Positions 1 to 64,000 of a stretch of 64,000 bases of DNA are shown piece after piece (the stretch's first letter is position 1; each line of letters starts with the position of its first letter). The stretch comes from Acidimicrobiales bacterium (GTDB taxonomy: Bacteria > Actinomycetota > Acidimicrobiia > Acidimicrobiales > CADCSY01), in assembly GCA_035540955.1 (NCBI GenBank), contig DATLFP010000058.1, positions 4,340 to 68,339 on the forward strand, in the 5' to 3' direction. The position numbers were made by a program, and so were the translations under genes. The notes beneath the pieces are model-generated. The model was not told where the DNA came from. It saw nothing but the letters and a program-made list of their open reading frames with translations, and ran no database searches.

Positions 1-915
1 CACTCGGGTCCGCTGGGCTTCATGGGCATCGTGCAGCTGATGGGCGGCACGATCGTCGTGCAGCGGCACTTCGACGCCGAGGAGTGGCTGCGGCTCATCC
101 AGGACCACAAGGTGACCACGACGTTCTCGGCGCCGACCCCGCTGCGACGGGTCGTCGACCTGCCCGAGGAGGTGCGGGCCAAGTACGACTACTCGTCGAT
201 GAAGCGGTTCGTCGCCAACGCCGCTCCGTGGCCGTTCGAGCTCAAGCGCAAGTACGTCGAGCGCCTGGGCGACGGTTCGCTGTGGGAGGTGTACGGCTCG
301 ACCGAGCTCGGCGTGAACACGGTGCTGAAGCCCGAGGACCAGATGCGCAAGCCCGGCTCGTGCGGGCAGGCAGCACCGATGGTGGAGGTGGCGCTGTTCG
401 ACGAGGAGGGCAACCGGGTCGAGAAGCCGATGGAGCCCGGTGAGCTGTTCGTGCGGTCGGCCGGCGCGTTCGACACCTACTACAAGGCCGAAGAGAAGTA
501 CGAGGAGAACAAGCGCGGCGACTGGATCACCGTCGGCGACATCGCCTACTTCGACGACGAGGGGTTCTTCTACATCTGCGACCGCAAGAACGACATGATC
601 ATCAGCGGCGGGATGAACATCTACCCGGCGGAGATCGAGGCCGTGCTGGTCGCCCATCCCGCCATCGCCGACGCCGCCGTGTTCGGGGTGCCCTCCGACG
701 AGTGGGGTGAGTCGGTGCACGCCACGATCACCGAGTACGAGGGCCAGTCGGCGACCGACGAGGAGATCCAGCAGTTCTGCCGCGACCACCTCGCGTCGTA
801 CAAGATCCCCCGCTCGATCGACCGCATGGAGGAGATCCCCCGCTCGGCCAGCGGGAAGGTCCTCAAGAAGGAGCTCCGCGCCCCCTACTGGGCCGACCGC
901 CAGACCAACGTCTAG
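1..915 (+). CDS. AMP-dependent acyl-CoA synthetase/ligase, C-terminal part (5' end lies outside the window)
   Basis: Frame 1 is open from nt 1. The translation carries adenylate-forming enzyme motifs (YGSTE, GDIAYFDDEGFFYICDRKNDMIISGG, PRSASGKVLKKELR). Confidence 0.9.
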   Translation, partial: HSGPLGFMGIVQLMGGTIVVQRHFDAEEWLRLIQDHKVTTTFSAPTPLRRVVDLPEEVRAKYDYSSMKRFVANAAPWPFELKRKYVERLGDGSLWEVYGSTELGVNTVLKPEDQMRKPGSCGQAAPMVEVALFDEEGNRVEKPMEPGELFVRSAGAFDTYYKAEEKYEENKRGDWITVGDIAYFDDEGFFYICDRKNDMIISGGMNIYPAEIEAVLVAHPAIADAAVFGVPSDEWGESVHATITEYEGQSATDEEIQQFCRDHLASYKIPRSIDRMEEIPRSASGKVLKKELRAPYWADRQTNV

Positions 916-962
916 TTCTGTGTCGATTCACCGGCGGTATTCGACGGTGGATCGACGCAGAA
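916..962 (+). terminator. stem-loop directly after the acyl-CoA synthetase stop
   Basis: Arms are TTCTGTGTCGATTCACC (916-932) and GGTGGATCGACGCAGAA (946-962), giving 15 Watson-Crick plus 2 G-U pairs and a 13-nt loop. It begins 1 nt after the TAG at 913-915. There is no U-tract. Confidence 0.4.
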
Positions 963-1094
963 CGGGGGAGCGGCGGGGCATCGTGACGACCCTGTTACAG
1001 GGGCCTACGAGGGTTGACGGGAGGGGACGGCGGGGACACAGGTCGCACCCGTCACATGACCGAGCGCAGGAACGAGAGGCAGGTAGGCTGAAGC

Positions 1095-1298
1095 ATGACC
1101 TCAACCAACACGGTCGAAGAGCCGATGGAGCTCAACATGACGGAGACACTCGAGGCGACGCAGGTCTTGGCCGATGCCCTCGCAGTCATCGACCGAGGTC
1201 TGTCCGAGATGCTCCACCGAGAGCTCGTCTCGACCGACGAGGTCGCCGACCTGCTGCTCGACGTGCGCATGATCCTCGCCGGCACCGCCGCCAACTAG
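1095..1298 (+). CDS. hypothetical small acidic helical protein (67 aa)
   Basis: ATG-initiated ORF with GC-rich third codon positions like neighbouring genes. Stem-loops flank it on both sides (916-962 and 1321-1344). I recognise no family. Confidence 0.55.
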   Translation: MTSTNTVEEPMELNMTETLEATQVLADALAVIDRGLSEMLHRELVSTDEVADLLLDVRMILAGTAAN

Positions 1299-1320
1299 CG
1301 CCCGGCCGCCAGGTCTGACC

Positions 1321-1355
1321 GGAGCCGCCCCACGGGGCGGCTCCGTGCGTTTTCC
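1321..1355. terminator. intrinsic-terminator-like hairpin between convergent genes
   Basis: GGAGCCGCCC-cacg-GGGCGGCTCC forms a perfect 10-bp stem (1321-1344), followed by GTGCGTTTTCC. It lies between the + gene ending at 1298 and the - gene ending at 1366. Confidence 0.65.
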
Positions 1356-1365
1356 ACCCGGTGTC

Positions 1366-2712
1366 TCAGGCGTACGCGAGGAGCTCGTCGAAGGACTCGA
1401 CCAGGCACGCCTTCAGCAGCGCGGGATCGTCGATGGCGGCGGTGTCGATCACGCACCCCATGTCGAGGTTGCCGGCGAAGGACAGGGTGGTGAGGTTGAA
1501 CGCGGTGCCGGCCATGGGACCGATCGGATAGTTCCCCTCGATCCTCGCGCCGCAGATGAACAGCTCGAACGGCGCACCCCGCACGTTCGAGGTGGTGAAG
1601 TCCACGGTGCCCACCTGCTGGCGGGCGAAGCGGGTGAGCAGCTGATTGGGCAGCGGCGACAGCAGCCCGGCCACCGATGACGCGAGGCCCACCGCCCGTT
1701 CGGTCTTCGTGACGTTGATGGCGTCTCGGATGGCGGCGAAGCGCACCTCGGGGTCCTCGATCCCCACCGGCACGAGCATCCGGGTCGGCGTGAAGGCGTT
1801 TCCGCCGGCGCCCTTGTCGGTCCGGGTCGAGATCGGCATCGCCATGCGCAGCTCGTCGACCGTTGCGCCCTTGGCCCGGTGGTACGCCCCCGCCGCCCCG
1901 GCCGCACCGCACACGAAGAGATCGTTCACCGATCCGCCGAGGGCGCCGGCGGCGGCCTTCGTCCGGTCGAGGGGGATCGACAGGATCTCGAGGTGGCGCC
2001 GCAGCGATCGCTCGCACCAGAGCGGCGACCGGGCCGGCTCGCTCACCGCCAGCTGGCGCAGGACCGACCGCACCATCTCCACCGGGTTGCCGCCGGTGAG
2101 GGCATCGACGCCGCCCCGGGCCATCCCCAGCGGCACCCGCACCGCGCTGCGGACGGCGTCGACGGCGCTCGAACCCCCCTCGCGCTCGACGATCGCCGGC
2201 TCGGGCACGCCGCCCAGCGGCTCGGTGGCGTCGCGGGCGAGGTCGAGGAACATGGCCGACAGCCGCACACCCCCCTCGCCGTCGGTGATCGTGTGGTGGA
2301 GCTTCTGCACCATCGCCGCTCGCCCGTCGGCCATGCCCTCGACCACGGTGAACTGCCAGAGGGGCCGGGCCCGGTCGAACGGGTCGAGCGAGAGGCGGGC
2401 GGCGAGGTCGAGCACGGCCCGCTCGTCGCCGGGCGCCGGCGCGCCCACCCGGCGGACGTGGAAGTCGAGATCGAAGAACGGATCGTCGACCCACTCCGGG
2501 TTGGCGATGCCCGGCGGGTCGCTCACCCGCTGCCGCAGACGCGGCAGGGCCTCGATGGCGAGCAGCATCCGCTCCCGGAACCGTTCGACGTCGGGCATCC
2601 GGTCGAGGAACGTGACGTTGGCGAAGGTCGACCGCAGGACGGGGTCGTCCTCCAGCGCCCACATCAGCGCCTCGGTGTCGGACATGCGACGCTCGAACCG
2701 CAGGGGCGGCAT
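1366..2712 (-). CDS. wax ester synthase / diacylglycerol O-acyltransferase (WS/DGAT) family
   Basis: The active-site motif HHTITDGEGG (HHxxxDG) is present and the length is typical (~449 aa). Start taken at ATG 2712 (MPPLRFERRMSDTEALMW), with ATG 2685 as an alternative. The longer track ORF to 3165 runs antisense through the next gene. Confidence 0.9.
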   Translation of the reverse strand: MPPLRFERRMSDTEALMWALEDDPVLRSTFANVTFLDRMPDVERFRERMLLAIEALPRLRQRVSDPPGIANPEWVDDPFFDLDFHVRRVGAPAPGDERAVLDLAARLSLDPFDRARPLWQFTVVEGMADGRAAMVQKLHHTITDGEGGVRLSAMFLDLARDATEPLGGVPEPAIVEREGGSSAVDAVRSAVRVPLGMARGGVDALTGGNPVEMVRSVLRQLAVSEPARSPLWCERSLRRHLEILSIPLDRTKAAAGALGGSVNDLFVCGAAGAAGAYHRAKGATVDELRMAMPISTRTDKGAGGNAFTPTRMLVPVGIEDPEVRFAAIRDAINVTKTERAVGLASSVAGLLSPLPNQLLTRFARQQVGTVDFTTSNVRGAPFELFICGARIEGNYPIGPMAGTAFNLTTLSFAGNLDMGCVIDTAAIDDPALLKACLVESFDELLAYA

Positions 2713-2723
2713 GCGGCGCGACG

Positions 2724-3326
2724 CTAGCGACTCAGCGTGGTGTGCTTGAACTCGTTGAGCTCGGGCCAACCGCCGAGCAGCCCGACGACGCGCTCGATCG
2801 CCTTGGACGGGTCGTGGATGCCGTCGCGCGGACGGTCCATGAGGCGGACGAAGGCGGCGCGGTCGTCGACGATGAACGTGGGAACGCCCCACACCGTGTG
2901 CTCGGAGACGCCCCGCTCGTGCTCGTCGCGCACCGTCTTCAGCGGCCAGCCGGACGTGACCTCGGCGAAGGCGGCGTCGACATCGACGCCGGCCCCCGCG
3001 AGCGCCGACCGCAGCTCGTCCTCGTCGCGCTGGCTCTTGCCGTGGTCGTGGCGGATGCCGAACAGCGCGAGGTGGGCGTCGAGGAACCGGTCGGGCTGGG
3101 TGTCTCGGATGGCGATCCCCAGCTGCAGGGCCAGCAGCCCGGAGTCCTTCTCCGGCTCGTCCCACACCGACGTCTCCCCCTCGGCGACCTTGTTCTGGCT
3201 CAGGGAGAACGCCAGGAACCGGACATCCCAGTCGGCCCCCGCCCGCAGCCCCTCGACCACGTGCTCATGGGCGTTGCGGGCAAACGGGCAGCGGTAGTCG
3301 AAGGTGACCCCGAACGAGAGCGCCAT
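2724..3326 (-). CDS. DsbA-like thioredoxin-fold protein (single-Cys CPFA motif)
   Basis: 200 aa. It has N-terminal FDYRCPFARNAHE and C-terminal VWGVPTFIVDD, as in DsbA/HCCA-isomerase-like proteins. Confidence 0.75.
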   Translation of the reverse strand: MALSFGVTFDYRCPFARNAHEHVVEGLRAGADWDVRFLAFSLSQNKVAEGETSVWDEPEKDSGLLALQLGIAIRDTQPDRFLDAHLALFGIRHDHGKSQRDEDELRSALAGAGVDVDAAFAEVTSGWPLKTVRDEHERGVSEHTVWGVPTFIVDDRAAFVRLMDRPRDGIHDPSKAIERVVGLLGGWPELNEFKHTTLSR

Positions 3327-3341
3327 ACCGATCCCAACCCC

Positions 3342-3953
3342 TCAGATGCGCCAGATCTTCCGGACCAGCCTGCCCAGCCCGACGCCGATCAACGCCCCGG
3401 CGGCCACATCCGACCCGTGGTGGATGCGCACGTGGACCCGGCTCGAGGCCACGATGGCCGCCAGGCCGTACCAGGCGAGGCGCCGGGATCGGGGCCGACC
3501 GGCGGCGAGCAGGGTGGCGGCCATGAACCCCGAGGTGGCGTGGCCGCTCGGGAACGAGCTCGACCGGGGCGTGCGCAGCCTCCGGGTGGCGTGGGCCACC
3601 CGGGGGGGCCGGGTGCGCCGGAACAGGGACTTCACGCCGAGGTTGATCACCGCCGACTCGACCCCGAGGGACACCGCCAGCCGCACCGCCTCCCGCTCCC
3701 CACCCCCGAGGGCCCGGGTGACGGCGGCGATGTGCCACAGCAGGGAGAAGTCGCCCACCGCCGAGGCGCCGTAGAGCACGCGGTCGGCCACCGGATGGCC
3801 CCGGATGCGGTCGAACGCCCGATCGACCTCGTCGTCGAAGGCCTTGACCGCCGCGCCGAGCCGGCCCGGGAGGACCTCGGCCGCGGGACCGGGCTCGGGG
3901 CGGTACGCGCCGGGCGGCTCAGCGTCGAACACCTCGGTGATGACGTCGGCCAC
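3342..3953 (-). CDS. PAP2 superfamily phosphatase (membrane)
   Basis: The three PAP2 motifs are present: KSLFRRTRP, PSGH, SRVHVRIHHGSD. Start taken at GTG 3953, 11 nt after the upstream gene's stop. The upstream part of the track ORF overlaps the nuclease gene out of frame. Confidence 0.8.
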   Translation of the reverse strand: MADVITEVFDAEPPGAYRPEPGPAAEVLPGRLGAAVKAFDDEVDRAFDRIRGHPVADRVLYGASAVGDFSLLWHIAAVTRALGGGEREAVRLAVSLGVESAVINLGVKSLFRRTRPPRVAHATRRLRTPRSSSFPSGHATSGFMAATLLAAGRPRSRRLAWYGLAAIVASSRVHVRIHHGSDVAAGALIGVGLGRLVRKIWRI

Positions 3954-3963
3954 GCCAGGGACG

Positions 3964-4743
3964 TTACGAGGCCAGCGCGCTCCCGCCGAACGCGGGGCAG
4001 TGATCCCGGAACGCGCACCAGGTGCAGAGCGTCCCCGGCTTGGGCCGGAAGTCGTCTCGTTCGCAGGCCCGCTCGATCGCCGACCAGATGGCGCCCACCT
4101 TCCGCTCGAGGCCACGCGTCGACTGCTCGCTCGGGGTGGCGATGATGGCCACCGGCTCCCCGAGGTAGAGCAGCTGGATGCGGGCCGGGCGCCGGCCGAA
4201 CAGCTTCTCGCACAGGTAGGCGTAGAAGTGGACACCCGTGAGCCGGCCCTGCTCGAACCGCTCGCCGGGGACCTTGCCCGTCTTGTAGTCGGTGACGACC
4301 AGCTCACCGTCCTCGTCGAGCTCGAGGCGGTCGATGATGCCCCGCAGGTGGACGCTGTCGTTGAGGGGGGTCGACAGGAAGAGCTCGAGGCCGATCGGCC
4401 GGATCGTCGTCGGGTCCTCGAGCTGGAAGTACCGGCGCACGAGCTCCTCGGCCGAGGCCCGGAACGCCGCCTCGTCGTCGAGGACGAGGCCGGCGTACTC
4501 CTCGCCGAGCATGACGTCGTCCCACGACCGCGCCAGATCGTCGAGGGCGTGGTCGAGCGTGCGCTCCGCCGGTTCGCGCCCGTAGAGCAGCTCGAGGGCG
4601 CGGTGCACGAGGGTGCCCTTGGCGGCCGGCGACGACGGCGGCTCGGGGAGCCGGTCGATCACCGCGTACTTGAAGGCGAGGGCGCAGTCGCGGAACGCGA
4701 CGACCTTCGACGGTGACAGCGACGCCGGCAGCTCCAAGCCCAC
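3964..4743 (-). CDS. RecB-family PD-(D/E)XK exonuclease (Cas4-like Cys cluster)
   Basis: N-terminal SLSPSKVVAFRDCALAFKYAVIDRLPEPP, a core IIDRLELDEDGELVVTDYKTG (D...D/EYK), and C-terminal CTWCAFRDHC. GTG start. Confidence 0.85.
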   Translation of the reverse strand: MGLELPASLSPSKVVAFRDCALAFKYAVIDRLPEPPSSPAAKGTLVHRALELLYGREPAERTLDHALDDLARSWDDVMLGEEYAGLVLDDEAAFRASAEELVRRYFQLEDPTTIRPIGLELFLSTPLNDSVHLRGIIDRLELDEDGELVVTDYKTGKVPGERFEQGRLTGVHFYAYLCEKLFGRRPARIQLLYLGEPVAIIATPSEQSTRGLERKVGAIWSAIERACERDDFRPKPGTLCTWCAFRDHCPAFGGSALAS

Positions 4744-4781
4744 GGCACGACCGTAACGAGGGCCTGTGACAGTCTGGGTGG

Positions 4782-5165
4782 ATGGGTGACGACGAGGCCG
4801 TCCTCGCCGCCAACCGGACCTTCTACGGGGCCTTCGAGGCGAGGGACATGGACGCCATGTCCGATCTGTGGGAGCACTCGGACCGCGCCGCCTGCGTGCA
4901 CCCCGGCTGGGGGAGCCTGGCGGGCTGGGGCGCCATCTCGGCGTCGTGGTTCGCCCTGTTCCAGAACGGCGAGAACCTGCAGTTCATCATCACCAACGAG
5001 CGGGTGGCGGTGGAGGGCGACGTCGCCTGGGTCTCCTGCGACGAGAACATCCTCGCCGACGAGGTGGGGGGCACCGTGGCGGCCATGAACGTCTTCGTGC
5101 GCCACCCGGACCGCTGGCGGCTGGTCGTGCACCACGGCTCCTCGGTGGCCGAGCGCCGCCGCTGA
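4782..5165 (+). CDS. SnoaL-like / NTF2-fold protein
   Basis: 127 aa. N-terminal AANRTFYGAFEARDMDAMSDLW is typical of SnoaL/DUF4440 polyketide-cyclase-like folds. Confidence 0.75.
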   Translation: MGDDEAVLAANRTFYGAFEARDMDAMSDLWEHSDRAACVHPGWGSLAGWGAISASWFALFQNGENLQFIITNERVAVEGDVAWVSCDENILADEVGGTVAAMNVFVRHPDRWRLVVHHGSSVAERRR

Positions 5166-5228
5166 GGGAGCCGGGAAGGGTCGCCGGGCCGTCCCGGCGA
5201 AGTTGACCTCCGAGAAAGGGGTCAACAC

Positions 5229-6765
5229 ATGCAGAACGCGCTCGAGCAGGTGCGAAGCCTGCGGGGCAAGACCGGCGCGGCCGCCGCCGTGGGCCTCGGC
5301 GCGGCCGCCGTGTGGCTCGTGCTGCTGGCCGTGGTCGGCGCCATCGCCGTGTCCGGAGACCGCACCGACGCCGGGACCGGTGTGTCGGCCGTGGGCGGGC
5401 TGCCGGGCCAGCAGTCGACCTCGCCGTCGGGTCCGGGCGCCCCCGGCGACGGGGCGACCACGGTGCCCGTCGGGGAGGTGCCGGCGGACGCGTCGGTGCC
5501 CCAGCCCGGCGAGCCGTCGCTCACGACCGAGCCGGGCGCGCCTGCCCCCACCGGCGGAGGCGGCGGCAGCGGTGCCGCCGGCGGGCCGGCGCCGGCCGCG
5601 GCGCCGGGCGCCCCGGGCGACTCGACGGGCGTGACCGACAGCGAGATCCGGGTCGGGATCCACGCCCCGCTCACCTTCAGCGGCGTTCCCCTGAACCTCG
5701 CCGAGGACCCGATCAAGGGCGTCTACACCTACACCGACTACATCAACAACCACGGCGGCATCAACGGTCGCAAGATCGTCCTCGACATCCAGGACGACCG
5801 CTACGACAACGAGGGCGCCCGCAACTCGGCCCAGACCCTCATCAACGACCACCAGAACTTCCTCGTGTCGGGCACCCTCGGCATCGACCAGGTCGGCATC
5901 GTCGCCGCCGAGGCTGCCAAGCGGGGCGTGCCCTACACGGCGGCCGGTGGCGTCGAGTCGGCGGCGATCCCCGGCATGTACCAGCTGAGCGCCAGCTACA
6001 CGACGCACGCCCTGAAGCTCGCGCAGTTCATGGCCAAGGACGACGCGCTGAAGGATCTGAAGAAGATCGGGATCCTCGCCGTCGACTCGCAGTTCGTGAA
6101 GCCGCTGATCGACGAGTTCAAGGCGGAGGCGGAGAAGCTCGGCTTCGAGATCGTCGCCGTCGTCTACAACCAGAAGCCGGCTCAGAACCCCGACTACAAC
6201 GGGTACGTCCTGCGCTTCCGGCAGGCCGGCACGCAGGTGCTCGTCCCCTTCACCGACCCGCTCACGACGCAGCAGATCGTGCAGCGCTGTGCCGCCGGTG
6301 CCGCCTGCGGGTGGACCTACACCTTCTCCAACTTCGCGCACGACAGCGACACCGCGCTCACGCTCTTCACGCCGACGTGGGCCACCCAGCGCGTCAGGGG
6401 CCTCTCCGCAGGCTGCTACTACATGGCGCCCGAGGTCGAGGGTGACAACTGCGCGCAGATGCGCGTCGCCCGTGAGCAGTGGATCGAGGCCCACGGCGAG
6501 GATGACTGGGTCGAGAACGGCTCCGGTGGCGCCACGGGATACCAGATCGTCTCCTTCCTCAAGGGCGCGCTCCAGCAGGCCGGGCGCGACCTCACCCGGG
6601 AGCGCTTCCGCGGCGCGCTCGCCGCGTACAACGGCTACGCCGACCTGATCACGGGTCCGATCACGTTCGCCGGGCGGAGCAACACGATGCACGGCGCCGA
6701 GCGGATGACCGTGCTCGAAGCGCAGTCGAACAACAAGTACAAGATGATCACGCCCGGGTTCGTCG

Positions 6766-6776
<11 letters not shown>
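5229..6776 (+). CDS. ABC transporter substrate-binding protein, branched-chain amino acid (LivJ/Peripla_BP_6) type, membrane-anchored
   Basis: N-terminal TM helix (AAAVWLVLLAVVGAIAV), no lipobox Cys, a ~90-aa Pro/Gly/Ala linker, then a type-I periplasmic binding fold (IRVGIHAPLTF...GINGRKIVLDIQDD). Confidence 0.9.
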
Positions 6777-8312
<1,536 letters not shown>

Positions 8313-8316
<4 letters not shown>

Positions 8317-10292
8317 TCGAAGACCTCTTCTCCTACATCGTCATCGGTCTCAGCCGCGGCCTCGTCTACGGCATCCTCGCCCTCGGCCTCGTGCTCGTCT
8401 ACAAGGGCACCAAGATCCTCAATCTGGCGCAGCCGTTCTTCGGCCTCCTCGGCGCCTTCCTCTGCTGGTGGCTCACCGCCCGGGCCGGGTTCCTGCCCTT
8501 CGACGCAATGACCCGGCCCCGCATGGTCCTGGCCGCCGTGATCAGCGTCGCTCTCGTCGCCCTCAACGGGATCGGCCTCGAGCGGTCGCTGTTCCACCGC
8601 CTGCGCCACGCGCCGCGGTTGGTCACCCTGGTGGCCACGCTGGCGATCGGGCAGGGGACCGTCGGTCTGGTCACCATCCTCTTCGCCCGCAACCAGGAGC
8701 AGGCGGAGACCCTGCGGATCATCCCCAGCGGCATCCGCCACGTCGTCGAGCTGGGCGACGTGAACCTCACCGGCGGCGACCTGCAGGTCATCCTGGTCGT
8801 GCCGCTCGTCGCCCTCGCCCTCGCCCTGTACTTCAAGCGCTCCCGGTTCGGTGTGGCGATCCGCGCCGCGGCCGAGAACGGCGACGCGGCGCGGCTGCTC
8901 GGCGTGTCGGTCGACCGCGTCGCCATGTTCGTGTGGGCGGCCGGCTCCGCGCTCGCGGCCATCGCCGGCATCCTGCTGGCCACCAAGGACGGCTCGCTGC
9001 AGCCCAGCACGCTGTCGGAGGGCTTCCTCGTCAAGGCCCTGGCCGCCGCCCTCATCGGTGGTCTCACGAGCCTGCCGGGCGCCATCGTCGGCGGGCTGGC
9101 GGTGGGCATCGGCGAGGCGGTGATCTCGGGCTGGTTCAGCGACACGATCGGCGCCAGCGAGATCGTCTTCTTCATCGCCGTCGTGCTCATCCTCGCGTTC
9201 CGGCCCCAGGGGTTCTTCGGCATCCGCGACGAGGCCGAGGACACCGCGGCGTTCGTCCCCGCCATCCGCGACCTGCCGCGCCGACTCCAGGAGACCGCCT
9301 ACCCGCTGCTCTTCGGCTGGGCGGGCAAGGCCACCTTCGTGTTCTTCGCCCTGGCGGTGAGCTGGGTCACCGGCTCGGCCACCAACGACGTCCTGTCGCA
9401 GGTGATGATCCTCGCGATGGTGGGGGTGAGCCTCACGGTGGTGATGGGCTTCACCGGCCAGATCTCGCTCGGCCACTGGGCCCTGGCCGGCGTCGGCGCG
9501 TTCGCGGCGGCCAACCTCTTCGGCCGGGCCGGCGTGCCGTTCCTCGTGACGCTGCCGCTCGTCTTCCTCATCGGCGCCGCCGTCAGCCTCGTCATCGGCC
9601 TGCCGGCGCTCCGCATCAAGGGGCTCTACCTGGCGGTGGTGACCGTCACCTTCAGCTACGCCGCCGAGCTGTTCCTCTTCAAGAGCGACGTGTTCGGGGG
9701 CGGCACGAGCGGCCGGTCGATGCCCGCCCCCCGGCTCGGCCCGCTCGATCTCGACAACCCGTCGAACCGGCCCATGTTCGTGTTCACGCTCATCCTGCTG
9801 CTGCTCAGCATGGCGCTGGCCCGCAACGTGCTGAAGAGCCGGGTCGGCCGGTCGTTCGTGGCGCTGCGGGAGAACGAGAAGGCGGCCGCCACCTTCGGCG
9901 TGCGCCTGGCGCCGACGCGGCTGATCGCGTTCGCGCTGTCGGGTGGCATCGCCGCTGTCGCCGGCCTCGCGTTCGCCGTCCGGGTCGGCACCGTCAACAA
10001 CACCGACTTCCACACCCAGACGTCGCTGTTGCTCGTGCTGATGGTCATCATCGGGGGCCTGCCGACCCTCTCGGGGCCGCTGCTCGGCTCCTTCGTGGTG
10101 TTCGGGTTGCCGTTCCTCCTCAAGTTCGACAACGGCTGGATCATCCCGATCGGGACCGGGATCCTGACCATCGTCGTGCTCATCAGGCTGCCCGGCGGCC
10201 TCGCCGGCGTGTTCCTCCGTGGCCGCCAGTCGGCCATCGAGACGCTGGTGGACCTGGAGGAGCAACCGGCGCCGGTACCGTCCGGCGCGTGA
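8313..10292 (+). CDS. fused branched-chain amino acid ABC permease (LivH-like + LivM-like)
   Basis: 659 aa and highly hydrophobic. The N-half resembles LivH (GLSRGLVYGILALGLVLVY) and the C-half LivM (GQISLGHWALAGVGAFAAA). The GTG start overlaps the ATPase stop (GTGA). Confidence 0.9.
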
Positions 10293-10930
10293 TCCGCGTC
10301 GACGGCGTCGCCCGCTCCTTCGGCGGGCACCCGGCCGTCGACGACGTCTCCTTCGCGGTGGGCGACGGTGAGGTGGTCGGCCTCCTCGGACCCAACGGCG
10401 CCGGCAAGACGACCACCATCCGCATCGTGCTCGGCCTGCTGCCCCCGGAGCGCGGTGCCGTGGAGGTCACCCGCCCGCTCGGCTACCTGCCCGAGCACCT
10501 CCAGCCCCACGACGGGATGACCGTCCGCGGGTACCTGCGCTTCATGTGCCGGCTCCGGCGCATTCCCGCAGGAGGCATCGACGGAGCGCTGCGCGACGCG
10601 GGGATCGAGGACCTCGCCCGCCGCCCGATCGGCCGCCTGAGCAAGGGCCAGCGCCAGCGGGTCGGACTGGCGCAGGCCGTCGTCGGCGACCCCCGCTCGC
10701 TGGTGCTCGACGAGCCCACGGCATCCCTCGACCCCAAGCAGGTCGTGGAGGTCCGGCGGCTCGTCCGCCAGCGGGCCGCGGCCGGCGCTGCGGTCCTCGT
10801 GTCCACCCACCTGCTCGCCGAGGCCGCGGCGATGTGCGACCGCGTGGTCGTCCTCAGCGCCGGGCGGGTGGTGGCCGTCGAGGCGCCCGGCCCCGACCTC
10901 GAACAGCGCTTCCTCCACCTGACGGGATGA
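10289..10930 (+). CDS. ABC-2 type transporter ATP-binding protein
   Basis: Walker [10 protein letters not shown], signature LSKGQRQRV, Walker B LVLDEPTASLD. The GTG at 10289 overlaps the permease stop (GTGA). It occupies the last third of track ORF 8468..10930. Confidence 0.85.
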   Translation: MIRVDGVARSFGGHPAVDDVSFAVGDGEVVGLLGPNGAGKTTTIRIVLGLLPPERGAVEVTRPLGYLPEHLQPHDGMTVRGYLRFMCRLRRIPAGGIDGALRDAGIEDLARRPIGRLSKGQRQRVGLAQAVVGDPRSLVLDEPTASLDPKQVVEVRRLVRQRAAAGAAVLVSTHLLAEAAAMCDRVVVLSAGRVVAVEAPGPDLEQRFLHLTG

Positions 10931-10949
10931 CGGTGGGAAGCGTGCTCGC

Positions 10950-12899
10950 GTGACGCTCGCGGTGCTCCGCAAGGAGCTGGCCGTGCTGTGGACCTCGCCG
11001 GTCCCGTGGGTGGCGGGCGCCGCGCTGCAGGCGGTGCTCGCCGTGCTGTTCGTGGACCAGCTGCAGGGTCGGACCCAGGCGGTGGTGCAGCCGCTGTTCC
11101 CGATCGCCGGCCTCCTGCTCGTGGTGACGGTGCCGGTGCTCGCCATGCGGGCCTTCACCGAGGAGCGGCGGACCGGCAACCTCGACGTGCTCCTCGCCGC
11201 CCCGGTGCCGGTGCTCCCGCTGGCGGTCGGCAAGTGGCTCGCGGCGTGGCTCACCGCGCTGGCCATCCTGGCGCCCGCGATCCTCCTGGCCGGGTTGACC
11301 GCGCTGTGGGGCGACCCCGACGTCGGGCCGATCGTCAGCGGCTTCCTCGGCCTCGCCCTCCTTGCCGGGGCGGTCCTCGCCATCGGTGTGCTCGCCTCGG
11401 CGGCGACCGCGTCGCAGGCGCTCGCCGCGCTGGTCACGATCCTCGCCTGCCTCGTGCTCTGGTTCGTGGGCTCGACGACCGGCGACTCGACGCTCTCGCG
11501 CTCGCTCGGATCGGTGTCGCTGTCCGAGCGGCTCCGCACGTTCGCGCAGGGCGGCGTCGACAGCGGCGACGTGGCGTTCTTCGCGGCCGTGTCGATCGTC
11601 GGCGTCGGTGCCGCCGCCCTCCGGTACCAGCGCCGGGCCGCCACGGTGCTCCTGCTCGCCGCCGGGCTCGTGGTCGCCCTGGCGGCGAGCACCAACCGGC
11701 TCGTCGATCTCACCGAGCAGGAGACGCTCACGTTGACGACGATCACCCGCGACGTGGTCGCCGCCGTCGACGACGCCGTCACGATCACCGCCTTCGTCGG
11801 TCGCAACGACCCGGGCCGGGTCGAGGCGGTGACGCTGCTCGACCGGTACGTCCGCCTGAACCACCGAGTCGGCGTGGAGGTGATCGACCCCGCCGACCGC
11901 CCCGGCGACCTGCGACGGTTCGGGATCGATCCGGTGCTCGGCGGCGTCGTCGTCCGCCAGGGCGAGGCCGTCGAGCGGGCGGCGGGGCCGACCGAGCAGG
12001 ACATCACCTCGGCGCTGGCGCGGCTGCTCCGGGGCGACGACTCCGTCGTGTGCCTGACCACCGGTCACGGCGAGGTCGACCTGGACCTGCCCACCTTCGA
12101 TGTCCGGCGGATCGACCTGCTGGCCACGGCGACGATCCCCGAGGGTTGCGACGTGGTGGCGGTCGCCACGCCGCAGACCGATCTCGGGGCCGCCGAGGCC
12201 GCCCTCGCCGAATGGGTCGCGGCCGACGGGAAGCTCCTCGCCCTGCTGGACCCGGTGAGCGACGTGGACCTCGCCGCGGTGCTGTCGCCCTACGGGCTCG
12301 GGGTGAAGCGGGGCGTGGTGTTCGAGGGCGACCCCGACTCGATCGTCGGCGGCGACGAGGCGTCGCCCATCATCCGGCGCTACTCGGCGGCCCACCCCGT
12401 GGTGCGCAACCTCCCGCCCACGTACTTCCCCGGCGTGCAGGAGGTCACCGTGGACGACGGCGTGCGGGTGCCGGGGCTCACCGTCGCCCGCCTCGCCGAC
12501 ACCTCGGAGGTGTCGTACCTGGAGACGGCACCGCTCGAGCCTCGGTTCGACCCGGGGGTCGACAGCGGTGGACCGATCACGATCGCGGCGGCGGCCGACC
12601 GATCGCGGGTGGAGCGTGACGATGCGGTGGCCCGGACCCGGGTGGTCGTCGTCGGCGACGTCGACTTCGCCACCACGTTCGTGGGGAGCGCCGCCAACGA
12701 GCGGTTCCTGCTGCAGGCCCTGGGCTGGCTCGCCCTCGACGACGACCTCATCCCGCTGTCGTCGAACCTGCCCCTCGACCGGCCGCTGGACCTGACCGAC
12801 GCCCGCGTCGGCTACGCCCGCGTGCTCGGTGTGGTCGTCGTCCCCGGCCTGTTCCTCGTCGGCGGCGCCATCGTGTGGGCGGTGCGACGCTCCCGCTGA
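10950..12899 (+). CDS. fused ABC-2 permease (GldF-like) + GldG-like auxiliary domain
   Basis: The N-terminal ~220 aa form a multi-TM ABC-2 permease (RAFTEERRTGNLDVLL). The rest matches the ABC_transp_aux/GldG pattern (ITAFVGRNDP...LLDRY...VEVIDP...CLTTGHGE) and ends in a C-terminal TM helix. Confidence 0.75.
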   Translation: MTLAVLRKELAVLWTSPVPWVAGAALQAVLAVLFVDQLQGRTQAVVQPLFPIAGLLLVVTVPVLAMRAFTEERRTGNLDVLLAAPVPVLPLAVGKWLAAWLTALAILAPAILLAGLTALWGDPDVGPIVSGFLGLALLAGAVLAIGVLASAATASQALAALVTILACLVLWFVGSTTGDSTLSRSLGSVSLSERLRTFAQGGVDSGDVAFFAAVSIVGVGAAALRYQRRAATVLLLAAGLVVALAASTNRLVDLTEQETLTLTTITRDVVAAVDDAVTITAFVGRNDPGRVEAVTLLDRYVRLNHRVGVEVIDPADRPGDLRRFGIDPVLGGVVVRQGEAVERAAGPTEQDITSALARLLRGDDSVVCLTTGHGEVDLDLPTFDVRRIDLLATATIPEGCDVVAVATPQTDLGAAEAALAEWVAADGKLLALLDPVSDVDLAAVLSPYGLGVKRGVVFEGDPDSIVGGDEASPIIRRYSAAHPVVRNLPPTYFPGVQEVTVDDGVRVPGLTVARLADTSEVSYLETAPLEPRFDPGVDSGGPITIAAAADRSRVERDDAVARTRVVVVGDVDFATTFVGSAANERFLLQALGWLALDDDLIPLSSNLPLDRPLDLTDARVGYARVLGVVVVPGLFLVGGAIVWAVRRSR

Positions 12900-12942
12900 C
12901 GCACGGCGGGCCGAAGGCCCCCCACGCGCAGAGCGAAGACCA

Positions 12943-14007
12943 TCAGATCCGGGGTTCCTTGGGGAGCCCGAGCAGCATCTCGCCGATGATGTTGCGCTGC
13001 ACCTGGCTGCTGCCCCCGGCGATGCGACCGCCGGGGGCGCCGAGCACGCCGAGGGCGGCGTCGCCGTCGAGCATGGCGTGGGCGCCGGCCTCGTCGGCCC
13101 GGGCCACGGCGATGTCGAAGAACAGCTCGGTGATGCCGAGCTTCAGCAGCGACGCCGCGGTGGTGGCCTGCGGACCCTGCCGCTGGCCGAGGGCCTGCAG
13201 GGCCCGTCCCCGCGCGTAGAGCGACACATCCGTGAGGTCGGCCACCCGCCGCCCGAGGGAGATGACCGACGCGCCGATGTGGCCCCGCTCGTTGGTGAGG
13301 GTGCCCATGGCCACGCCCCACCCGCCGTGCAGCGGACCGAGGAGGGCGTCGGCGGGGATGCGGGCGTCGGTGAAGAACACCTCGTCGAACTCGCTGCCGC
13401 CGGTCATCTGCCGGATCGGCCGCAGCTCGATGCCGGGGATCTGCATGTCGACGAGGAAGAACGAGATGCCCTTGTGCTTGGGCGCGTCGGCATCCGTGCG
13501 CGCCAGGCAGATGCCGTAGTCGGCGACGCGGCCGTTCGAGCACCACACCTTCTGGCCGTTGAGCACCCACTCGTCGCGGTCGCGCTCGGCCCTCGTCGCC
13601 AGCGACGCGAGGTCGCTGCCGGCGCCGGGCTCGCTGAACAGCTGGCACCACACCCGCTCGCCTCGCAGGGTGCGGTGGAGGTGGTCGGCCTTCTGCTCGT
13701 CGGTGCCGTGCGCCATCACCGTCTCGCCCATGAGCACGATCGAGACCATGTTGAGGAACGGCGGCACGTCGGCCAGCGCCGCCTCCTCCAGCCACACCCC
13801 GGTGTGCGCGGCGCTGAGCCCCTTGCCGCCGTGCTCGGGGGGCCAGTGGAACCCCGTCATGCCCGCGTCGTAGAGCCGGCGCTGCCACGCCATGCCCTCC
13901 TCGACGAGCTCGGGCGGGACGATGGCGCCGTAGTTGCGGGGGGCGTGCTGCGTGTTGGCCCGCAGCCAGGCGCTGACGTCGGCCCGGAAGGTCTCGAGGT
14001 CGCTCAC
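12943..14007 (-). CDS. acyl-CoA dehydrogenase
   Basis: 354 aa. ACAD middle and C-terminal motifs are present (WCQLFSEPGAGSDLASL, NGQKVWCSNG, GGSSQVQRNIIGE). GTG start. Confidence 0.9.
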   Translation of the reverse strand: MSDLETFRADVSAWLRANTQHAPRNYGAIVPPELVEEGMAWQRRLYDAGMTGFHWPPEHGGKGLSAAHTGVWLEEAALADVPPFLNMVSIVLMGETVMAHGTDEQKADHLHRTLRGERVWCQLFSEPGAGSDLASLATRAERDRDEWVLNGQKVWCSNGRVADYGICLARTDADAPKHKGISFFLVDMQIPGIELRPIRQMTGGSEFDEVFFTDARIPADALLGPLHGGWGVAMGTLTNERGHIGASVISLGRRVADLTDVSLYARGRALQALGQRQGPQATTAASLLKLGITELFFDIAVARADEAGAHAMLDGDAALGVLGAPGGRIAGGSSQVQRNIIGEMLLGLPKEPRI

Positions 14008-14029
14008 GACGGGCGAACCTAGCGGTCGT

Positions 14030-14590
14030 TCAGCGGGCGGGAGCCACCCTGACGGGCATCACCAGCGTGAGGAGACCCGGCGCTCGCACCGCCAGCGGGG
14101 CGAACGGTCCGGCCGCCTCGATGATCACCTGCCCGTCACCCGCGAGCTCGAGGGCGTCGTGCAGGAGGTCGGGATCGACGTGGAGCTCGTCGTCGCCGCC
14201 GAAGCGGACACCGTCGGTCCCGACGTGGACGGAGACGGGCCCATCGTCGGCGGCTTCTTCGAGCGCGCGCAGCACCGACGGCCCGTGCGCGGTCGTCGCC
14301 ACCGCCGCCGGGTCGGCGGGGAGGAAGCGCTCGTAGTCCGGGAAGTCGTCCTCGACGTCGCCGGCCGGCTCGAGGGTGTCGGGGTCGAGCAGCACCCGCG
14401 CCGGGTCGGTGGGCCCCGCCGGTCGCTCACACACGACGAGGCGGTGCTTGTCGGTGGCGACGGCGCGCACGACGTCGCCGGCTCGCTCCACGAGGACGCA
14501 CCGAAGGGCGGCGGCGTGCTTCCGATCGCGTGACACCGCCGTCCGCGCCAGGCGAACCGCGGCGGCGAGGTCGTCAGAGATGGTGGTCAT
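14030..14590 (-). CDS. half-size DNA polymerase III beta-clamp (DnaN)-like protein
   Basis: 186 aa. Three motifs are colinear with E. coli DnaN domains II-III: RAVATDKHRLVVCERP (cf. TVATDGHRLAVCSMP), FPDYERFLP (cf. FPDYRRVLP), and C-terminal LTLVMPVRV (cf. YVVMPMRL). ATG at 14590. The rest of track ORF 14030..15913 is antisense to the SDR gene. Confidence 0.65.
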   Translation of the reverse strand: MTTISDDLAAAVRLARTAVSRDRKHAAALRCVLVERAGDVVRAVATDKHRLVVCERPAGPTDPARVLLDPDTLEPAGDVEDDFPDYERFLPADPAAVATTAHGPSVLRALEEAADDGPVSVHVGTDGVRFGGDDELHVDPDLLHDALELAGDGQVIIEAAGPFAPLAVRAPGLLTLVMPVRVAPAR

Positions 14591-14628
14591 GCCCGAGGAG
14601 TACGCCGTCGGCGTGACGGCCTCCTGGT

Positions 14629-15525
14629 CTACCGGAAGTGCTTCATGAGGGCGGCGAACTCGTCGCCCGGACCGCTGGGGACGATGTAGCCGGTCTCGTC
14701 GCGGATCTTGTCGAAGTTGTCGCGGACCTCTTCGGCGGTGAGGTTCTCCGAGTAGAAGCCCTCGGTGAGGCCGATGAAGAAGCGGGCGATGCGGCCGCCG
14801 GCGGCGCTGTAGATCTCGCCGGTGACGGGGCAGTCCTCGTGCACCAGCCAGGCGACGATCGGCGACACCGTCTTCGGGTCGAGCTTGTCGGCCAGCGGGC
14901 CGAGGATGTCCTCGGTCATGCGGGTGCGGGCCACCGGGGCCAGGGCGTTCACCTTGATGTTGTACTTGGCGCCCTCGGCGGCGAGCACCCGGGTGAGGCC
15001 GACGAGCCCCATCTTGGCGGCGCCGTAGTTGCTCTGGCCGAAGTTGCCGAGGATGCCCGAGTTGCTGGCGGTGTTCACGACCCGGCCATAGCCCTGCTCG
15101 CGCATCTTGATCCACGCCGGCTTGGTGACCCAGAACGCGCCCCGCAGATGGACGTCGATCACGGGATCGACGAACTCCGGCGTCATGTTGTGGAACGTCT
15201 TGTCGCGGAGGATGCCGGCGTTGTTGATGACGATGTCGACGCGGCCGAACGCATCGAGCGCGGTCTGGACGATCGCCTCGCCGCCCTCGGGCGTGGCGAC
15301 GCTGTTGCCGTCGGCCACGGCGACGCCGCCCGCCGCCTCGATCTCCTTCACGACCTGCTCGGCCGGGCCGAGGCTGCCGCTGTCGCCCCCCTGCACGCTG
15401 CCACCGAGGTCGTTCACCACGACCTGGGCGCCGCGGCTGGCGAGGAGCAGCGCGTGCTCCCGCCCGAGGCCACCGCCCGCCCCCGTGATGATCGCGACCT
15501 TGCCGTCGTACCCGAGCTCTGCCAT
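14629..15525 (-). CDS. SDR-family oxidoreductase (MFE-2 / 3-hydroxyacyl-CoA dehydrogenase-like)
   Basis: TGAGGGLG cofactor motif, NNAG, YGAAK catalytic motif. 298 aa, resembling the N-terminal dehydrogenase domain of multifunctional enzyme type 2. Confidence 0.9.
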   Translation of the reverse strand: MAELGYDGKVAIITGAGGGLGREHALLLASRGAQVVVNDLGGSVQGGDSGSLGPAEQVVKEIEAAGGVAVADGNSVATPEGGEAIVQTALDAFGRVDIVINNAGILRDKTFHNMTPEFVDPVIDVHLRGAFWVTKPAWIKMREQGYGRVVNTASNSGILGNFGQSNYGAAKMGLVGLTRVLAAEGAKYNIKVNALAPVARTRMTEDILGPLADKLDPKTVSPIVAWLVHEDCPVTGEIYSAAGGRIARFFIGLTEGFYSENLTAEEVRDNFDKIRDETGYIVPSGPGDEFAALMKHFR

Positions 15526-15549
15526 GTCGCCGGACGCTATTCCCTCCCT

Positions 15550-15598
15550 GTTTGGGCGGTGAAATCGCCGCGTGACGCGGCAGACCCACCGCCCAAAC
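15550..15598 (-). terminator. compound stem-loop between the fadD-like and SDR genes
   Basis: Perfect 12-bp outer arms GTTTGGGCGGTG (15550-15561) / CACCGCCCAAAC (15587-15598) enclose an inner 6-bp stem GCCGCG-tga-CGCGGC. It begins 5 nt downstream (minus sense) of the synthetase stop at 15604. Confidence 0.45.
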
Positions 15599-15603
15599 GG
15601 AGG

Positions 15604-17217
15604 TCAGATGCGGGCGATGGCCTCGGCCTTGAGGCGCTTGTAGTCGACCTTGCCGTTCGGGGCCCGGCCGATGGTGGCGACCTCGAACACCCGCTTCGGC
15701 GACTTGTAGGCCGCCAGCTTCGTCCGGACGTGGGCGATCACGTCGGCCTCGTCCACCGTGGCACCGGGCCGGGCCTCGACCATGGCGGTGATGGCCTCGC
15801 CGAACTTCTCGTCGGGCACGCCGACGACGACCGCGTCGGCCACCGACGGGTGCTGCTTCAGCACCTCCTCGACCTCCTCGGGGAAGACCTTCTCGCCGCC
15901 GGTGTTGATGCACACCGAGCCCCGGCCGAGCAGCGTGAGCGAGCCGTCGGCCTCGACGGTGGCCCAGTCACCAGGGATCGAGTAGCGCTCGCCGTCGATG
16001 GTCACGAACGTGGCTGCCGTCTTCGCCTCGTCCTTGTAGTAGCCGAGCGGGTTCGGCCCCTTCAGCGCCACGAGCCCGGCTTCGCCCGAGCCGGGCTCGA
16101 CCCAGCGGGTGCGGTCCTCGCTCACCACCCGGGCACGGGGCCCGAGCGCGAACTTCGCGGTCTTGGCCACGCCCTGGCCGCCGCCGGAGACCGACTGGCC
16201 CATCCCGATCGCCTCCGAGGACGAGAAGCCGTCGGACAGCAGCATCATCGGGTGGTGGCGGAGGAGCCCCTCCTTCGTCTCCTGCGACCACATCACGCCC
16301 GAGGAGGCGATGAGCTTCAGCGAGGAGATGTCCCACTTGCCGGGCGCGTCGTCGAGGGCCCGCAGCATCGGCTTGGCGAAGGCGTCGCCGACGATCGCCA
16401 TCGAGTTCACGCCCTCCCGCTCGATGGTGTCGAGCAGCTCGACCACCTCGAAGTGGCGGTTGGTGAGGGTGACGATCGACCCGCCGACGTCCATGGCCCC
16501 GAACGAGGTGAGCGCGCCGGTGCCGTGCATGAGCGGGCACGCCGGCAGGTGCACCTGCTGGGGGCCGGCCTCGGCGACGATCCGCCGCATCTCCTCGGGT
16601 GACGCGTCCTCCGGGAACTTCACGGTGGCAGCCGCGTTGAGCATCGAGAACAGGTCGCCCTGGCGCCACATGACGCCCTTCGGCATGCCCGTGGTGCCAC
16701 CGGTGTAGAGCATGTAGAGGTCGTCGCCCGACCGGCCCCACGGCGGCACGGTGCGCTCGGTCGCCGCCCCCGCCGCCGTCTCGTAGGGCACCGCCCACTC
16801 GGGGCACGGGTTGGACCCGTCGTCGACCCAGAGCCAGGTCTGCACGCGCGGCACCTTCGAGCGGATCCGCTCGATGGTCTCGGTGAAGGTGCCGTGGAAC
16901 ACCACGGCGACGGCGTCGGCGTTGTCCCACAGGTAGACGAGCTCGTCGTCGGTGTAGCGGTAGTTGGTGTTCACCGGAGCGAGACCGGCCTTCACGATCC
17001 CGAACAGCGACTCGAGGTACTCGGGCCCGTTGTAGAGGTACTGGGCGACCTTGTCCTGCTGCTGCACGCCGGCGTCGAGCAGCGTGCGGGCGATGCCGTC
17101 GGCGCGGCGGTCCATCTCCGACCACGTGTACCTGCGGTCGCCGTGGACCTGGGCCTGCGCGTCGGGGAGGCCGTCGGCGACGGCCTCCCAGATGTCGGCG
17201 AAGGAGTGCTGCGTCAC
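15604..17217 (-). CDS. long-chain acyl-CoA synthetase (FadD-like), paralog 1
   Basis: 537 aa. Motifs YTGGTTGMPKGV, GDWATVEADGSLTLLGRGSVCINTGGEKV, GKVDYKRLK. GTG start at 17217. Confidence 0.9.
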   Translation of the reverse strand: MTQHSFADIWEAVADGLPDAQAQVHGDRRYTWSEMDRRADGIARTLLDAGVQQQDKVAQYLYNGPEYLESLFGIVKAGLAPVNTNYRYTDDELVYLWDNADAVAVVFHGTFTETIERIRSKVPRVQTWLWVDDGSNPCPEWAVPYETAAGAATERTVPPWGRSGDDLYMLYTGGTTGMPKGVMWRQGDLFSMLNAAATVKFPEDASPEEMRRIVAEAGPQQVHLPACPLMHGTGALTSFGAMDVGGSIVTLTNRHFEVVELLDTIEREGVNSMAIVGDAFAKPMLRALDDAPGKWDISSLKLIASSGVMWSQETKEGLLRHHPMMLLSDGFSSSEAIGMGQSVSGGGQGVAKTAKFALGPRARVVSEDRTRWVEPGSGEAGLVALKGPNPLGYYKDEAKTAATFVTIDGERYSIPGDWATVEADGSLTLLGRGSVCINTGGEKVFPEEVEEVLKQHPSVADAVVVGVPDEKFGEAITAMVEARPGATVDEADVIAHVRTKLAAYKSPKRVFEVATIGRAPNGKVDYKRLKAEAIARI

Positions 17218-17282
17218 GGCATCCGCGCCCGGCCTTCGGCCGGGCCGCTCGGGCCTCGCTCGCTCGTTCCTCGCTCGCTCAT
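17214..17282 (-). repeat. intergenic repeat IGR-C copy 1 with bridging mini-ORF (MSERGTSERGPSGPAEGRARMP)
   Basis: It fills the gap between the two fadD paralogs. The mini-ORF ATG (17282) overlaps the upstream TGA (ATGA) and its TGA overlaps the downstream GTG (GTGA). The sequence is nearly identical to 23445-23507 and contains a GGCC-GAA-GGCC hairpin. Confidence 0.7.
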
Positions 17283-18904
17283 GAGGCGCCGGCCCCCACC
17301 CGCTCGGTGGCCAGTGCCTTCAGCCGCTTGTAGTCGACCTTGGCGTTGGGCGCCCGCCCGATGGTGTCGACCACGACGACGTGCTTGGGCGCCTTGTAGG
17401 CCGCCAGCTTCCCCTTCACATGGGCGATGACGTCGGCGGCGTCGACCTCGGCGCCCGGCTCGGGCTCGACCACGGCGGTGATCGCCTCGCCGAACTTCTC
17501 GTCGGGCACGCCCACGGCGACGGCGTCGCGGATGGCCGGGTGCAGCTTCAGGACCTCCTCGACCTCCTCGGGGAAGACCTTCTCGCCACCGGTGTTGATG
17601 CACACCGACCCCCGCCCCAGCAGGGTGATCGTGCCGTCGGCCTCCACCTGGGCGAAGTCGCCGGGCAGGGAGTACCGGATCCCGTCGATGGTGGGGAACG
17701 TGGCGGCCGTCTTGGCCTCGTCCTTGTAGTAGCCGACCGGCACGCGGCCCTTGATGCCGAGCCGGCCGATCTCGCCGGAGCCGGGCTCGACGAGCTTCCC
17801 GTCCTCGGAGACCACCACGGCGTTGGGGCCGAGGTTGAACTTGGCCGTCTTCGCGGCGGCGTCGCCGGTCGACGCCGATGACCCCATGCCCACCGCCTCC
17901 GAGGAGCCGAGGGAGTCGGCGAGGATCATCGACGGGTGGTGCTTCAGCAGGCCCTGCTTCACCGGCTCGCTCCACATCACGCCCGAGCTGAGGACGACGA
18001 GCACCGAGGAGAGGTCCCACTTGCCGGGGTTGGCGTCGAGCGCTCGCAGCATCGGCTTGGCGAAGGCGTCACCCACGATCACCAGCACGTTGACGCCGTG
18101 CCGTTCGACGAGGTCGAACAGCTCGGCGGCGTCGAAGGAGCGGTTCTCGAGGAGCACGACGCACCCGCCCGCCTGGAGAGCGCCGAAGGACGAGAGCGCG
18201 CCGGTGCCGTGCATGAGCGGGCACGCCGGCAGCAGCTTGGGTCCCGGCCCCTGGGCGCGGCGCTGGGCGACGGCGTCCTCGAGGCTCGCCCCCTCGGGGT
18301 ACGGCACCAGGCCGCCGCCGTTCAGCAGCCAGAACAGGTCCTCCTGCCGCCACATGACGCCCTTGGGCATGCCGGTGGTGCCGCCGGTGTAGAGCATGTA
18401 GAGGTCGTCGCCGTCGCGCGCCCAGGGTGCCGTGGGGCGGTCGACCGTGCGGGACGCGACCTCCTCGTACGACACCGCCCAGTCCGGCATCTCGCCGGCG
18501 CCGTCGTCGACCCAGTACCAGCGCTCGACGCGGGGAACGCGATCGCGGATGCGCTCGATCGTCTCGGTGAACGTGGCGTGGAAGACCACGGCGACGGCGT
18601 CGGCGTTGTCCCACAGGTAGACGAGCTCGTCGTCGGCGTAGCGGTAGTTGGTGTTGACCGGCACGAGGCCGACCTTCCACCCGGCGTACAGCGACTCGAG
18701 GTACTCGGTGCAGTTGTGGAGGTACTGGGCGACCTTCGCCTGGTGGGTGACCCCGTCGAGGGTGAGCAGGTCGGCGGCGACGGCGTCGGCGCGCCGGTCG
18801 AAGTCGCGCCACGACTGCAGCCGTTCGCCCTGGATCTGGGCCGGCGCGTCCGGCTGGACCTCGGCGATCGCTTCCCAGACGTCGGCGTAGTTCATCCCCG
18901 GCAC
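17279..18904 (-). CDS. long-chain acyl-CoA synthetase (FadD-like), paralog 2
   Basis: 541 aa, colinear with and clearly similar to 15604-17217 (same motifs, for example YTGGTTGMPKGVMWRQEDLF). GTG 18904, with ATG 18895 as an alternative. Confidence 0.9.
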   Translation of the reverse strand: MPGMNYADVWEAIAEVQPDAPAQIQGERLQSWRDFDRRADAVAADLLTLDGVTHQAKVAQYLHNCTEYLESLYAGWKVGLVPVNTNYRYADDELVYLWDNADAVAVVFHATFTETIERIRDRVPRVERWYWVDDGAGEMPDWAVSYEEVASRTVDRPTAPWARDGDDLYMLYTGGTTGMPKGVMWRQEDLFWLLNGGGLVPYPEGASLEDAVAQRRAQGPGPKLLPACPLMHGTGALSSFGALQAGGCVVLLENRSFDAAELFDLVERHGVNVLVIVGDAFAKPMLRALDANPGKWDLSSVLVVLSSGVMWSEPVKQGLLKHHPSMILADSLGSSEAVGMGSSASTGDAAAKTAKFNLGPNAVVVSEDGKLVEPGSGEIGRLGIKGRVPVGYYKDEAKTAATFPTIDGIRYSLPGDFAQVEADGTITLLGRGSVCINTGGEKVFPEEVEEVLKLHPAIRDAVAVGVPDEKFGEAITAVVEPEPGAEVDAADVIAHVKGKLAAYKAPKHVVVVDTIGRAPNAKVDYKRLKALATERVGAGAS

Positions 18905-18981
18905 GGTTCCCCCTCGGTGGCGTCGGTCGGGAGAGGAAACTAGACGGTCGTTCAGGGAGTCGTTTGCGCCAAGATGCGGTC

Positions 18982-20145
18982 ATGGACTTCGACCTGCCGC
19001 CCGACGACGATCCCCGGCGCCTGGCGGTGCGGTCGTGGCTGGCCGCCAACCCGAGCCCCACCGGCCGGCAGCTGGCCGAGGCCGGCTACGTCGCCCCCCA
19101 CTGGCCGAAGCCCTGGGGCCTCGACGCCGACCCCATCCACCAGATCATCATCGACGACGAGCTCCGGCGGGCGGGCGTGCGCCGACCCGGCAACGTCATC
19201 GGGATCGGCTGGGGCGGGCCCACGATCATCCACGGCGGCACCCAGGAGCAGAAGGACCGCTACCTCATGCCGATGCTGGCCGGCGAGGAGATCTGGTGCC
19301 AGCTGTTCAGCGAGCCGGGCGCCGGGAGCGACCTGGCCAACATCTCGACCCGGGCCGTCCGCGACGGCGACGAGTACGTCGTGAACGGCCAGAAGGTGTG
19401 GACGTCGATGGGCCACATGGCCAAGTTCGGCATCCTCATCGTCCGCACCGATCCCGACGCCCCGAAGCACCAGGGGATCTCGTACTTCATCTGCCCGATG
19501 GACACCCCCGGCATCGAGGTCCGGCCCCTCATCGAGATGACCGGCGCCCACATCTTCAACGAGGTGTTCTTCACCGACGTCCGCATCCCGGCCGCCAACC
19601 TCGTCGGCGAGGAGAACCGGGGTTGGGAGCTGGCGAAGGTGACGCTCGGCAACGAGCGGGTGTCGCTGTCCACCGGCGGCGCGCTGTGGGGCAACGGCCC
19701 GTCCTACGACGACCTGCTGCGGGTGGTACGTGAGCGGGGCGGGTTACGCGACCGGTCGCTGCGCCAGCGGATGGCCCAGCTGTACATCGAGTCCGAGCTG
19801 CTGCGCCTGATCCGCCTGCGGACCGTCACCGCCGCGGTGAAGGGTCGCCCGCCGGGGCCCGAGGCGTCGATCCGCAAGCTCCTCGCCGACGAGCACGGTC
19901 AGAAGCTCATGGAGCTCGCCAAGGACCTCTGCGGGGCCGACGGGATGCTGACCGACCGCGGGCCTCTGCAGGGACCGGATCAGCACGGCTGGCACTACGG
20001 GTTCCTGTTCGCCCGGGCCCTCACGATCGGCGGCGGGACGACGCAGGTGCAGCGCAACATCGTGGCCGAGCGGGTCCTCGAGCTCCCGCACGACGTCGAC
20101 GTGGAGCAGGGCAAGTCGTGGCGCGAAGCCCGAGCGGCGTCATGA
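18982..20145 (+). CDS. acyl-CoA dehydrogenase
   Basis: WCQLFSEPGAGSDLANI, NGQKVWTSMG, GGTTQVQRNIVAERVLELP. Start taken at ATG 18982 (MDFDLPPDDD). The track start at 18964 is a TTG. Confidence 0.9.
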   Translation: MDFDLPPDDDPRRLAVRSWLAANPSPTGRQLAEAGYVAPHWPKPWGLDADPIHQIIIDDELRRAGVRRPGNVIGIGWGGPTIIHGGTQEQKDRYLMPMLAGEEIWCQLFSEPGAGSDLANISTRAVRDGDEYVVNGQKVWTSMGHMAKFGILIVRTDPDAPKHQGISYFICPMDTPGIEVRPLIEMTGAHIFNEVFFTDVRIPAANLVGEENRGWELAKVTLGNERVSLSTGGALWGNGPSYDDLLRVVRERGGLRDRSLRQRMAQLYIESELLRLIRLRTVTAAVKGRPPGPEASIRKLLADEHGQKLMELAKDLCGADGMLTDRGPLQGPDQHGWHYGFLFARALTIGGGTTQVQRNIVAERVLELPHDVDVEQGKSWREARAAS

Positions 20146-20534
20146 GTCGCTTCATCCCGATGCTGTTCGTCGACGACGTCGAGGCATCGTCGCGCTGGTA
20201 CCAGGACCTGCTCGGGGCGCGGAGCGCTCACGGCGGTCCGGAGTTCGAGATGCTGATGCTGGGCGACGAGCTGGTGCTGCAGCTGCATCACGCCGATGCC
20301 GAGGAGCACGGCTCCGAACGGCTACCGGAGGGGGCGCCGCGGGGCGCGGGTGTGCTGCTCTACCTGCAGACCGCGGATGTCGACGCCGTGCACGCACTGC
20401 ACGCGCGCGCGGTGGAGATGGGCGCGGCGGTCGAGAGCGAGCCGACGTACATCGAGCTCGCGCACCACACCGAGTTCGTCGTGCGCGATCCCGACGGCTA
20501 CGCCCTCGCCGTGCACTCGCCCTTCACACCCTGA
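20142..20534 (+). CDS. VOC / glyoxalase-bleomycin resistance family protein
   Basis: 130 aa. MSRFIPMLFVDDVEASSRWYQDLLG ... FVVRDPDGYALAV. The ATG overlaps the ACAD stop (ATGA). Confidence 0.85.
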   Translation: MSRFIPMLFVDDVEASSRWYQDLLGARSAHGGPEFEMLMLGDELVLQLHHADAEEHGSERLPEGAPRGAGVLLYLQTADVDAVHALHARAVEMGAAVESEPTYIELAHHTEFVVRDPDGYALAVHSPFTP

Positions 20535-20550
20535 TCGCGCCCACCGCTGC

Positions 20551-21600
20551 TCAGCCGAGGCCGGCGAACGGCGGGGGATAGACGGCGACGCCCCGAACCC
20601 ACGGCTCGTACGACGACAGCGTGAGGGCCTGGCCGGCCTCGGGCGGCGCCCAGTCGGGCAGGTGGATGGTGATGCCGAGCGTTCGGGCGTCGACGAACCC
20701 GAAGCGCGAGTAGTAGGTCGGACTGCCCTCGAGGATGACGAGCGGGTCGCCGGCCGCGGCGGCCCGGGAGAGCACCTCGTGCACGAGCGCCGAGCCGATC
20801 CCGTCTCGCTGCCGTGACGGCGTGACCGCGAGCGGCGACAGCATCCCGATCCGGTGGACGGTGTCGCCGTCGTGCAGCTCGCAGTGGTTCACCATCACGT
20901 GGCCCACGATCTCGCCGCCGTCCTCGGCGACGAGGGCCAGCTCCGGGCGGTAGCAGCGGTCGCCTCGGATGGCCTCGACGAGGTCGCGCTCGACGGCCGA
21001 GCCGAACGCGGCCTCGACAATCGCCGCGATGGCCGAGACGTCCTCGGGTCTCTCAGGACGGATGATCACGGCAGCACGTTTTCTGAGATCGCTGCCGGCT
21101 CCTTGGCTTCCGCGATCCGCATCGAGGGACTCCGTGCCGTCCCGGACGGTCAGTGCCGACGAGTGTTCGGCGGGCGGGGTTGGTCCCATGCCCGGTGGGA
21201 AGACAACCGCCATGATGACCGGCGGTGCCAGGAAGAACACGACGGGGTAGTACCAGTCGGCCGTCGCCGAGCCCACTGCGGTGGCACCGAGTGCCAGCGC
21301 GGCGAGACCGGCTACCGCGGCGACTTGGGTGAGGCGCGTCGGCTTCCGATGGCGTCTGGTTGCGATGTGCGCGCCGGCCCATGCGCCGAGGACCCAGCAG
21401 ACTGCGAGGCCGATGAGTGCTGTGTTGAGGTCGTCGATGCCGTCCGGATCGTTCCCAAGCCGGTATCGCGGAAGGCCGGCGGCGGCGCCCAGCGCCCAAC
21501 CAGCAACCACTCCCACCGTCGCGCCGATCAACGCTCCGAGCTCGGCGGCGAGCATGACGAGGAGCGCCGTGGTGCCCCGCCGCCGTCGACGGTTCGACAT
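20551..21600 (-). CDS. GNAT N-acetyltransferase with an N-terminal 4-TM extension (or an unresolved fusion of two genes)
   Basis: The C-terminal ~170 aa form a standard GNAT (IIRPERPEDVSAIAAIVEAAF...RQRDGIGSALV...YYSRFGF). The N-terminal ~175 aa contain four hydrophobic helices. No in-frame stop separates them. An internal GTG at 21069 could start a stand-alone GNAT. Confidence 0.65.
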   Translation of the reverse strand: MSNRRRRRGTTALLVMLAAELGALIGATVGVVAGWALGAAAGLPRYRLGNDPDGIDDLNTALIGLAVCWVLGAWAGAHIATRRHRKPTRLTQVAAVAGLAALALGATAVGSATADWYYPVVFFLAPPVIMAVVFPPGMGPTPPAEHSSALTVRDGTESLDADRGSQGAGSDLRKRAAVIIRPERPEDVSAIAAIVEAAFGSAVERDLVEAIRGDRCYRPELALVAEDGGEIVGHVMVNHCELHDGDTVHRIGMLSPLAVTPSRQRDGIGSALVHEVLSRAAAAGDPLVILEGSPTYYSRFGFVDARTLGITIHLPDWAPPEAGQALTLSSYEPWVRGVAVYPPPFAGLG

Positions 21601-21766
21601 CCCGTCCGTCCTATCCCTCATGGAAGGATCGAACCGCTCCGACTGCCGGTTCGCGCATCCGCTGTAGCGCAATGCCGGTGAATTCGGCTTCGGAGGCCGC
21701 GATCACCGGCATCGCTCTGCGCTCGTTCGCGAGATCGACCCGATGGCTTCGCCTCCGTACGGGGAC

Positions 21767-22729
21767 TCAGGCCCGCAGGGCGCTCATCCGGTCGATGGTC
21801 TCCTCGGCGAGCCGGACGAACTGGCGCACGAGCTCGCCCGCGGGGACCAGCTCGTGGATGGCGCCGACGCCCTGGCCGGCGGGCATGAACTCCCGCTTCA
21901 GGTCGACCTCGGTCTCGGGCGGGGCGCCGAGGTGGTTGGCGCCGTCCTGCATCGACTGGATGGCCTGCTGCGGGAAGGGCTTGAGAGCCGACGGGTCGTC
22001 CTCGAACTGCTGGGTGTAGTCGTTGCGCACCACCCGGCACGTCTTGCCGGTGAACGCCCGGGAGATCACGGTGCCGTCCTCGGGGATGGCGATCAGCGTC
22101 TCCTTGTAGCCCTTCACGCCCCACGCCTCGGGGGTGGCGATGAACCGCGTGCCGACCCAGATGCCGTCGGCGCCGAGCGCCAGCGCCGCCGCCAGGTGGC
22201 GGCCATCGGTGATGCCGCCGGCGGCGACCACCGGCACCTTGTCACCGACGGCGTCGACGCACCCGGGGACGAGGGGGAAGGTGGCGATCTGCCCGGTGTG
22301 GCCGCCGGCCTCGGTGCCCTGGGCCACGACGATGTCGCAGCCGGCGGCGACGGCCGACACCGCGTGCTTGACCTTCCCGCACATGCTGGCGACCAGCACG
22401 TTGTTGTCGTGGCAGAGCTCGACGACCTCGCGCGGCACGCCGAGGCCGGCCACGAAGACCCGGGCCCCCTCGTCGATCACGGCCTGGACCTGCCGCTCGA
22501 CCTGGCCGGGCACCGCGGTGAGGAGGTCGACGCCGAAGGGCTTGGCGGTCTGCGCCTTCACCTTGCGGATCTCCTCGACCATCGACTCGCCCATGGTGGA
22601 CGCGCCGAGGGTCCCGAACCCGCCGGCCTCGGAGACCGCCGCGCACAGGTCGGCGTAGGACACCCCGCCCATGCCGGCGAGCATCACGGGGTGCTCGACC
22701 TCGAGGATGTCGGTCAGTCGGGTTCGCAT
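21767..22729 (-). CDS. nitronate monooxygenase (NMO / 2-nitropropane dioxygenase, FabK-like) family
   Basis: 320 aa. N-terminal LEVEHPVMLAGMGGVSYADLCAAVSEAGGFG and QGTEAGGHTG motif. Confidence 0.9.
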   Translation of the reverse strand: MRTRLTDILEVEHPVMLAGMGGVSYADLCAAVSEAGGFGTLGASTMGESMVEEIRKVKAQTAKPFGVDLLTAVPGQVERQVQAVIDEGARVFVAGLGVPREVVELCHDNNVLVASMCGKVKHAVSAVAAGCDIVVAQGTEAGGHTGQIATFPLVPGCVDAVGDKVPVVAAGGITDGRHLAAALALGADGIWVGTRFIATPEAWGVKGYKETLIAIPEDGTVISRAFTGKTCRVVRNDYTQQFEDDPSALKPFPQQAIQSMQDGANHLGAPPETEVDLKREFMPAGQGVGAIHELVPAGELVRQFVRLAEETIDRMSALRA

Positions 22730-22745
22730 GCTGGGGCTCTGCTCT

Positions 22746-23174
22746 CTACTCGGTGATGCGGTAGGTCTGGACGGCCGACGCGACGACGCGGCCGTCGGCG
22801 TCGGTGGCTTCGATCTCGAGGAAGATCAGCTCGCGGGCGCGGCGCACGGTGCGGGCGGTGCACAGCAGGTCGGACTGGCGGGCGGCGCCGACGTAGTTGA
22901 CGGTCATGCTCACCGTCGACGCCTTCGAACCGCGGTCGAAGTCGTGGTTCGACCAGGCAGCCGCCGCGCCGGTCGTGTCGATCAGGGCGGCGACGACGCC
23001 GCCGTGGTACACGACGCCGTCGTTCGTGAGGTCCTCCCGGAACGGCAGCCGCATCCGCACGTGATCGGGCTCGTAGACCTCGAAGGTCATGCCCATCCGG
23101 CCGATGAAGGGCGTCTTCGGGAAGATCTCGGCGATGGCCGCCCGCTTGCGGACGTTCGGGTCGTCGTCGCTCAT
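22746..23174 (-). CDS. PaaI-family hotdog thioesterase
   Basis: 142 aa. GVVYHGGVVAALIDTTGAAA is typical of PaaI/4HBT class thioesterases. Confidence 0.85.
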   Translation of the reverse strand: MSDDDPNVRKRAAIAEIFPKTPFIGRMGMTFEVYEPDHVRMRLPFREDLTNDGVVYHGGVVAALIDTTGAAAAWSNHDFDRGSKASTVSMTVNYVGAARQSDLLCTARTVRRARELIFLEIEATDADGRVVASAVQTYRITE

Positions 23175-23419
23175 CGGCGGTTGACCGCCCCGAAGAGGAG
23201 GAGCAGGAGCGATGCGCCGACGAACGCGAGCAGGAGCGACCAGAGGCTGAACTCGTTGACGCCCGTCTCGCCGGCGGCGTTGGCGATGGCGCCCCCGATG
23301 AGCGCGCCCGCGACACCGAGGGCGATCCGGGTGAGGCAGCCACTGCTCTGCGCGCCCGTGGCCTTCTCGGCGAGGAGCCCGGCCAGGAAGCCGAGCACGA
23401 TCCAGGCGACGATGCTCAT
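23171..23419 (-). CDS. GlsB/YeaQ/YmgE-family small membrane stress protein
   Basis: 82 aa. MSIVAWIVLGFLAGLLAEK...GVAGALIGGAI matches the transglycosylase-associated protein family pattern. Its stop overlaps the thioesterase start by 4 nt. Confidence 0.85.
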   Translation of the reverse strand: MSIVAWIVLGFLAGLLAEKATGAQSSGCLTRIALGVAGALIGGAIANAAGETGVNEFSLWSLLLAFVGASLLLLLFGAVNRR

Positions 23420-23444
23420 GTAATCCGCTCTCGACGGTGCTGAC

Positions 23445-23507
23445 TCATGCTGTCCGCTCTCGGCCTTCGGCCGGGCCGCTCGGGCCCCGCTCGCTGCGCT
23501 CGCTCAT
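23445..23507 (-). repeat. intergenic repeat IGR-C copy 2 with mini-ORF (MSERSERGPSGPAEGRERTA)
   Basis: The minus-strand sequence ATGAGCGAGCGCAGCGAGCGGGGCCCGAGCGGCCCGGCCGAAGGCCGAGAGCGG... aligns with copy 1 apart from a 6-nt indel and a few substitutions. Its ATG overlaps the TGA of the reductase gene (ATGA). Confidence 0.7.
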
Positions 23508-24724
23508 GGTGTCTCGACCCTAGACACGAACGCGCCATCACCGGCAAGGGAGTGCTCACGCCACCTGCCCGGGGTGGCGAGCACGGCGCGCGGGTAGTCC
23601 TCGAACAACCAGCGGGCGAAGTTGCGGCGCGTCCATGCGTTGGCCCCGGCCAGTCGGACGGCGGCACGGGTGCCCTTGCGATGCCGCAGCGCCCGGATGA
23701 GCAGGCGGGACAGGGCGGCATCGGCCACCAGCTCCCGGCGGGCCGCCCGCGCGTAGGCGGGTCCGGCGCCGGTGGCGCCGCGGGCGAGGATCGCCTCGGC
23801 CGCCAAGCGACCGGTGAGCAGGGCCTGTCCGATGCCCTCGCCGGTCATGGGGTCGGTGGCGGCGGCGGCGTCGCCCACCACGAGCACCCGGCCGCCGCCG
23901 GCCGAGAGCGTGGCGGCCTCGATGCGGGCGGGGATGGGCCAGGCCTTGTGCGCCGCCTCGGGCCGGGCGTCGGGCCCCAGGAACACCTGCACGTGCTCCC
24001 GTTGCAGGAGGTCGGGCCACAGCGCGCCCATGGCCTGGGTCGCCACCTTGCCGCCCCGCTGGATGCCGAAGCCGACGTTGGCTCGGCCGCCGGGGAGCGG
24101 GAACGACCACGCGTAGCCGGGGAGCAGGTCGGCCTCGAACCACACGGCCAGGTGGCGCGCTCCCGGTCCGGTCACCCCCGTGAAGTACTGCCGGAAGGCG
24201 TGCCACTCACCCAGGTAGCCGGGCTCGATCGCGCCCACCGCCTTGCGCAGCGGCGACCACATCCCGTCGGCGGCGATGGCGTACCGGGCGGCGACGGGTC
24301 CGATGCCGGCGGCATGCACCACGACCCGCTCGGGGTCGACCTCGATCGCCTCGAAGCCGTGCCCGTCGGCCACCTTGGCGCCGGCGCTCCGCGCCAGGTC
24401 GACGAGGGCGGCGTCGAGCTCCATCCGGGGCACCACCGCGGCGTAGGTGCCCCGCTGGCGGGGGAGCGGGAACACGACCTCGCGACCCGACGGGCTGCGC
24501 ACGACGACGTCGTCCACCACCTGCCAGCCGGGGAGGTCGGGGACGAAGCCGAGCGCCTCGAGCTCGCGGAGGGCCAGGGTGGTGAGCCCGTCGCCGCAGC
24601 ACTTGTCGCGGGGGAAGACGGCCTTGTCCACGACGAGCACGTCGCGGCCGGCGCGCGCCAGCGGGACCGCCGCCGCCACCCCGGCCGGTCCGGCGCCCAC
24701 GACCACCACGTCGACCGCCTGCAC
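23504..24724 (-). CDS. geranylgeranyl reductase-family FAD oxidoreductase (MenJ-like)
   Basis: Start at GTG 24724 gives VQAVDVVVVGAGPAGVAAAVPLARAG (Rossmann GxGxxG), followed by KCCGDGL. 406 aa. The upstream third of the track ORF is Arg/Pro-rich read-through. Confidence 0.85.
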   Translation of the reverse strand: MQAVDVVVVGAGPAGVAAAVPLARAGRDVLVVDKAVFPRDKCCGDGLTTLALRELEALGFVPDLPGWQVVDDVVVRSPSGREVVFPLPRQRGTYAAVVPRMELDAALVDLARSAGAKVADGHGFEAIEVDPERVVVHAAGIGPVAARYAIAADGMWSPLRKAVGAIEPGYLGEWHAFRQYFTGVTGPGARHLAVWFEADLLPGYAWSFPLPGGRANVGFGIQRGGKVATQAMGALWPDLLQREHVQVFLGPDARPEAAHKAWPIPARIEAATLSAGGGRVLVVGDAAAATDPMTGEGIGQALLTGRLAAEAILARGATGAGPAYARAARRELVADAALSRLLIRALRHRKGTRAAVRLAGANAWTRRNFARWLFEDYPRAVLATPGRWREHSLAGDGAFVSRVETP

Positions 24725-24791
24725 GGCGCCCGAGGCTAGAGCCGCCGGCCGTGCCCGCCCTTCTCGGCGCGCGGCGCCGAGACCGAGCGGC

Positions 24792-26546
24792 TCAGGTGTC
24801 CTCGGGCGACGGGTCGGGGTCGGGTGAGGGCTCGGGTTCGGGTTCCGGCTCGGGCGCGGTCGTCGTCGTCGTCGTGGGTGGCGGGCCGTCGCACCGCACT
24901 CCCTCGGCGGGGCGGTACACGGCGTGCACCCGGTCGGTCTCGGTGCGCCCGTCGCGGTAGGTGCGGGTGCGGGTGGTCGTGACCCGCTTGCACCCGGCCT
25001 GACCGACGGGAGCCTCGGACTGCGCCGTCTGCTCGCCCTTGGCGTAGGTGGTCGAGTAGAGCGTGACGGTGATCGTGGTCCCCGTGTAGGTGGGCCAGAC
25101 GAGCACGCCGTGGGGCGTCGAGTTCCTGAGGACGAGGTCGGGCTTGGGGAACGACAGCGTCGCCTCGCGGCCATAGGGATACCGAGAGATGTAGATCGAG
25201 TGCGACTGGTACTCGACGAAGTCGAGACCACCGAAGAAGGCGGCGTTGAAGAGCGTCGTGGCGAACTGGGAGATCCCGCCTCCGATGCTCGTCTCGAACA
25301 CGCCGTTCTGGATGACGCCGCCCTCGACGAAGCCCCGCTCGGCGGTGCGCCGCCCCACGAACTCGTTCACCGAGAACTGCGCGCCCGGGCGGATCACCAC
25401 ACCGCGGACGATGTCGGCGATGCGATGGATGTTGGTGACCCGGCCCTGGCAGCAGTCGTGGCGGGTGGTGAAGCTCCCGATCTCCTCCACGATGCCGAGC
25501 GCTTCGAGCGCGGCGGTGGACTGGTCGGGCTCGAGCTCGGTGAGCGGGAGGGTGACGGGCCCCGCGTTGCCGGCCTTCACCGCACCGAGCAGGTAGCCGA
25601 CGGCCGTCTCGTCGCAGCACGTCCGGCCCGGCTCGCCGGGGATGATCCTCGGGCGACCGCCCTCGACGGTGAACCGCGCGTTCTGCGGGCTGGTGCCGAC
25701 ATCCCCGAGGAGGTCGCGCAGGTCGGCGAGCACGCGGTCGCCGTCGAGGCGGAGCTCGAGGCCCTCGGGCCCGGCGTCGGAACGCAGCCACGTTCGCACC
25801 GTCCCGGGCGGGATGCTGACGTCCTTGCCGCCGGCGGACACCGCGAGGGATGACGCCGTGAGCTCCTCGGCCGTGCGGGCGAGCGCTTCCGCGTCCTCGC
25901 GACTGAACCGGGGTTGGATCGTCGTGGGCGCCACCTCGACGACGATCGGGAGCCGGCCGTCGGCGCCGGCGGACTCGATGGCGTCGGCCACCTCGGCGGC
26001 GTCGAGCCCCTCGCCGGCCTCGCCCAGCACCACCGCGATCTCGCCCGAGTCGCCGACGATGCCCGGCTCCCGCGGCTCGCGCCGGGCGGTGGGATCCTCG
26101 GCGCCCACGAAGAACCGGACCTTGTCGCGGTCGACGTCGACGACGACCCCGGCCTCCCGGGCGCCGACGAGGGAGCGCAGCCAGCGGAGGGGCCGCATCG
26201 GGAGGGCGTCGCGCCGTCCGGCCGCCAGGGCCCGCTCGACGGTGCCCTCGACGTCGAGGGCGAGCCCCAGATCGGCGGCCGCCGCCTCGAGCTCGCCGTC
26301 GGGCGTGACGATCATCACCGTCGCCTCGGCGTAGCGCCCGGCGACCTCCTCCACGGCGGTGGTGAGGGCGTCGCCGCCGAGCCCGCCGACCCGATGTCCG
26401 GCCACCTCGACGTTGCGGAGGGCCTCACCATCGTGGGCGCGGGCGTCGAGGATCCACGCGGTGACGAGGAGGGCGAGGACCGCGAGGGGGATCCCGGCGA
26501 GGAGCAGTCGGCGTCTCAAGAGCGCCAAGTCTGCCGACTGGAGCAA
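24792..26546 (-). CDS. VanW-family protein with N-terminal TM anchor and Thr/Pro/Glu/Asp-rich tail
   Basis: The VanW core is present (FSVNEFVG...GGGISQFATTLFNAAFFGGL...SRYPYGREATL). The C-terminal tail is PPPTTTTTTAPEPEPEPEPSPDPDPSPEDT. TTG start; the exact start is uncertain. Confidence 0.85.
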   Translation of the reverse strand: MLQSADLALLRRRLLLAGIPLAVLALLVTAWILDARAHDGEALRNVEVAGHRVGGLGGDALTTAVEEVAGRYAEATVMIVTPDGELEAAAADLGLALDVEGTVERALAAGRRDALPMRPLRWLRSLVGAREAGVVVDVDRDKVRFFVGAEDPTARREPREPGIVGDSGEIAVVLGEAGEGLDAAEVADAIESAGADGRLPIVVEVAPTTIQPRFSREDAEALARTAEELTASSLAVSAGGKDVSIPPGTVRTWLRSDAGPEGLELRLDGDRVLADLRDLLGDVGTSPQNARFTVEGGRPRIIPGEPGRTCCDETAVGYLLGAVKAGNAGPVTLPLTELEPDQSTAALEALGIVEEIGSFTTRHDCCQGRVTNIHRIADIVRGVVIRPGAQFSVNEFVGRRTAERGFVEGGVIQNGVFETSIGGGISQFATTLFNAAFFGGLDFVEYQSHSIYISRYPYGREATLSFPKPDLVLRNSTPHGVLVWPTYTGTTITVTLYSTTYAKGEQTAQSEAPVGQAGCKRVTTTRTRTYRDGRTETDRVHAVYRPAEGVRCDGPPPTTTTTTAPEPEPEPEPSPDPDPSPEDT

Positions 26547-26554
26547 GATGTTCC

Positions 26555-27397
26555 ATGCCCATCAACCCGGATGCCGTCGGAGCCGAAGCCGGACCGGTGG
26601 AGCGGTCGTGGACCTCCAAGGACGCGCTGCTCTACGCGGTCGGGGTGGGCGCCGGCACCAGCGAGCTCCCGTTCACCACCGAGAACAGCAAGGGGATCAC
26701 CCAGCAGGTGCTGCCCACGTTCGCGGTGATCGCCGGCGCCGGCGCGCCCGCCATGGCCGCCGCCGGCGACATCGACTTCACCCAGCTGGTCCACGGCGAG
26801 CAGGCCTTCGAGCTGGCGGGCCCCATCCCCGTCGAGGGGACGGTGAGCACCACGTCCCGTATCACCGGCATCTACGACAAGGGCAAGGGAGCGGTGATCG
26901 CCACCGAGTCGACCTCGGTCGATGCCAAGACCGCTGAGCCCCGGTTCACGACCCGCTCCTCGGTGTACATCCGCGGCGCCGGCGGGTTCGGCGGCGACCG
27001 GGGCCCGTCGGGCGGCGGCAACGAGCCGCCCGACCGGACACCCGATGTCGAGATCAGCTACCAGACGCTGCCCGACCAGGCCCTCGTGTACCGGCTGTCC
27101 GGCGACCGCAACCCGCTGCACTCCGATCCCGAGTTCGCCAAGCTCGCCGGGTTCGACCGTCCGATCCTCCATGGCCTCTGCACCTACGGGTTCACCGGCC
27201 GCGCCCTCCTGCACGGGCTGTGCGACGGCGATCCGGCGCGGTTCCGGAGCATGGCCGGGCGGTTCTCATCGCCCGTCTTCCCGGGCGACGAGCTGACCGT
27301 CTCGATGTGGCGCGTGGGTGACGGCGAAGCCGTGTTCACCACCCGCACCCAGACCGGCCAGGTGGTCATCACCGACGGCAGGATGACCTACCGGTAG
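26555..27397 (+). CDS. MaoC-like (R)-specific enoyl-CoA hydratase, double hotdog (MFE-2 hydratase-2-like)
   Basis: 280 aa. YRLSGDRNPLHSDPEFAKLAGFDRPILHGLCTYG is the hydratase-2 motif. Confidence 0.9.
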   Translation: MPINPDAVGAEAGPVERSWTSKDALLYAVGVGAGTSELPFTTENSKGITQQVLPTFAVIAGAGAPAMAAAGDIDFTQLVHGEQAFELAGPIPVEGTVSTTSRITGIYDKGKGAVIATESTSVDAKTAEPRFTTRSSVYIRGAGGFGGDRGPSGGGNEPPDRTPDVEISYQTLPDQALVYRLSGDRNPLHSDPEFAKLAGFDRPILHGLCTYGFTGRALLHGLCDGDPARFRSMAGRFSSPVFPGDELTVSMWRVGDGEAVFTTRTQTGQVVITDGRMTYR

Positions 27398-27506
27398 AAG
27401 CGCAACGAGCCAAGGGCGCGCAGCCGCAGGGCCGGACGGCAGTCCGGCAGTCGGAGCGGCAAGCCGATCGCGAGCGCAACGAGCCGCGCGCGCAGAGCGG
27501 AGACGA
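27398..27506. repeat. intergenic repeat IGR-B copy 1 (between convergent MaoC and nucS genes)
   Basis: It fills the whole 109-nt gap. The block CGCAGGGCCGGACGGCAGTCCGGCAGTCGGAGCGGCAAGCCG...CGCAGAGCGGAGACGATCAG aligns with the reverse complement of 36950-37048 and partly with 61318-61423. It has an internal direct repeat GCGCAACGAGCC x2. Confidence 0.7.
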
Positions 27507-28166
27507 TCAGAAAAGCGAGAGGACGTTCGACTCGATGCCGCGGAGGGCGTCGTAGTCGACCTCGACGCACTCGATGCCCCGGGCGGCGGCCAGCACCCGG
27601 GCCTGGGGCTTGATCTGCTGGGCCGCGAAGATGCCCCGGACCGGGGACAGCGCCGGGTCGAGCTCCATGCGCTCGAGGTAGCGCACGAGCTGCTCGACCC
27701 CGGCGATCTCGCCGACCCGCTTGACCTCCACCGCCACGCACGCGCCCGCCTCGTCACGGCACAGCAGGTCGACCGGCCCGATGTCGGTGAAGTGCTCCCG
27801 CTTCACCAGCCGGAGGCCGTGTGCCAGCACCTCGGGGTTGGCCGCCAGCAGCTCCTGCAGGTGGGCCTCGACGCCGTCCTTGCGCAGCCCCGGGTCCTCG
27901 CCGAGCTCATGCGAGAGGTCGGTGTGGATCTCCTCGATCGTGATCGTGAGCGTCTCGCCCTTCGGCGAGGAGACGAGCCACCGGCCCTCCTCCTCGACGA
28001 TCCGGCACGGCGGGTTCATCCAGTTGAGCGGCTTGAAGGCGCGGTCGTCGCAGTGGATCGAGATCGACCCGTCGGCCTTCACCATGAGGAGCCGGGTCGC
28101 CATGGGCAGGTGGGCGGTGAGCCGCCCGGCGTAGTCGACCGAGCAGGTGGCGATGACGAGCCGCAT
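27507..28166 (-). CDS. nucS: mismatch endonuclease NucS/EndoMS
   Basis: 219 aa. [21 protein letters not shown] at the N-terminus, the RecB-like nuclease core [21 protein letters not shown], and a C-terminus of NVLSLF. Confidence 0.95.
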
Positions 28167-28260
28167 CGCGCGCGACGGTACCGACTTCGCGCCGCGGCGC
28201 CCGGCGACCCGTTCCTCGCTACGTTGCTCGGATCAGGTAGGCGGAGCTCCGGGGGGTTGC

Positions 28261-30003
28261 ATGGTCGAGCTGGATCAGCCGTGGGTCGTGGACAACCGAC
28301 CCAGTGAGCGGTTCCGCATCTACACGCGGGCGAACGTCGGCGAGGTGTTCCCCGATCCCGTCACCCCGCTGTCCTGGACGGTGGCCGGCGCGAAGTACGG
28401 CGAGGCCGGCTGGCGCGACGCGCTCGAGCGCTTCGGTGCCGTCACGCACGCCGAGTTCGATCCCGACAACCTCGAGGTCATGGGCGTGTTCGGGGGGTAC
28501 TGCTACCTGAACGTGTCGGTCTCCCGGCTGATGGGGGTGCGCACGCCAGGGCTCACGTGGGAGGCGATCGACTACTCGCTGTTCGGGGTGCAGCCCGGCA
28601 TCCCGCCCTACGAACCGGCGGACGGCGACGAGAGCGACGAGCGGTCGGCGGCGTGCGGCGCCACCCTGCAGTGGATCCTCACCACCGAGTCGCTGCCCGA
28701 GCTGGTCGAGCACCAGCAGGCCATCGCCGAGCTGCGGGCCGAGCGCCCGGACCTCACGACGCTGCCGGACGCCGCGCTCGTCGACCGCCTGCGCGACCTG
28801 ATGGGCACCTGGTTCCGCACGCTGTTCGGCGAGCACCTCTTCATCACCTACTGCTCGACGGTGCCGGCGGGGATCATCGCCCAGGTGTGCCAGGCGGTCG
28901 GCGATCCCACCCTCGCCAACCGGCTCATCGCCGGCATCGGCGGGGTCGACTCGGCGGCGCCGTCATGGGCCATGTGGGAGCTGGGCCGGATGGCGGCGGC
29001 GTCACCGGCGATCACCGCCCAGTTCGAGGCGGGGACCGGCGATCTCGTCGAGCGGCTGCGGGCCAGCGACGACCCCGAGGAGCAGCGGTTCGTCGCCGCC
29101 TTCGACGACTTCCTCTACGAGTTCGGCTCCCGGGGCCCCAACGAGTGGGAGATGCGGTCGCCGACGTGGGAGACCCGGCCCGGTCTCGCGCTCGGCGCCA
29201 TCGACCGGATGCGGCTCACCAGCGAGATCGACGCCCCGCAGAAGCACCACGAGGCGATGGCCGCCGACCGGGAGGCGCTCGTGGCCCACATCGGTGAGCA
29301 GCTGGCGGGCGATCCCGAGACGCAGGGCCAGTTCCTCGCCGCCGTGCGCGCCGCCGGGGTGTTCCTCGCCGGCCGGGAGCGCACCAAGACGACGATCATC
29401 CGGCTGACGCACGAGGCCCGGATGGCGATGCGCGAGCTCGGTCGGCGGATGGTCGAGGCCGGTCACTTCGACGACATCAACGACTTCGGGATGATCCGCG
29501 ACGACGAGTACGACGCGTTCCTAGCCGATCCGGCGTCGTTCACCGGGACCATCCGCGAACGCAAGGCGTGGTACGCCGAGCTGGCGGCACTCGAGCCGCC
29601 GTTCGTGGTCACCACCGGCAACATCCCGCCGGCCTCGACGTGGGCGCGTCGCGACGCGGACCGCCACGACCTCGCGCAGCCCGGAGACGTGCTCGAGGGG
29701 CTGCCCGGGTGCCCAGGTGTGGCCACGGGCCGGGCGCGGGTGATCCTCGACAGCAACGACCCGACGGCGCTCGAGCCCGGCGACGTGCTCGTCGCCCCCA
29801 TCACCGACCCGTCCTGGACACCGCTGTTCGTCCCCGCGGCGGCCGTCGTCGTCGACGTCGGCGCCCAGATCAGCCACGCCATCATCGTCAGCCGGGAGCT
29901 GGGCATCCCGTGCGTGGTGTCGGTGACCGGTGGTACCAAGCGGATCCCCGACGGTGCGACGGTCACCGTCGACGGCACGAAGGGCACGGTGACGGTCCTG
30001 TGA
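28261..30003 (+). CDS. PEP-utilizing enzyme (mobile/swivel phosphohistidine domain) protein, RPH/PpsA-like without an ATP-grasp domain, paralog 1
   Basis: The C-terminal ~100 aa are a swivel domain with the conserved His (GCPGVATGRARVI...ITDPSWTPLF...GAQISHAIIVSRELGIPCVV). The N-terminal ~480 aa show no ATP-grasp motifs. ATG 28261 chosen because it sits divergent from nucS. Confidence 0.85.
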   Translation: MVELDQPWVVDNRPSERFRIYTRANVGEVFPDPVTPLSWTVAGAKYGEAGWRDALERFGAVTHAEFDPDNLEVMGVFGGYCYLNVSVSRLMGVRTPGLTWEAIDYSLFGVQPGIPPYEPADGDESDERSAACGATLQWILTTESLPELVEHQQAIAELRAERPDLTTLPDAALVDRLRDLMGTWFRTLFGEHLFITYCSTVPAGIIAQVCQAVGDPTLANRLIAGIGGVDSAAPSWAMWELGRMAAASPAITAQFEAGTGDLVERLRASDDPEEQRFVAAFDDFLYEFGSRGPNEWEMRSPTWETRPGLALGAIDRMRLTSEIDAPQKHHEAMAADREALVAHIGEQLAGDPETQGQFLAAVRAAGVFLAGRERTKTTIIRLTHEARMAMRELGRRMVEAGHFDDINDFGMIRDDEYDAFLADPASFTGTIRERKAWYAELAALEPPFVVTTGNIPPASTWARRDADRHDLAQPGDVLEGLPGCPGVATGRARVILDSNDPTALEPGDVLVAPITDPSWTPLFVPAAAVVVDVGAQISHAIIVSRELGIPCVVSVTGGTKRIPDGATVTVDGTKGTVTVL

Positions 30004-31736
30004 GAACCACCTTCATCACCGACACGCAGCCGAGTGAGAAGTACCGCATCGTGTCGCGCGCGAACGCCGGTGAGGTCATGCCCGACCCGTGCTCACCGCT
30101 GAACGCGACGCTGGGCATGTTCGAGGCCGGGGAGAAGGGCTGGCGGGACGCGTACGTCGTCACCGGCACCTTCCGGCGCGACGAGTTCGAGCCCGATCGC
30201 ACGAACACCATCCACTGCTTCGGCGGCTACATGTACATCAACATGTCGCTGACGCGGCTGTACGGCCTCCGAACCGGGCTGATGACCCCCGAGCAGGTCG
30301 ACCTCCAGTACTTCGGGGAGATGGCGGGCATCCCGCCGTACGAGGACGAGGCGCGGCCGACCGACGTCTCGCCCGAGGCGACCGAGAAGCTCACGGCCTT
30401 CTTCGCGTCCGAGGTCTGGGCGAAGGAGGACCTGCCCGAGCTGCGGGACGACGCCGCGCAGACCGAGCGGCTCGTGCGTTCGCGGCCCGACTTCGCCGAG
30501 CTGTCGAACCAGGAGCTCGTCGACCACGCGCGCTCGTTCGTCCCGCTCTACCGCCGCCTGTTCGGCCGTCACATCATCATCTCCGGCAACTCGGGTATGG
30601 GGATCGGGACGGTCTCGGCGGTCTGCGCCGCCGTCGGCCGCCCCGAGCTCACCATGACGCTGGTGGCGGGCCTCGGCGACGTCGACTCGGCGGCGCCGTC
30701 GATGGCGATGTGGGATCTCGGCCGGCTGGTCGCGGGATCCGAGGCGCTGACCGCCGCGTTCCGCGCCGGCGTGCCCGGGCTGCTCGACCGGTTGCGGGCG
30801 GACGGCTCGAAGGACGTCCAGCGCTTCCTCGACGGGTTCGACGCGCTGCTCGAGCGGTTCGGGTCGCGGGGCCCGAACGAGTGGGAGCTGCGCTCGCACA
30901 CGTGGGGGACCAAGCCCGAGCTGGCGCTGGCGGCCATCGACCGCATGCGGCTGTCGCCCGACGGTGCCGCTCCCGCCGGCCACCAGGCCGAGCGCAAGGC
31001 GGAGGCCGACGCCGCGGCCGACGAGGTGCGGGTACTCGTGGCCGGCGACGCCGAGGCGGCGGGTCAGTTCGAGGCCGGCCTGCGGGCGGCCCGCCTGTTC
31101 CTCGCCGGTCGCGAGCGATCGAAGACGAACTGCATCCGCATCGTGCAGGAGATGCGCTTGGCGCTGCGCGAGGTCGGTCGCCGCCTCCTCGACGCCGGCC
31201 ACCTCGACACGGTGGAGCAGCTGTTCATGTTCACCGACGACGAGCTCGATCAGGTGCTCGTCGACCCCGGGGCGTGGACGGCCGTCGCCCGCGAGCGCGA
31301 GCAGCAGTACCTCGAGCTGTTCGAGCTCGAACCGCCGTTCGTGATCGTGGGCGACCCGCCGCCGCTGTCGTCGTGGACGCGGCGCGACGCTTCCACGGTC
31401 GAGCAGGCCGTCGCCGGCACCGTGCTCACCGGCATCCCCGGTTGCCCGGGAACGGCCCGGGGCCGGGCCCGGGTGATCCTCGATCCGTCCGATCCGACCG
31501 CGCTCGAGCCCGGCGACATCCTCGTCGCCCCGCTCACCGACCCGGCGTGGACGCCGCTGTTCGTCCCCGCCGCGGCCGTCGTCGTCGACGTCGGCGCCCA
31601 GATCACCCACGCCGTGATCGTGAGCCGCGAGCTCGGGATCCCGTGCGTCGTCTCGGTCACCGGGGCAACGAAGACCATCCCCGACGGCGCCGAGATCGAG
31701 GTCGACGGCACCACCGGCACCGTCACGCTCCTCTGA
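30000..31736 (+). CDS. PEP-utilizing enzyme (swivel domain) protein, paralog 2
   Basis: Colinear with paralog 1 throughout (RANAGEVMPDPCSPL..., GSRGPNEWELRS..., GAQITHAVIVSRELGIPCVV). The GTG at 30000 overlaps the paralog-1 stop (GTGA). Confidence 0.85.
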   Translation: MRTTFITDTQPSEKYRIVSRANAGEVMPDPCSPLNATLGMFEAGEKGWRDAYVVTGTFRRDEFEPDRTNTIHCFGGYMYINMSLTRLYGLRTGLMTPEQVDLQYFGEMAGIPPYEDEARPTDVSPEATEKLTAFFASEVWAKEDLPELRDDAAQTERLVRSRPDFAELSNQELVDHARSFVPLYRRLFGRHIIISGNSGMGIGTVSAVCAAVGRPELTMTLVAGLGDVDSAAPSMAMWDLGRLVAGSEALTAAFRAGVPGLLDRLRADGSKDVQRFLDGFDALLERFGSRGPNEWELRSHTWGTKPELALAAIDRMRLSPDGAAPAGHQAERKAEADAAADEVRVLVAGDAEAAGQFEAGLRAARLFLAGRERSKTNCIRIVQEMRLALREVGRRLLDAGHLDTVEQLFMFTDDELDQVLVDPGAWTAVAREREQQYLELFELEPPFVIVGDPPPLSSWTRRDASTVEQAVAGTVLTGIPGCPGTARGRARVILDPSDPTALEPGDILVAPLTDPAWTPLFVPAAAVVVDVGAQITHAVIVSRELGIPCVVSVTGATKTIPDGAEIEVDGTTGTVTLL

Positions 31737-32697
31737 CGGACTCCCGCCACGCCGACGGCGCGGTGCCGCGCGCCCGCTTGAACGCGCGGCTGAACGCCTC
31801 CTCGGCGTCGTAGCCGACGCGCCGAGCGATCTCGAAGACGGTCAGCCGCGTCGACGCCAACAGGTCGGCGGCGACGTGCATGCGCCAGTCGGTCAGGTAG
31901 CGGATCGGTGAGCGCCGGAGCACCTCCCGGAAGCGGGCGTCGAGCGTGGACGGCGCCGCCGCGGCGTGGTTCGCCAGCTCGGCGACGGTCCACTTCCGCT
32001 CCGGCTGGCCGTGGATGGCGGCGAGCGCCGGCGCCAGCACCGGATCTCGCAACGCGGCGAACAGGCCGTGGTCGGCCGCCGGCGCGGTCGCCAGGTGGAG
32101 GCGGAGAACCTCGGCGAGCAGCAGCTCGGGCAGCCGCGTGACCTCGGAGCCGGCCGCCATGGCGTACTCGATGCTGGCCCGGACCCACTGGGCGGCGGCG
32201 TCGTCCGGGCGAACGACGAGCACCTCGGGAAGCGTGCGCAGCGACGGATCGAACAGCGCGTCGTCGCAGTGGAGGTAGCCGCAGACGACGTCGGTCCGCG
32301 ATCCGCCCTGTCCGAGCCGCAGCACGGGGAAGGAGTCCCACGGCGGCGGGTCCATGAACGACAGGATGGAGACGGTCTCGGCCGGCTCGGTGCCGCCCAT
32401 CGCGTGCTGGTCGCCGTACGGGAGCAGGATCACGTCGCCCGCTTCGGCCCAGTGCCGGTCGCCGTCGCCGACCGCGATCCAGCACCGACCGGCAGCGACC
32501 AGATGGAAGAGCACCACGTTGGCGGCGCCGGGATGCAGCATCGCCGCCGTCGACGGCCCGTCGACCGCTTCGTAGGCCCACGGCTCGGTGTACTCGGCGC
32601 GCAGGAAGATGGCGCCGCTGATCCGCAGGTGGTCGAACCGTGGGGAATCGGTCATCCCCGCTGGGGTCGCGGTCATGGGCACATCGCCCCCGCTCAT
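31723..32697 (-). CDS. AraC-family transcriptional regulator with N-terminal cupin domain
   Basis: C-terminal HTH (WTVAELANHAAAAPSTLDARFREVL...FEIARRVGYDAEEAFSRAFKR) and N-terminal cupin (FHLVAAGRCWIAVGD...ILLPYGDQHAMGG). The start is ambiguous (ATG 32697, 32676 or 32655). The 3' end overlaps the convergent gene by 14 nt. Confidence 0.85.
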   Translation of the reverse strand: MSGGDVPMTATPAGMTDSPRFDHLRISGAIFLRAEYTEPWAYEAVDGPSTAAMLHPGAANVVLFHLVAAGRCWIAVGDGDRHWAEAGDVILLPYGDQHAMGGTEPAETVSILSFMDPPPWDSFPVLRLGQGGSRTDVVCGYLHCDDALFDPSLRTLPEVLVVRPDDAAAQWVRASIEYAMAAGSEVTRLPELLLAEVLRLHLATAPAADHGLFAALRDPVLAPALAAIHGQPERKWTVAELANHAAAAPSTLDARFREVLRRSPIRYLTDWRMHVAADLLASTRLTVFEIARRVGYDAEEAFSRAFKRARGTAPSAWRESVRGA

Positions 32698-32746
32698 GGA
32701 CAGTGATGGTGTCACAACGACCCCACCGATGACAGGGAGACGAACG

Positions 32747-33031
32747 ATGCCGAAGTACGTGATCGAGCGGACCATTCCGGGTGCCGGATCGCTGAGCAGC
32801 GACGAGCTGCAGGCGATCTCGCAGAAGTCCAACGAGGTGCTCGACGGGATGGCCGGGCGGGCGCAGTGGCTGCAGTCCTACGTCACCGGCGACAAGATCT
32901 ACTGCGTCTACATCGCCGACGACGAGGACGCCGTCCGCGAGCACGCGCAGTGCGGCGGCTTCCCTGCGGACGCGATCAGTCGCGTCGCCACGGTGATCGA
33001 CCCCACCACCGCCGAGCTCGCCCCCGCCTGA
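32747..33031 (+). CDS. DUF4242-like small protein
   Basis: 94 aa, MPKYVIERTIPGAGSLSSDELQAISQKS...YVTGDKIYCVYIADDEDAVREHA. A GGGAGA motif lies 6 nt upstream of the ATG. The upstream part of the track ORF overlaps the AraC start region. Confidence 0.75.
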   Translation: MPKYVIERTIPGAGSLSSDELQAISQKSNEVLDGMAGRAQWLQSYVTGDKIYCVYIADDEDAVREHAQCGGFPADAISRVATVIDPTTAELAPA

Positions 33032-33032
33032 C

Positions 33033-33084
33033 AGATCTCGGGCCGGTGAAGGCCCTGGTGGGGCTTCCACCGGCCCGAGATCTC
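33033..33084. terminator. long hairpin between convergent genes
   Basis: Arms AGATCTCGGGCCGGTGAAG (33033-33051) / CTTCCACCGGCCCGAGATCT (33065-33084) form a ~19-bp stem with one bulge. Confidence 0.5.
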
Positions 33085-33092
33085 CTGGGGGC

Positions 33093-33908
33093 TCAGAACC
33101 GGGGTGGGCGCTTGTCCTGCAGGGCGCGGACGCCCTCGGTGAAGTCCGGCTCGCCGACCATGCGCTGGAGCAGGGCGTAGGAGTCGGCGACGGAGTCGTC
33201 GAGCGATCGACCGGTCAGGTCGGCCCACAGCTGTTGCTTGATCGTTGCCAGGGACGACCGCGAGATCTCGGCGGCGATGGTGCGGGCGTAGTCGAGCGTC
33301 GCGTCGACCCCGCACACGCGATCGACGAGCCCCATCGCCAGCGCCTCCTCGGCCAGCACCACCCGCGACGAGAACAGCAGATCGGCGGCCCGGGAGCGGC
33401 CGACGAGCCGGGGGAGCAGCCACGACGACCCGTACTCGGCGGGTAGCCCCAGCCGGCCGAACGAGGTCGTGAGCTTCGCCCCCGACACGGCGAACCGAAG
33501 GTCGCAGAACAGCGCGAGCACGAGGCCGACCCCGGCCACCGGGCCGTTGATGGCGGCGATCACCGGCTTCGACATCCGCAGCTGCCACGCGAACCCCCGC
33601 TCGGGCTCTCCGCTCAGACGGCCGCTCGGGCCGGGTTCCCCGCCGCCGCCGTCGCTGTCGCCCGTACCGGGGTCGTAGGTGCCGCTCTCGGCCATCGGAC
33701 CGAGCGCGGCGGCGTCAGCGCCGGCGCAGAACCCCCGCCCGGCGCCGGTGACCACCACCACCCGCACCGCGGGGTCGGCCTCGGCGTCGGCCATCGCGGC
33801 GCGGTAGGCCGACTCCATCCGACCGGTCCACGCGTTGAGCCGCTCGGGCCGGTTCAGCGTGACGGTGGCGACGCCGCCGTCGACCTCGACCAGCACCGGC
33901 TCGCTCAC
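33093..33908 (-). CDS. enoyl-CoA hydratase/isomerase (crotonase) family
   Basis: Start at GTG 33908 gives VSEPVLVEVDGGVATVTLNRPERLNAW, followed by GRGFCAGAD and AAINGPVAGVG. It has an unusual Gly/Asp-rich insertion (GTYDPGTGDSDGGGGEPGPSG). Confidence 0.9.
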   Translation of the reverse strand: MSEPVLVEVDGGVATVTLNRPERLNAWTGRMESAYRAAMADAEADPAVRVVVVTGAGRGFCAGADAAALGPMAESGTYDPGTGDSDGGGGEPGPSGRLSGEPERGFAWQLRMSKPVIAAINGPVAGVGLVLALFCDLRFAVSGAKLTTSFGRLGLPAEYGSSWLLPRLVGRSRAADLLFSSRVVLAEEALAMGLVDRVCGVDATLDYARTIAAEISRSSLATIKQQLWADLTGRSLDDSVADSYALLQRMVGEPDFTEGVRALQDKRPPRF

Positions 33909-33991
33909 TGGCGCTCGCTGCCACGAACGTTGTCGCGCTCGCCCGCCTGCGGCGGCGCAGCGCGACAACCTTCGAAGTCGGGGCGAGTCAC
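33905..33991 (-). repeat. intergenic repeat IGR-A copy 1 with bridging mini-ORF (VTRPDFEGCRAAPPQAGERDNVRGSERQ)
   Basis: Hairpin arms CGAACGTTGTCGCG (33924-33937) / CGCGACAACCTTCG (33961-33974). The mini-ORF GTG overlaps the cysQ TGA (GTGA) and its TGA overlaps the hydratase GTG (GTGA). It aligns with 51854-51963. Confidence 0.7.
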
Positions 33992-34731
33992 CGGAGCGCG
34001 GCCAGGCACGTCTCGGCCAGCTCCGGCCGGCACACGAGCAGATCGGGAAGCCACGGGTCGCGCTCGTTGTAGCGCAACGCGGCGCCGTCGAGGCGGGAGG
34101 CGTGCAGACCGGCGGCCTGCGCCACGGCGGCCGGCGCGGCCGAGTCCCACTCGTACATGCCGCCGGCATGGGCGTAGGCGTCGACCACGCCGAGGACGAC
34201 GGCCATCGCCTTGGCGCCCGCCGATCCCATCGGCACCAGCTCGGCGCCCAGGGCTTCGGCCACGAGCACCGAGGCGTACGGTCGCCGGGTCCGGCTCGTC
34301 ACCACCCGCATCGGGCGGTCGCCGTTGGCCGGCACCTCGGGCGGGTCGTCGGTGCCGAGGACGAGGCCCATGGCGGGCAGGGCCACGGCGCCGGCCACGA
34401 GGGTCCCGTTGATCGCGAGCGCGCAGTGCACGGCCCAATCGGTGCGGCCGGGCTCGCCGAACTCCCGCGTGCCGTCGAGGGGATCGACGATCCAGGCCCG
34501 CTCGTGCGCGAGCCGCGAGGGGTCGTCGGCGCCCTCTTCCGACAGCACGGCGTCGCCGGGCCGCTCGGCCCGGAGCAGCTCGAGGATGAGCTTGTGCGCG
34601 AGCCAGTCGCCGTCGGCCCGCATGGTCTCGGGGTGCAGACCCGAGCGGGTGCGCAGCTCGAGGAGGAGGTCGCCCGCCTCGCTCACCGCCCGGCGGGCGA
34701 GGGCGTGGTCGTCGTCGCTGGCCACCGGCAC
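33988..34731 (-). CDS. cysQ: 3'(2'),5'-bisphosphate nucleotidase / inositol monophosphatase family (CysQ)
   Basis: Motifs LSEEG, WIVDPLDGTREF, EWDSAAP. Start taken at GTG 34731. It lies divergent from cysD. Confidence 0.85.
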   Translation of the reverse strand: MPVASDDDHALARRAVSEAGDLLLELRTRSGLHPETMRADGDWLAHKLILELLRAERPGDAVLSEEGADDPSRLAHERAWIVDPLDGTREFGEPGRTDWAVHCALAINGTLVAGAVALPAMGLVLGTDDPPEVPANGDRPMRVVTSRTRRPYASVLVAEALGAELVPMGSAGAKAMAVVLGVVDAYAHAGGMYEWDSAAPAAVAQAAGLHASRLDGAALRYNERDPWLPDLLVCRPELAETCLAALR

Positions 34732-34762
34732 GGCAGGGGACGGTACCGGCTGACCCGAATGT

Positions 34763-34777
34763 TGACCTCGGAGGTCA
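34763..34777. promoter_or_regulatory. perfect 15-nt palindrome covering the cysD ribosome-binding site
   Basis: TGACCTC-G-GAGGTCA ends 3 nt before the cysD ATG (34781). The GGAGG lies inside the palindrome. It sits in the 49-bp cysQ/cysD divergent gap. Confidence 0.4.
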
Positions 34778-34780
34778 GGA

Positions 34781-35710
34781 ATGTACGCTCGGCGGATCGC
34801 CACGCACACGTACGAGCTCTCGCACCTGCGCGCCCTCGAGGCGGAGTCGATCTTCATCTTCCGCGAGGTCGTCGCCACCATGGAGCGGCCGGTCCTGCTG
34901 TTCTCCGGCGGCAAGGACTCGATCATCATGCTCCGGCTGGCCGAGAAGGCCTTCTGGCCGGCGAAGATCCCGTTCCCGGTCATGCACATCGACACCGGAC
35001 AGAACTTCCCCGAGGCGCTCGCGTTCCGTGATGCGCGCGTCGCCGAGCTCGGTGTGCGGCTCATCGTGGCGTCGGTCCAGGCGACGATCGACGCCGGACG
35101 AGTCGTGGAGGAGTCGGGCCCGGGCGCCAGCCGCAACCGCCTGCAGACCACCACCCTCCTCGACGCCATCGAGGAGCACGGCTTCGACTGCGCGATCGGG
35201 GGCGGCCGGCGCGACGAGGAGAAGGCCCGGGCCAAGGAGCGGGTGTTCAGCTTCCGCGACGACTTCGGTCAGTGGGACCCGAAGAACCAACGGCCCGAGC
35301 TGTGGAGCCTCTACAACGGCCGCCACCGCAAGGGCGAGCACATCCGGGCCTTCCCGATCAGCAACTGGACCGAGCTGGACGTGTGGCAGTACATCGCCGA
35401 GGACGACGTCGCCATCCCGTCGCTGTACTACGCCCACCGCCGCCGCGTCGTGCGCCGCGACGGCATGCTGTTCTCGATCAACGAGCACTTCGAGGCCCTC
35501 GACCACGAAGAGGTCTTCGAGGCCACGATCCGGTACCGGACCGTGGGCGACGCGTCCTGCACGGCCGCCATCGAGTCGGCCGCCGGCAACGCGCGCGAGG
35601 TCGCCGCCGAGGTCGCCGCCACCCGGGTCACCGAGCGGGGCGCCACCCGGGCCGACGACAAGTTCTCCGAGGCGGCCATGGAGGATCGCAAGAAGGAGGG
35701 GTACTTCTAG
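34781..35710 (+). CDS. cysD: sulfate adenylyltransferase subunit 2
   Basis: 309 aa. LSHLRALEAESIFIFREVVA...LLFSGGKDSIIMLRLA (PAPS-reductase-like PP-loop), C-terminal KKEGYF. Confidence 0.95.
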   Translation: MYARRIATHTYELSHLRALEAESIFIFREVVATMERPVLLFSGGKDSIIMLRLAEKAFWPAKIPFPVMHIDTGQNFPEALAFRDARVAELGVRLIVASVQATIDAGRVVEESGPGASRNRLQTTTLLDAIEEHGFDCAIGGGRRDEEKARAKERVFSFRDDFGQWDPKNQRPELWSLYNGRHRKGEHIRAFPISNWTELDVWQYIAEDDVAIPSLYYAHRRRVVRRDGMLFSINEHFEALDHEEVFEATIRYRTVGDASCTAAIESAAGNAREVAAEVAATRVTERGATRADDKFSEAAMEDRKKEGYF

Positions 35711-36949
35711 ATGGAGCTGCTCCGCTTCGCGACCGCCGGGTCGGTCGACGACGGCAAGTCGACGCTCATCGGCCGGCTGCTCTACGACTCGAAGGCGATC
35801 TTCGAGGACCAGCTCGACGCCGTCGAGCGGGCCTCGGTCCAGCGCGGTGAGGAGACGAACCTCGCGCTGCTCACCGACGGCCTGCGGGCGGAGCGGGAGC
35901 AGGGCATCACCATCGACGTCGCCTACCGCTACTTCGCCACGCCGAAGCGGAAGTTCATCATCGCCGACACCCCCGGGCACATCCAGTACACGCGCAACAT
36001 GGTCACCGGCGCGTCGACCGCCGACCTCGCGCTCGTGCTGATCGACGCCCGGAACGGCATCGTCGAGCAGAGCCGGCGCCACGCCTTCCTCGCCTCGCTC
36101 CTGCGGGTGCCGCACATCGTCGTGTGCATCAACAAGATGGACCTGGTCGGCTACGACGAGGCCGTCTTCGAGGAGATCAAGCACGAGTTCCGGAGCTTTG
36201 CCACCAAGCTCGACATCGCCGACCTGGCGTTCATCCCCATCTCGGCGCTCAACGGCGACAACGTGGTGAACCGGTCGGCCAACATGCCGTGGTACGAGGG
36301 CGCCTCGCTCCTCCATCACCTCGAAGAGGTGCACATCGCGTCGGACCGCAACCTCATCGACGCCCGCTTCCCGGTGCAGTACGTGATCCGGCCCCGCAAC
36401 GACGAGTTCCACGACTACCGGGGCTATGCCGGCCAGATCGCGGGCGGGGTGATGAAGGCGGGCGACGAGGTGGTCGTCCTGCCGTCCGGCTTCACCAGCA
36501 GGATCGCGTCGATCGACACCGCCGACGGGCCCGTCGACGAGGCGTTCCCACCGATGTCGGTCACCGTCCGCCTCACGGACGACCTCGACGTGAGCCGGGG
36601 CGACATGATCTGCCGGCCCCACAACCAGCCGCGTGCGAGCCAGGACATCGACGCCATGCTGTGCTGGCTCTCCGAGCAGCCGATGCGGCCCCGGGGCAAG
36701 TACTTCATCAAGCACACGACGCGCGAGGCGCGAGCGATGCTCACCGACCTGCAGTACCGGCTCGACGTGAACACACTGCACCGGGACGAGTCAGCCGACG
36801 CGCTCACGCTGAACGAGATCGGCCGGGTGTCGCTGCGCACCACCGCGCCGCTGTTCGTCGACGAGTACCGCCGCAACCGCACGACCGGCTCGTTCATCCT
36901 CATCGACGAGGCGACCTACGCCACCGTCGCTGCGGGCATGATGCATTAG
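35711..36949 (+). CDS. cysN: sulfate adenylyltransferase subunit 1 (GTPase)
   Basis: G-domain motifs GSVDDGKST, DTPGH, NKMD. The ATG directly follows the cysD TAG. 412 aa, with no fused APS-kinase domain. Confidence 0.95.
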   Translation: MELLRFATAGSVDDGKSTLIGRLLYDSKAIFEDQLDAVERASVQRGEETNLALLTDGLRAEREQGITIDVAYRYFATPKRKFIIADTPGHIQYTRNMVTGASTADLALVLIDARNGIVEQSRRHAFLASLLRVPHIVVCINKMDLVGYDEAVFEEIKHEFRSFATKLDIADLAFIPISALNGDNVVNRSANMPWYEGASLLHHLEEVHIASDRNLIDARFPVQYVIRPRNDEFHDYRGYAGQIAGGVMKAGDEVVVLPSGFTSRIASIDTADGPVDEAFPPMSVTVRLTDDLDVSRGDMICRPHNQPRASQDIDAMLCWLSEQPMRPRGKYFIKHTTREARAMLTDLQYRLDVNTLHRDESADALTLNEIGRVSLRTTAPLFVDEYRRNRTTGSFILIDEATYATVAAGMMH

Positions 36950-37048
36950 ATGGTCTCGCTCTGCGCCGGGAGGCTCGCTGGCGCTCGCGGACGGCTTGCC
37001 GCTCGACATGCCGGACTGCCGTCCGGCCCTGCGGGATGCGCGCCGTGA
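36950..37048 (+). repeat. intergenic repeat IGR-B copy 2 (inverted) with bridging mini-ORF between cysN and cysC
   Basis: Its reverse complement aligns with 27398-27506 (CGCAGGGCCGGACGGCAGTCCGGCA..GAGCGGCAAGCCG..CGCAGAGCGAGACCAT). A 32-codon mini-ORF starts at ATG 36950 directly after the cysN TAG and ends at TGA 37046-37048, overlapping GTG 37045 in the cysC frame. Confidence 0.7.
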
Positions 37049-37635
37049 GCGGTCCCGACGTCTCCTGGCACCACGGTGAGGTGGGTCGCGACGAGCGACC
37101 GTCGCGTGGCGCCACGGTCTGGCTCACGGGCCTCAGCGGCTCCGGCAAGTCAACCGTCGCGGCCCGCGCCGAACGGCTGCTCGTCGATGCCGGCCGGCCC
37201 GCCTACGTGCTCGACGGGGACAACCTGCGGCACGGGCTGAACGCCGACCTCGGCTTCAGCGACGATGACCGCCGGGAGAACGTGCGCCGGGTGGGTGAGG
37301 TGGCCCGGCTGATGGCCGACGCCGGGGTGGTCGTCCTCGTACCGGTGATCTCGCCGTTCCGAGGCGCCCGGGAAGCGGTGCGGTCGGCCCACGAGGTCGC
37401 CGGGATCCCGTTCGTCGAGGTGTTCGTCGACACCCCGATCGAGGAGTGCGAGCGGCGCGATCCCAAGGGCCTCTACGCCAAGGCCCGCCGGGGCGAGCTC
37501 GCCGGCTTCACCGGGATCGACTCGCCCTACGAGCCGCCGGTCGCCGCCGATCTGGTCCTCACGCCGGCCGACGGCGACCCGGACGCTCAGGCGCGGCGGC
37601 TGCTCGTGGTGTTGGAGGAGTCCGCCGGCCCGTAG
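37036..37635 (+). CDS. cysC: adenylylsulfate (APS) kinase
   Basis: TVWLTGLSGSGKST (P-loop), LDGDNLRHGLN, PFVEVFVDTP. The start is either ATG 37036 or GTG 37045 (GTGA-coupled to the mini-ORF). Confidence 0.9.
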   Translation: MRAVSGPDVSWHHGEVGRDERPSRGATVWLTGLSGSGKSTVAARAERLLVDAGRPAYVLDGDNLRHGLNADLGFSDDDRRENVRRVGEVARLMADAGVVVLVPVISPFRGAREAVRSAHEVAGIPFVEVFVDTPIEECERRDPKGLYAKARRGELAGFTGIDSPYEPPVAADLVLTPADGDPDAQARRLLVVLEESAGP

Positions 37636-37859
37636 GGCGTGTCCGCCTGCTCGTAGCACTCGTCGTGGAAGTGCTCGACGCGGTTCCAGCGGCCGTCGAC
37701 GTAGACGTTGGCGATCACCTGCAGCTTGTGGAGGCGGGCGGCGAACTTCACCTGCTGCTCGCAGTGGACGCACACGGCCATGTTCCCGGGCTCGATGCGG
37801 CGCAGGACGGCACGGCTGACCGGGGCCACCCGAGTGACGGTGGCGGTGTTCTCAGACAT
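37587..37859 (-). CDS. hypothetical small Cys/His-containing protein (possible zinc ribbon)
   Basis: 90 aa from ATG 37859 with strong GC3 bias. It has CVHC ... HFHDEC. Its 3' end overlaps the convergent cysC 3' end by 49 nt. Confidence 0.55.
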   Translation of the reverse strand: MSENTATVTRVAPVSRAVLRRIEPGNMAVCVHCEQQVKFAARLHKLQVIANVYVDGRWNRVEHFHDECYEQADTPYGPADSSNTTSSRRA

Positions 37860-38046
37860 GCCCGAGTGATCGGCACCACCTTCCGGCGACCTGAGCAGAA
37901 TGTCCGATTCGACGTGTGACCATCGACCGCGCTCGGGGTGGCAACCCCGCTTGACTCGGACTTCCGCGTCGTCAAGCCTTGCGCCGCCGGGCCGGGGTGC
38001 TTCCGCCGTGCACCCCTGCCCGGCACTCACGCGGCTGCGCGGCGGG

Positions 38047-39726
<1,680 letters not shown>

Positions 39727-39747
39727 GGATCGACCAGGCTACGGGCC

Positions 39748-40371
39748 GTGAACGCGTTGTCGTGGGGGCTGCTGGGCGCGGCTGCAGTGGCGGCCGTCGC
39801 CGACTGGATCGCGGTGTGGCGGCGACCGACGGCGACGGAGCGCGTCCTCAAGCCGCTTGTCGTCGTGCTGCTCGTGGTCGCGGCGCTGGCCCTCGACCCC
39901 GCCGACGGCGCCCAGCGGGCGTGGTTCGTCACCGCCCTCGTGCTGTCACTGGCCGGCGACGTGCTCCTGCTTCCCACCGTCGATCGCTTCGTGCCCGGGC
40001 TCGCGTCGTTCCTCCTGGCCCACGTGGCCTACGTGGCGGGCTTCGCGGTGGCGGGCGCCGAGGTCCGCCCGGGTCTCGCGGTGCTCGTGCTCCTGGTGCC
40101 GGTGGCGGTGCGGGTCGTCACCGCGGTCGCCCGCTCCGATCGAGCGCTGGTGGTGCCCGTGGGCGTGTACATCGCCGTGATCGCCACGATGGTCGGCTTC
40201 GCCATCGGCCACGGCGACGCCCTGGGCATCGCCGGCGCGCTCACCTTCGCCGCCTCCGACTCGATCCTCGCCCTCGACCGCTTCGACCGCCACCGGCGGT
40301 GGATGCCCACCGCGGTGATGGTGACCTACCACGTCGCCCAGGCCCTGCTCGTCGCGTCGCTGGTGCCGTGA
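39748..40371 (+). CDS. YhhN-family (lysoplasmalogenase-like) membrane protein
   Basis: GTG 39748, 207 aa, multi-TM, with LSLAGDVLLL and FLLAHVAYV motifs typical of YhhN. Confidence 0.8.
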   Translation: MNALSWGLLGAAAVAAVADWIAVWRRPTATERVLKPLVVVLLVVAALALDPADGAQRAWFVTALVLSLAGDVLLLPTVDRFVPGLASFLLAHVAYVAGFAVAGAEVRPGLAVLVLLVPVAVRVVTAVARSDRALVVPVGVYIAVIATMVGFAIGHGDALGIAGALTFAASDSILALDRFDRHRRWMPTAVMVTYHVAQALLVASLVP

Positions 40372-40419
40372 GCGGCCGGCAGCAGGCCGATTTGGACCGC
40401 TGGGTAGCATCAGGTCCGC

Positions 40420-43400
40420 ATGAGCAGTGACGCGCCGGCCCCGTCCTCCTTCGGCCCGAACGCGTGGCTCGTCGACGAGATGTACGAGCAGTTCCTCGAC
40501 GATCCCCAGTCGGTCGGGGAGAGCTGGCGGGAGTTCTTCGCCGACTACAAGCGCGACCGCCCGACCGGACCGGTGCCGGCCGTCGGCACCCCGACGCCCA
40601 CGCCGCCGCCGGCGCCCGCCGCGCCGTCCCGCCCTGCCCCGCAGCCGTCGGCCAGCCCCACGGCGGCGGCGGCCACGCCGGCCGCCGACGCGGCCGGCGC
40701 CGAGCCGCTCCGGGGGGCGGCGGCACGCATCGTGCTCAACATGGAGGCCAGCCTCGGCGTCCCCACGGCCACCAGCTTCCGCGACGTGCCGGCCAAGCTC
40801 CTCGAGGTCAACCGGCGGATCATCAACGGGTACCTGGCGCGCACGCGGGGCGGCAAGGTCTCCTTCACCCATCTCATCGGCTTCGCCGTGGTGAAGGCCT
40901 TCGAGACCGTGCCGGCGATGAAGTCGTCCTATGCCCTCGTCGACGGCAAGCCCGGCGCCGTCCGCCACGAGCACGTCGGTCTCGGCATCGCCGTCGACGT
41001 GGAGAAGTCCGACGGCAGCCGGACCCTCCTCGTGCCGGCGATCAAGCAGGCCGACACGATGTCCTTCGCCGAGTTCCACGCCGCCTACGAGGAGCTGATC
41101 CGCAAGGTCCGCACGAACAAGATCGGCGCCGACGACCTCGCCGGCGTCACTGCCAGCCTGACCAACCCCGGCACCGTCGGCACGCTGCAGTCGGTGCCCC
41201 GCCTCATGCCGGGCCAGGGCGTGATCGTGGGCGTCGGCGCCCTCGACTTCCCCGCCGAGTACCAGGCCGCCGACCCGCGGGCGCTCGCCGAGCTCGGCGT
41301 GTCGAAGGTGATGACGATCACCTCGACCTACGACCACCGGATCATCCAGGGCGCCGAGTCCGGGCTGTTCCTCAAGCGGATCCACGAGCTGCTGCTCGGG
41401 GCGGACGAGTTCTACGTGGAGGTCTTCCGCTCCCTGGGCGTGCCCTACGAGCCGGCCATCTGGAAGCGGGACGAGAACCCGAACGACTCGCTCGAGGAGA
41501 GCCTCCGCAAGCACCTGGCGGTGAACACGCTCATCAACATGCACCGCGTGCGCGGGCACCTGATCGCCGACCTCGACCCGCTGAAGATCAAGGAGCCCGA
41601 CACCCACTCCGAGCTCGATCCGCTGACCTATGGCCTCACGATCTGGGACCTCGATCGCGAGTTCGTCGTCAACGGCCTCGCCGGCCACGAGCGACTGGCG
41701 CTCGTCGACATCCTCGGGATCCTGCGCGACGCCTACTGCCGCACGATCGGCGTCGAGTACATGCACATCCAGGATCCCGAGCAGAAGCGGTGGATCCAGG
41801 AGCGGGTCGAGGGCGTGAAGGTCGCCGTCGAGGCGCTCGAGCAGCGTCACGTGCTCGAGAAGCTCAACGCCGCCGAGGCGTTCGAGAAGTTCTTGGCGAC
41901 GAAGTACGTGGGCGCCAAGCGGTTCGGCCTCGAGGGCGCGGAGTCGACCATCCCGCTGCTCGACGCCGTGCTCGAGGCGGCGGCGGACGCCGAGCTCGAC
42001 GGTGCCGTGCTGGGCATGGCCCACCGCGGCCGGCTGAACGTGCTCGCCAACATCATCGGCAAGTCGCTCACCCAGGTCTTCGGCGAGTTCGAGGGTCACG
42101 TCGACCCCGACATGGTCCAGGGCTCCGGCGACGTGAAGTACCACCTCGGTGCCCGGGGAACCTTCCGCAGCCGGACCGGCAACCTCCTCGAGGTCCAGCT
42201 GGCGGCCAACCCCTCACACCTCGAAGCCGTCGATCCGGTGGTCGAGGGCATGGTCCGGGCCATGCAGGACCGGATCAACCGGCCCGGCTCCTACACCGTG
42301 CTGCCCCTCCTCATCCACGGCGACGCCGCGTTCGCCGGCCAGGGCGTGGTGTCCGAGACGCTCAACCTGTCCGACCTGAAGGGCTACCGCACGGGCGGGA
42401 CCATCCACCTCGTCATCAACAACCAGCTCGGCTTCACCACCGCCCCCGAGTTCGGGCGCTCGTCGGTGTACGCCACCGATGTCGCCAAGATGGTCCAGGC
42501 ACCGATCCTGCACGTCAACGGCGACGATCCCGAGGCCTGCGTCCGGGTGGCGAAGCTGGCCTTCGCCTTCCGTCAGCGCTTCAACATCGACGTCGTCATC
42601 GACATGTGGTGCTACCGCCGCCATGGCCACAACGAGGGCGACGACCCGAGCTACACGCAGCCGCTGATGTACCGGCGCATCGACGAGGCCCGCTCGGTGC
42701 GCAAGCTCTACGTCGAGGCGCTCGTCCGTCGCGGCGACATCACCATCGACGAGGCCGAGCAGGCGCTGACCGACTTCTCGGCGAAGCTGCAGGCTGCGCT
42801 CGACGAGACGCGCGCTCTCGCCACCGACACCACGCCGCGGGCGCCGCGCCCGGGGCGACCGGTCGGGGTCCTGCCGCCCGTGGAGACCGGCGTCGAGCGC
42901 ACCGTGCTCGACCACCTCTTCGGTGTCCTCGACACCACGCCCGAGGGGTTCACCGTCCACCCCAAGCTCGCCCGCCAGTTCGACCAGCGGCGGAAGCTCT
43001 GGCAAGGCGGTGAGGTCGACTGGGCGTTGGGTGAGGCCCTCGCGTTCGGCTCGCTCGTGGCCGAGCAGACCGACATCCGGTTCGCCGGGCAGGACTCGCG
43101 GCGGGGCACGTTCTCGCACCGTCACGCCGTGCTCGTCGACTACGAGACCGGCGACGAGCACGCCCCCCTCGCCCACGTGTCGCCCGATCAGGGCAAGTTC
43201 TGGATCTACGACTCGTCGCTCTCGGAGTACGCCGCCATGGGCTTCGAGTACGGCTACTCGCTGGTGCACCGCGACGCGCTCGTCTGCTGGGAGGCGCAGT
43301 TCGGCGACTTCATGAACGGCGCCCAGATCATCATCGACCAGTTCCTTGCCGCCGCCGAGGACAAGTGGGGCCAGACCAGCGGGCTGGTGCTGCTCCTGCC

Positions 43401-44043
43401 GCACGGGTACGACGGGCAGGGCCCCGAGCACTCATCGGGTCGCATCGAGCGGTTCCTCACCCTGTGCGCCGAGGACAACATGCAGGTCGCGAACGCCACC
43501 ACCGCGGCGCAGTACTTCCACCTCCTGCGCCGCCAGGTCCGGCGCAGCATTCGCAAGCCGCTCGTCGTGTTCACGCCGAAGTACCTGCTGCGGGCCAAGG
43601 AGTCGCGCTCGCCGATCACCGACCTCGAGCAGGGAGCGTTCCGGGAGGTGCTCGACGATCCCGGCGTGAGCGATCCGTCCTCGGTGCGGCGCGTGGTGCT
43701 CTGCTCCGGGAAGGTCGCCTTCGACCTGATGAAGCGGCGCGACGAGCGGGGGGTGCCGGCGGCCGTCGTGCGGGTCGAGCAGCTGTACCCGTGGCCCGAG
43801 CAGCAGATCCGGGCCCTGGTCGACCGGTACGAGCACGCCGACTCGGTGTTCTGGGTGCAGGAGGAGCCGGACAACATGGGGGCCTGGCCGTTCGCCGGCG
43901 CGCGGTTGCTGATGCTGCTGCCCGACCGGGTCAAGCTCGGTCACGCCAGCCGCGTCGAGTCCGGCAGCCCGGCGACGGGCTCGGCCAACGTGCACGCCCA
44001 GGAGCTCGAGGATCTCCTCGAGGAGGCCTACGCCGGGGTCTGA
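40420..44043 (+). CDS. kgd: multifunctional 2-oxoglutarate decarboxylase/dehydrogenase E1 with N-terminal succinyltransferase-like domain (Kgd/OdhA type)
   Basis: 1207 aa. It has an acyltransferase catalytic motif (STYDHRIIQGAESG) after a Pro/Ala linker, then the E1o ThDP domain (RFGLEGAES, GMAHRGRLNVL, HGDAAFAGQGVV). Confidence 0.95.
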   Translation: MSSDAPAPSSFGPNAWLVDEMYEQFLDDPQSVGESWREFFADYKRDRPTGPVPAVGTPTPTPPPAPAAPSRPAPQPSASPTAAAATPAADAAGAEPLRGAAARIVLNMEASLGVPTATSFRDVPAKLLEVNRRIINGYLARTRGGKVSFTHLIGFAVVKAFETVPAMKSSYALVDGKPGAVRHEHVGLGIAVDVEKSDGSRTLLVPAIKQADTMSFAEFHAAYEELIRKVRTNKIGADDLAGVTASLTNPGTVGTLQSVPRLMPGQGVIVGVGALDFPAEYQAADPRALAELGVSKVMTITSTYDHRIIQGAESGLFLKRIHELLLGADEFYVEVFRSLGVPYEPAIWKRDENPNDSLEESLRKHLAVNTLINMHRVRGHLIADLDPLKIKEPDTHSELDPLTYGLTIWDLDREFVVNGLAGHERLALVDILGILRDAYCRTIGVEYMHIQDPEQKRWIQERVEGVKVAVEALEQRHVLEKLNAAEAFEKFLATKYVGAKRFGLEGAESTIPLLDAVLEAAADAELDGAVLGMAHRGRLNVLANIIGKSLTQVFGEFEGHVDPDMVQGSGDVKYHLGARGTFRSRTGNLLEVQLAANPSHLEAVDPVVEGMVRAMQDRINRPGSYTVLPLLIHGDAAFAGQGVVSETLNLSDLKGYRTGGTIHLVINNQLGFTTAPEFGRSSVYATDVAKMVQAPILHVNGDDPEACVRVAKLAFAFRQRFNIDVVIDMWCYRRHGHNEGDDPSYTQPLMYRRIDEARSVRKLYVEALVRRGDITIDEAEQALTDFSAKLQAALDETRALATDTTPRAPRPGRPVGVLPPVETGVERTVLDHLFGVLDTTPEGFTVHPKLARQFDQRRKLWQGGEVDWALGEALAFGSLVAEQTDIRFAGQDSRRGTFSHRHAVLVDYETGDEHAPLAHVSPDQGKFWIYDSSLSEYAAMGFEYGYSLVHRDALVCWEAQFGDFMNGAQIIIDQFLAAAEDKWGQTSGLVLLLPHGYDGQGPEHSSGRIERFLTLCAEDNMQVANATTAAQYFHLLRRQVRRSIRKPLVVFTPKYLLRAKESRSPITDLEQGAFREVLDDPGVSDPSSVRRVVLCSGKVAFDLMKRRDERGVPAAVVRVEQLYPWPEQQIRALVDRYEHADSVFWVQEEPDNMGAWPFAGARLLMLLPDRVKLGHASRVESGSPATGSANVHAQELEDLLEEAYAGV

Positions 44044-44049
44044 CCAGGA

Positions 44050-44694
44050 TCAGGCGAGGTCGAGGCCGAGCACCTTCGAGAGCTCGGTCAGAGCGTCGTC
44101 GGGATCGACGACCTTGATCGTCGTCATGCCCATGGCCCGGGCCGGCTTGAGGTTGATGCCGAGGTCGTCGAGGAACACGATGCGATCGGCGGGCAGAAAC
44201 AGCGCGTCGAGCACGAGCTCGTAGGCGGCAGGGTCGGGCTTGCGGACGCCGGCCTTCGACGACTCGATCACGCAGTCGTAGACGTCCATGGCGTGGGCCA
44301 GGTCGGGGCGCGAGAACCCGTGGCCGTCCTCGTCCTCGGAGGCGAAGTTGTTGGTCAGGAGCGCCTGGCGCAGGCCGGCCTGCTTGATCCGCTGCTGGGC
44401 CCGGACCATCTGGGGACGCAGATCGCCCCGGAGCATGGCCAGCACGTCGGCCCCGACGAGCCGGTGGCCGGCGGCCTCGGCCTCGGCTTCGAACAGGCGG
44501 CAGAACGTCGGCAGGTCGACCTCGCTGCGCTCCATCTGCGCCCAGGCGTTGGTGTCGGGGTTCGTGGCGTTCAGGGTCCTGATGAAGTCCGCCGGGAGCC
44601 CGTGCTCGCGCTCGTAGCGGTTGAACGCTTCGAACGGGCTCGAGAGGATCACGCCCCCGAAGTCCCACAGCACCGCCTCGATCACGGCGGGCAC
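44050..44694 (-). CDS. HAD-superfamily hydrolase (subfamily IA)
   Basis: GTG 44694. Motif I VLWDFGGVI, then LLTNN, SSKAGVRKPDP, FLDDLGINL. Its stop lies only 6 nt from the convergent kgd stop. Confidence 0.85.
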   Translation of the reverse strand: MPAVIEAVLWDFGGVILSSPFEAFNRYEREHGLPADFIRTLNATNPDTNAWAQMERSEVDLPTFCRLFEAEAEAAGHRLVGADVLAMLRGDLRPQMVRAQQRIKQAGLRQALLTNNFASEDEDGHGFSRPDLAHAMDVYDCVIESSKAGVRKPDPAAYELVLDALFLPADRIVFLDDLGINLKPARAMGMTTIKVVDPDDALTELSKVLGLDLA

Positions 44695-44702
44695 GGTAAC
44701 GG

Positions 44703-46625
44703 CTATGGCGTGATCTTGATGGCTCCGCTCACCCCGGCGCTGACGCCGGCGTCGTCGGTGACGACGACGTACCAACCGAAGGTCGTCGGTCGCGCGACGA
44801 CGTACACGTGGCTGGCGACCGGGCCGGATGACACCACCTCGGACCCGTCGCCGAAGACGAACCGGTAGGAGGTGATCGCGCCGTCGGGATCGGAGGAGCC
44901 AGACGCGTCGAAGGTCACGACGACGCCCGATCGCGCCCTGCGAGGCGCCTGCACGATGGCCGACGGAGCATCCGAGGACCGGACCTCGACCGACACCGGG
45001 GCGCTGGAGACGCCGCGATCGTCGACGACGGTGAGGGTGGGCCGCCACGAGCCGGCGCCGTACGTTCGGACCACGGTGTCGGTGCCGGTGACCGCGTCGG
45101 CGACACCGTCGCCCTCCCAATCCCAGTGGTAGGCGGCGACGGCGCCATCGTCGGTGGAACCCGAACCGTCGAGCGTGACCGTCAGCGGGGCCGGGCCCGA
45201 GGATGCGGACACCGTGAGGGCGGCGACCGGCGCCTCGTTGGCTGCTCGCTGCACGGCGGCCAGCGCGTTCACCAGGCCGGCCCCGCAGTCGGCGGGACCG
45301 CACCCGGGGATCGGCGTCGCCGAACCGACGAGGATGGCCTTGATCTCGTCGGGGGTGAGCGTCGGGTCGGCCTCCAGGAGCAGCGCCACGACGCCGGTGA
45401 CGTGCGGTGCCGCCATGGACGTGCCGACCATCGCGGTGTAGTACGGCCACAGGGTGGGGGGGACGATCCGGGGGTTCACCGGATCGGTCGGATCGATCGG
45501 CAGCTGGTTGGGGAAGCTCACCACGCCGGTCTGGGCCCGGGTCGAGACGATCCAGGAGCCGGGCGCGCTCACGGTCGGATGGTGGAGCGCGTCGCCGCGA
45601 CTCGAGTAGTCGCCGGGCTGGCCGAGCTTGTCGACGCCGGCGACCCCGATGACCCAGTCGGGCCACGCATAGCGGTTGTACACGTTGCCCGACGCCTTCC
45701 CGTCGTTGCCCGCCGCGAACACCACGGTCATCCCTGCCTCGTAGGCCATCCGGCTCGCGACGTTGAGCGGGTCGTCCGGGTCGTAGTCGATCGTGCCGTC
45801 GGCCCACGAGTTGTTGATGACCCGGATGTCGAGGGCCTCGTGGTTGGCGAGGATCCAGTCGTAGCCCCCGAGGGCCGTGAGCATCTCGAGACCGTCGGCG
45901 GATCCCACGCCGACGAGGTCGGCGCCGGGCGCCACGCCCGCGTACGCACCGCCAGAGAGACCGCCGGTTCCGGCGGCGACGCCGGCGACGTGGGTCCCGT
46001 GGCCGGTGGTCGTGTCGGTGTTCGGCAGATCCTCGAGCACGACGACGGCGTCCCGAAACAGCTTCGTGTAGCCGAGGATCTTCACGTTCTGCACCGTCTT
46101 GCTGCCGAAGGCCAGGTCGGGGTGGGTCGCGTCGATTCCCGAGTCGAGGATCGCGATCCGCACCCCGGCGCCGGTGATCGACAGCGGTGGGTCGGCCACG
46201 TCGTCGGCCTGGATCATCGCGGTGCTCTGCTCGAGCGCCGAGTCCAGCTGGTGGTTGCCCCAGAGGGAGCGGACGAACGGCAGCGTGGCGGCAGCGTTGA
46301 TGGCGGCCGCCGGACCCTGCAGGGCGACCATCGGCAGGACCTGGTACGGGGTGGCGTCGAGCCCGACGCCGCGCAGGAGCGCGAGCTGGGTGGCGGTGGC
46401 CGGCGAGGACAGGACGGCTGCGGCACGGATGGTCCCGCCGCCGGCGAGGAGCTCGGTGAGCACACGGTCCATCGGCGCGGTGGCGGTGACCGGCGGCGGG
46501 GGCAGCAGTGCCGAGGCGGGCGCCGTCGCGGACACGAGCGCGAGGACGAGGCCCGCCGCAGCAACCACCGACCCGAACCCGCGCCGCACAGACCGATCAT
46601 CGAGGATCGAACGGTTGACCACCAT
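44703..46625 (-). CDS. secreted S8 (subtilisin-family) serine peptidase with two C-terminal PKD-like domains
   Basis: Signal/TM segment, catalytic triad contexts AILDSGID, HGTHVAG, GTSMAAPHVTG, and C-terminal repeats (VTLDGSGSTDDGAVAAYHWDW, VTFDASGSSDPDGAITSYRFVF). Confidence 0.9.
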   Translation of the reverse strand: MVVNRSILDDRSVRRGFGSVVAAAGLVLALVSATAPASALLPPPPVTATAPMDRVLTELLAGGGTIRAAAVLSSPATATQLALLRGVGLDATPYQVLPMVALQGPAAAINAAATLPFVRSLWGNHQLDSALEQSTAMIQADDVADPPLSITGAGVRIAILDSGIDATHPDLAFGSKTVQNVKILGYTKLFRDAVVVLEDLPNTDTTTGHGTHVAGVAAGTGGLSGGAYAGVAPGADLVGVGSADGLEMLTALGGYDWILANHEALDIRVINNSWADGTIDYDPDDPLNVASRMAYEAGMTVVFAAGNDGKASGNVYNRYAWPDWVIGVAGVDKLGQPGDYSSRGDALHHPTVSAPGSWIVSTRAQTGVVSFPNQLPIDPTDPVNPRIVPPTLWPYYTAMVGTSMAAPHVTGVVALLLEADPTLTPDEIKAILVGSATPIPGCGPADCGAGLVNALAAVQRAANEAPVAALTVSASSGPAPLTVTLDGSGSTDDGAVAAYHWDWEGDGVADAVTGTDTVVRTYGAGSWRPTLTVVDDRGVSSAPVSVEVRSSDAPSAIVQAPRRARSGVVVTFDASGSSDPDGAITSYRFVFGDGSEVVSSGPVASHVYVVARPTTFGWYVVVTDDAGVSAGVSGAIKITP

Positions 46626-46651
46626 GGTCCGGTCAGGTCATTCGTCGATGG

Positions 46652-47983
46652 TCACCCCAGGAAGTCGCGGGCCAGCTCCTCCCACATCTCGGTCGACAGC
46701 CGCAACGACTCGACGTCGACCCGCTCGTCGTCACCGTGGAACATGAGCGCGTAGTCCTCGTACCGGATCGCGGGGCTGAAGAGCCCGAATCCGTACGACG
46801 GGATGCCGAGACGACGGAAGAAGCGGGCATCGGTGGCACCCACGGTCATGGCCGGCACCAGGGCGGCGCCGGGATAGAAGCCGTCGGCAACCCGGGCCAT
46901 GGCGTCCCACAGCGGCGTGTCCGCCGGCGAGGCCGTGCTGGGGTCGTGGTTGGCGCCCACGACCGAGACCCGGCCGGCGAGGTCGCCGAGCGCGTCGCTC
47001 AGCATCGCGTCGACCTCCTCGGCCGATTGACCCGGGAGGGTGCGGATGTCGACCTGGAGGTCGACCCGATCGGGGATCACGTTCGTCTTCGTCCCCGCGT
47101 GCATGACGGTGGGGGCGAAGGTGGTGTGCGTGCAGGCATGGGCGACGCGGGCCATGCCGAGCGGCAGGTCGTCGAGCACGCCCTCGATCTCCCCGGGATC
47201 GAGCAGCGCCGCCTCCCGCTCGGGATCGAGCTCCATGCCGCGGACGTATCGCGTCCAGGTGTCGTGGATCTCCGCCTGCGGCCGGTACGCCGACAGCCGG
47301 CGGACGACCTCGGCGGCGGTGACGAGAGCGTTGTCGGTGCGGAAGGGCTGCGACGCGTGGCCCGGCGTGCCGCCGATGCGCAGCGTGCACCAGTGGCTGC
47401 CCTTCTCGGCGGTGATCACCGGCAGCTTCACGCCCGACGAGCGCCGGGTGGGGTTGCCGCCCGACTCGGTGACCACGTAGCTCGCCCGCACGGCGTCGAG
47501 CTCGTGGTCGACGAGCCACTCCGCCCCCCACGCACCGAGGGCCTCCTCGTCGGCCACGGCGAGGTAGATGAGCGTGCCGCGCGGTCGGAAGCCGGAGGAC
47601 GCCAGCCGGCGCACGGCGACGGCCATGGACGCCGTGAGGTTGAGCATGTCGACCGCGCCCCGGCCCCACACGTAGCCATCGGCGAGCTCGGCCGCGAACG
47701 GATCGCGCGTCCACCCGTCGGCGTTCACGGGCACGACGTCGGTGTGCCCCATGAGGAGAAGCGACGGCGCGTCGCGGTCGTGACCCTCGATGCGGGCAAC
47801 CAGGTTGGCGCGGTCGGGGCGCGCCGCGAACGTCTGCAGGTCGAGGCCCGGCCCCTCGAGGAGCGCGCGCAGCACGTCGACCGAGCGCGCTTCGTGACCG
47901 CTGTCGTCGGTTCCGTCGTTCACGCATGCGTTCCGGATGAGGGACTGGAGGACCTCGACGACCTCACCGGGCATGTCGCGCAT
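46652..47983 (-). CDS. M20-family metallopeptidase (ArgE/DapE/CPG2-like)
   Basis: [26 protein letters not shown]. The start is ambiguous (TTG 48007, ATG 47983 or ATG 47974). Confidence 0.85.
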
Positions 47984-48045
47984 ACGAGAAATCGTACGGG
48001 GATGCAACTATTGCAACGCGTTCGATGCTTGACTGTTACGCGCTG

Positions 48046-49677
48046 ATGGCAACGAAGCATCTCGTGGTCGATGGATCGAACATCGCGACCGAAGGTCGGA
48101 CGATGCCTTCGCTCGCGCAGCTCGACGAAGCCGTGCGCGCGTTCATCGCCGAGCGGCCGATGGACAACTACACCGTGATCGTCGACGCCACGTTCGAGCA
48201 CCGCATCGACGCGTCGGAGCGGAAGCTCTACGACGACGCGCTTGCCGCCAACGAGCTCATCGTCACGCCGGCCGGGACCGTCGGTCGCGGCGACCGCTTC
48301 ATCCTCGAGGTTGCCGACCGCGCCGGTGCCATCGTGCTCTCGAACGACTCGTTCCAGGAGTTCCACGGCGACTACGGCTGGCTGTTCGACTCGGGACGCC
48401 TGATCGGCGGCCGGCCGGTCCCCGGCGTCGGCTGGGTGTTCGTCGAGCGCTCACCGGTGCGAGGACCCAAGAGCCGCCAGGCGACCCGCGACGCCAAGCG
48501 CAAGCGGGGGCCGGCCACCAAGGCGGCCGCCGCGCCCCGCGCGGCGCCCACGGCGCCCTCGAAGTCGTCGGGGCGCCCCCGAGGGGCGAAGAAGGCGGTG
48601 GGCGACGCCGCACCTGCGAAGCGGGCGAAGGCGGCCGGGCCGGGCAAGGCGGCCGGCAAGCCGGCCGGCAAGCCGCCGGCGGCGAAGGCGCCGCCGCGCG
48701 AGGGCGATGGCCGGCGCCGGACCGGTCGTCCTCAGCAGCCGCTCAACGACCAGCTGCCCTTCATCGAGTTCATCGCCGAGCACCTGCCGGGCAGCACGGT
48801 CGAGGGCGAGGTCGTGGAGTTCAGCAGCCACGGCGCCTATGTCCAGATCGGCGACGTCCGCTGCTACGTCCCGCTGAAGAACATGGGCGACCCGCCGCCC
48901 CGCAGCGCGCGCGACGTGCTCGAGCGGGGCCAGGTCCGCACGTTCGTCGTCCACTCCATCGAAGCGGCCCGGCGCGGGATCGACCTCGCGCTGCCCGGCT
49001 TCGAACGCATCGCGGCATCGCCGACCGAACCGGTCGCGACGCCACCTCGGCCCCGCCGCTCGCGCGCGGCAGCGGCCGACACGACCCTGCCGGTTGCCGC
49101 GTCGAACGACGCCGCTCCGGCAGTGGACAGGGCCCCGGCTGCGGCCGGGGCGAACCAGCCCGAAAGCGAGGCCACACTGGCAGCAACCAAGAAGGCAGCG
49201 GGTCGAAAGACCGCGGCCAAGAAGAGCACGGCTCGCAAGAGCACGGCGAAGAAGGCCACGGCCCGGAAGTCGACCGCTCGCAAGGCAACTGCCAAGCGCG
49301 CGCCGGCGAAGAAGGCCACGGCTCGGAAGCGCACCGCCAAGAAGGCGACGGCCAAGAAGTCGACCGCCAAGAAGGCGACTGCCCGGAAGAGCACGGCCAA
49401 GAAGAGCGCAGCCAAGAAGAGCACGGCTCGCAAGAGCACGGCCAAGAAGGCTGCGAAGAAGAGCACGGCCAAGAAGAGCACCGCGAAGAAGGCGGGTGCC
49501 CGGAAGAGCTCGGCCAAGAAGGCCGGCGCTCGCAAGCGCCCGGCCAAGAAGAGCACAGCCAAGAAGAGCACGGCTCGCAAGAGCACGGCTCGCAAGCGCC
49601 CGGCCAAGAAGAGCACGGCTCGCAAGAGCACGGCCCGGAAGGCCGGCGCCCGGAAGAGCACGGCGCGCAAGCGCTGA
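48046..49677 (+). CDS. NYN (Zc3h12a/regnase-like) ribonuclease domain - S1-like domain - histone-H1-like Lys/Ala/Thr/Ser repeat tail protein
   Basis: N-terminal [11 protein letters not shown]...[25 protein letters not shown] (cf. regnase VVIDGSNVA...DDRFIV...GIVVSNDTY). Middle segment [27 protein letters not shown] (S1 fold). The last ~160 aa are about 30 repeats of (K/R)K(S/A)TA. Confidence 0.8.
49186..49674 (+). repeat. coding tandem repeat (15-nt / 5-codon periodicity) encoding the basic tail
   Basis: Units such as AAGAAGAGCACGGC(T/C)CGCAAGAGCACGGCC recur many times with small variations. They are in frame and lie inside the 48046-49677 CDS. Confidence 0.85.
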
Positions 49678-49693
49678 GCCCTGCGTCTCCGTT

Positions 49694-49737
49694 CTGGGAC
49701 TGGTTCGCCCGGGCACGCCCGGTCGGGCCAGTCCCAG
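49694..49737. terminator. hairpin between convergent genes
   Basis: CTGGGACTGG (49694-49703) pairs with CCAGTCCCAG (49728-49737), with further imperfect pairing inside (TTCGCCCGGG / CCCGGTCGGG). Confidence 0.45.
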
Positions 49738-49755
49738 CTCGCGTCTCGAGCGTGC

Positions 49756-50349
49756 TCAGCTTCGCTCGAGGAGCCGGGTGGCGACGCGGTGCATCGTGTC
49801 GCGGTCCTGCACGCCGGGGATGACGAACCCCGACGGCATGAGGAACGCCGGCGTGCCCGTGACCTCGTGATCCACGGCCTCGACCATCGACGCTCGGAGC
49901 GCGGCATGGGCCGAGCCGTCGTCGACCGCCGCCCGCACCGGCGCCGGATCACCCCCACAGGCGACGATCAGCTCGTCGACCACGTCCGGATCCTCGATGT
50001 CGCGCCCCTCGGCGAAGTGGGCGGCGAAGAGCGCTCGGTGCAGGCCCGGGAACACCGGAGGCTGGGTCAGGCGGACGTGCTCGGCGGCCTCGAGCACCTT
50101 GCGGGTGTTGGGTGATCGTCGGGGTCGCACGAACGGGAGTCCGACCTCCTCGCACTCGCGGCCGACGTGGTCGAACACCGCCGCCGTCCGCCCGCCGGCC
50201 CGGAGCTCGCGACCGCCGGTCGGGATGTCGGGGTGCAGCTCGTAGGGACGGATGACGACCTCGATGCCGAGGTCGTCCAGCTGCTGCTCGCGGTCGAGCC
50301 CCAGATAGCACCAGGGGCAGAGGTAGTCGGACCAGACGGTGACCAGCAC
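49756..50349 (-). CDS. DsbA/FrnE-family thiol-disulfide oxidoreductase
   Basis: 197 aa. VWSDYLCPWCYLG (CPWC active site) and C-terminal GTPAFLM. Confidence 0.85.
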   Translation of the reverse strand: MLVTVWSDYLCPWCYLGLDREQQLDDLGIEVVIRPYELHPDIPTGGRELRAGGRTAAVFDHVGRECEEVGLPFVRPRRSPNTRKVLEAAEHVRLTQPPVFPGLHRALFAAHFAEGRDIEDPDVVDELIVACGGDPAPVRAAVDDGSAHAALRASMVEAVDHEVTGTPAFLMPSGFVIPGVQDRDTMHRVATRLLERS

Positions 50350-50366
50350 GCGGGTCCATCGTTAGC

Positions 50367-51152
50367 GTGCCGACCGTGCGGATCGCCACCTGGAACGTAA
50401 ACTCGCTCCATGCCCGGCTGCCGCGGCTCGAGGAGTGGCTCGGCATCGCCCGCCCCGACGTCGTGTGCCTCCAGGAGACGAAGTGCGGCGACGACTCCTT
50501 CCCGACCATGGCCTTCACGACGCTCGGCTACGAGGCCGTGCACCACGGCGAGGGCCGGTGGAACGGCGTGGCGATCCTGAGCCGAGTCGGGATCGACGCC
50601 GTCGTCGACGGGTTCGCCGACGGCGGCGAGTCCGACGGCGAGGCCCGGCTGCTCACCGCCACGTGCGGTGGTGTGCGGGTGGCGACGACCTACGTCCCGA
50701 ACGGTCGGGAGGTCGGCCACGAGCAGTGGCACCGGAAGCTCGGCTGGCTCCGCCGCCTCCGAGACCACCTCGACGCGGTTGCCTCACCGGACGACGACGT
50801 CGTGCTGTGCGGTGACTTCAACGTGGCGCCCGATGACCGCGACGTGTGGGACCCGCAGCGATGTCACGGCGGCACCCACGTGAGCCCCGAGGAGCGAGAG
50901 GCGCTCGCCCACGTGCTGGGCTGGGGCCTCGTCGACACGTTGCGGGTGCGCCACCCCGACGATGCGCTCTACACCTGGTGGGACTACCAGGCCGGCGCGT
51001 TCCACAAGCACTGGGGCATGCGCATCGATCTGCTGCTCGCCAGTCGGTCCCTCTCGGATCGGCTCGAGTGGGTGCTCGTCGACCGCAACGCCCGCAAGGG
51101 GACCAAGCCGTCGGACCACGCTCCGTTCGTCGCCCAGTTCGGCCCCGGGTAG
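50367..51152 (+). CDS. xthA: exodeoxyribonuclease III
   Basis: VRIATWNVNSLHARL, VVCLQETK, GDFNVAP, SDHAPF. Start is GTG 50367 or GTG 50376. Confidence 0.9.
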   Translation: MPTVRIATWNVNSLHARLPRLEEWLGIARPDVVCLQETKCGDDSFPTMAFTTLGYEAVHHGEGRWNGVAILSRVGIDAVVDGFADGGESDGEARLLTATCGGVRVATTYVPNGREVGHEQWHRKLGWLRRLRDHLDAVASPDDDVVLCGDFNVAPDDRDVWDPQRCHGGTHVSPEEREALAHVLGWGLVDTLRVRHPDDALYTWWDYQAGAFHKHWGMRIDLLLASRSLSDRLEWVLVDRNARKGTKPSDHAPFVAQFGPG

Positions 51153-51163
51153 GTTCGCCGGCC

Positions 51164-51853
51164 GTGTCGGACGAGCAGGCCGCGAGCTGGGTCGAGCGGT
51201 GGGTGGCGCACGACGAGCCGTCGCCGCGCGTCGCCGAGATGCGCCGCCTCGCCGACGCGGCGCGGGTCGTGATCGAGCGGTTGGTCACCTCGGGGGCGCC
51301 CCACGACGCCATCGAGCGGGCGGCGTCGCACCTCGAGCAGGCCGCGGCGGCGCTCGAGGGCCCGGGTGCCGTGCGCAGCTACGAGGGGTTCGCCGAGTCG
51401 GCCAACGCCGGCGGCGACCCCCATGCCCACTTCGACCACAGCCCGGTCATGGGCACCGCCAACCCGATCGCCCCGCCGATGCGGGTCGAGTGGGGCGGCG
51501 ACAAGATCATCGTGCGGGCGGTGTTCGGCTCGGCCTACGAGGGCCCACCCGGTTCGGTCCACGGTGGCTGGATCGCCGCCGCCTTCGACGAGGTGCTCGG
51601 CATGGCGCAGTCGCTCGGTGGGAGCCCGGGCATGACCGGCACGCTCACCGTGAAGTACCGGCGGCCGACCCCGTTGCACCGTGAGCTGCGGTTCGAGGGC
51701 ACGCTCGACCGCGTCGACGGGCGCAAGATCTTCACGACCGGTCGCTGCTTCGACGGCGAGGTCCTGACCGCCGAGGCCGAGGGCCTGTTCATCCGCGTCG
51801 ACTTCCAGAAGATCGCCGACATGATGACCCGGCGCGACGCCGCCGCCCCCTGA
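51164..51853 (+). CDS. PaaI-like hotdog thioesterase with N-terminal extension
   Basis: GTG 51164. The core GSVHGGWIAAAFDEVLGMA ... TLTVKYRRPTP is typical of hotdog thioesterases. Confidence 0.75.
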   Translation: MSDEQAASWVERWVAHDEPSPRVAEMRRLADAARVVIERLVTSGAPHDAIERAASHLEQAAAALEGPGAVRSYEGFAESANAGGDPHAHFDHSPVMGTANPIAPPMRVEWGGDKIIVRAVFGSAYEGPPGSVHGGWIAAAFDEVLGMAQSLGGSPGMTGTLTVKYRRPTPLHRELRFEGTLDRVDGRKIFTTGRCFDGEVLTAEAEGLFIRVDFQKIADMMTRRDAAAP

Positions 51854-51963
51854 CTCACGAAGGTTGTCGCGCTCGCCCGGTCGGGGCGGGTGTCCGCGAC
51901 AACCTTCGAGCCCGGTCGGGGCGGGTGTCCGCGACAACCTTCGAGCTCGGTGGGGGGTGGCGG
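51854..51963. repeat. intergenic repeat IGR-A copy 2 with a perfect 35-bp internal tandem duplication
   Basis: It fills the gap between convergent genes. The left arm CGAAGGTTGTCGCG (51858-51871) is complementary to CGCGACAACCTTCG at 51895-51908 and again at 51930-51943. The units 51876-51910 and 51911-51945 are identical. Confidence 0.75.
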
Positions 51964-53970
51964 CTACGAGGCGCGGGCGTCGGCGACGACGCGGAGGAGG
52001 TCGTCGCCGTAGCGGGCCGCCTTCACCGGTCCGAGACCGGGAAGGGCGAGGAGCGCGTCGCGGTCGCGGGGCCGGGCCTCGGCCACCGCCGCCAGGGTGG
52101 TGTCGTGGAAGATCACGTAGGCGGGGACGCCCGCCGCCTTGGCCGCGGTTCGCCGCCACGCCTTGAGGGCGTCGAGCACCGCCGGGTCGGCGTCGGCGCC
52201 GATCACCGGCGTCGCCGGCCGGCTCCCGCCGCCGGTCGACCGCAGGCGTCGGCGCTCCTCGGCCACCCGCGCTCGGAGGTCGGCGGGCGCCACGCCCTGG
52301 CGTAGGGCCGCGAGCACCGCACCGATGTCGTCGAGCCACGGTGAGGGGGAGCGCCGCAGCGAGCGGGCGCCGAAGGTGCGCTCACGCGCCCAGGAGCAGT
52401 GGAGCTCGTCCTCGGCGCGGGTCACGGCGACGTACAGGAGCCGCCGCTCCTCCTCTTCGGCCGCGGGGGTCTTGGCGTGGCCGATGGGGACGAGCCCCCG
52501 CTCGAGACCGACGAGGAACACGACCGGCCACTCGAGCCCCTTGGCGGCGTGGAAGGTCGCCAGCTCCACGCCGTCGGCGACGGTCGCCCCGTTGTCGCCC
52601 CGCAGCGTGGCGTCGAGCCAGCCGGTGAACCCCTCGACGGTGGGGAGACCACCGGCGGCGGCGTACTCCCCGGCGAGGCGCACCAGCTCGGCGACGTTGC
52701 CGCGGCGCTCGGCGGCGGCGGGGGTGTCGTCGTCGTCCTCGAGCGCCCCGGCCTGCAGCCCGGCGATGCGCTCGGGGAAGGTCCCCGGCCGGCGCCGGAG
52801 CGAGGTGAGGGCATCGGCGATCTCGGGCCGGTCGAGGAAGGGCGCACCGCCGCGCACGCGATACGGGATGCCGGCGCTCCGCAGCGCCTCCTCGAGCACG
52901 ACGAGCTGCGCGTTGGTGCGGGCGAGCACGGCGAGCCGCGACCACGGCGTGCCGGGCGGGCGACGGTCGCGCACCGCCCTCGCCACCGCCCGAGCCTCGG
53001 CGTGCTCGTCGGCGAAGGCCCGCACCGACGGCAGCCGCCCGTCGGGCCGGTGGGCGCGCAGCCCGCCGCCCGGGTCGCCGAGCACGGTGGCGGCGACGGC
53101 GAGGATCTGCGGCGAGGACCGGAAGTTGTCCTCGAGCGACACGACGGTGGCGCCGGGCTCCCGGTCGCAGAACCGCGTGAGGTACGACGGCTCGGCGCCG
53201 TTCCACGCGTAGATCGCCTGGTTGGGATCGCCCACGACGCAGAGGTCGGCGTTGCCCGCCCGCCACCCGTCGAGGAGGGCGGACTGGGCGGGGTTGACGT
53301 CCTGGAACTCGTCGACGAAGAGGTGGCGGAACCGCCACCGCTGGCCGGCGGCGAACTCGCTGTCGTCGCGCAGGGCCCGGGCGCACAGGAGCAGGAGGTC
53401 GTCGAAGTCGACGAGGCGCCGGGCCCGCTTCTCCTCCTCGTAGCGGGCGTAGAGCGCGGCCATGGCGGTCGCCGCGATCGGCGTGGTACGGCCGATGCGG
53501 GCCACCTCGTCGGCGTAGCGCTCGGGCGCCACCAGCCGGGCCTTGGCCCACTCGATCTCGGCGACGAGATCGATGTGGGGCACGGCGGCGTCGCGCACGC
53601 GGCCCCGCAGCTCGGCCACAAGCGGGACCTTGCGCTTCAGGAGCGCCGGCGGCGTGATGTCGCGATCGGCCCACCGCTGCCGGAGCTGCGCGTAGGCGAT
53701 GGCGTGGAACGTGCCGGCCGCCACCTGGTCGCGCACGCCGAGCGATCCCAGCCTGGTGCGCAGCTCGCCGGCCGCCTTGCGGGTGAAGGTGAGAGCGAGG
53801 ACGTGCCGCGCCTCGGCACTGCCGGTCGCCGCCCGCCACGCGATGCGCCGGGTGAGCACCCGGGTCTTCCCCGAGCCGGCACCGGCGAGGATCACGAGCG
53901 GGGCGCCGTCGCTGGTGACGGCAGCGGCCTGGGCTTCGGTCAGCCCGTCGAGGAGACGTGTCGCGCCCAC
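51964..53970 (-). CDS. uvrD2: UvrD/PcrA-family ATP-dependent DNA helicase with C-terminal HRDC domain (UvrD2-like)
   Basis: GTG 53970. Walker A AGAGSGKTRVL, helicase motifs TFTRKAAGEL, FVDEFQD, VLARTN, LLYVAVTRA. The C-terminal HRDC is LKAWRRTAAKAAGVPAYVIFHDTTLAAVA...LPGLGPVKAARYG. The rest of the 1117-aa track ORF is read-through. Confidence 0.9.
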   Translation of the reverse strand: MGATRLLDGLTEAQAAAVTSDGAPLVILAGAGSGKTRVLTRRIAWRAATGSAEARHVLALTFTRKAAGELRTRLGSLGVRDQVAAGTFHAIAYAQLRQRWADRDITPPALLKRKVPLVAELRGRVRDAAVPHIDLVAEIEWAKARLVAPERYADEVARIGRTTPIAATAMAALYARYEEEKRARRLVDFDDLLLLCARALRDDSEFAAGQRWRFRHLFVDEFQDVNPAQSALLDGWRAGNADLCVVGDPNQAIYAWNGAEPSYLTRFCDREPGATVVSLEDNFRSSPQILAVAATVLGDPGGGLRAHRPDGRLPSVRAFADEHAEARAVARAVRDRRPPGTPWSRLAVLARTNAQLVVLEEALRSAGIPYRVRGGAPFLDRPEIADALTSLRRRPGTFPERIAGLQAGALEDDDDTPAAAERRGNVAELVRLAGEYAAAGGLPTVEGFTGWLDATLRGDNGATVADGVELATFHAAKGLEWPVVFLVGLERGLVPIGHAKTPAAEEEERRLLYVAVTRAEDELHCSWARERTFGARSLRRSPSPWLDDIGAVLAALRQGVAPADLRARVAEERRRLRSTGGGSRPATPVIGADADPAVLDALKAWRRTAAKAAGVPAYVIFHDTTLAAVAEARPRDRDALLALPGLGPVKAARYGDDLLRVVADARAS

Positions 53971-54009
53971 GTCGAACGAATGTACGGAGGGGGTGTGACA
54001 GGATGGGGG

Positions 54010-54354
54010 ATGGTCGTCCACGTGCCGCCGGAGCGGTTCGAGGAGCTCGTCGGCGAGGCCCTCGACGGCATCCCCGAGGAGCTGGCCCGCCACATCGACA
54101 ACGTCGTGATCCGGGTCCAGGACGAGTCCCGCGCCGGACTGCTCGGGCTCTACGAGGGCATCCCCCTGACCCGCCGTGAGCAGTACGGCGCCCTGGCGAT
54201 GCCCGATCGCATCACGATCTACCGCAACCCCATCCTCCGCCGGTCGCGGACCGAGACCGAGGTGGTCCACCAGGTGCGGGTGACGGTCATCCACGAGATC
54301 GCCCACCACTTCGGCATCAGCGACGCTCGCCTGCACGAGCTGGGCTGGGCCTGA
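54010..54354 (+). CDS. small zinc metallopeptidase-family protein (DUF1025-like, HExxH)
   Basis: 114 aa. MVVHVPPERFEELVGEALDGIPEEL ... VIHEIAHHFG. Confidence 0.8.
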   Translation: MVVHVPPERFEELVGEALDGIPEELARHIDNVVIRVQDESRAGLLGLYEGIPLTRREQYGALAMPDRITIYRNPILRRSRTETEVVHQVRVTVIHEIAHHFGISDARLHELGWA

Positions 54355-54396
54355 ACGGGCACAACGTCGAGCCGGGCGCGGCATAGCGTCGGGGCC

Positions 54397-54933
54397 GTGC
54401 CGCACGTCGCCGTGACCGCCGTGGGCGTCGACCGACCCGGCATCGTCGCCGCCGTGACCGGGGTGCTCCTCGACCACGGCGGCAACCTCGAGGACACGGC
54501 CATGACCAGGCTGGGCGGCCACTTCGCGATGGTCCTGGTGGTCGAGGTGCCGGGGGCCGAGGACGCGGCCGGCCTGGAGCAGGCCCTTGCCGCCGGCACC
54601 GCCGACCTCGGGCTCACGGTGACGGTCCGGCCCATCGGCGAGGTGGCCGAGGTCGCCGAGACCGGCTCGCCGTGGGCGGTGACCGTGCACGGGGCCGACC
54701 AGCCCGGGATCGTGCACCGCGTGGCGACGACCCTGGCCGGGCACGGCGCCAACATCGTCGACCTCTCGACCCGCCGGCTCACCACAGGCGCCGGCACCGG
54801 GTACGTGGTCCTGCTCGAGGTGCTGCTCCCGACCGGTGTCGACGAGGGGGCCGTCGAGGCCGACCTCGACCGGCTCGCCGCCGACCTCGGCGTCGAGGTG
54901 CACCTGCGGGCCGACGAGGCCGACGTCTTGTGA
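54397..54933 (+). CDS. tandem ACT-domain protein (GcvR-like)
   Basis: 178 aa with two ACT-like halves (VTAVGVDRPGIVAAVTGVLLDHGGNL and VTVHGADQPGIVHRVATTLAGHGANI). GTG start. Confidence 0.8.
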   Translation: MPHVAVTAVGVDRPGIVAAVTGVLLDHGGNLEDTAMTRLGGHFAMVLVVEVPGAEDAAGLEQALAAGTADLGLTVTVRPIGEVAEVAETGSPWAVTVHGADQPGIVHRVATTLAGHGANIVDLSTRRLTTGAGTGYVVLLEVLLPTGVDEGAVEADLDRLAADLGVEVHLRADEADVL

Positions 54934-54943
54934 GCGCGCGTCG

Positions 54944-55441
54944 GTGATCCGGCCGGTCCGGTTCTTCCCGGACCCCGTCCTCGCAGGTCGGTGCACGGCG
55001 GTCGGCGAGATCGACGACGCCGCGCTGGCCCTCGGGCGCGACCTCCTCGACACGATGCGGGGCTCGTCGCACTCCGTCGGCGTGGCCGCACCCCAGATCG
55101 GGGTGGCGCGGCGTGCGTTCTGCGTGGACGTGAGCGGCCACCCCAAGGCCCGCTCGTGCCACGGCGAGGTCGTCCTGTTCGATCCCGTGGTGGTGGAGCG
55201 GGCCGGCGCCCACGTGGGGCGGGAGGGGTGCATGAGCGTTCCCGATCTCACCGGCGACGTGCTCCGCGCCGCGACGATCGTCGTGCGGGGCCTCGGCCTC
55301 GACGGCGAGGAGCGCACGATCGAAGCGGACGCGTTCGAGGCTCGGGCCGTGCAGCACGAGCTCGACCATCTCGACGGTCTGCTCTTCCTCGACCGCGTCG
55401 TGGCCGCCGACCGCCTCTACCGCCGCCGCGTCTACCGGTAG
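54944..55441 (+). CDS. def: peptide deformylase
   Basis: GTG 54944. The three PDF motifs are GVAAPQIG, EGCMSVP and QHELDHLDG. Confidence 0.85.
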   Translation: MIRPVRFFPDPVLAGRCTAVGEIDDAALALGRDLLDTMRGSSHSVGVAAPQIGVARRAFCVDVSGHPKARSCHGEVVLFDPVVVERAGAHVGREGCMSVPDLTGDVLRAATIVVRGLGLDGEERTIEADAFEARAVQHELDHLDGLLFLDRVVAADRLYRRRVYR

Positions 55442-55487
55442 TCGGTACATTCGAGACCGGCGGCGCCGTCGGGCTTACGCTCGTCCC

Positions 55488-56108
55488 GTGCCCTTCCCCA
55501 AGAAGCTGCTCAACAGCGGTGAGCGGCTCGTCGTCGACATCCGGCCCCACTGGTGGTTCTTCTCGAGGCCGGCGGCCGCCCTCACCGTGTCGCTCGTGGG
55601 CCTCGTCTACCTGCGCTGGGTCCGCGACTGGACCGAGGGCGGCGGTGCCGCGGTGACCCTCGTGTTCGTCGCGCTCACCCTCCTGTCGCTCCTGTGGTTC
55701 GTGGGCCGCTACTTGAAGTGGATGACGACCAACTTCGTGGTGACCAGCCATCGTCTGGTCTTCCGCGAGGGCGTCGTCGCCAAGCAGGGCATCGAGATCC
55801 CCCTCGACCGCGTCAACACGATCTTCTTCAACCAGTCGATCTTCGAGCGGCTGATGGGCACGGGCGACCTCACCATCGAGTCGGCCGGCGAGCGGGGCAC
55901 GCAGAGCTTCAGCGACATCCGCAAGCCCTCCCAGGTGCAGAACGAGATCTATCGCCTCATCGAGGAGGAACAGGACACCCACGCCGGTCTCGGCCGCGAG
56001 CAGTCCATCCCCGACCAGCTCGAGAAGCTCGACGAGCTGCGGCGCCGGGGGGTCATCAGCGAGGCCGAGTTCCAGGCGAAGAAGGCGAAGCTTCTCGACC
56101 GCATGTGA
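55488..56108 (+). CDS. membrane bPH (YdbT/DUF304-like) domain protein with C-terminal SHOCT domain
   Basis: Two TM helices follow LVVDIRPHWWFF, then the PH-like core (VVTSHRLVFREGVVAKQGIEIPLDRV), then the SHOCT motif (QLEKLDELRRRGVISEAEFQAKKAKLL). Confidence 0.8.
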   Translation: MPFPKKLLNSGERLVVDIRPHWWFFSRPAAALTVSLVGLVYLRWVRDWTEGGGAAVTLVFVALTLLSLLWFVGRYLKWMTTNFVVTSHRLVFREGVVAKQGIEIPLDRVNTIFFNQSIFERLMGTGDLTIESAGERGTQSFSDIRKPSQVQNEIYRLIEEEQDTHAGLGREQSIPDQLEKLDELRRRGVISEAEFQAKKAKLLDRM

Positions 56109-56150
56109 AGCTTCTCGACCGCATGTGAAGCTGCTCGACCGCATGTGAAG
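56087..56150 (+). repeat. 20-bp tandem repeat (3 full copies plus a partial) spanning the stop codon of the SHOCT gene
   Basis: GAAGCTTCTCGACCGCATGT is at 56087-56106 and 56107-56126, GAAGCTGCTCGACCGCATGT at 56127-56146, followed by GAAGCGGCTCGCC. Confidence 0.9.
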
Positions 56151-56174
56151 CGGCTCGCCCCGAAAACGACGATT

Positions 56175-56194
56175 GCCGGGCCGTGGGGCCCGGC
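56175..56194. terminator. hairpin between convergent genes
   Basis: GCCGGGCC-gtgg-GGCCCGGC forms a perfect 8-bp stem. Confidence 0.5.
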
Positions 56195-56220
56195 AACCAT
56201 CGGGGTGGGGGTGGGTGGGA

Positions 56221-56445
56221 CTAGAGACGCTCTTCTCGCACGACGGTCTCGGTGTTGCGGCTGGTCGCGAACCCGGCGCCGCCCCACGAGCTCCAGAACA
56301 GCATCGACATCAGCAGCCCGATGGCGCCGACGATCATGAGGATCACGCCGACCGTGTTGAGGTTGATGCCTTCGGCCGTGACCTCGACGGCGAAGCTCAA
56401 GATGGCACCTACGGCGATCAGGAAGACGCTCACTCCGATGCCCAT
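56221..56445 (-). CDS. small two-TM membrane protein (DUF6458-like)
   Basis: 74 aa. MGIGVSVFLIAVGAILSFAV...VGVILMIVGAIGLLMSMLFW. A GGAGG lies 8 nt upstream of the ATG. Confidence 0.7.
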   Translation of the reverse strand: MGIGVSVFLIAVGAILSFAVEVTAEGINLNTVGVILMIVGAIGLLMSMLFWSSWGGAGFATSRNTETVVREERL

Positions 56446-56526
56446 GACGTTGCTACCTCCAGCGTGCGGATCTGCCTGCGAATGTGCCTGTGAATGTGAC
56501 AGTGGCGCGGGGGTACCCGGCGCCCC

Positions 56527-57447
56527 TCAGGCGGAAACCCAGGCCCCGCCGGCCGGCCGGACCTTCCACCCGTCGGCGAGGGCCCCGGGGTCGCACAGGG
56601 CGACGACGCAGCCGCCGAAGCCGGCCCCGGTGAGACGGGCGCCGTGCACGCCGGGGACGGCCCGGAGCCGCTCGACCTCGTCGTCGAGCGCTGGCGTCGA
56701 CACCTCGTAGTCGTCTCGCAGGCTGGCGTGGCTGGCGAGCATGAGCCCGCCGGCGGTGACCAGGTCACCCGCGGCGAGGGCGCCGGCGAAGGCGCGGACC
56801 CGCTCGTTCTCGGTGCGGACGTGACGGGTCCGGCGCGGGTGGCCGGCCTCCAGCTCGGCTCGCCGCTCGCCGTAGGCGCTGGTGGCGAGCGCCCGGTCCT
56901 CGACGTGCACGACCACGATCTCGGCGGTGGCCGGCACCGGCACCGGGGTGATCGAGTACGTCGAGCAGTCGATCAGCAGCGCGTGCCCGGCGATGCCGTG
57001 CACCGATGCGAGCTGGTCCATTCGTCCGCACGGCACGCCGGACGCGCGCTGCTCGGCCCGCTGGCACGCGGCGGCGAGGTCGATGTCGGTGCCGTCGCCC
57101 ACGAGCGCGAGGGCGACGGCGACCTCGAGCGCTGCACTCGAGGAGAGTCCGGCGCCGACGGGCAGCGTGGTGGTGACGCGACCGGTGAAGCCGCGGGAGG
57201 GCCGGACCTCGGCGACGACACCGGCGACGTAGCGGGCCCACACCGGCTCGACCCGCGCCGGGTCGGCGATGTCGAGCGGGATCTGCGCGACGCCCTCGAG
57301 TGCATCCGACGTGAGCAGCACGAGGTCGCCGCCCCGCTCTCCCTCGATCGTGGTGCCGAGGTCGATCGCCATCGGCAGCACGAGGCCCCCGGCGTAGTCG
57401 GTGTGGTCGCCGATCAGGTTGACCCGTCCCGGCGCGAACGCGATCAC
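56527..57447 (-). CDS. galK: galactokinase (GHMP kinase)
   Basis: The GTG at 57447 overlaps the galT stop (GTGA). Motifs: galactokinase signature APGRVNLIGDHTDYAGG, GHMP motif LPVGAGLSSSAALEVA, C-terminal RLTGAGFGGC. Confidence 0.9.
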   Translation of the reverse strand: MIAFAPGRVNLIGDHTDYAGGLVLPMAIDLGTTIEGERGGDLVLLTSDALEGVAQIPLDIADPARVEPVWARYVAGVVAEVRPSRGFTGRVTTTLPVGAGLSSSAALEVAVALALVGDGTDIDLAAACQRAEQRASGVPCGRMDQLASVHGIAGHALLIDCSTYSITPVPVPATAEIVVVHVEDRALATSAYGERRAELEAGHPRRTRHVRTENERVRAFAGALAAGDLVTAGGLMLASHASLRDDYEVSTPALDDEVERLRAVPGVHGARLTGAGFGGCVVALCDPGALADGWKVRPAGGAWVSA

Positions 57448-58286
57448 TCGGGGGCCGTCGCGGCGCGGAGCTGGGCCGCGGCCTCGGCGGGATCGACGGG
57501 GTTGAAGTAGACGCCGCTCCCGAGCTCGCCGGCCGCCACGAACCGGGGCGTTCCCGCGGCGCGCAGCAACGGCGCGAGGTGCACGTGCAGGTGGGCGGCG
57601 GGCCACCGTCCGCCGTCGGTCGGCCGCTGGTGGATCCAGAGCATCGACGGCATCGGTGCGTCGAACAGCGCGTCGAGGCGGCGGCTGGCGTCGCGCAGCA
57701 GCGCGGCGAGCGCGTCGCGGCCGTGGTCGTCGAGCGACGGCAGGTCGGCGACGTGGTCCGACGGCGCCAGGCGCAGCTCGTAGGGCCACGACGCCGCCGC
57801 CGGCACCCAGGCGCGCCAGCCGCCGCGCTCGGCGACGACGTTGGTGGGCTCGCGGCACAGGGCGCACGGCTCGTCGAGCTCGGCCGCCGCCGCCGGCGGC
57901 ACGTGGTCGAAGGCGTAGATCTGGCCGTGCGGGTGGGCGATGGTGGCGCCCACCTCGGGGCCGCGGTTCTCGAACACCAGCACGTAGGCGACGTCGTCGC
58001 GCCGGCCGAGCGCCACCGTCCGGTCGGCCCACAGGTCGACGACGCGGCGGACGCCCTCGACGCCGAGCGACCACAGCTGGGCGTCGTGCACCGGCGTGTA
58101 GAGCACGATCTCGCACCGATCGTCGGGCATGGGCGGCCACCGGTTCACGAACCAGCGGACGTCGTAGCCCTCGGGGGCCTCGAGCCCGCCCGGGCAGAAC
58201 GGGCAGCCGGCGTCGGGCAGGTTGGGTCGGCCCTGGCGGGACGACACGATCACCACGTCGGCGCCGGTCAGCTCGTCCCGCGGCAT
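57444..58286 (-). CDS. galT: galactose-1-phosphate uridylyltransferase
   Basis: ATG 58286. Zinc-site CPFCPG and active-site HPHGQIYAF (HxH). The upstream part of the track ORF is read-through. Confidence 0.9.
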   Translation of the reverse strand: MPRDELTGADVVIVSSRQGRPNLPDAGCPFCPGGLEAPEGYDVRWFVNRWPPMPDDRCEIVLYTPVHDAQLWSLGVEGVRRVVDLWADRTVALGRRDDVAYVLVFENRGPEVGATIAHPHGQIYAFDHVPPAAAAELDEPCALCREPTNVVAERGGWRAWVPAAASWPYELRLAPSDHVADLPSLDDHGRDALAALLRDASRRLDALFDAPMPSMLWIHQRPTDGGRWPAAHLHVHLAPLLRAAGTPRFVAAGELGSGVYFNPVDPAEAAAQLRAATAPE

Positions 58287-58380
58287 CCGGTGATGCTCCC
58301 ACCTCCCGACGCGTCTCGTGGCGGTTCGTGTCGTCAGACGAGCGAGACCGCCACAAGAGTGCGCCGCCGTCGACGCGGGC

Positions 58381-59277
58381 TCACGCGATCCCGACGGCCG
58401 CGGCGAAGCGCTCGAGGGCGTCGGGGTCGAAGGGTGCCCGCATGGCGATGTTGATCTGCTCGGCACCGGCGTCGACGTACTGGCCGATCCGGTCGAGCAT
58501 CTCCTCCTCGGTGCCGAACAGCACGCCGGGCCGGACGTGCTCGGCGATGTTGCCGAACTGCTCGCGGAGGCCGTCCTCGCTGAACGCCATGCCCACGTTG
58601 ATCGTGCAGCGGATCTCCGCCGGGTCCCGACCCACGTCGGCGCAGTGCCGGTGCAGCACGTCGCGCTTGCGGGCGAACTCCTCGGGCGAGATGAACGGCA
58701 CGTTCCACCCGTCGGCGTGCCGGGCGGCGATCCGCAGCGTCCGCTTCTCGCCGCCGCCCCCGACCCAGATCGGCACCTTGGCCTGCACCGGCCGCGGCTC
58801 GTTGCGGGCGTCGCGCACCTGGAACCAGCGGCCCTCGAAGGTCGTCGTCTCGTCGTGGAGCAGCCCCCGCAGCACCTGGATGCCCTCCTCGAGCTGGTCC
58901 ATGCGGGTGCCCACCGGCGGGAACGGGATGCCGTAGGCGTCGTACTCGATCTGGCTCCAACCGGCGCCGATGCCGACGTCGGTCCGGCCTCCCGAGAGGT
59001 GGTCGATCGTGGCGATGGCGTTGGCGAGCACCGCCGGGTGCCGGTACCCGACGCTGTACACGAGGGAACCGCACCGCACCTTCGTCGTCGACAGCGCCAG
59101 CGCAGCGTGCATGCTCACCGCTTCGAGGCAGGTGGCGTCGCCGGTCATGTCGGCGGCGTAGAAGTGGTCCCACACCGAGATCCAGCCGTAGCCGAGGTCC
59201 TCGATGCGTTTGTAGAGGTCGACCAGCTCACCGGCCGGCACCTTCTGCAGCCCGGCGTGCACCCCGAACGTCGTCAT
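58381..59277 (-). CDS. LLM-class (luciferase-like) F420/flavin-dependent oxidoreductase
   Basis: 298 aa. ISVWDHF, IATIDHLSGGRTDVGIGAGW, PIWVGGGGEKRTLRIAARHADGWN. Confidence 0.9.
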   Translation of the reverse strand: MTTFGVHAGLQKVPAGELVDLYKRIEDLGYGWISVWDHFYAADMTGDATCLEAVSMHAALALSTTKVRCGSLVYSVGYRHPAVLANAIATIDHLSGGRTDVGIGAGWSQIEYDAYGIPFPPVGTRMDQLEEGIQVLRGLLHDETTTFEGRWFQVRDARNEPRPVQAKVPIWVGGGGEKRTLRIAARHADGWNVPFISPEEFARKRDVLHRHCADVGRDPAEIRCTINVGMAFSEDGLREQFGNIAEHVRPGVLFGTEEEMLDRIGQYVDAGAEQINIAMRAPFDPDALERFAAAVGIA

Positions 59278-59302
59278 GGCCGGTCACCATATGATCCGGC
59301 CC

Positions 59303-60172
59303 ATGCCGCGCGCGCAGTGCAATGGGATCGAGATCGAGTTCGACACCTTCGGGAGCAGCGACGACCCCGCCCTCCTGCTGATCATGGGCTTCAGCGCCCA
59401 GATGACGGCGTGGGAGGAGGGGTTCTGCCGCCGCCTCGCCGACGAGGGCTTCCACGTCATCCGGTTCGACAACCGCGACGTCGGGCTGTCGTCCCGCATC
59501 ACCGGTGGGCCCGAGCCCGACATCGCCAAGGCGATGAGCGGCGACCCCTCGTCGGCGGCCTACACCCTCGACGACATGGCCGACGACGCCGCCGGACTGC
59601 TCGACGCGCTGGGGATCGACACCGCCCACATCGTCGGCGCGTCGATGGGCGGCATGATCGCCCAGCTGGTCGCGTGCCGGCATCCGGAGAAGACGCTGAG
59701 CCTCTGCTCGATCATGTCGACCACCGGAGACCCGTCGGTGGGCCAGCCGCAGCCCGAGGCGATCGCCGCCCTGCTCGCGCCGCGGCCCACCACCCGCGAG
59801 GAGGCGGTGGAGCGGGGCGGTGAGGTGGGCCGCATCATCGGCTCACCCGTCCACTTCGACGAGGCGAAGGCGCGCCAGCGGGCGGGCGAGGCGTTCGACC
59901 GGGCCAACGACCCGGACGGCGTCGCCCGGCAGCTCGTGGCGATCATGGCGTCGGCCGACCGCACGCCGGCGCTGGGCAACGTGAACGTGCCCACCCTCGT
60001 GATCCACGGCGCCGCCGACCCGCTCGTGACGCCGAGCGGCGGTGAGGCCACGGCGAAGGCGGTGCCCGGCGCCGACCTGCTCGTGCTCGAGGAGATGGGC
60101 CACGACCTGCCCGAGCCGCTGTGGCCGGGCATCGTCGACGCCATCGTCACCAACGCCAGGAGGGCTTCCTAG
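59303..60172 (+). CDS. alpha/beta-fold hydrolase
   Basis: PALLLIMGF, nucleophile elbow GASMGG, C-terminal GHDLP. Start taken at ATG 59303 (track start 59276 would overlap the divergent LLM start). Confidence 0.85.
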   Translation: MPRAQCNGIEIEFDTFGSSDDPALLLIMGFSAQMTAWEEGFCRRLADEGFHVIRFDNRDVGLSSRITGGPEPDIAKAMSGDPSSAAYTLDDMADDAAGLLDALGIDTAHIVGASMGGMIAQLVACRHPEKTLSLCSIMSTTGDPSVGQPQPEAIAALLAPRPTTREEAVERGGEVGRIIGSPVHFDEAKARQRAGEAFDRANDPDGVARQLVAIMASADRTPALGNVNVPTLVIHGAADPLVTPSGGEATAKAVPGADLLVLEEMGHDLPEPLWPGIVDAIVTNARRAS

Positions 60173-61321
60173 ATGGGCACCGGACCGCTCAGCGGCTACA
60201 CGATCATCGAGCTCGCCGGGATCGGTCCCGGCCCGTTCTGCGGGATGCTCCTCTCCGATCTCGGCGCCGACGTGATCCGCGTCGACCGCGCCCAGGCGGT
60301 TCGGGGCGGCGACCCCGCCAACCCGCCGCTCGACATCCTCGCCCGGGGCCGGCGCTCGATCGGCGTCGACCTGAAGAACCCCGACGGCGTCGAGACCGTG
60401 CTGAAGCTGGTGGAGAAGGCCGACGCCCTCTTCGAGGGGTTCCGGCCCGGCGTCACCGAGCGCCTCGGCCTCGGCCCCGACACCTGCCTGGCCCGCAACC
60501 CGACGCTCGTCTACGGGCGCATGACGGGCTGGGGCCAGGAGGGCCCCTACGCCCACGCCGCCGGCCACGACATCAACTACATCGCCCTCGCCGGCGCGCT
60601 GCATCCCATCGGCCGCGCCGGCCAGGCGCCGGTGCCCCCGCTCAACCTCGTCGGTGACTTCGGGGGAGGCGGGCTCATGCTCGCGTTCGGCATCGTCTGC
60701 GCCCTCCTCGACGCCCAGAAGACCGGCACCGGCCAGGTCATCGACGCCGCCATGGTCGACGGGGCCGCCACCCTCACGGCGTTCGTCTACGGCCTCAAGG
60801 CGATGGGCATGTGGACGACGGAGCGGGGCACGAACCTGCTCGACACCGGCGCCCACTTCTACGACGTCTACGAGACCAAGGACGGCGAGCACGTGTCGAT
60901 CGGCTCGATCGAGCCGCAGTTCTACGCCGAGCTGCGCCGGCTGGCCGGACTCGACGACGACGAGTGGAGCGCGCAGATGGACCGCTCGCAGTGGCCGGCG
61001 CTCAAGGAGAAGATCGCGGCCGTCTTCAAGACCAGGACCCGCGACGAGTGGAACGGCATCATGGAGCACACCGACGTCTGCTACGCCCCGGTGCTCTCCT
61101 TCGACGAGGCCTACCAGCACCCCCACAACATCGCCCGCGGCACGTTCAAGGAGGTGGCGGGGATCGTGCAGCCCGGACCGTCGCCGCGGTTCTCGCGCAC
61201 GCCGGGCGAGATCCAGGGCCCGGCGGCCCACGCCGGCCAGCACACCGACGACGTGCTCGCCGGGTTCGGCTTCGACGCCTCCGAGATCGCCAAGCTCCGA
61301 GAGGCCGGCGCGGTCAGGTGA
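60173..61321 (+). CDS. CaiB/BaiF family III CoA-transferase, alpha-methylacyl-CoA racemase (Mcr/AMACR)-like
   Basis: [36 protein letters not shown] and [11 protein letters not shown] are characteristic of the family. Confidence 0.9.
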
Positions 61322-61423
61322 CGAGGTGCGTGTCGCGTCGCGGCGCCGGCGCGCAGGTGCAGGCTCGTCTGAGCGGCAAGCCGCACGCCGAAGGCCGCTA
61401 CGCGCAGCGCGGAGACCACTGAG
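61318..61423 (+). repeat. intergenic repeat IGR-B copy 3 with bridging mini-ORF (34 codons)
   Basis: It shares GAGCGGCAAGCCG and CGCAGCGCGGAGACCACTGAG with the other B copies, plus a CCGAAGGCCG module. The mini-ORF GTG 61318 overlaps the CoA-transferase TGA (GTGA) and its TGA (61420-61422) ends 1 nt before the next gene's ATG. Confidence 0.65.
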
Positions 61424-62209
61424 ATGGCGACGCTCGTCTGCTTCCACGCCCACCCCGACGACGAGTCGATCGCCACCGGTGGGGTCATGGCGAAGGCGGC
61501 CGACGACGGCCACACGGTCGTCCTCGTGATCGCCACCAAGGGCGAGGAGGGCGAGGTGCCCGACGGGTTCCTGGCCGACGGCGAGCAGCTCGGCGACCGG
61601 CGGGTGCAGGAGACGATGGCGTCGGCCAAGGAGCTGGGCGTGGCGGCCGTCGAGTTCCTCGGCTACCGCGACTCGGGGATGATCGGCACCGCCACCAACG
61701 ACGACCCGACGTGCTTCTGGCGAGCCGACGTGGAGGAAGCCGCCCACCGCCTGGCGGTGCTGCTCACCGAGCACGAGGCCGACGTCCTGACCGTGTACGA
61801 CTCGAACGGCAACTACGGGCACCCCGACCACATCCAGGTCCACCGCGTGGGGGTCAGGGCTGCGGAGATCGCCGGGGTCGAGCAGGTGTACGAGGCGACG
61901 ATGAACCGCGACTACATCCAGCGGAACATCGCGGCGATGCGGGAGGCGGCGGGCGACGACGTGCCCGACGACCTGCCCGACGCGGACTTCGAGATCGGCG
62001 TGCCCGAGACCCTCATCACCACCGCCGTCGACGTGACCCCGTGGATCGCCCGCAAGCGGGCGTCGATGCGGGCCCACGCCAGCCAGATCTCGGAGCAGTC
62101 GTTCTTCCTGGCCATGCCCGACGAGGTGTTCGCCCAGGCGTTCGGCACCGAGTGGTACATCCATCGGGGCGTCGAACCCACCCAGCCCTGGGAAGACGCC
62201 ATCCTCTGA
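61424..62209 (+). CDS. PIG-L/LmbE-family N-acetylglucosaminyl deacetylase (MshB/Mca-like)
   Basis: FHAHPDDESIATGG, HPDH. 261 aa. Confidence 0.85.
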   Translation: MATLVCFHAHPDDESIATGGVMAKAADDGHTVVLVIATKGEEGEVPDGFLADGEQLGDRRVQETMASAKELGVAAVEFLGYRDSGMIGTATNDDPTCFWRADVEEAAHRLAVLLTEHEADVLTVYDSNGNYGHPDHIQVHRVGVRAAEIAGVEQVYEATMNRDYIQRNIAAMREAAGDDVPDDLPDADFEIGVPETLITTAVDVTPWIARKRASMRAHASQISEQSFFLAMPDEVFAQAFGTEWYIHRGVEPTQPWEDAIL

Positions 62210-62760
62210 TGCGCATCACGCTGGTCCGGCACGGTCAGGCCGCGGCGGGATGGGGCGACGACCTCGATCCCGGTCTGTCGGCGATCGGTCGCGAGCAGGC
62301 CGAGGCGACGGCGGCCGCACTCGAGCACCTGGGCCCGCTGCCCATCGTGTGCTCGCCGTTGCGCCGGTGCCGGGAGACGGCGGCCCCGTTCGCGGCGCGG
62401 TGGGGCGTCGATCCGGTCGTCGACGGCGCGGTGGGGGAGATCGTCTCGCCCGCCGACGCCGCCGGCCTCGAGGCCCGCAGCGCCTGGTTGCGCACGGCGA
62501 TGCAGGGCCGGTGGTCCGACCTCGGCGCCGAGCACGCCGCGTGGCGCCAGCGGGTGCTCGACCGGATCCGCGCCGTCGACACCGACACGGTGGTCCACTC
62601 GCACTTCATCGCCATCAACGTGGTCGTGGGCGCCGCCCTCGGCGACGACCGGGTCGTGTGCTTCGCCCCCGACAACTGCTCGTGGACCGTCGTCGACGTC
62701 ACCGCCGACGGGATCAGCGTCGTCGAGCTCGGTCGACAGGCCACGACCGAGGTCCGCTAG
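62209..62760 (+). CDS. histidine phosphatase (phosphoglycerate mutase-like) family protein
   Basis: MRITLVRHGQA (RHG motif) and SPLRRCRETA. The ATG shares 1 nt with the upstream TGA (TGATG). Confidence 0.85.
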   Translation: MRITLVRHGQAAAGWGDDLDPGLSAIGREQAEATAAALEHLGPLPIVCSPLRRCRETAAPFAARWGVDPVVDGAVGEIVSPADAAGLEARSAWLRTAMQGRWSDLGAEHAAWRQRVLDRIRAVDTDTVVHSHFIAINVVVGAALGDDRVVCFAPDNCSWTVVDVTADGISVVELGRQATTEVR

Positions 62761-62762
62761 CG

Positions 62763-63881
62763 GTGCCCGCTCTCGGCGACTGGACCCACACCGGCTACAC
62801 GCAGCAGGTCCACTTCGGGACCGGCGCCATCGACGGCGTGGGGAAGATCCTGCGCGACCTCGGCCTCCGGCGGGTGCTGCTCGTCACCACCCAGGGCCGG
62901 GCCGCCTCGCCCGAGGGCGAACGCCTCCAGCGATCGATCGGGCGCGCCGCGGTCGGCACCTTCGCCGGGGTGCAGTCGCACGTGCCGACGACCGCCGTGC
63001 AGGCCGCCCTGCGGCAGGCGCACACCGAGGGCATCGACGGCGTCGTGAGCTTCGGCGGCGGCTCGTGCGCCGACCTCGGCAAGGCGGTGTGCTTCTTCCT
63101 CGAGCAGGAGTCTGGCGCCCCGGGCTCCTCCTACGCCGACACCGCCGCCGTGCGCCACGTGGCGGTCCCCACCACGTACTCGGGCGCCGAGCTCACCGGC
63201 TTCTTCGGCATGACCGACGAGACGGCCCGGTCCAAGACCGGCGCCGGTGGGCCGACGATCGTGCCGGTCGCCGCCGTCTACGACCCCGACGCCACCCGGT
63301 CGACGCCGGCGCGCGTCAGCGCCGAGACCGGCATGAACTGCCTGGCGCACGGGATCGAGGCGGCGTGGTCGCCCTACCGCTCGCCGGAGGCCGAGGTGAT
63401 CGCGCTGGCCTGCATCGAGCGGGTGGCCGACGCCCTGCCGCGGGTGGTGGACGCCCCCGACGACCTGGGGGCCCGCAGCGACATGCTCATCGGCGCCGTC
63501 CTCGGCGGCCGGTGCCTGCACAACGCGCAGATGGGCGTGCACCACGGCCTCTCGCAGCTGCTCGGCGGGCGCACCGGGATCCCCCACGGGCTCGCCAACG
63601 CGCTCGTGCTGCCGCACGCCATGCGGTTCAACGCCGAGGCGGTCCCCGAGGAGCTGCGCCGCATCGGCCGGGCCCTCGGCGACGAGGACGACCCCGCGGG
63701 GGCGGTGGAGCGGCTGCGGGCGCGCATCGGGCTGCCCGCCGGCATCTCCGACCTCGGCCTCGTCGTCGATGACGACCTTGCCGCCGTCGCCCGCCTGTCG
63801 CAGCAGAACCGCAGCGTCCGGGCCAACCCCCGCCCGGTGAGCGAGGCCGACGCCCTCGCCATCCTCGAAGCGGCCTGGTGA
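62763..63881 (+). CDS. iron-containing alcohol dehydrogenase family (maleylacetate reductase-like)
   Basis: GTG 62763. VVSFGGGSCADLGK, PTTYSGAE, GMNCLAHGIEA, VHHGLSQLLGG. Confidence 0.85.
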   Translation: MPALGDWTHTGYTQQVHFGTGAIDGVGKILRDLGLRRVLLVTTQGRAASPEGERLQRSIGRAAVGTFAGVQSHVPTTAVQAALRQAHTEGIDGVVSFGGGSCADLGKAVCFFLEQESGAPGSSYADTAAVRHVAVPTTYSGAELTGFFGMTDETARSKTGAGGPTIVPVAAVYDPDATRSTPARVSAETGMNCLAHGIEAAWSPYRSPEAEVIALACIERVADALPRVVDAPDDLGARSDMLIGAVLGGRCLHNAQMGVHHGLSQLLGGRTGIPHGLANALVLPHAMRFNAEAVPEELRRIGRALGDEDDPAGAVERLRARIGLPAGISDLGLVVDDDLAAVARLSQQNRSVRANPRPVSEADALAILEAAW

Positions 63882-63925
63882 CCGGAGCGCGCGCGGGCGG
63901 CCGGGCGCACGACAGACTGGGGTCC

Positions 63926-64000
63926 ATGCCGGAGATCGAGGAGACGCTGCTGCCGGGCGTCGGCGTCCGGCACGAGTTCAGGTCCGAGAGCGGCGACCGG
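63926..64000 (+). CDS. 5' end of a TrkA-C/KhtT-like cation-transport regulatory protein (3' end lies outside the window)
   Basis: Only 25 codons are visible. MPEIEETLLPGVGVRHEFRSESGDR resembles the N-terminus of KhtT-type regulators (M.I.E..LPGIG..YEF.T..G). Confidence 0.45.
   Translation, partial: MPEIEETLLPGVGVRHEFRSESGDR

What the first reader, a model, noticed from the sequence alone, without database searches (positions are those of the whole stretch)
48046..49677. Three-module protein: regnase-like NYN RNase + S1 domain + about 30 histone-H1-like KKSTA repeats
The N-terminal ~150 aa align by eye with the Zc3h12a/regnase NYN nuclease core (VVDGSNIA ... [25 protein letters not shown]). 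A first Lys/Ala/Pro-rich linker follows. Next comes an S1/OB-like segment ([27 protein letters not shown]...VRTFVVHSI). The protein ends in a ~160-aa tail of (K/R)K(S/A)TA repeats, reminiscent of the basic tails of mycobacterial HupB/Hlp and eukaryotic H1. I am not aware of this domain combination having been characterised. It combines a predicted endoribonuclease with an RNA-binding fold and a nucleoid- or polyanion-binding tail. The gene is monocistronic, with a divergent promoter region upstream and a hairpin downstream.
Basis: partly seen in the sequence, partly recalled or inferred. Interest (0 to 1): 0.62.

Follow-up and report, generated by a model that had tools for sequence, protein, structure and literature searches.

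The report
Acidimicrobiia NYN-S1 ribonuclease with polylysine tail
This is a real, conserved, single-copy gene of Acidimicrobiia bacteria that joins a Regnase/PRORP-type RNA-cutting domain to an S1 RNA-binding domain and a long, repeat-encoded lysine-rich tail. It is most likely an unstudied accessory ribonuclease, a bacterial branch of a mainly eukaryotic nuclease family, not a one-off fusion.

Summary
ORF 48046..49677 (+) encodes 543 aa. All three proposed modules pass Pfam gathering cut-offs: RNase_Zc3h12a NYN, S1 and an HC2-like tail.

- **Folds.** The modelled NYN domain matches only Regnase (ZC3H12A/B/C), KHNYN and PRORP structures (TM 0.61-0.67). The S1 barrel is modelled at pLDDT about 95. 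Both linkers and the tail are disordered.
- **Active site.** Four of the five Regnase-1 acidic residues and the Asn are present (D9, N12, D83, D101, E105). They are invariant in every one of 267 relatives whose alignment covers the position. The Regnase D225 position is an invariant Gly (GRGD).
- **Tail.** It is 161 aa, carries +69 charge and no acidic residue, and consists of about 32 pentapeptide units encoded by a 15-bp tandem array. It varies in length between congeneric genomes.
- **Distribution.** The gene is single-copy here. It is found in 82/95 sampled genomes of the same order, 22/206 of other Acidimicrobiia and 0/370 other Actinomycetota. At least 579 species genomes carry it.
- **No displacement.** RNase E, RNase J and RNase P RNA are all present, so it adds to the standard set and replaces none of them.
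- **Literature.** No paper characterises it.

Best reading: a Mg2+-dependent endoribonuclease that its S1 domain and polycationic regions bring to RNA. A DNA or R-loop role alongside the adjacent xthA is the main rival.

The parts
48046..49677 (+). Whole gene, 543 aa plus stop (alternative upstream ATG at 48025 gives 550 aa)
   Evidence: ORF list and translation. Homologue N-termini support 48046.
48046..48489 (+). NYN (RNase_Zc3h12a-type PIN-like) nuclease domain, aa 1-148. Predicted active-site residues: D9 (48070-48072), N12 (48079-48081), D47 (48184-48186), G82-D83 (48289-48294), D101 (48346-48348), E105 (48358-48360).
   Evidence: Pfam PF11977, 39.9 bits. Family profile against PDB: KHNYN/ZC3H12A at E 4e-6. 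AF2 model pLDDT 74.7, pTM 0.74. Foldseek top 20 are all Regnase/KHNYN/PRORP, TM 0.61-0.67. Residues invariant in 264-267 of 267 relatives.
48490..48732 (+). Basic disordered linker 1, aa 149-229 (Ala/Pro/Lys/Arg/Gly-rich, pI 12)
   Evidence: Composition. pLDDT below 50. Linker length in relatives runs from 43 to 423 aa.
48733..49005 (+). S1 (OB-fold) RNA-binding domain with a preceding helix, aa 230-320
   Evidence: Pfam PF00575, 33.3 bits. pLDDT 89-97. Foldseek hits to bS1 domains, RNase E S1, Tex and PNPase.
49006..49191 (+). Linker 2, aa 321-382 (Ala/Pro-rich), ending in the conserved PESEAT motif (aa 372-377)
   Evidence: Composition. The P[EQ]SEAT motif occurs in 56 of 267 relatives, including this protein.
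49192..49674 (+). Polycationic repeat tail, aa 383-543: about 32 units of x-x-A-(K/R)-K ([10 protein letters not shown] and similar), 69 K+R, 0 D/E
   Evidence: Pfam HC2, 90.1 bits. TRF 15-bp period, 28.3 copies at 49214..49635. Composition. Disordered in the model.
49694..49737 (.). G+C-rich hairpin between the convergent stop codons (14-bp and 5-bp stems), probably a bidirectional terminator-like structure without a T tract
   Evidence: RNA fold of 49672..49760: -56.5 kcal/mol, z -6.1. Unique in the genome.

Best explanation
The gene encodes a metal-dependent (Mg2+/Mn2+) endoribonuclease whose catalytic module is a Regnase/PRORP-type NYN domain.

Shown:
- The fold and the family assignment.
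- An invariant acidic cluster D9/D83/D101/E105 plus N12, which matches Regnase-1 D141/D226/D244/D248 and N144.
- A confidently modelled S1 OB-fold.
- Two intrinsically disordered, strongly basic segments.
- A single copy in this genome.
- A lineage-wide distribution that is mostly syntenic.

Inferred:
- The isolated nuclease domain binds RNA weakly, as in Regnase (which uses a CCCH finger) and PRORP (which uses PPR repeats).
- Here the S1 domain supplies single-stranded-RNA affinity.
- The +69 tail and the basic linker act as non-specific polyanion tethers. They would raise the local RNA, ribosome or nucleoid concentration and may promote condensation.
- The invariant D47 at the C-terminal edge of strand beta-2 may take over the role of the missing Regnase D225, which is an invariant Gly here.

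RNase E, RNase J and RNase P RNA all co-exist with it. It is therefore an additional, lineage-specific RNA-processing or decay enzyme of Acidimicrobiales and replaces none of these.
For: - Domains pass curated cut-offs.
- A family profile hits the PDB chains KHNYN and ZC3H12A at E 4e-6, with the DGSN / (G)D-R/K-F / SND-x-x-x-E motifs in register.
- Foldseek top 20 for the NYN model are only ZC3H12A/B/C, KHNYN and PRORP1/2.
- S1 model at pLDDT about 95 with S1-domain structural hits.
- D9, N12, D47, D83, D101 and E105 are invariant in 264-267 of 267 relatives.
- 237 of 267 relatives have the S1 domain. 189 of 212 tails of 40 aa or more are K/R-rich.
- Single copy in this genome.
- Present in 82/95 genomes of the same order, 22/206 of other orders of the class and 0/370 of the rest of the phylum. 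PF11977 finds nothing else in the phylum or in 14 control genomes.
- At least 579 species genomes carry it.
- A conserved syntenic block argues for vertical inheritance.
- RNase E 51/51, RNase P RNA 31/31 and RNase J 30/31 in the order.
- Regnase residue roles come from PMC5499597, PMC4772114 and PMC8306088.
Against:
- The position of Regnase D225, described as one of four Asp residues crucial for Mg2+ binding (PMC8306088), is Gly in all members.
- The NYN model has only moderate confidence (pLDDT 74.7).
- In many relatives a genuine exodeoxyribonuclease III gene follows within -13 to +40 bp. H1-like tails classically bind DNA. A DNA-linked role is therefore not excluded.
- The substrate RNAs are unknown.
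Confidence: 0.65

Rival explanations
1. It is a nucleoid-associated nuclease that acts on DNA or RNA:DNA hybrids (flaps, R-loops, ribonucleotides at lesions). It would work with exonuclease III. The H1-like tail would tether it to chromosomal DNA and the OB-fold would bind single strands.
For: - xthA (TIGR00633, 250 bits) lies directly downstream on the same strand in 11 of 20 sampled relatives. The gap is -13 to +40 bp in 7 of them, which suggests co-transcription.
- A UvrD2-like helicase is part of the same conserved block.
- The PIN-like superfamily includes FEN-type DNA nucleases (PMC5499597).
- In this genome, AKK tails also sit on topoisomerase I and on a DksA-type zinc-finger protein.
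Against: - All structural neighbours are RNA nucleases (Regnase, KHNYN, PRORP), not FEN/5'-nucleases.
- The xthA adjacency is part of a generally conserved block and is not universal. An ABC-F gene follows in family f2. A rhodanese and a CoA-transferase follow in other orders. Here an opposite-strand DsbA-like gene separates the two.
- AKK tails also occur on ABC ATPases and on a DUF3071 protein, so they are not DNA-specific markers.
Confidence: 0.15
2. It is a catalytically dead NYN domain. The protein would act only as an RNA or DNA chaperone, or as a nucleoid or ribosome-binding scaffold, through its S1 domain and tail.
For: The Regnase D225 equivalent is Gly in all members. PIN-like domains are often degenerate: Matelska lists 0-5 active-site residues in RNase_Zc3h12a members. 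Small degenerate NYN paralogues exist in a few Acidimicrobiales.
Against: D9, N12, D83, D101, E105 and an extra D47 are invariant across 267 sequences whose NYN domains have diverged to about 60% identity and whose linkers and tails are not conserved. That pattern is typical of a maintained active site. The degenerate paralogues show what loss looks like: DGSN becomes DADT and SND becomes TDR.
Confidence: 0.08
3. It is a toxin-antitoxin or anti-phage defence nuclease of the PIN-like kind.
For: Many prokaryotic PIN-like domains are VapC-type toxins (PMC5499597).
Against: - No PADLOC model matches.
- There is no adjacent small antitoxin gene.
- It is single-copy, near-universal in the order and syntenic next to kgd.
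- It is not in a variable island.
Confidence: 0.02
4. It is a non-orthologous replacement of a core RNase: a protein-only RNase P, or a substitute for RNase E, J or R.
For: PRORP is among the best structural matches. The layout of nuclease + S1 + basic tail recalls RNase E and RNase R.
Against: RNase P RNA is present in 31/31, RNase E/G in 51/51 and RNase J in 30/31 genomes of the order, including this genome. RNB-domain enzymes are patchy (13/31) but not complementary to NYN-S1 presence.
Confidence: 0.02

Closest known systems
Regnase-1/MCPIP1 (ZC3H12A), ZC3H12B/C/D, KHNYN, N4BP1 (Pfam PF11977 RNase_Zc3h12a, eukaryotic branch)
   Same: Same Pfam family and fold. The DGSN motif, the second Asp of the DD pair and the SND-x-x-x-(D/E) motif are in register. 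Same modular logic of a nuclease core plus an adjacent RNA-binding module.
   Different: This protein is bacterial. It has an S1 domain where Regnase has a CCCH zinc finger, and no NTD/CTD, KH or CUE-like parts. The D225 equivalent is Gly, and an extra invariant D47 is present. It carries a polycationic repeat tail. Identity to the solved structures is only about 20%.
PRORP (protein-only RNase P, PF16953)
   Same: Same structural group of PIN-like nucleases, with TM 0.62-0.66. Same pattern of five acidic residues.
   Different: No PPR or zinc-binding domain. RNase P RNA is present in all sampled genomes of the order, so an RNase P role is not needed.
RNase R / RNase II and RNase E (nuclease + S1 + basic C-terminal region)
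   Same: An S1 domain followed by a Lys/Arg-rich unstructured tail attached to an RNA-degrading catalytic domain. This comparison rests on established knowledge of these families, not on a test here. RNase E S1 is among the structural hits.
   Different: The catalytic folds are unrelated (RNB; DNase-I-like/RNase H-like). RNase E is present alongside this protein. RNB enzymes are absent from this genome but show no complementary pattern.
Rae1/YacP (PF05991) and LabA-type NYN (PF01936) bacterial NYN proteins
   Same: Bacterial PIN-like NYN nucleases. From the literature, Rae1 is a ribosome-dependent endoribonuclease.
   Different: No Pfam hit to PF05991 or PF01936 at E<=1. They belong to a different structural group in Matelska et al..
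Hc2 (Chlamydia), HupB/Hlp C-terminal tail, Streptomyces DdbA, eukaryotic H1 tails
   Same: A Lys/Ala-rich short-period repeat composition (PF07382, 90 bits).
   Different: The resemblance is compositional only. NCBIfam Hc2 and Burkholderia H1-like models score far below their cut-offs. Here the tail is attached to an RNase and an S1 domain.

Membership tests
RNase_Zc3h12a (PF11977), Regnase-type NYN nucleases | Profile score above the Pfam gathering threshold | tested here: met
   39.9 bits against a cut-off of 23, aa 4-107. The genome-level PF11977 search scores the locus at 42.8 bits.
RNase_Zc3h12a (PF11977), Regnase-type NYN nucleases | PIN-like alpha/beta fold of the PRORP/Zc3h12a group | tested here: met
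   AF2 NYN model, pTM 0.74. The Foldseek top 20 are all ZC3H12A/B/C, KHNYN or PRORP, TM 0.61-0.67, E 6e-6 to 6e-4.
RNase_Zc3h12a (PF11977), Regnase-type NYN nucleases | Acidic active-site residues equivalent to Regnase-1 D141, D226, D244 and D248, plus N144 | tested here: met
   D9, D83, D101, E105 and N12 align in register. All are invariant in the family.
RNase_Zc3h12a (PF11977), Regnase-type NYN nucleases | First Asp of the DD pair (Regnase-1 D225) | tested here: not met
   Gly82 in 267 of 267 members, within the GRGD motif. Whether the invariant D47 compensates could not be measured because no model coordinates were available.
RNase_Zc3h12a (PF11977), Regnase-type NYN nucleases | Endoribonuclease activity dependent on Mg2+/Mn2+ | not testable with these tools
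   Needs biochemistry.
ZC3H12/Regnase subfamily proper | CCCH zinc finger immediately C-terminal to the nuclease domain | tested here: not met
   The sequence after aa 107 has no Cys/His cluster. The only other Pfam hits are S1, HC2 and a below-cut-off Extensin_1 match; none is a zinc-finger family.
S1 domain (PF00575) | Profile score above threshold and a five-stranded OB barrel | tested here: met
   33.3 bits against a cut-off of 22. pLDDT 89-97 with five strands. Foldseek hits bS1, RNase E S1, Tex and PNPase.
Histone H1-like Hc2 (PF07382 / NF038052) | Membership as an Hc2 or H1-like DNA-binding protein | tested here: inconclusive
   Pfam HC2 scores 90.1 against a cut-off of 40. NCBIfam Hc2 scores 54.9 against 135, and the Burkholderia H1-like model 42.6 against 80. 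The match is low-complexity and compositional. DNA binding was not tested.
PRORP (protein-only RNase P) | PPR RNA-binding domain and a zinc site, in genomes that lack RNase P RNA | tested here: not met
   No PPR hit. RNase P RNA is present in 31/31 genomes of the order, including this one.
PIN-type toxin-antitoxin or defence nuclease | An adjacent antitoxin or defence partner, and a patchy, mobile distribution | tested here: not met
   The neighbours are an M20 peptidase and a DsbA-like gene on the opposite strand. No PADLOC hit. The gene is syntenic and near-universal in the order.

The most novel reading that the evidence does not exclude
The family may be a nucleoid- or ribosome-tethered RNA-surveillance endonuclease peculiar to Acidimicrobiia. 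In this reading the polycationic tail and basic linker concentrate the Regnase-type nuclease on nascent or ribosome-bound RNA, possibly as RNA-driven condensates. In the many genomes where xthA is translationally coupled to it, it would clear RNA (R-loops, stalled transcripts) at damaged DNA ahead of exonuclease III. That would be a bacterial coupling of RNA cleavage to base-excision repair, built on a nuclease fold so far studied only in eukaryotes.
Probability: 0.12. Interest if true: 0.75.

Novelty: new variant of a known kind. Interest (0 to 1): 0.5.

Why it matters
Regnase, KHNYN and PRORP-type NYN nucleases have been studied only in eukaryotes. The one comprehensive survey lists the bacterial branch as 'unknown function'.

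Here that branch turns out to be a near-core, single-copy gene of a whole bacterial order, Acidimicrobiales. The order includes Microthrixaceae, Ilumatobacteraceae and Iamiaceae, which are abundant in soil, freshwater, marine systems and activated sludge. The domain solution is distinctive: S1 plus a polycationic IDR in place of a zinc finger or PPR repeats.

Characterising it would:
- add a new member to the bacterial RNase repertoire;
- give a minimal, tractable model for how Regnase-type domains are targeted;
- test whether the D225 position is dispensable;
- provide a natural series of tail lengths for studying polycation-driven RNA binding or condensation.

It is not categorically new. 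Every module is a known kind, and databases already label the protein by its domains.

Tried and rejected
1. **Displacement of core RNases: rejected.** RNase E/G 51/51, RNase P RNA 31/31 and RNase J 30/31 in the order. RNB enzymes are patchy (13/31). Against known NYN-S1 status the counts are NYN+RNB+ 3, NYN+RNB- 8, NYN-RNB+ 1 and NYN-RNB- 4, so there is no complementarity.
2. **Defence or TA system: rejected.** No PADLOC hit and no partner gene.
3. **Wider actinobacterial distribution: none found.** 0/370 by protein search and 0/370 by PF11977. None in the 14 control genomes.
4. **Gene neighbourhood as a functional clue: inconclusive.** There is a conserved Kgd-HAD-(M20)-NYNS1-Xth-UvrD2 block in the order. 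Other neighbours appear in family f2 (an ABC-F gene) and in other orders (acyl-CoA synthetase, rhodanese).
5. **Sigma-70 promoter scan: nothing found**. This is unsurprising at 71% G+C.
6. **Downstream hairpin as a repeat element: rejected.** It is unique in the genome.
7. **Second, weak NYN hits in a few Acidimicrobiales:** these are small degenerate paralogues and one sortase fusion, and they tell nothing about function.
9. **Active-site geometry: not measurable.** Model coordinates are not exposed.
Full report
**The observation**

The window is 68-76% G+C throughout. An ORF runs on the + strand from ATG 48025, or from an in-frame ATG at 48046, to the stop at 49675-49677. Relatives almost all begin M-x-x-x-H-[LV]-V-[VI]-DGSN. 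Some gene callers take 48025 (550 aa; cluster P0002).

Pfam places three families above their gathering scores:

| Family | Residues | Bits | Cut-off |
|---|---|---|---|
| RNase_Zc3h12a (PF11977) | 4-107 | 39.9 | 23 |
| S1 (PF00575) | 248-315 | 33.3 | 22 |
| HC2 (PF07382) | best stretch 368-494 (two stretches) | 90.1 | 40 |

NCBIfam sees only S1-like and H1-like partial matches, all below cut-off.

The segments differ sharply in composition:

| Segment | Residues | pI | Notes |
|---|---|---|---|
| NYN domain | 1-148 | 5.35 | |
| Linker 1 | 149-229 | 12 | Ala/Pro/Lys/Arg-rich |
| S1 domain | 230-320 | 5.06 | |
| Linker 2 | 321-382 | 8.74 | Ala/Pro-rich |
| Tail | 383-543 | 12 | 69 K+R, 0 D/E, about 32 x-x-A-(K/R)-K units |

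The tail is encoded by a 15-bp tandem array with 28.3 copies at 49214..49635.

The gene sits between opposite-strand genes: an M20 peptidase at 46652..48007 and a DsbA-like gene at 49756..50349. A 14+5-bp G+C-rich hairpin at 49694..49737 follows the stop. The fold of 49672..49760 has -56.5 kcal/mol and z -6.1, and no shuffle folds as well. The hairpin is unique in the genome. No sigma-70-like promoter was detected.

All descriptive points of the finding are therefore confirmed, except that the promoter could not be verified.

**Structure**

The full-length AlphaFold model, built on a 45-sequence alignment, gives the S1 region pLDDT 89-97 and leaves both linkers and the tail below 50. Its Foldseek hits are S1 domains of ribosomal protein bS1, RNase E, Tex, PNPase and eIF2-alpha.

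A separate model of aa 1-150 has pLDDT 74.7 and pTM 0.74. Its 20 best PDB matches are exclusively ZC3H12A/B/C, KHNYN and PRORP1/2 (E 6e-6 to 6e-4, TM 0.61-0.67). The next hits drop to TM below 0.4. This places the domain in the PRORP/Zc3h12a group of PIN-like nucleases defined by Matelska et al. 2017 (PMC5499597).

**Active site**

Matelska et al. list Regnase-1 site A as D141, D225, D226, D244 and D248. Other papers name D141, D225, D226 and D244 as crucial for Mg2+ binding, and they use D226N/D244N as the dead mutant.

The phmmer and profile alignments to PDB chains put the motifs in register:

- DGSN aligns with DGSN, so D9 corresponds to D141 and N12 to N144.
- G-D-R/K-F aligns with D-D-R-F, so G82 corresponds to D225 and D83 to D226.
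- S-N-D-S-F-Q-E aligns with S-N-D-T-Y-R-D, so D101 corresponds to D244 and E105 to D248.

Across 267 family members, D9 and N12 are invariant in the 264 sequences that cover the N-terminus. D83, D101, E105 and G82 are invariant in all 267. An additional D47, immediately after strand beta-2, is invariant too.

The site therefore keeps four of the five acidic residues and the Asn. One classic Asp is consistently replaced by Gly.

**Family and distribution**

- The gene is single-copy in its own 4.24-Mb, 94.5%-complete assembly.
- A word-indexed search found more than 5000 proteins at E<=1e-3. This is a lower bound, because only 8000 candidates were scored. The best 120 nearly all have the same precomputed domains. 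Where sources name them, they are called 'S1 RNA-binding domain-containing protein', 'NYN domain-containing protein', 'histone H1-like repetitive region-containing protein' or 'hypothetical', from Acidimicrobiales or Acidimicrobiia MAGs.
- An exhaustive phmmer of the NYN domain against 1.84 billion 50%-identity representatives gave 883 hits at E<=1e-3 and 289 at E<=1e-30.
- In whole genomes, 82 of 95 of the same order have it, as do 22 of 206 of other orders of the class and 0 of 370 of the rest of the phylum.
- The Pfam model PF11977 finds exactly the same loci in the phylum sample, nothing else, and nothing in the 14 control genomes.
Their titles name Acidimicrobiales, Microthrixaceae, Iamiaceae, Ilumatobacteraceae, Acidimicrobiaceae and Rhabdothermincola.
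- Of the 267 relatives, 237 carry the S1 domain, and the rest are mostly short fragments. 189 of 212 tails of 40 aa or more are K/R-rich. Linker length runs from 43 to 423 aa and tail length from 1 to 447 aa.
- Repeat units differ between lineages (KKAPA, KKTAA, KKVA, PAKA and others).
- Two congeneric genomes encode proteins that are 96% identical over 441 aligned residues. They differ by 126 aa, all inside the tail array. The tail is therefore a rapidly length-variable module under compositional selection, not sequence selection.

**Genomic context**

Within the order the gene lies in a conserved block: Kgd, HAD hydrolase, (M20 peptidase), NYN-S1, (DsbA-like), XthA..., UvrD2-like helicase.

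XthA is a genuine exodeoxyribonuclease III (TIGR00633, 250 bits). It lies directly downstream on the same strand in 11 of 20 sampled loci. The gap is -13 to +40 bp in seven of them, which suggests co-transcription there.

In the window, and in one other locus, an opposite-strand DsbA-like gene separates the two genes. In family f2 an ABC-F ATPase follows instead. In other orders the neighbours are an acyl-CoA synthetase, a rhodanese and a CoA-transferase, identified by eye.

Context therefore supports vertical inheritance. It offers a DNA-repair lead but does not fix a function.

**Tests of bolder ideas**

If this protein replaced a core RNase, that enzyme should be missing. It is not:

| Enzyme | Present in the order |
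|---|---|
| RNase E/G | 51/51 |
| RNase P RNA | 31/31 |
| RNase J | 30/31 |
| RNB-domain exoribonuclease | 13/31 |

All except RNB are present in this genome too. RNB enzymes are absent here, but their pattern is not complementary to NYN-S1 presence. No PADLOC defence model matches.

**The tail in context**

In this genome only eight ORFs carry comparable AKK tracts. They include topoisomerase I (identified by eye), a DksA/TraR zinc-finger protein, a DUF3071 protein and two ABC-transporter ATPases. The tail is thus a lineage-typical polycationic appendage on diverse proteins and not a specific nucleoid marker.

By established knowledge, S1 followed by a Lys-rich tail is also the C-terminal layout of RNase R, and basic unstructured regions flank the RNase E core. 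Those are the nearest functional analogies.

**Literature**

I found no paper that combines NYN and S1 in bacteria. Matelska et al. state 'Unknown function in bacteria' for RNase_Zc3h12a.

Earlier notes of this scan flagged the same family in other genomes and reached similar conclusions. I treated them as leads and re-derived the points independently.

**Verdict**

The observation and the domain interpretation are correct. The protein belongs to a conserved, uncharacterised, Acidimicrobiia-restricted family.

- Most likely (about 0.65): a metal-dependent endoribonuclease brought to RNA by its S1 domain and polycationic disordered regions, acting as an accessory RNase.
- Main rival (about 0.15): a DNA, hybrid or nucleoid-linked role with ExoIII.
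- Less likely: an inactive scaffold (about 0.08), a toxin or defence nuclease (about 0.02), or displacement of a core RNase (about 0.02).

It is a new variant of a known kind and of moderate interest.

Noticed in passing
window 49694-49737 (whole fold 49673-49760): A very stable G+C-rich hairpin (-56.5 kcal/mol, z -6.1) spans the gap between the convergent stop codons of the NYN-S1 gene and the DsbA-like gene. It has no T tract and is unique in the genome. It may be a bidirectional terminator of the factor-independent, T-less type seen in high-G+C actinobacteria.
   Followed up: partly
relatives P0003, P0005, P0007 and others; L003, L006, L007 (linker 1): A short proline motif, P[MLIV]PxPxxPPP (for example SKEASAPMPVPKAPPP), is conserved inside the otherwise variable linker 1 in 102 of 267 relatives. 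It is absent from the window's protein. It may be a docking motif for a partner protein.
   Followed up: partly
L023, L024, L025, L028, L032, L037, L039 compared with window 49678-50366: In many relatives xthA (exodeoxyribonuclease III) starts -13 to +40 bp after the NYN-S1 stop, which looks like an operon. In the window an opposite-strand DsbA-like gene (49756..50349) is inserted between them, and xthA (50367..) starts 18 bp from the DsbA-like start.
   Followed up: partly
own genome G000: C252:19234-21930, C143:18146-18826, C185:13134-14648, C190:13295-14368, C254:1657-2787, C143:22440-23162, C26:2-265: Seven further ORFs in the genome, eight with the target, carry AKK-type polycationic tracts. 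They include topoisomerase I (by eye), a DksA/TraR zinc-finger protein with an N-terminal AKK array (similar to Streptomyces DdbA), a DUF3071 protein, two ABC-transporter ATPases, a membrane protein and a contig-end fragment. Tails on ABC ATPases are odd.
   Followed up: partly
L011 (G032) compared with L012 (G105): Two genomes of one genus encode NYN-S1 proteins that are 96% identical. They differ by 126 aa, all within the tail repeat array. This is direct evidence that the tail is length-polymorphic.
   Followed up: yes
L021:9529-11205; L029:5164-6918: In family f2 of the order, an ABC-F ATPase (two ABC_tran domains plus ABC_tran_Xtn, EttA-like) lies directly downstream on the same strand, where other families have xthA.
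   Followed up: partly
L053-L056 (G474, G531, G621, G516): A few Acidimicrobiales have a second, distant NYN-like ORF (about 150-540 aa, 27-33% identity). Its active-site motifs are degenerate (DGSN becomes DADT and SND becomes TDR). One appears fused to a membrane or sortase-like C-terminal region, judged by eye.
   Followed up: partly
L064, L104, L120 (genome contigs records): Three MAG records titled 'Bifidobacterium breve' or 'Bifidobacterium sp.' carry this gene at 67-70% identity. The gene is otherwise restricted to Acidimicrobiia, so the record labels are probably wrong.
   Followed up: no
own genome G000: No RNB-domain (RNase II/R) exoribonuclease was found in this 94.5%-complete assembly. 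Only 13 of 31 genomes of the order have one.
   Followed up: partly
genus g3 (G032 and G105 compared with G199, G277 and G618): Within one genus, the two contiguous assemblies have the gene and three fragmented ones (50-150 contigs) lack it. The repetitive tail may break assemblies, so the 86% prevalence in the order is probably an underestimate.
   Followed up: no
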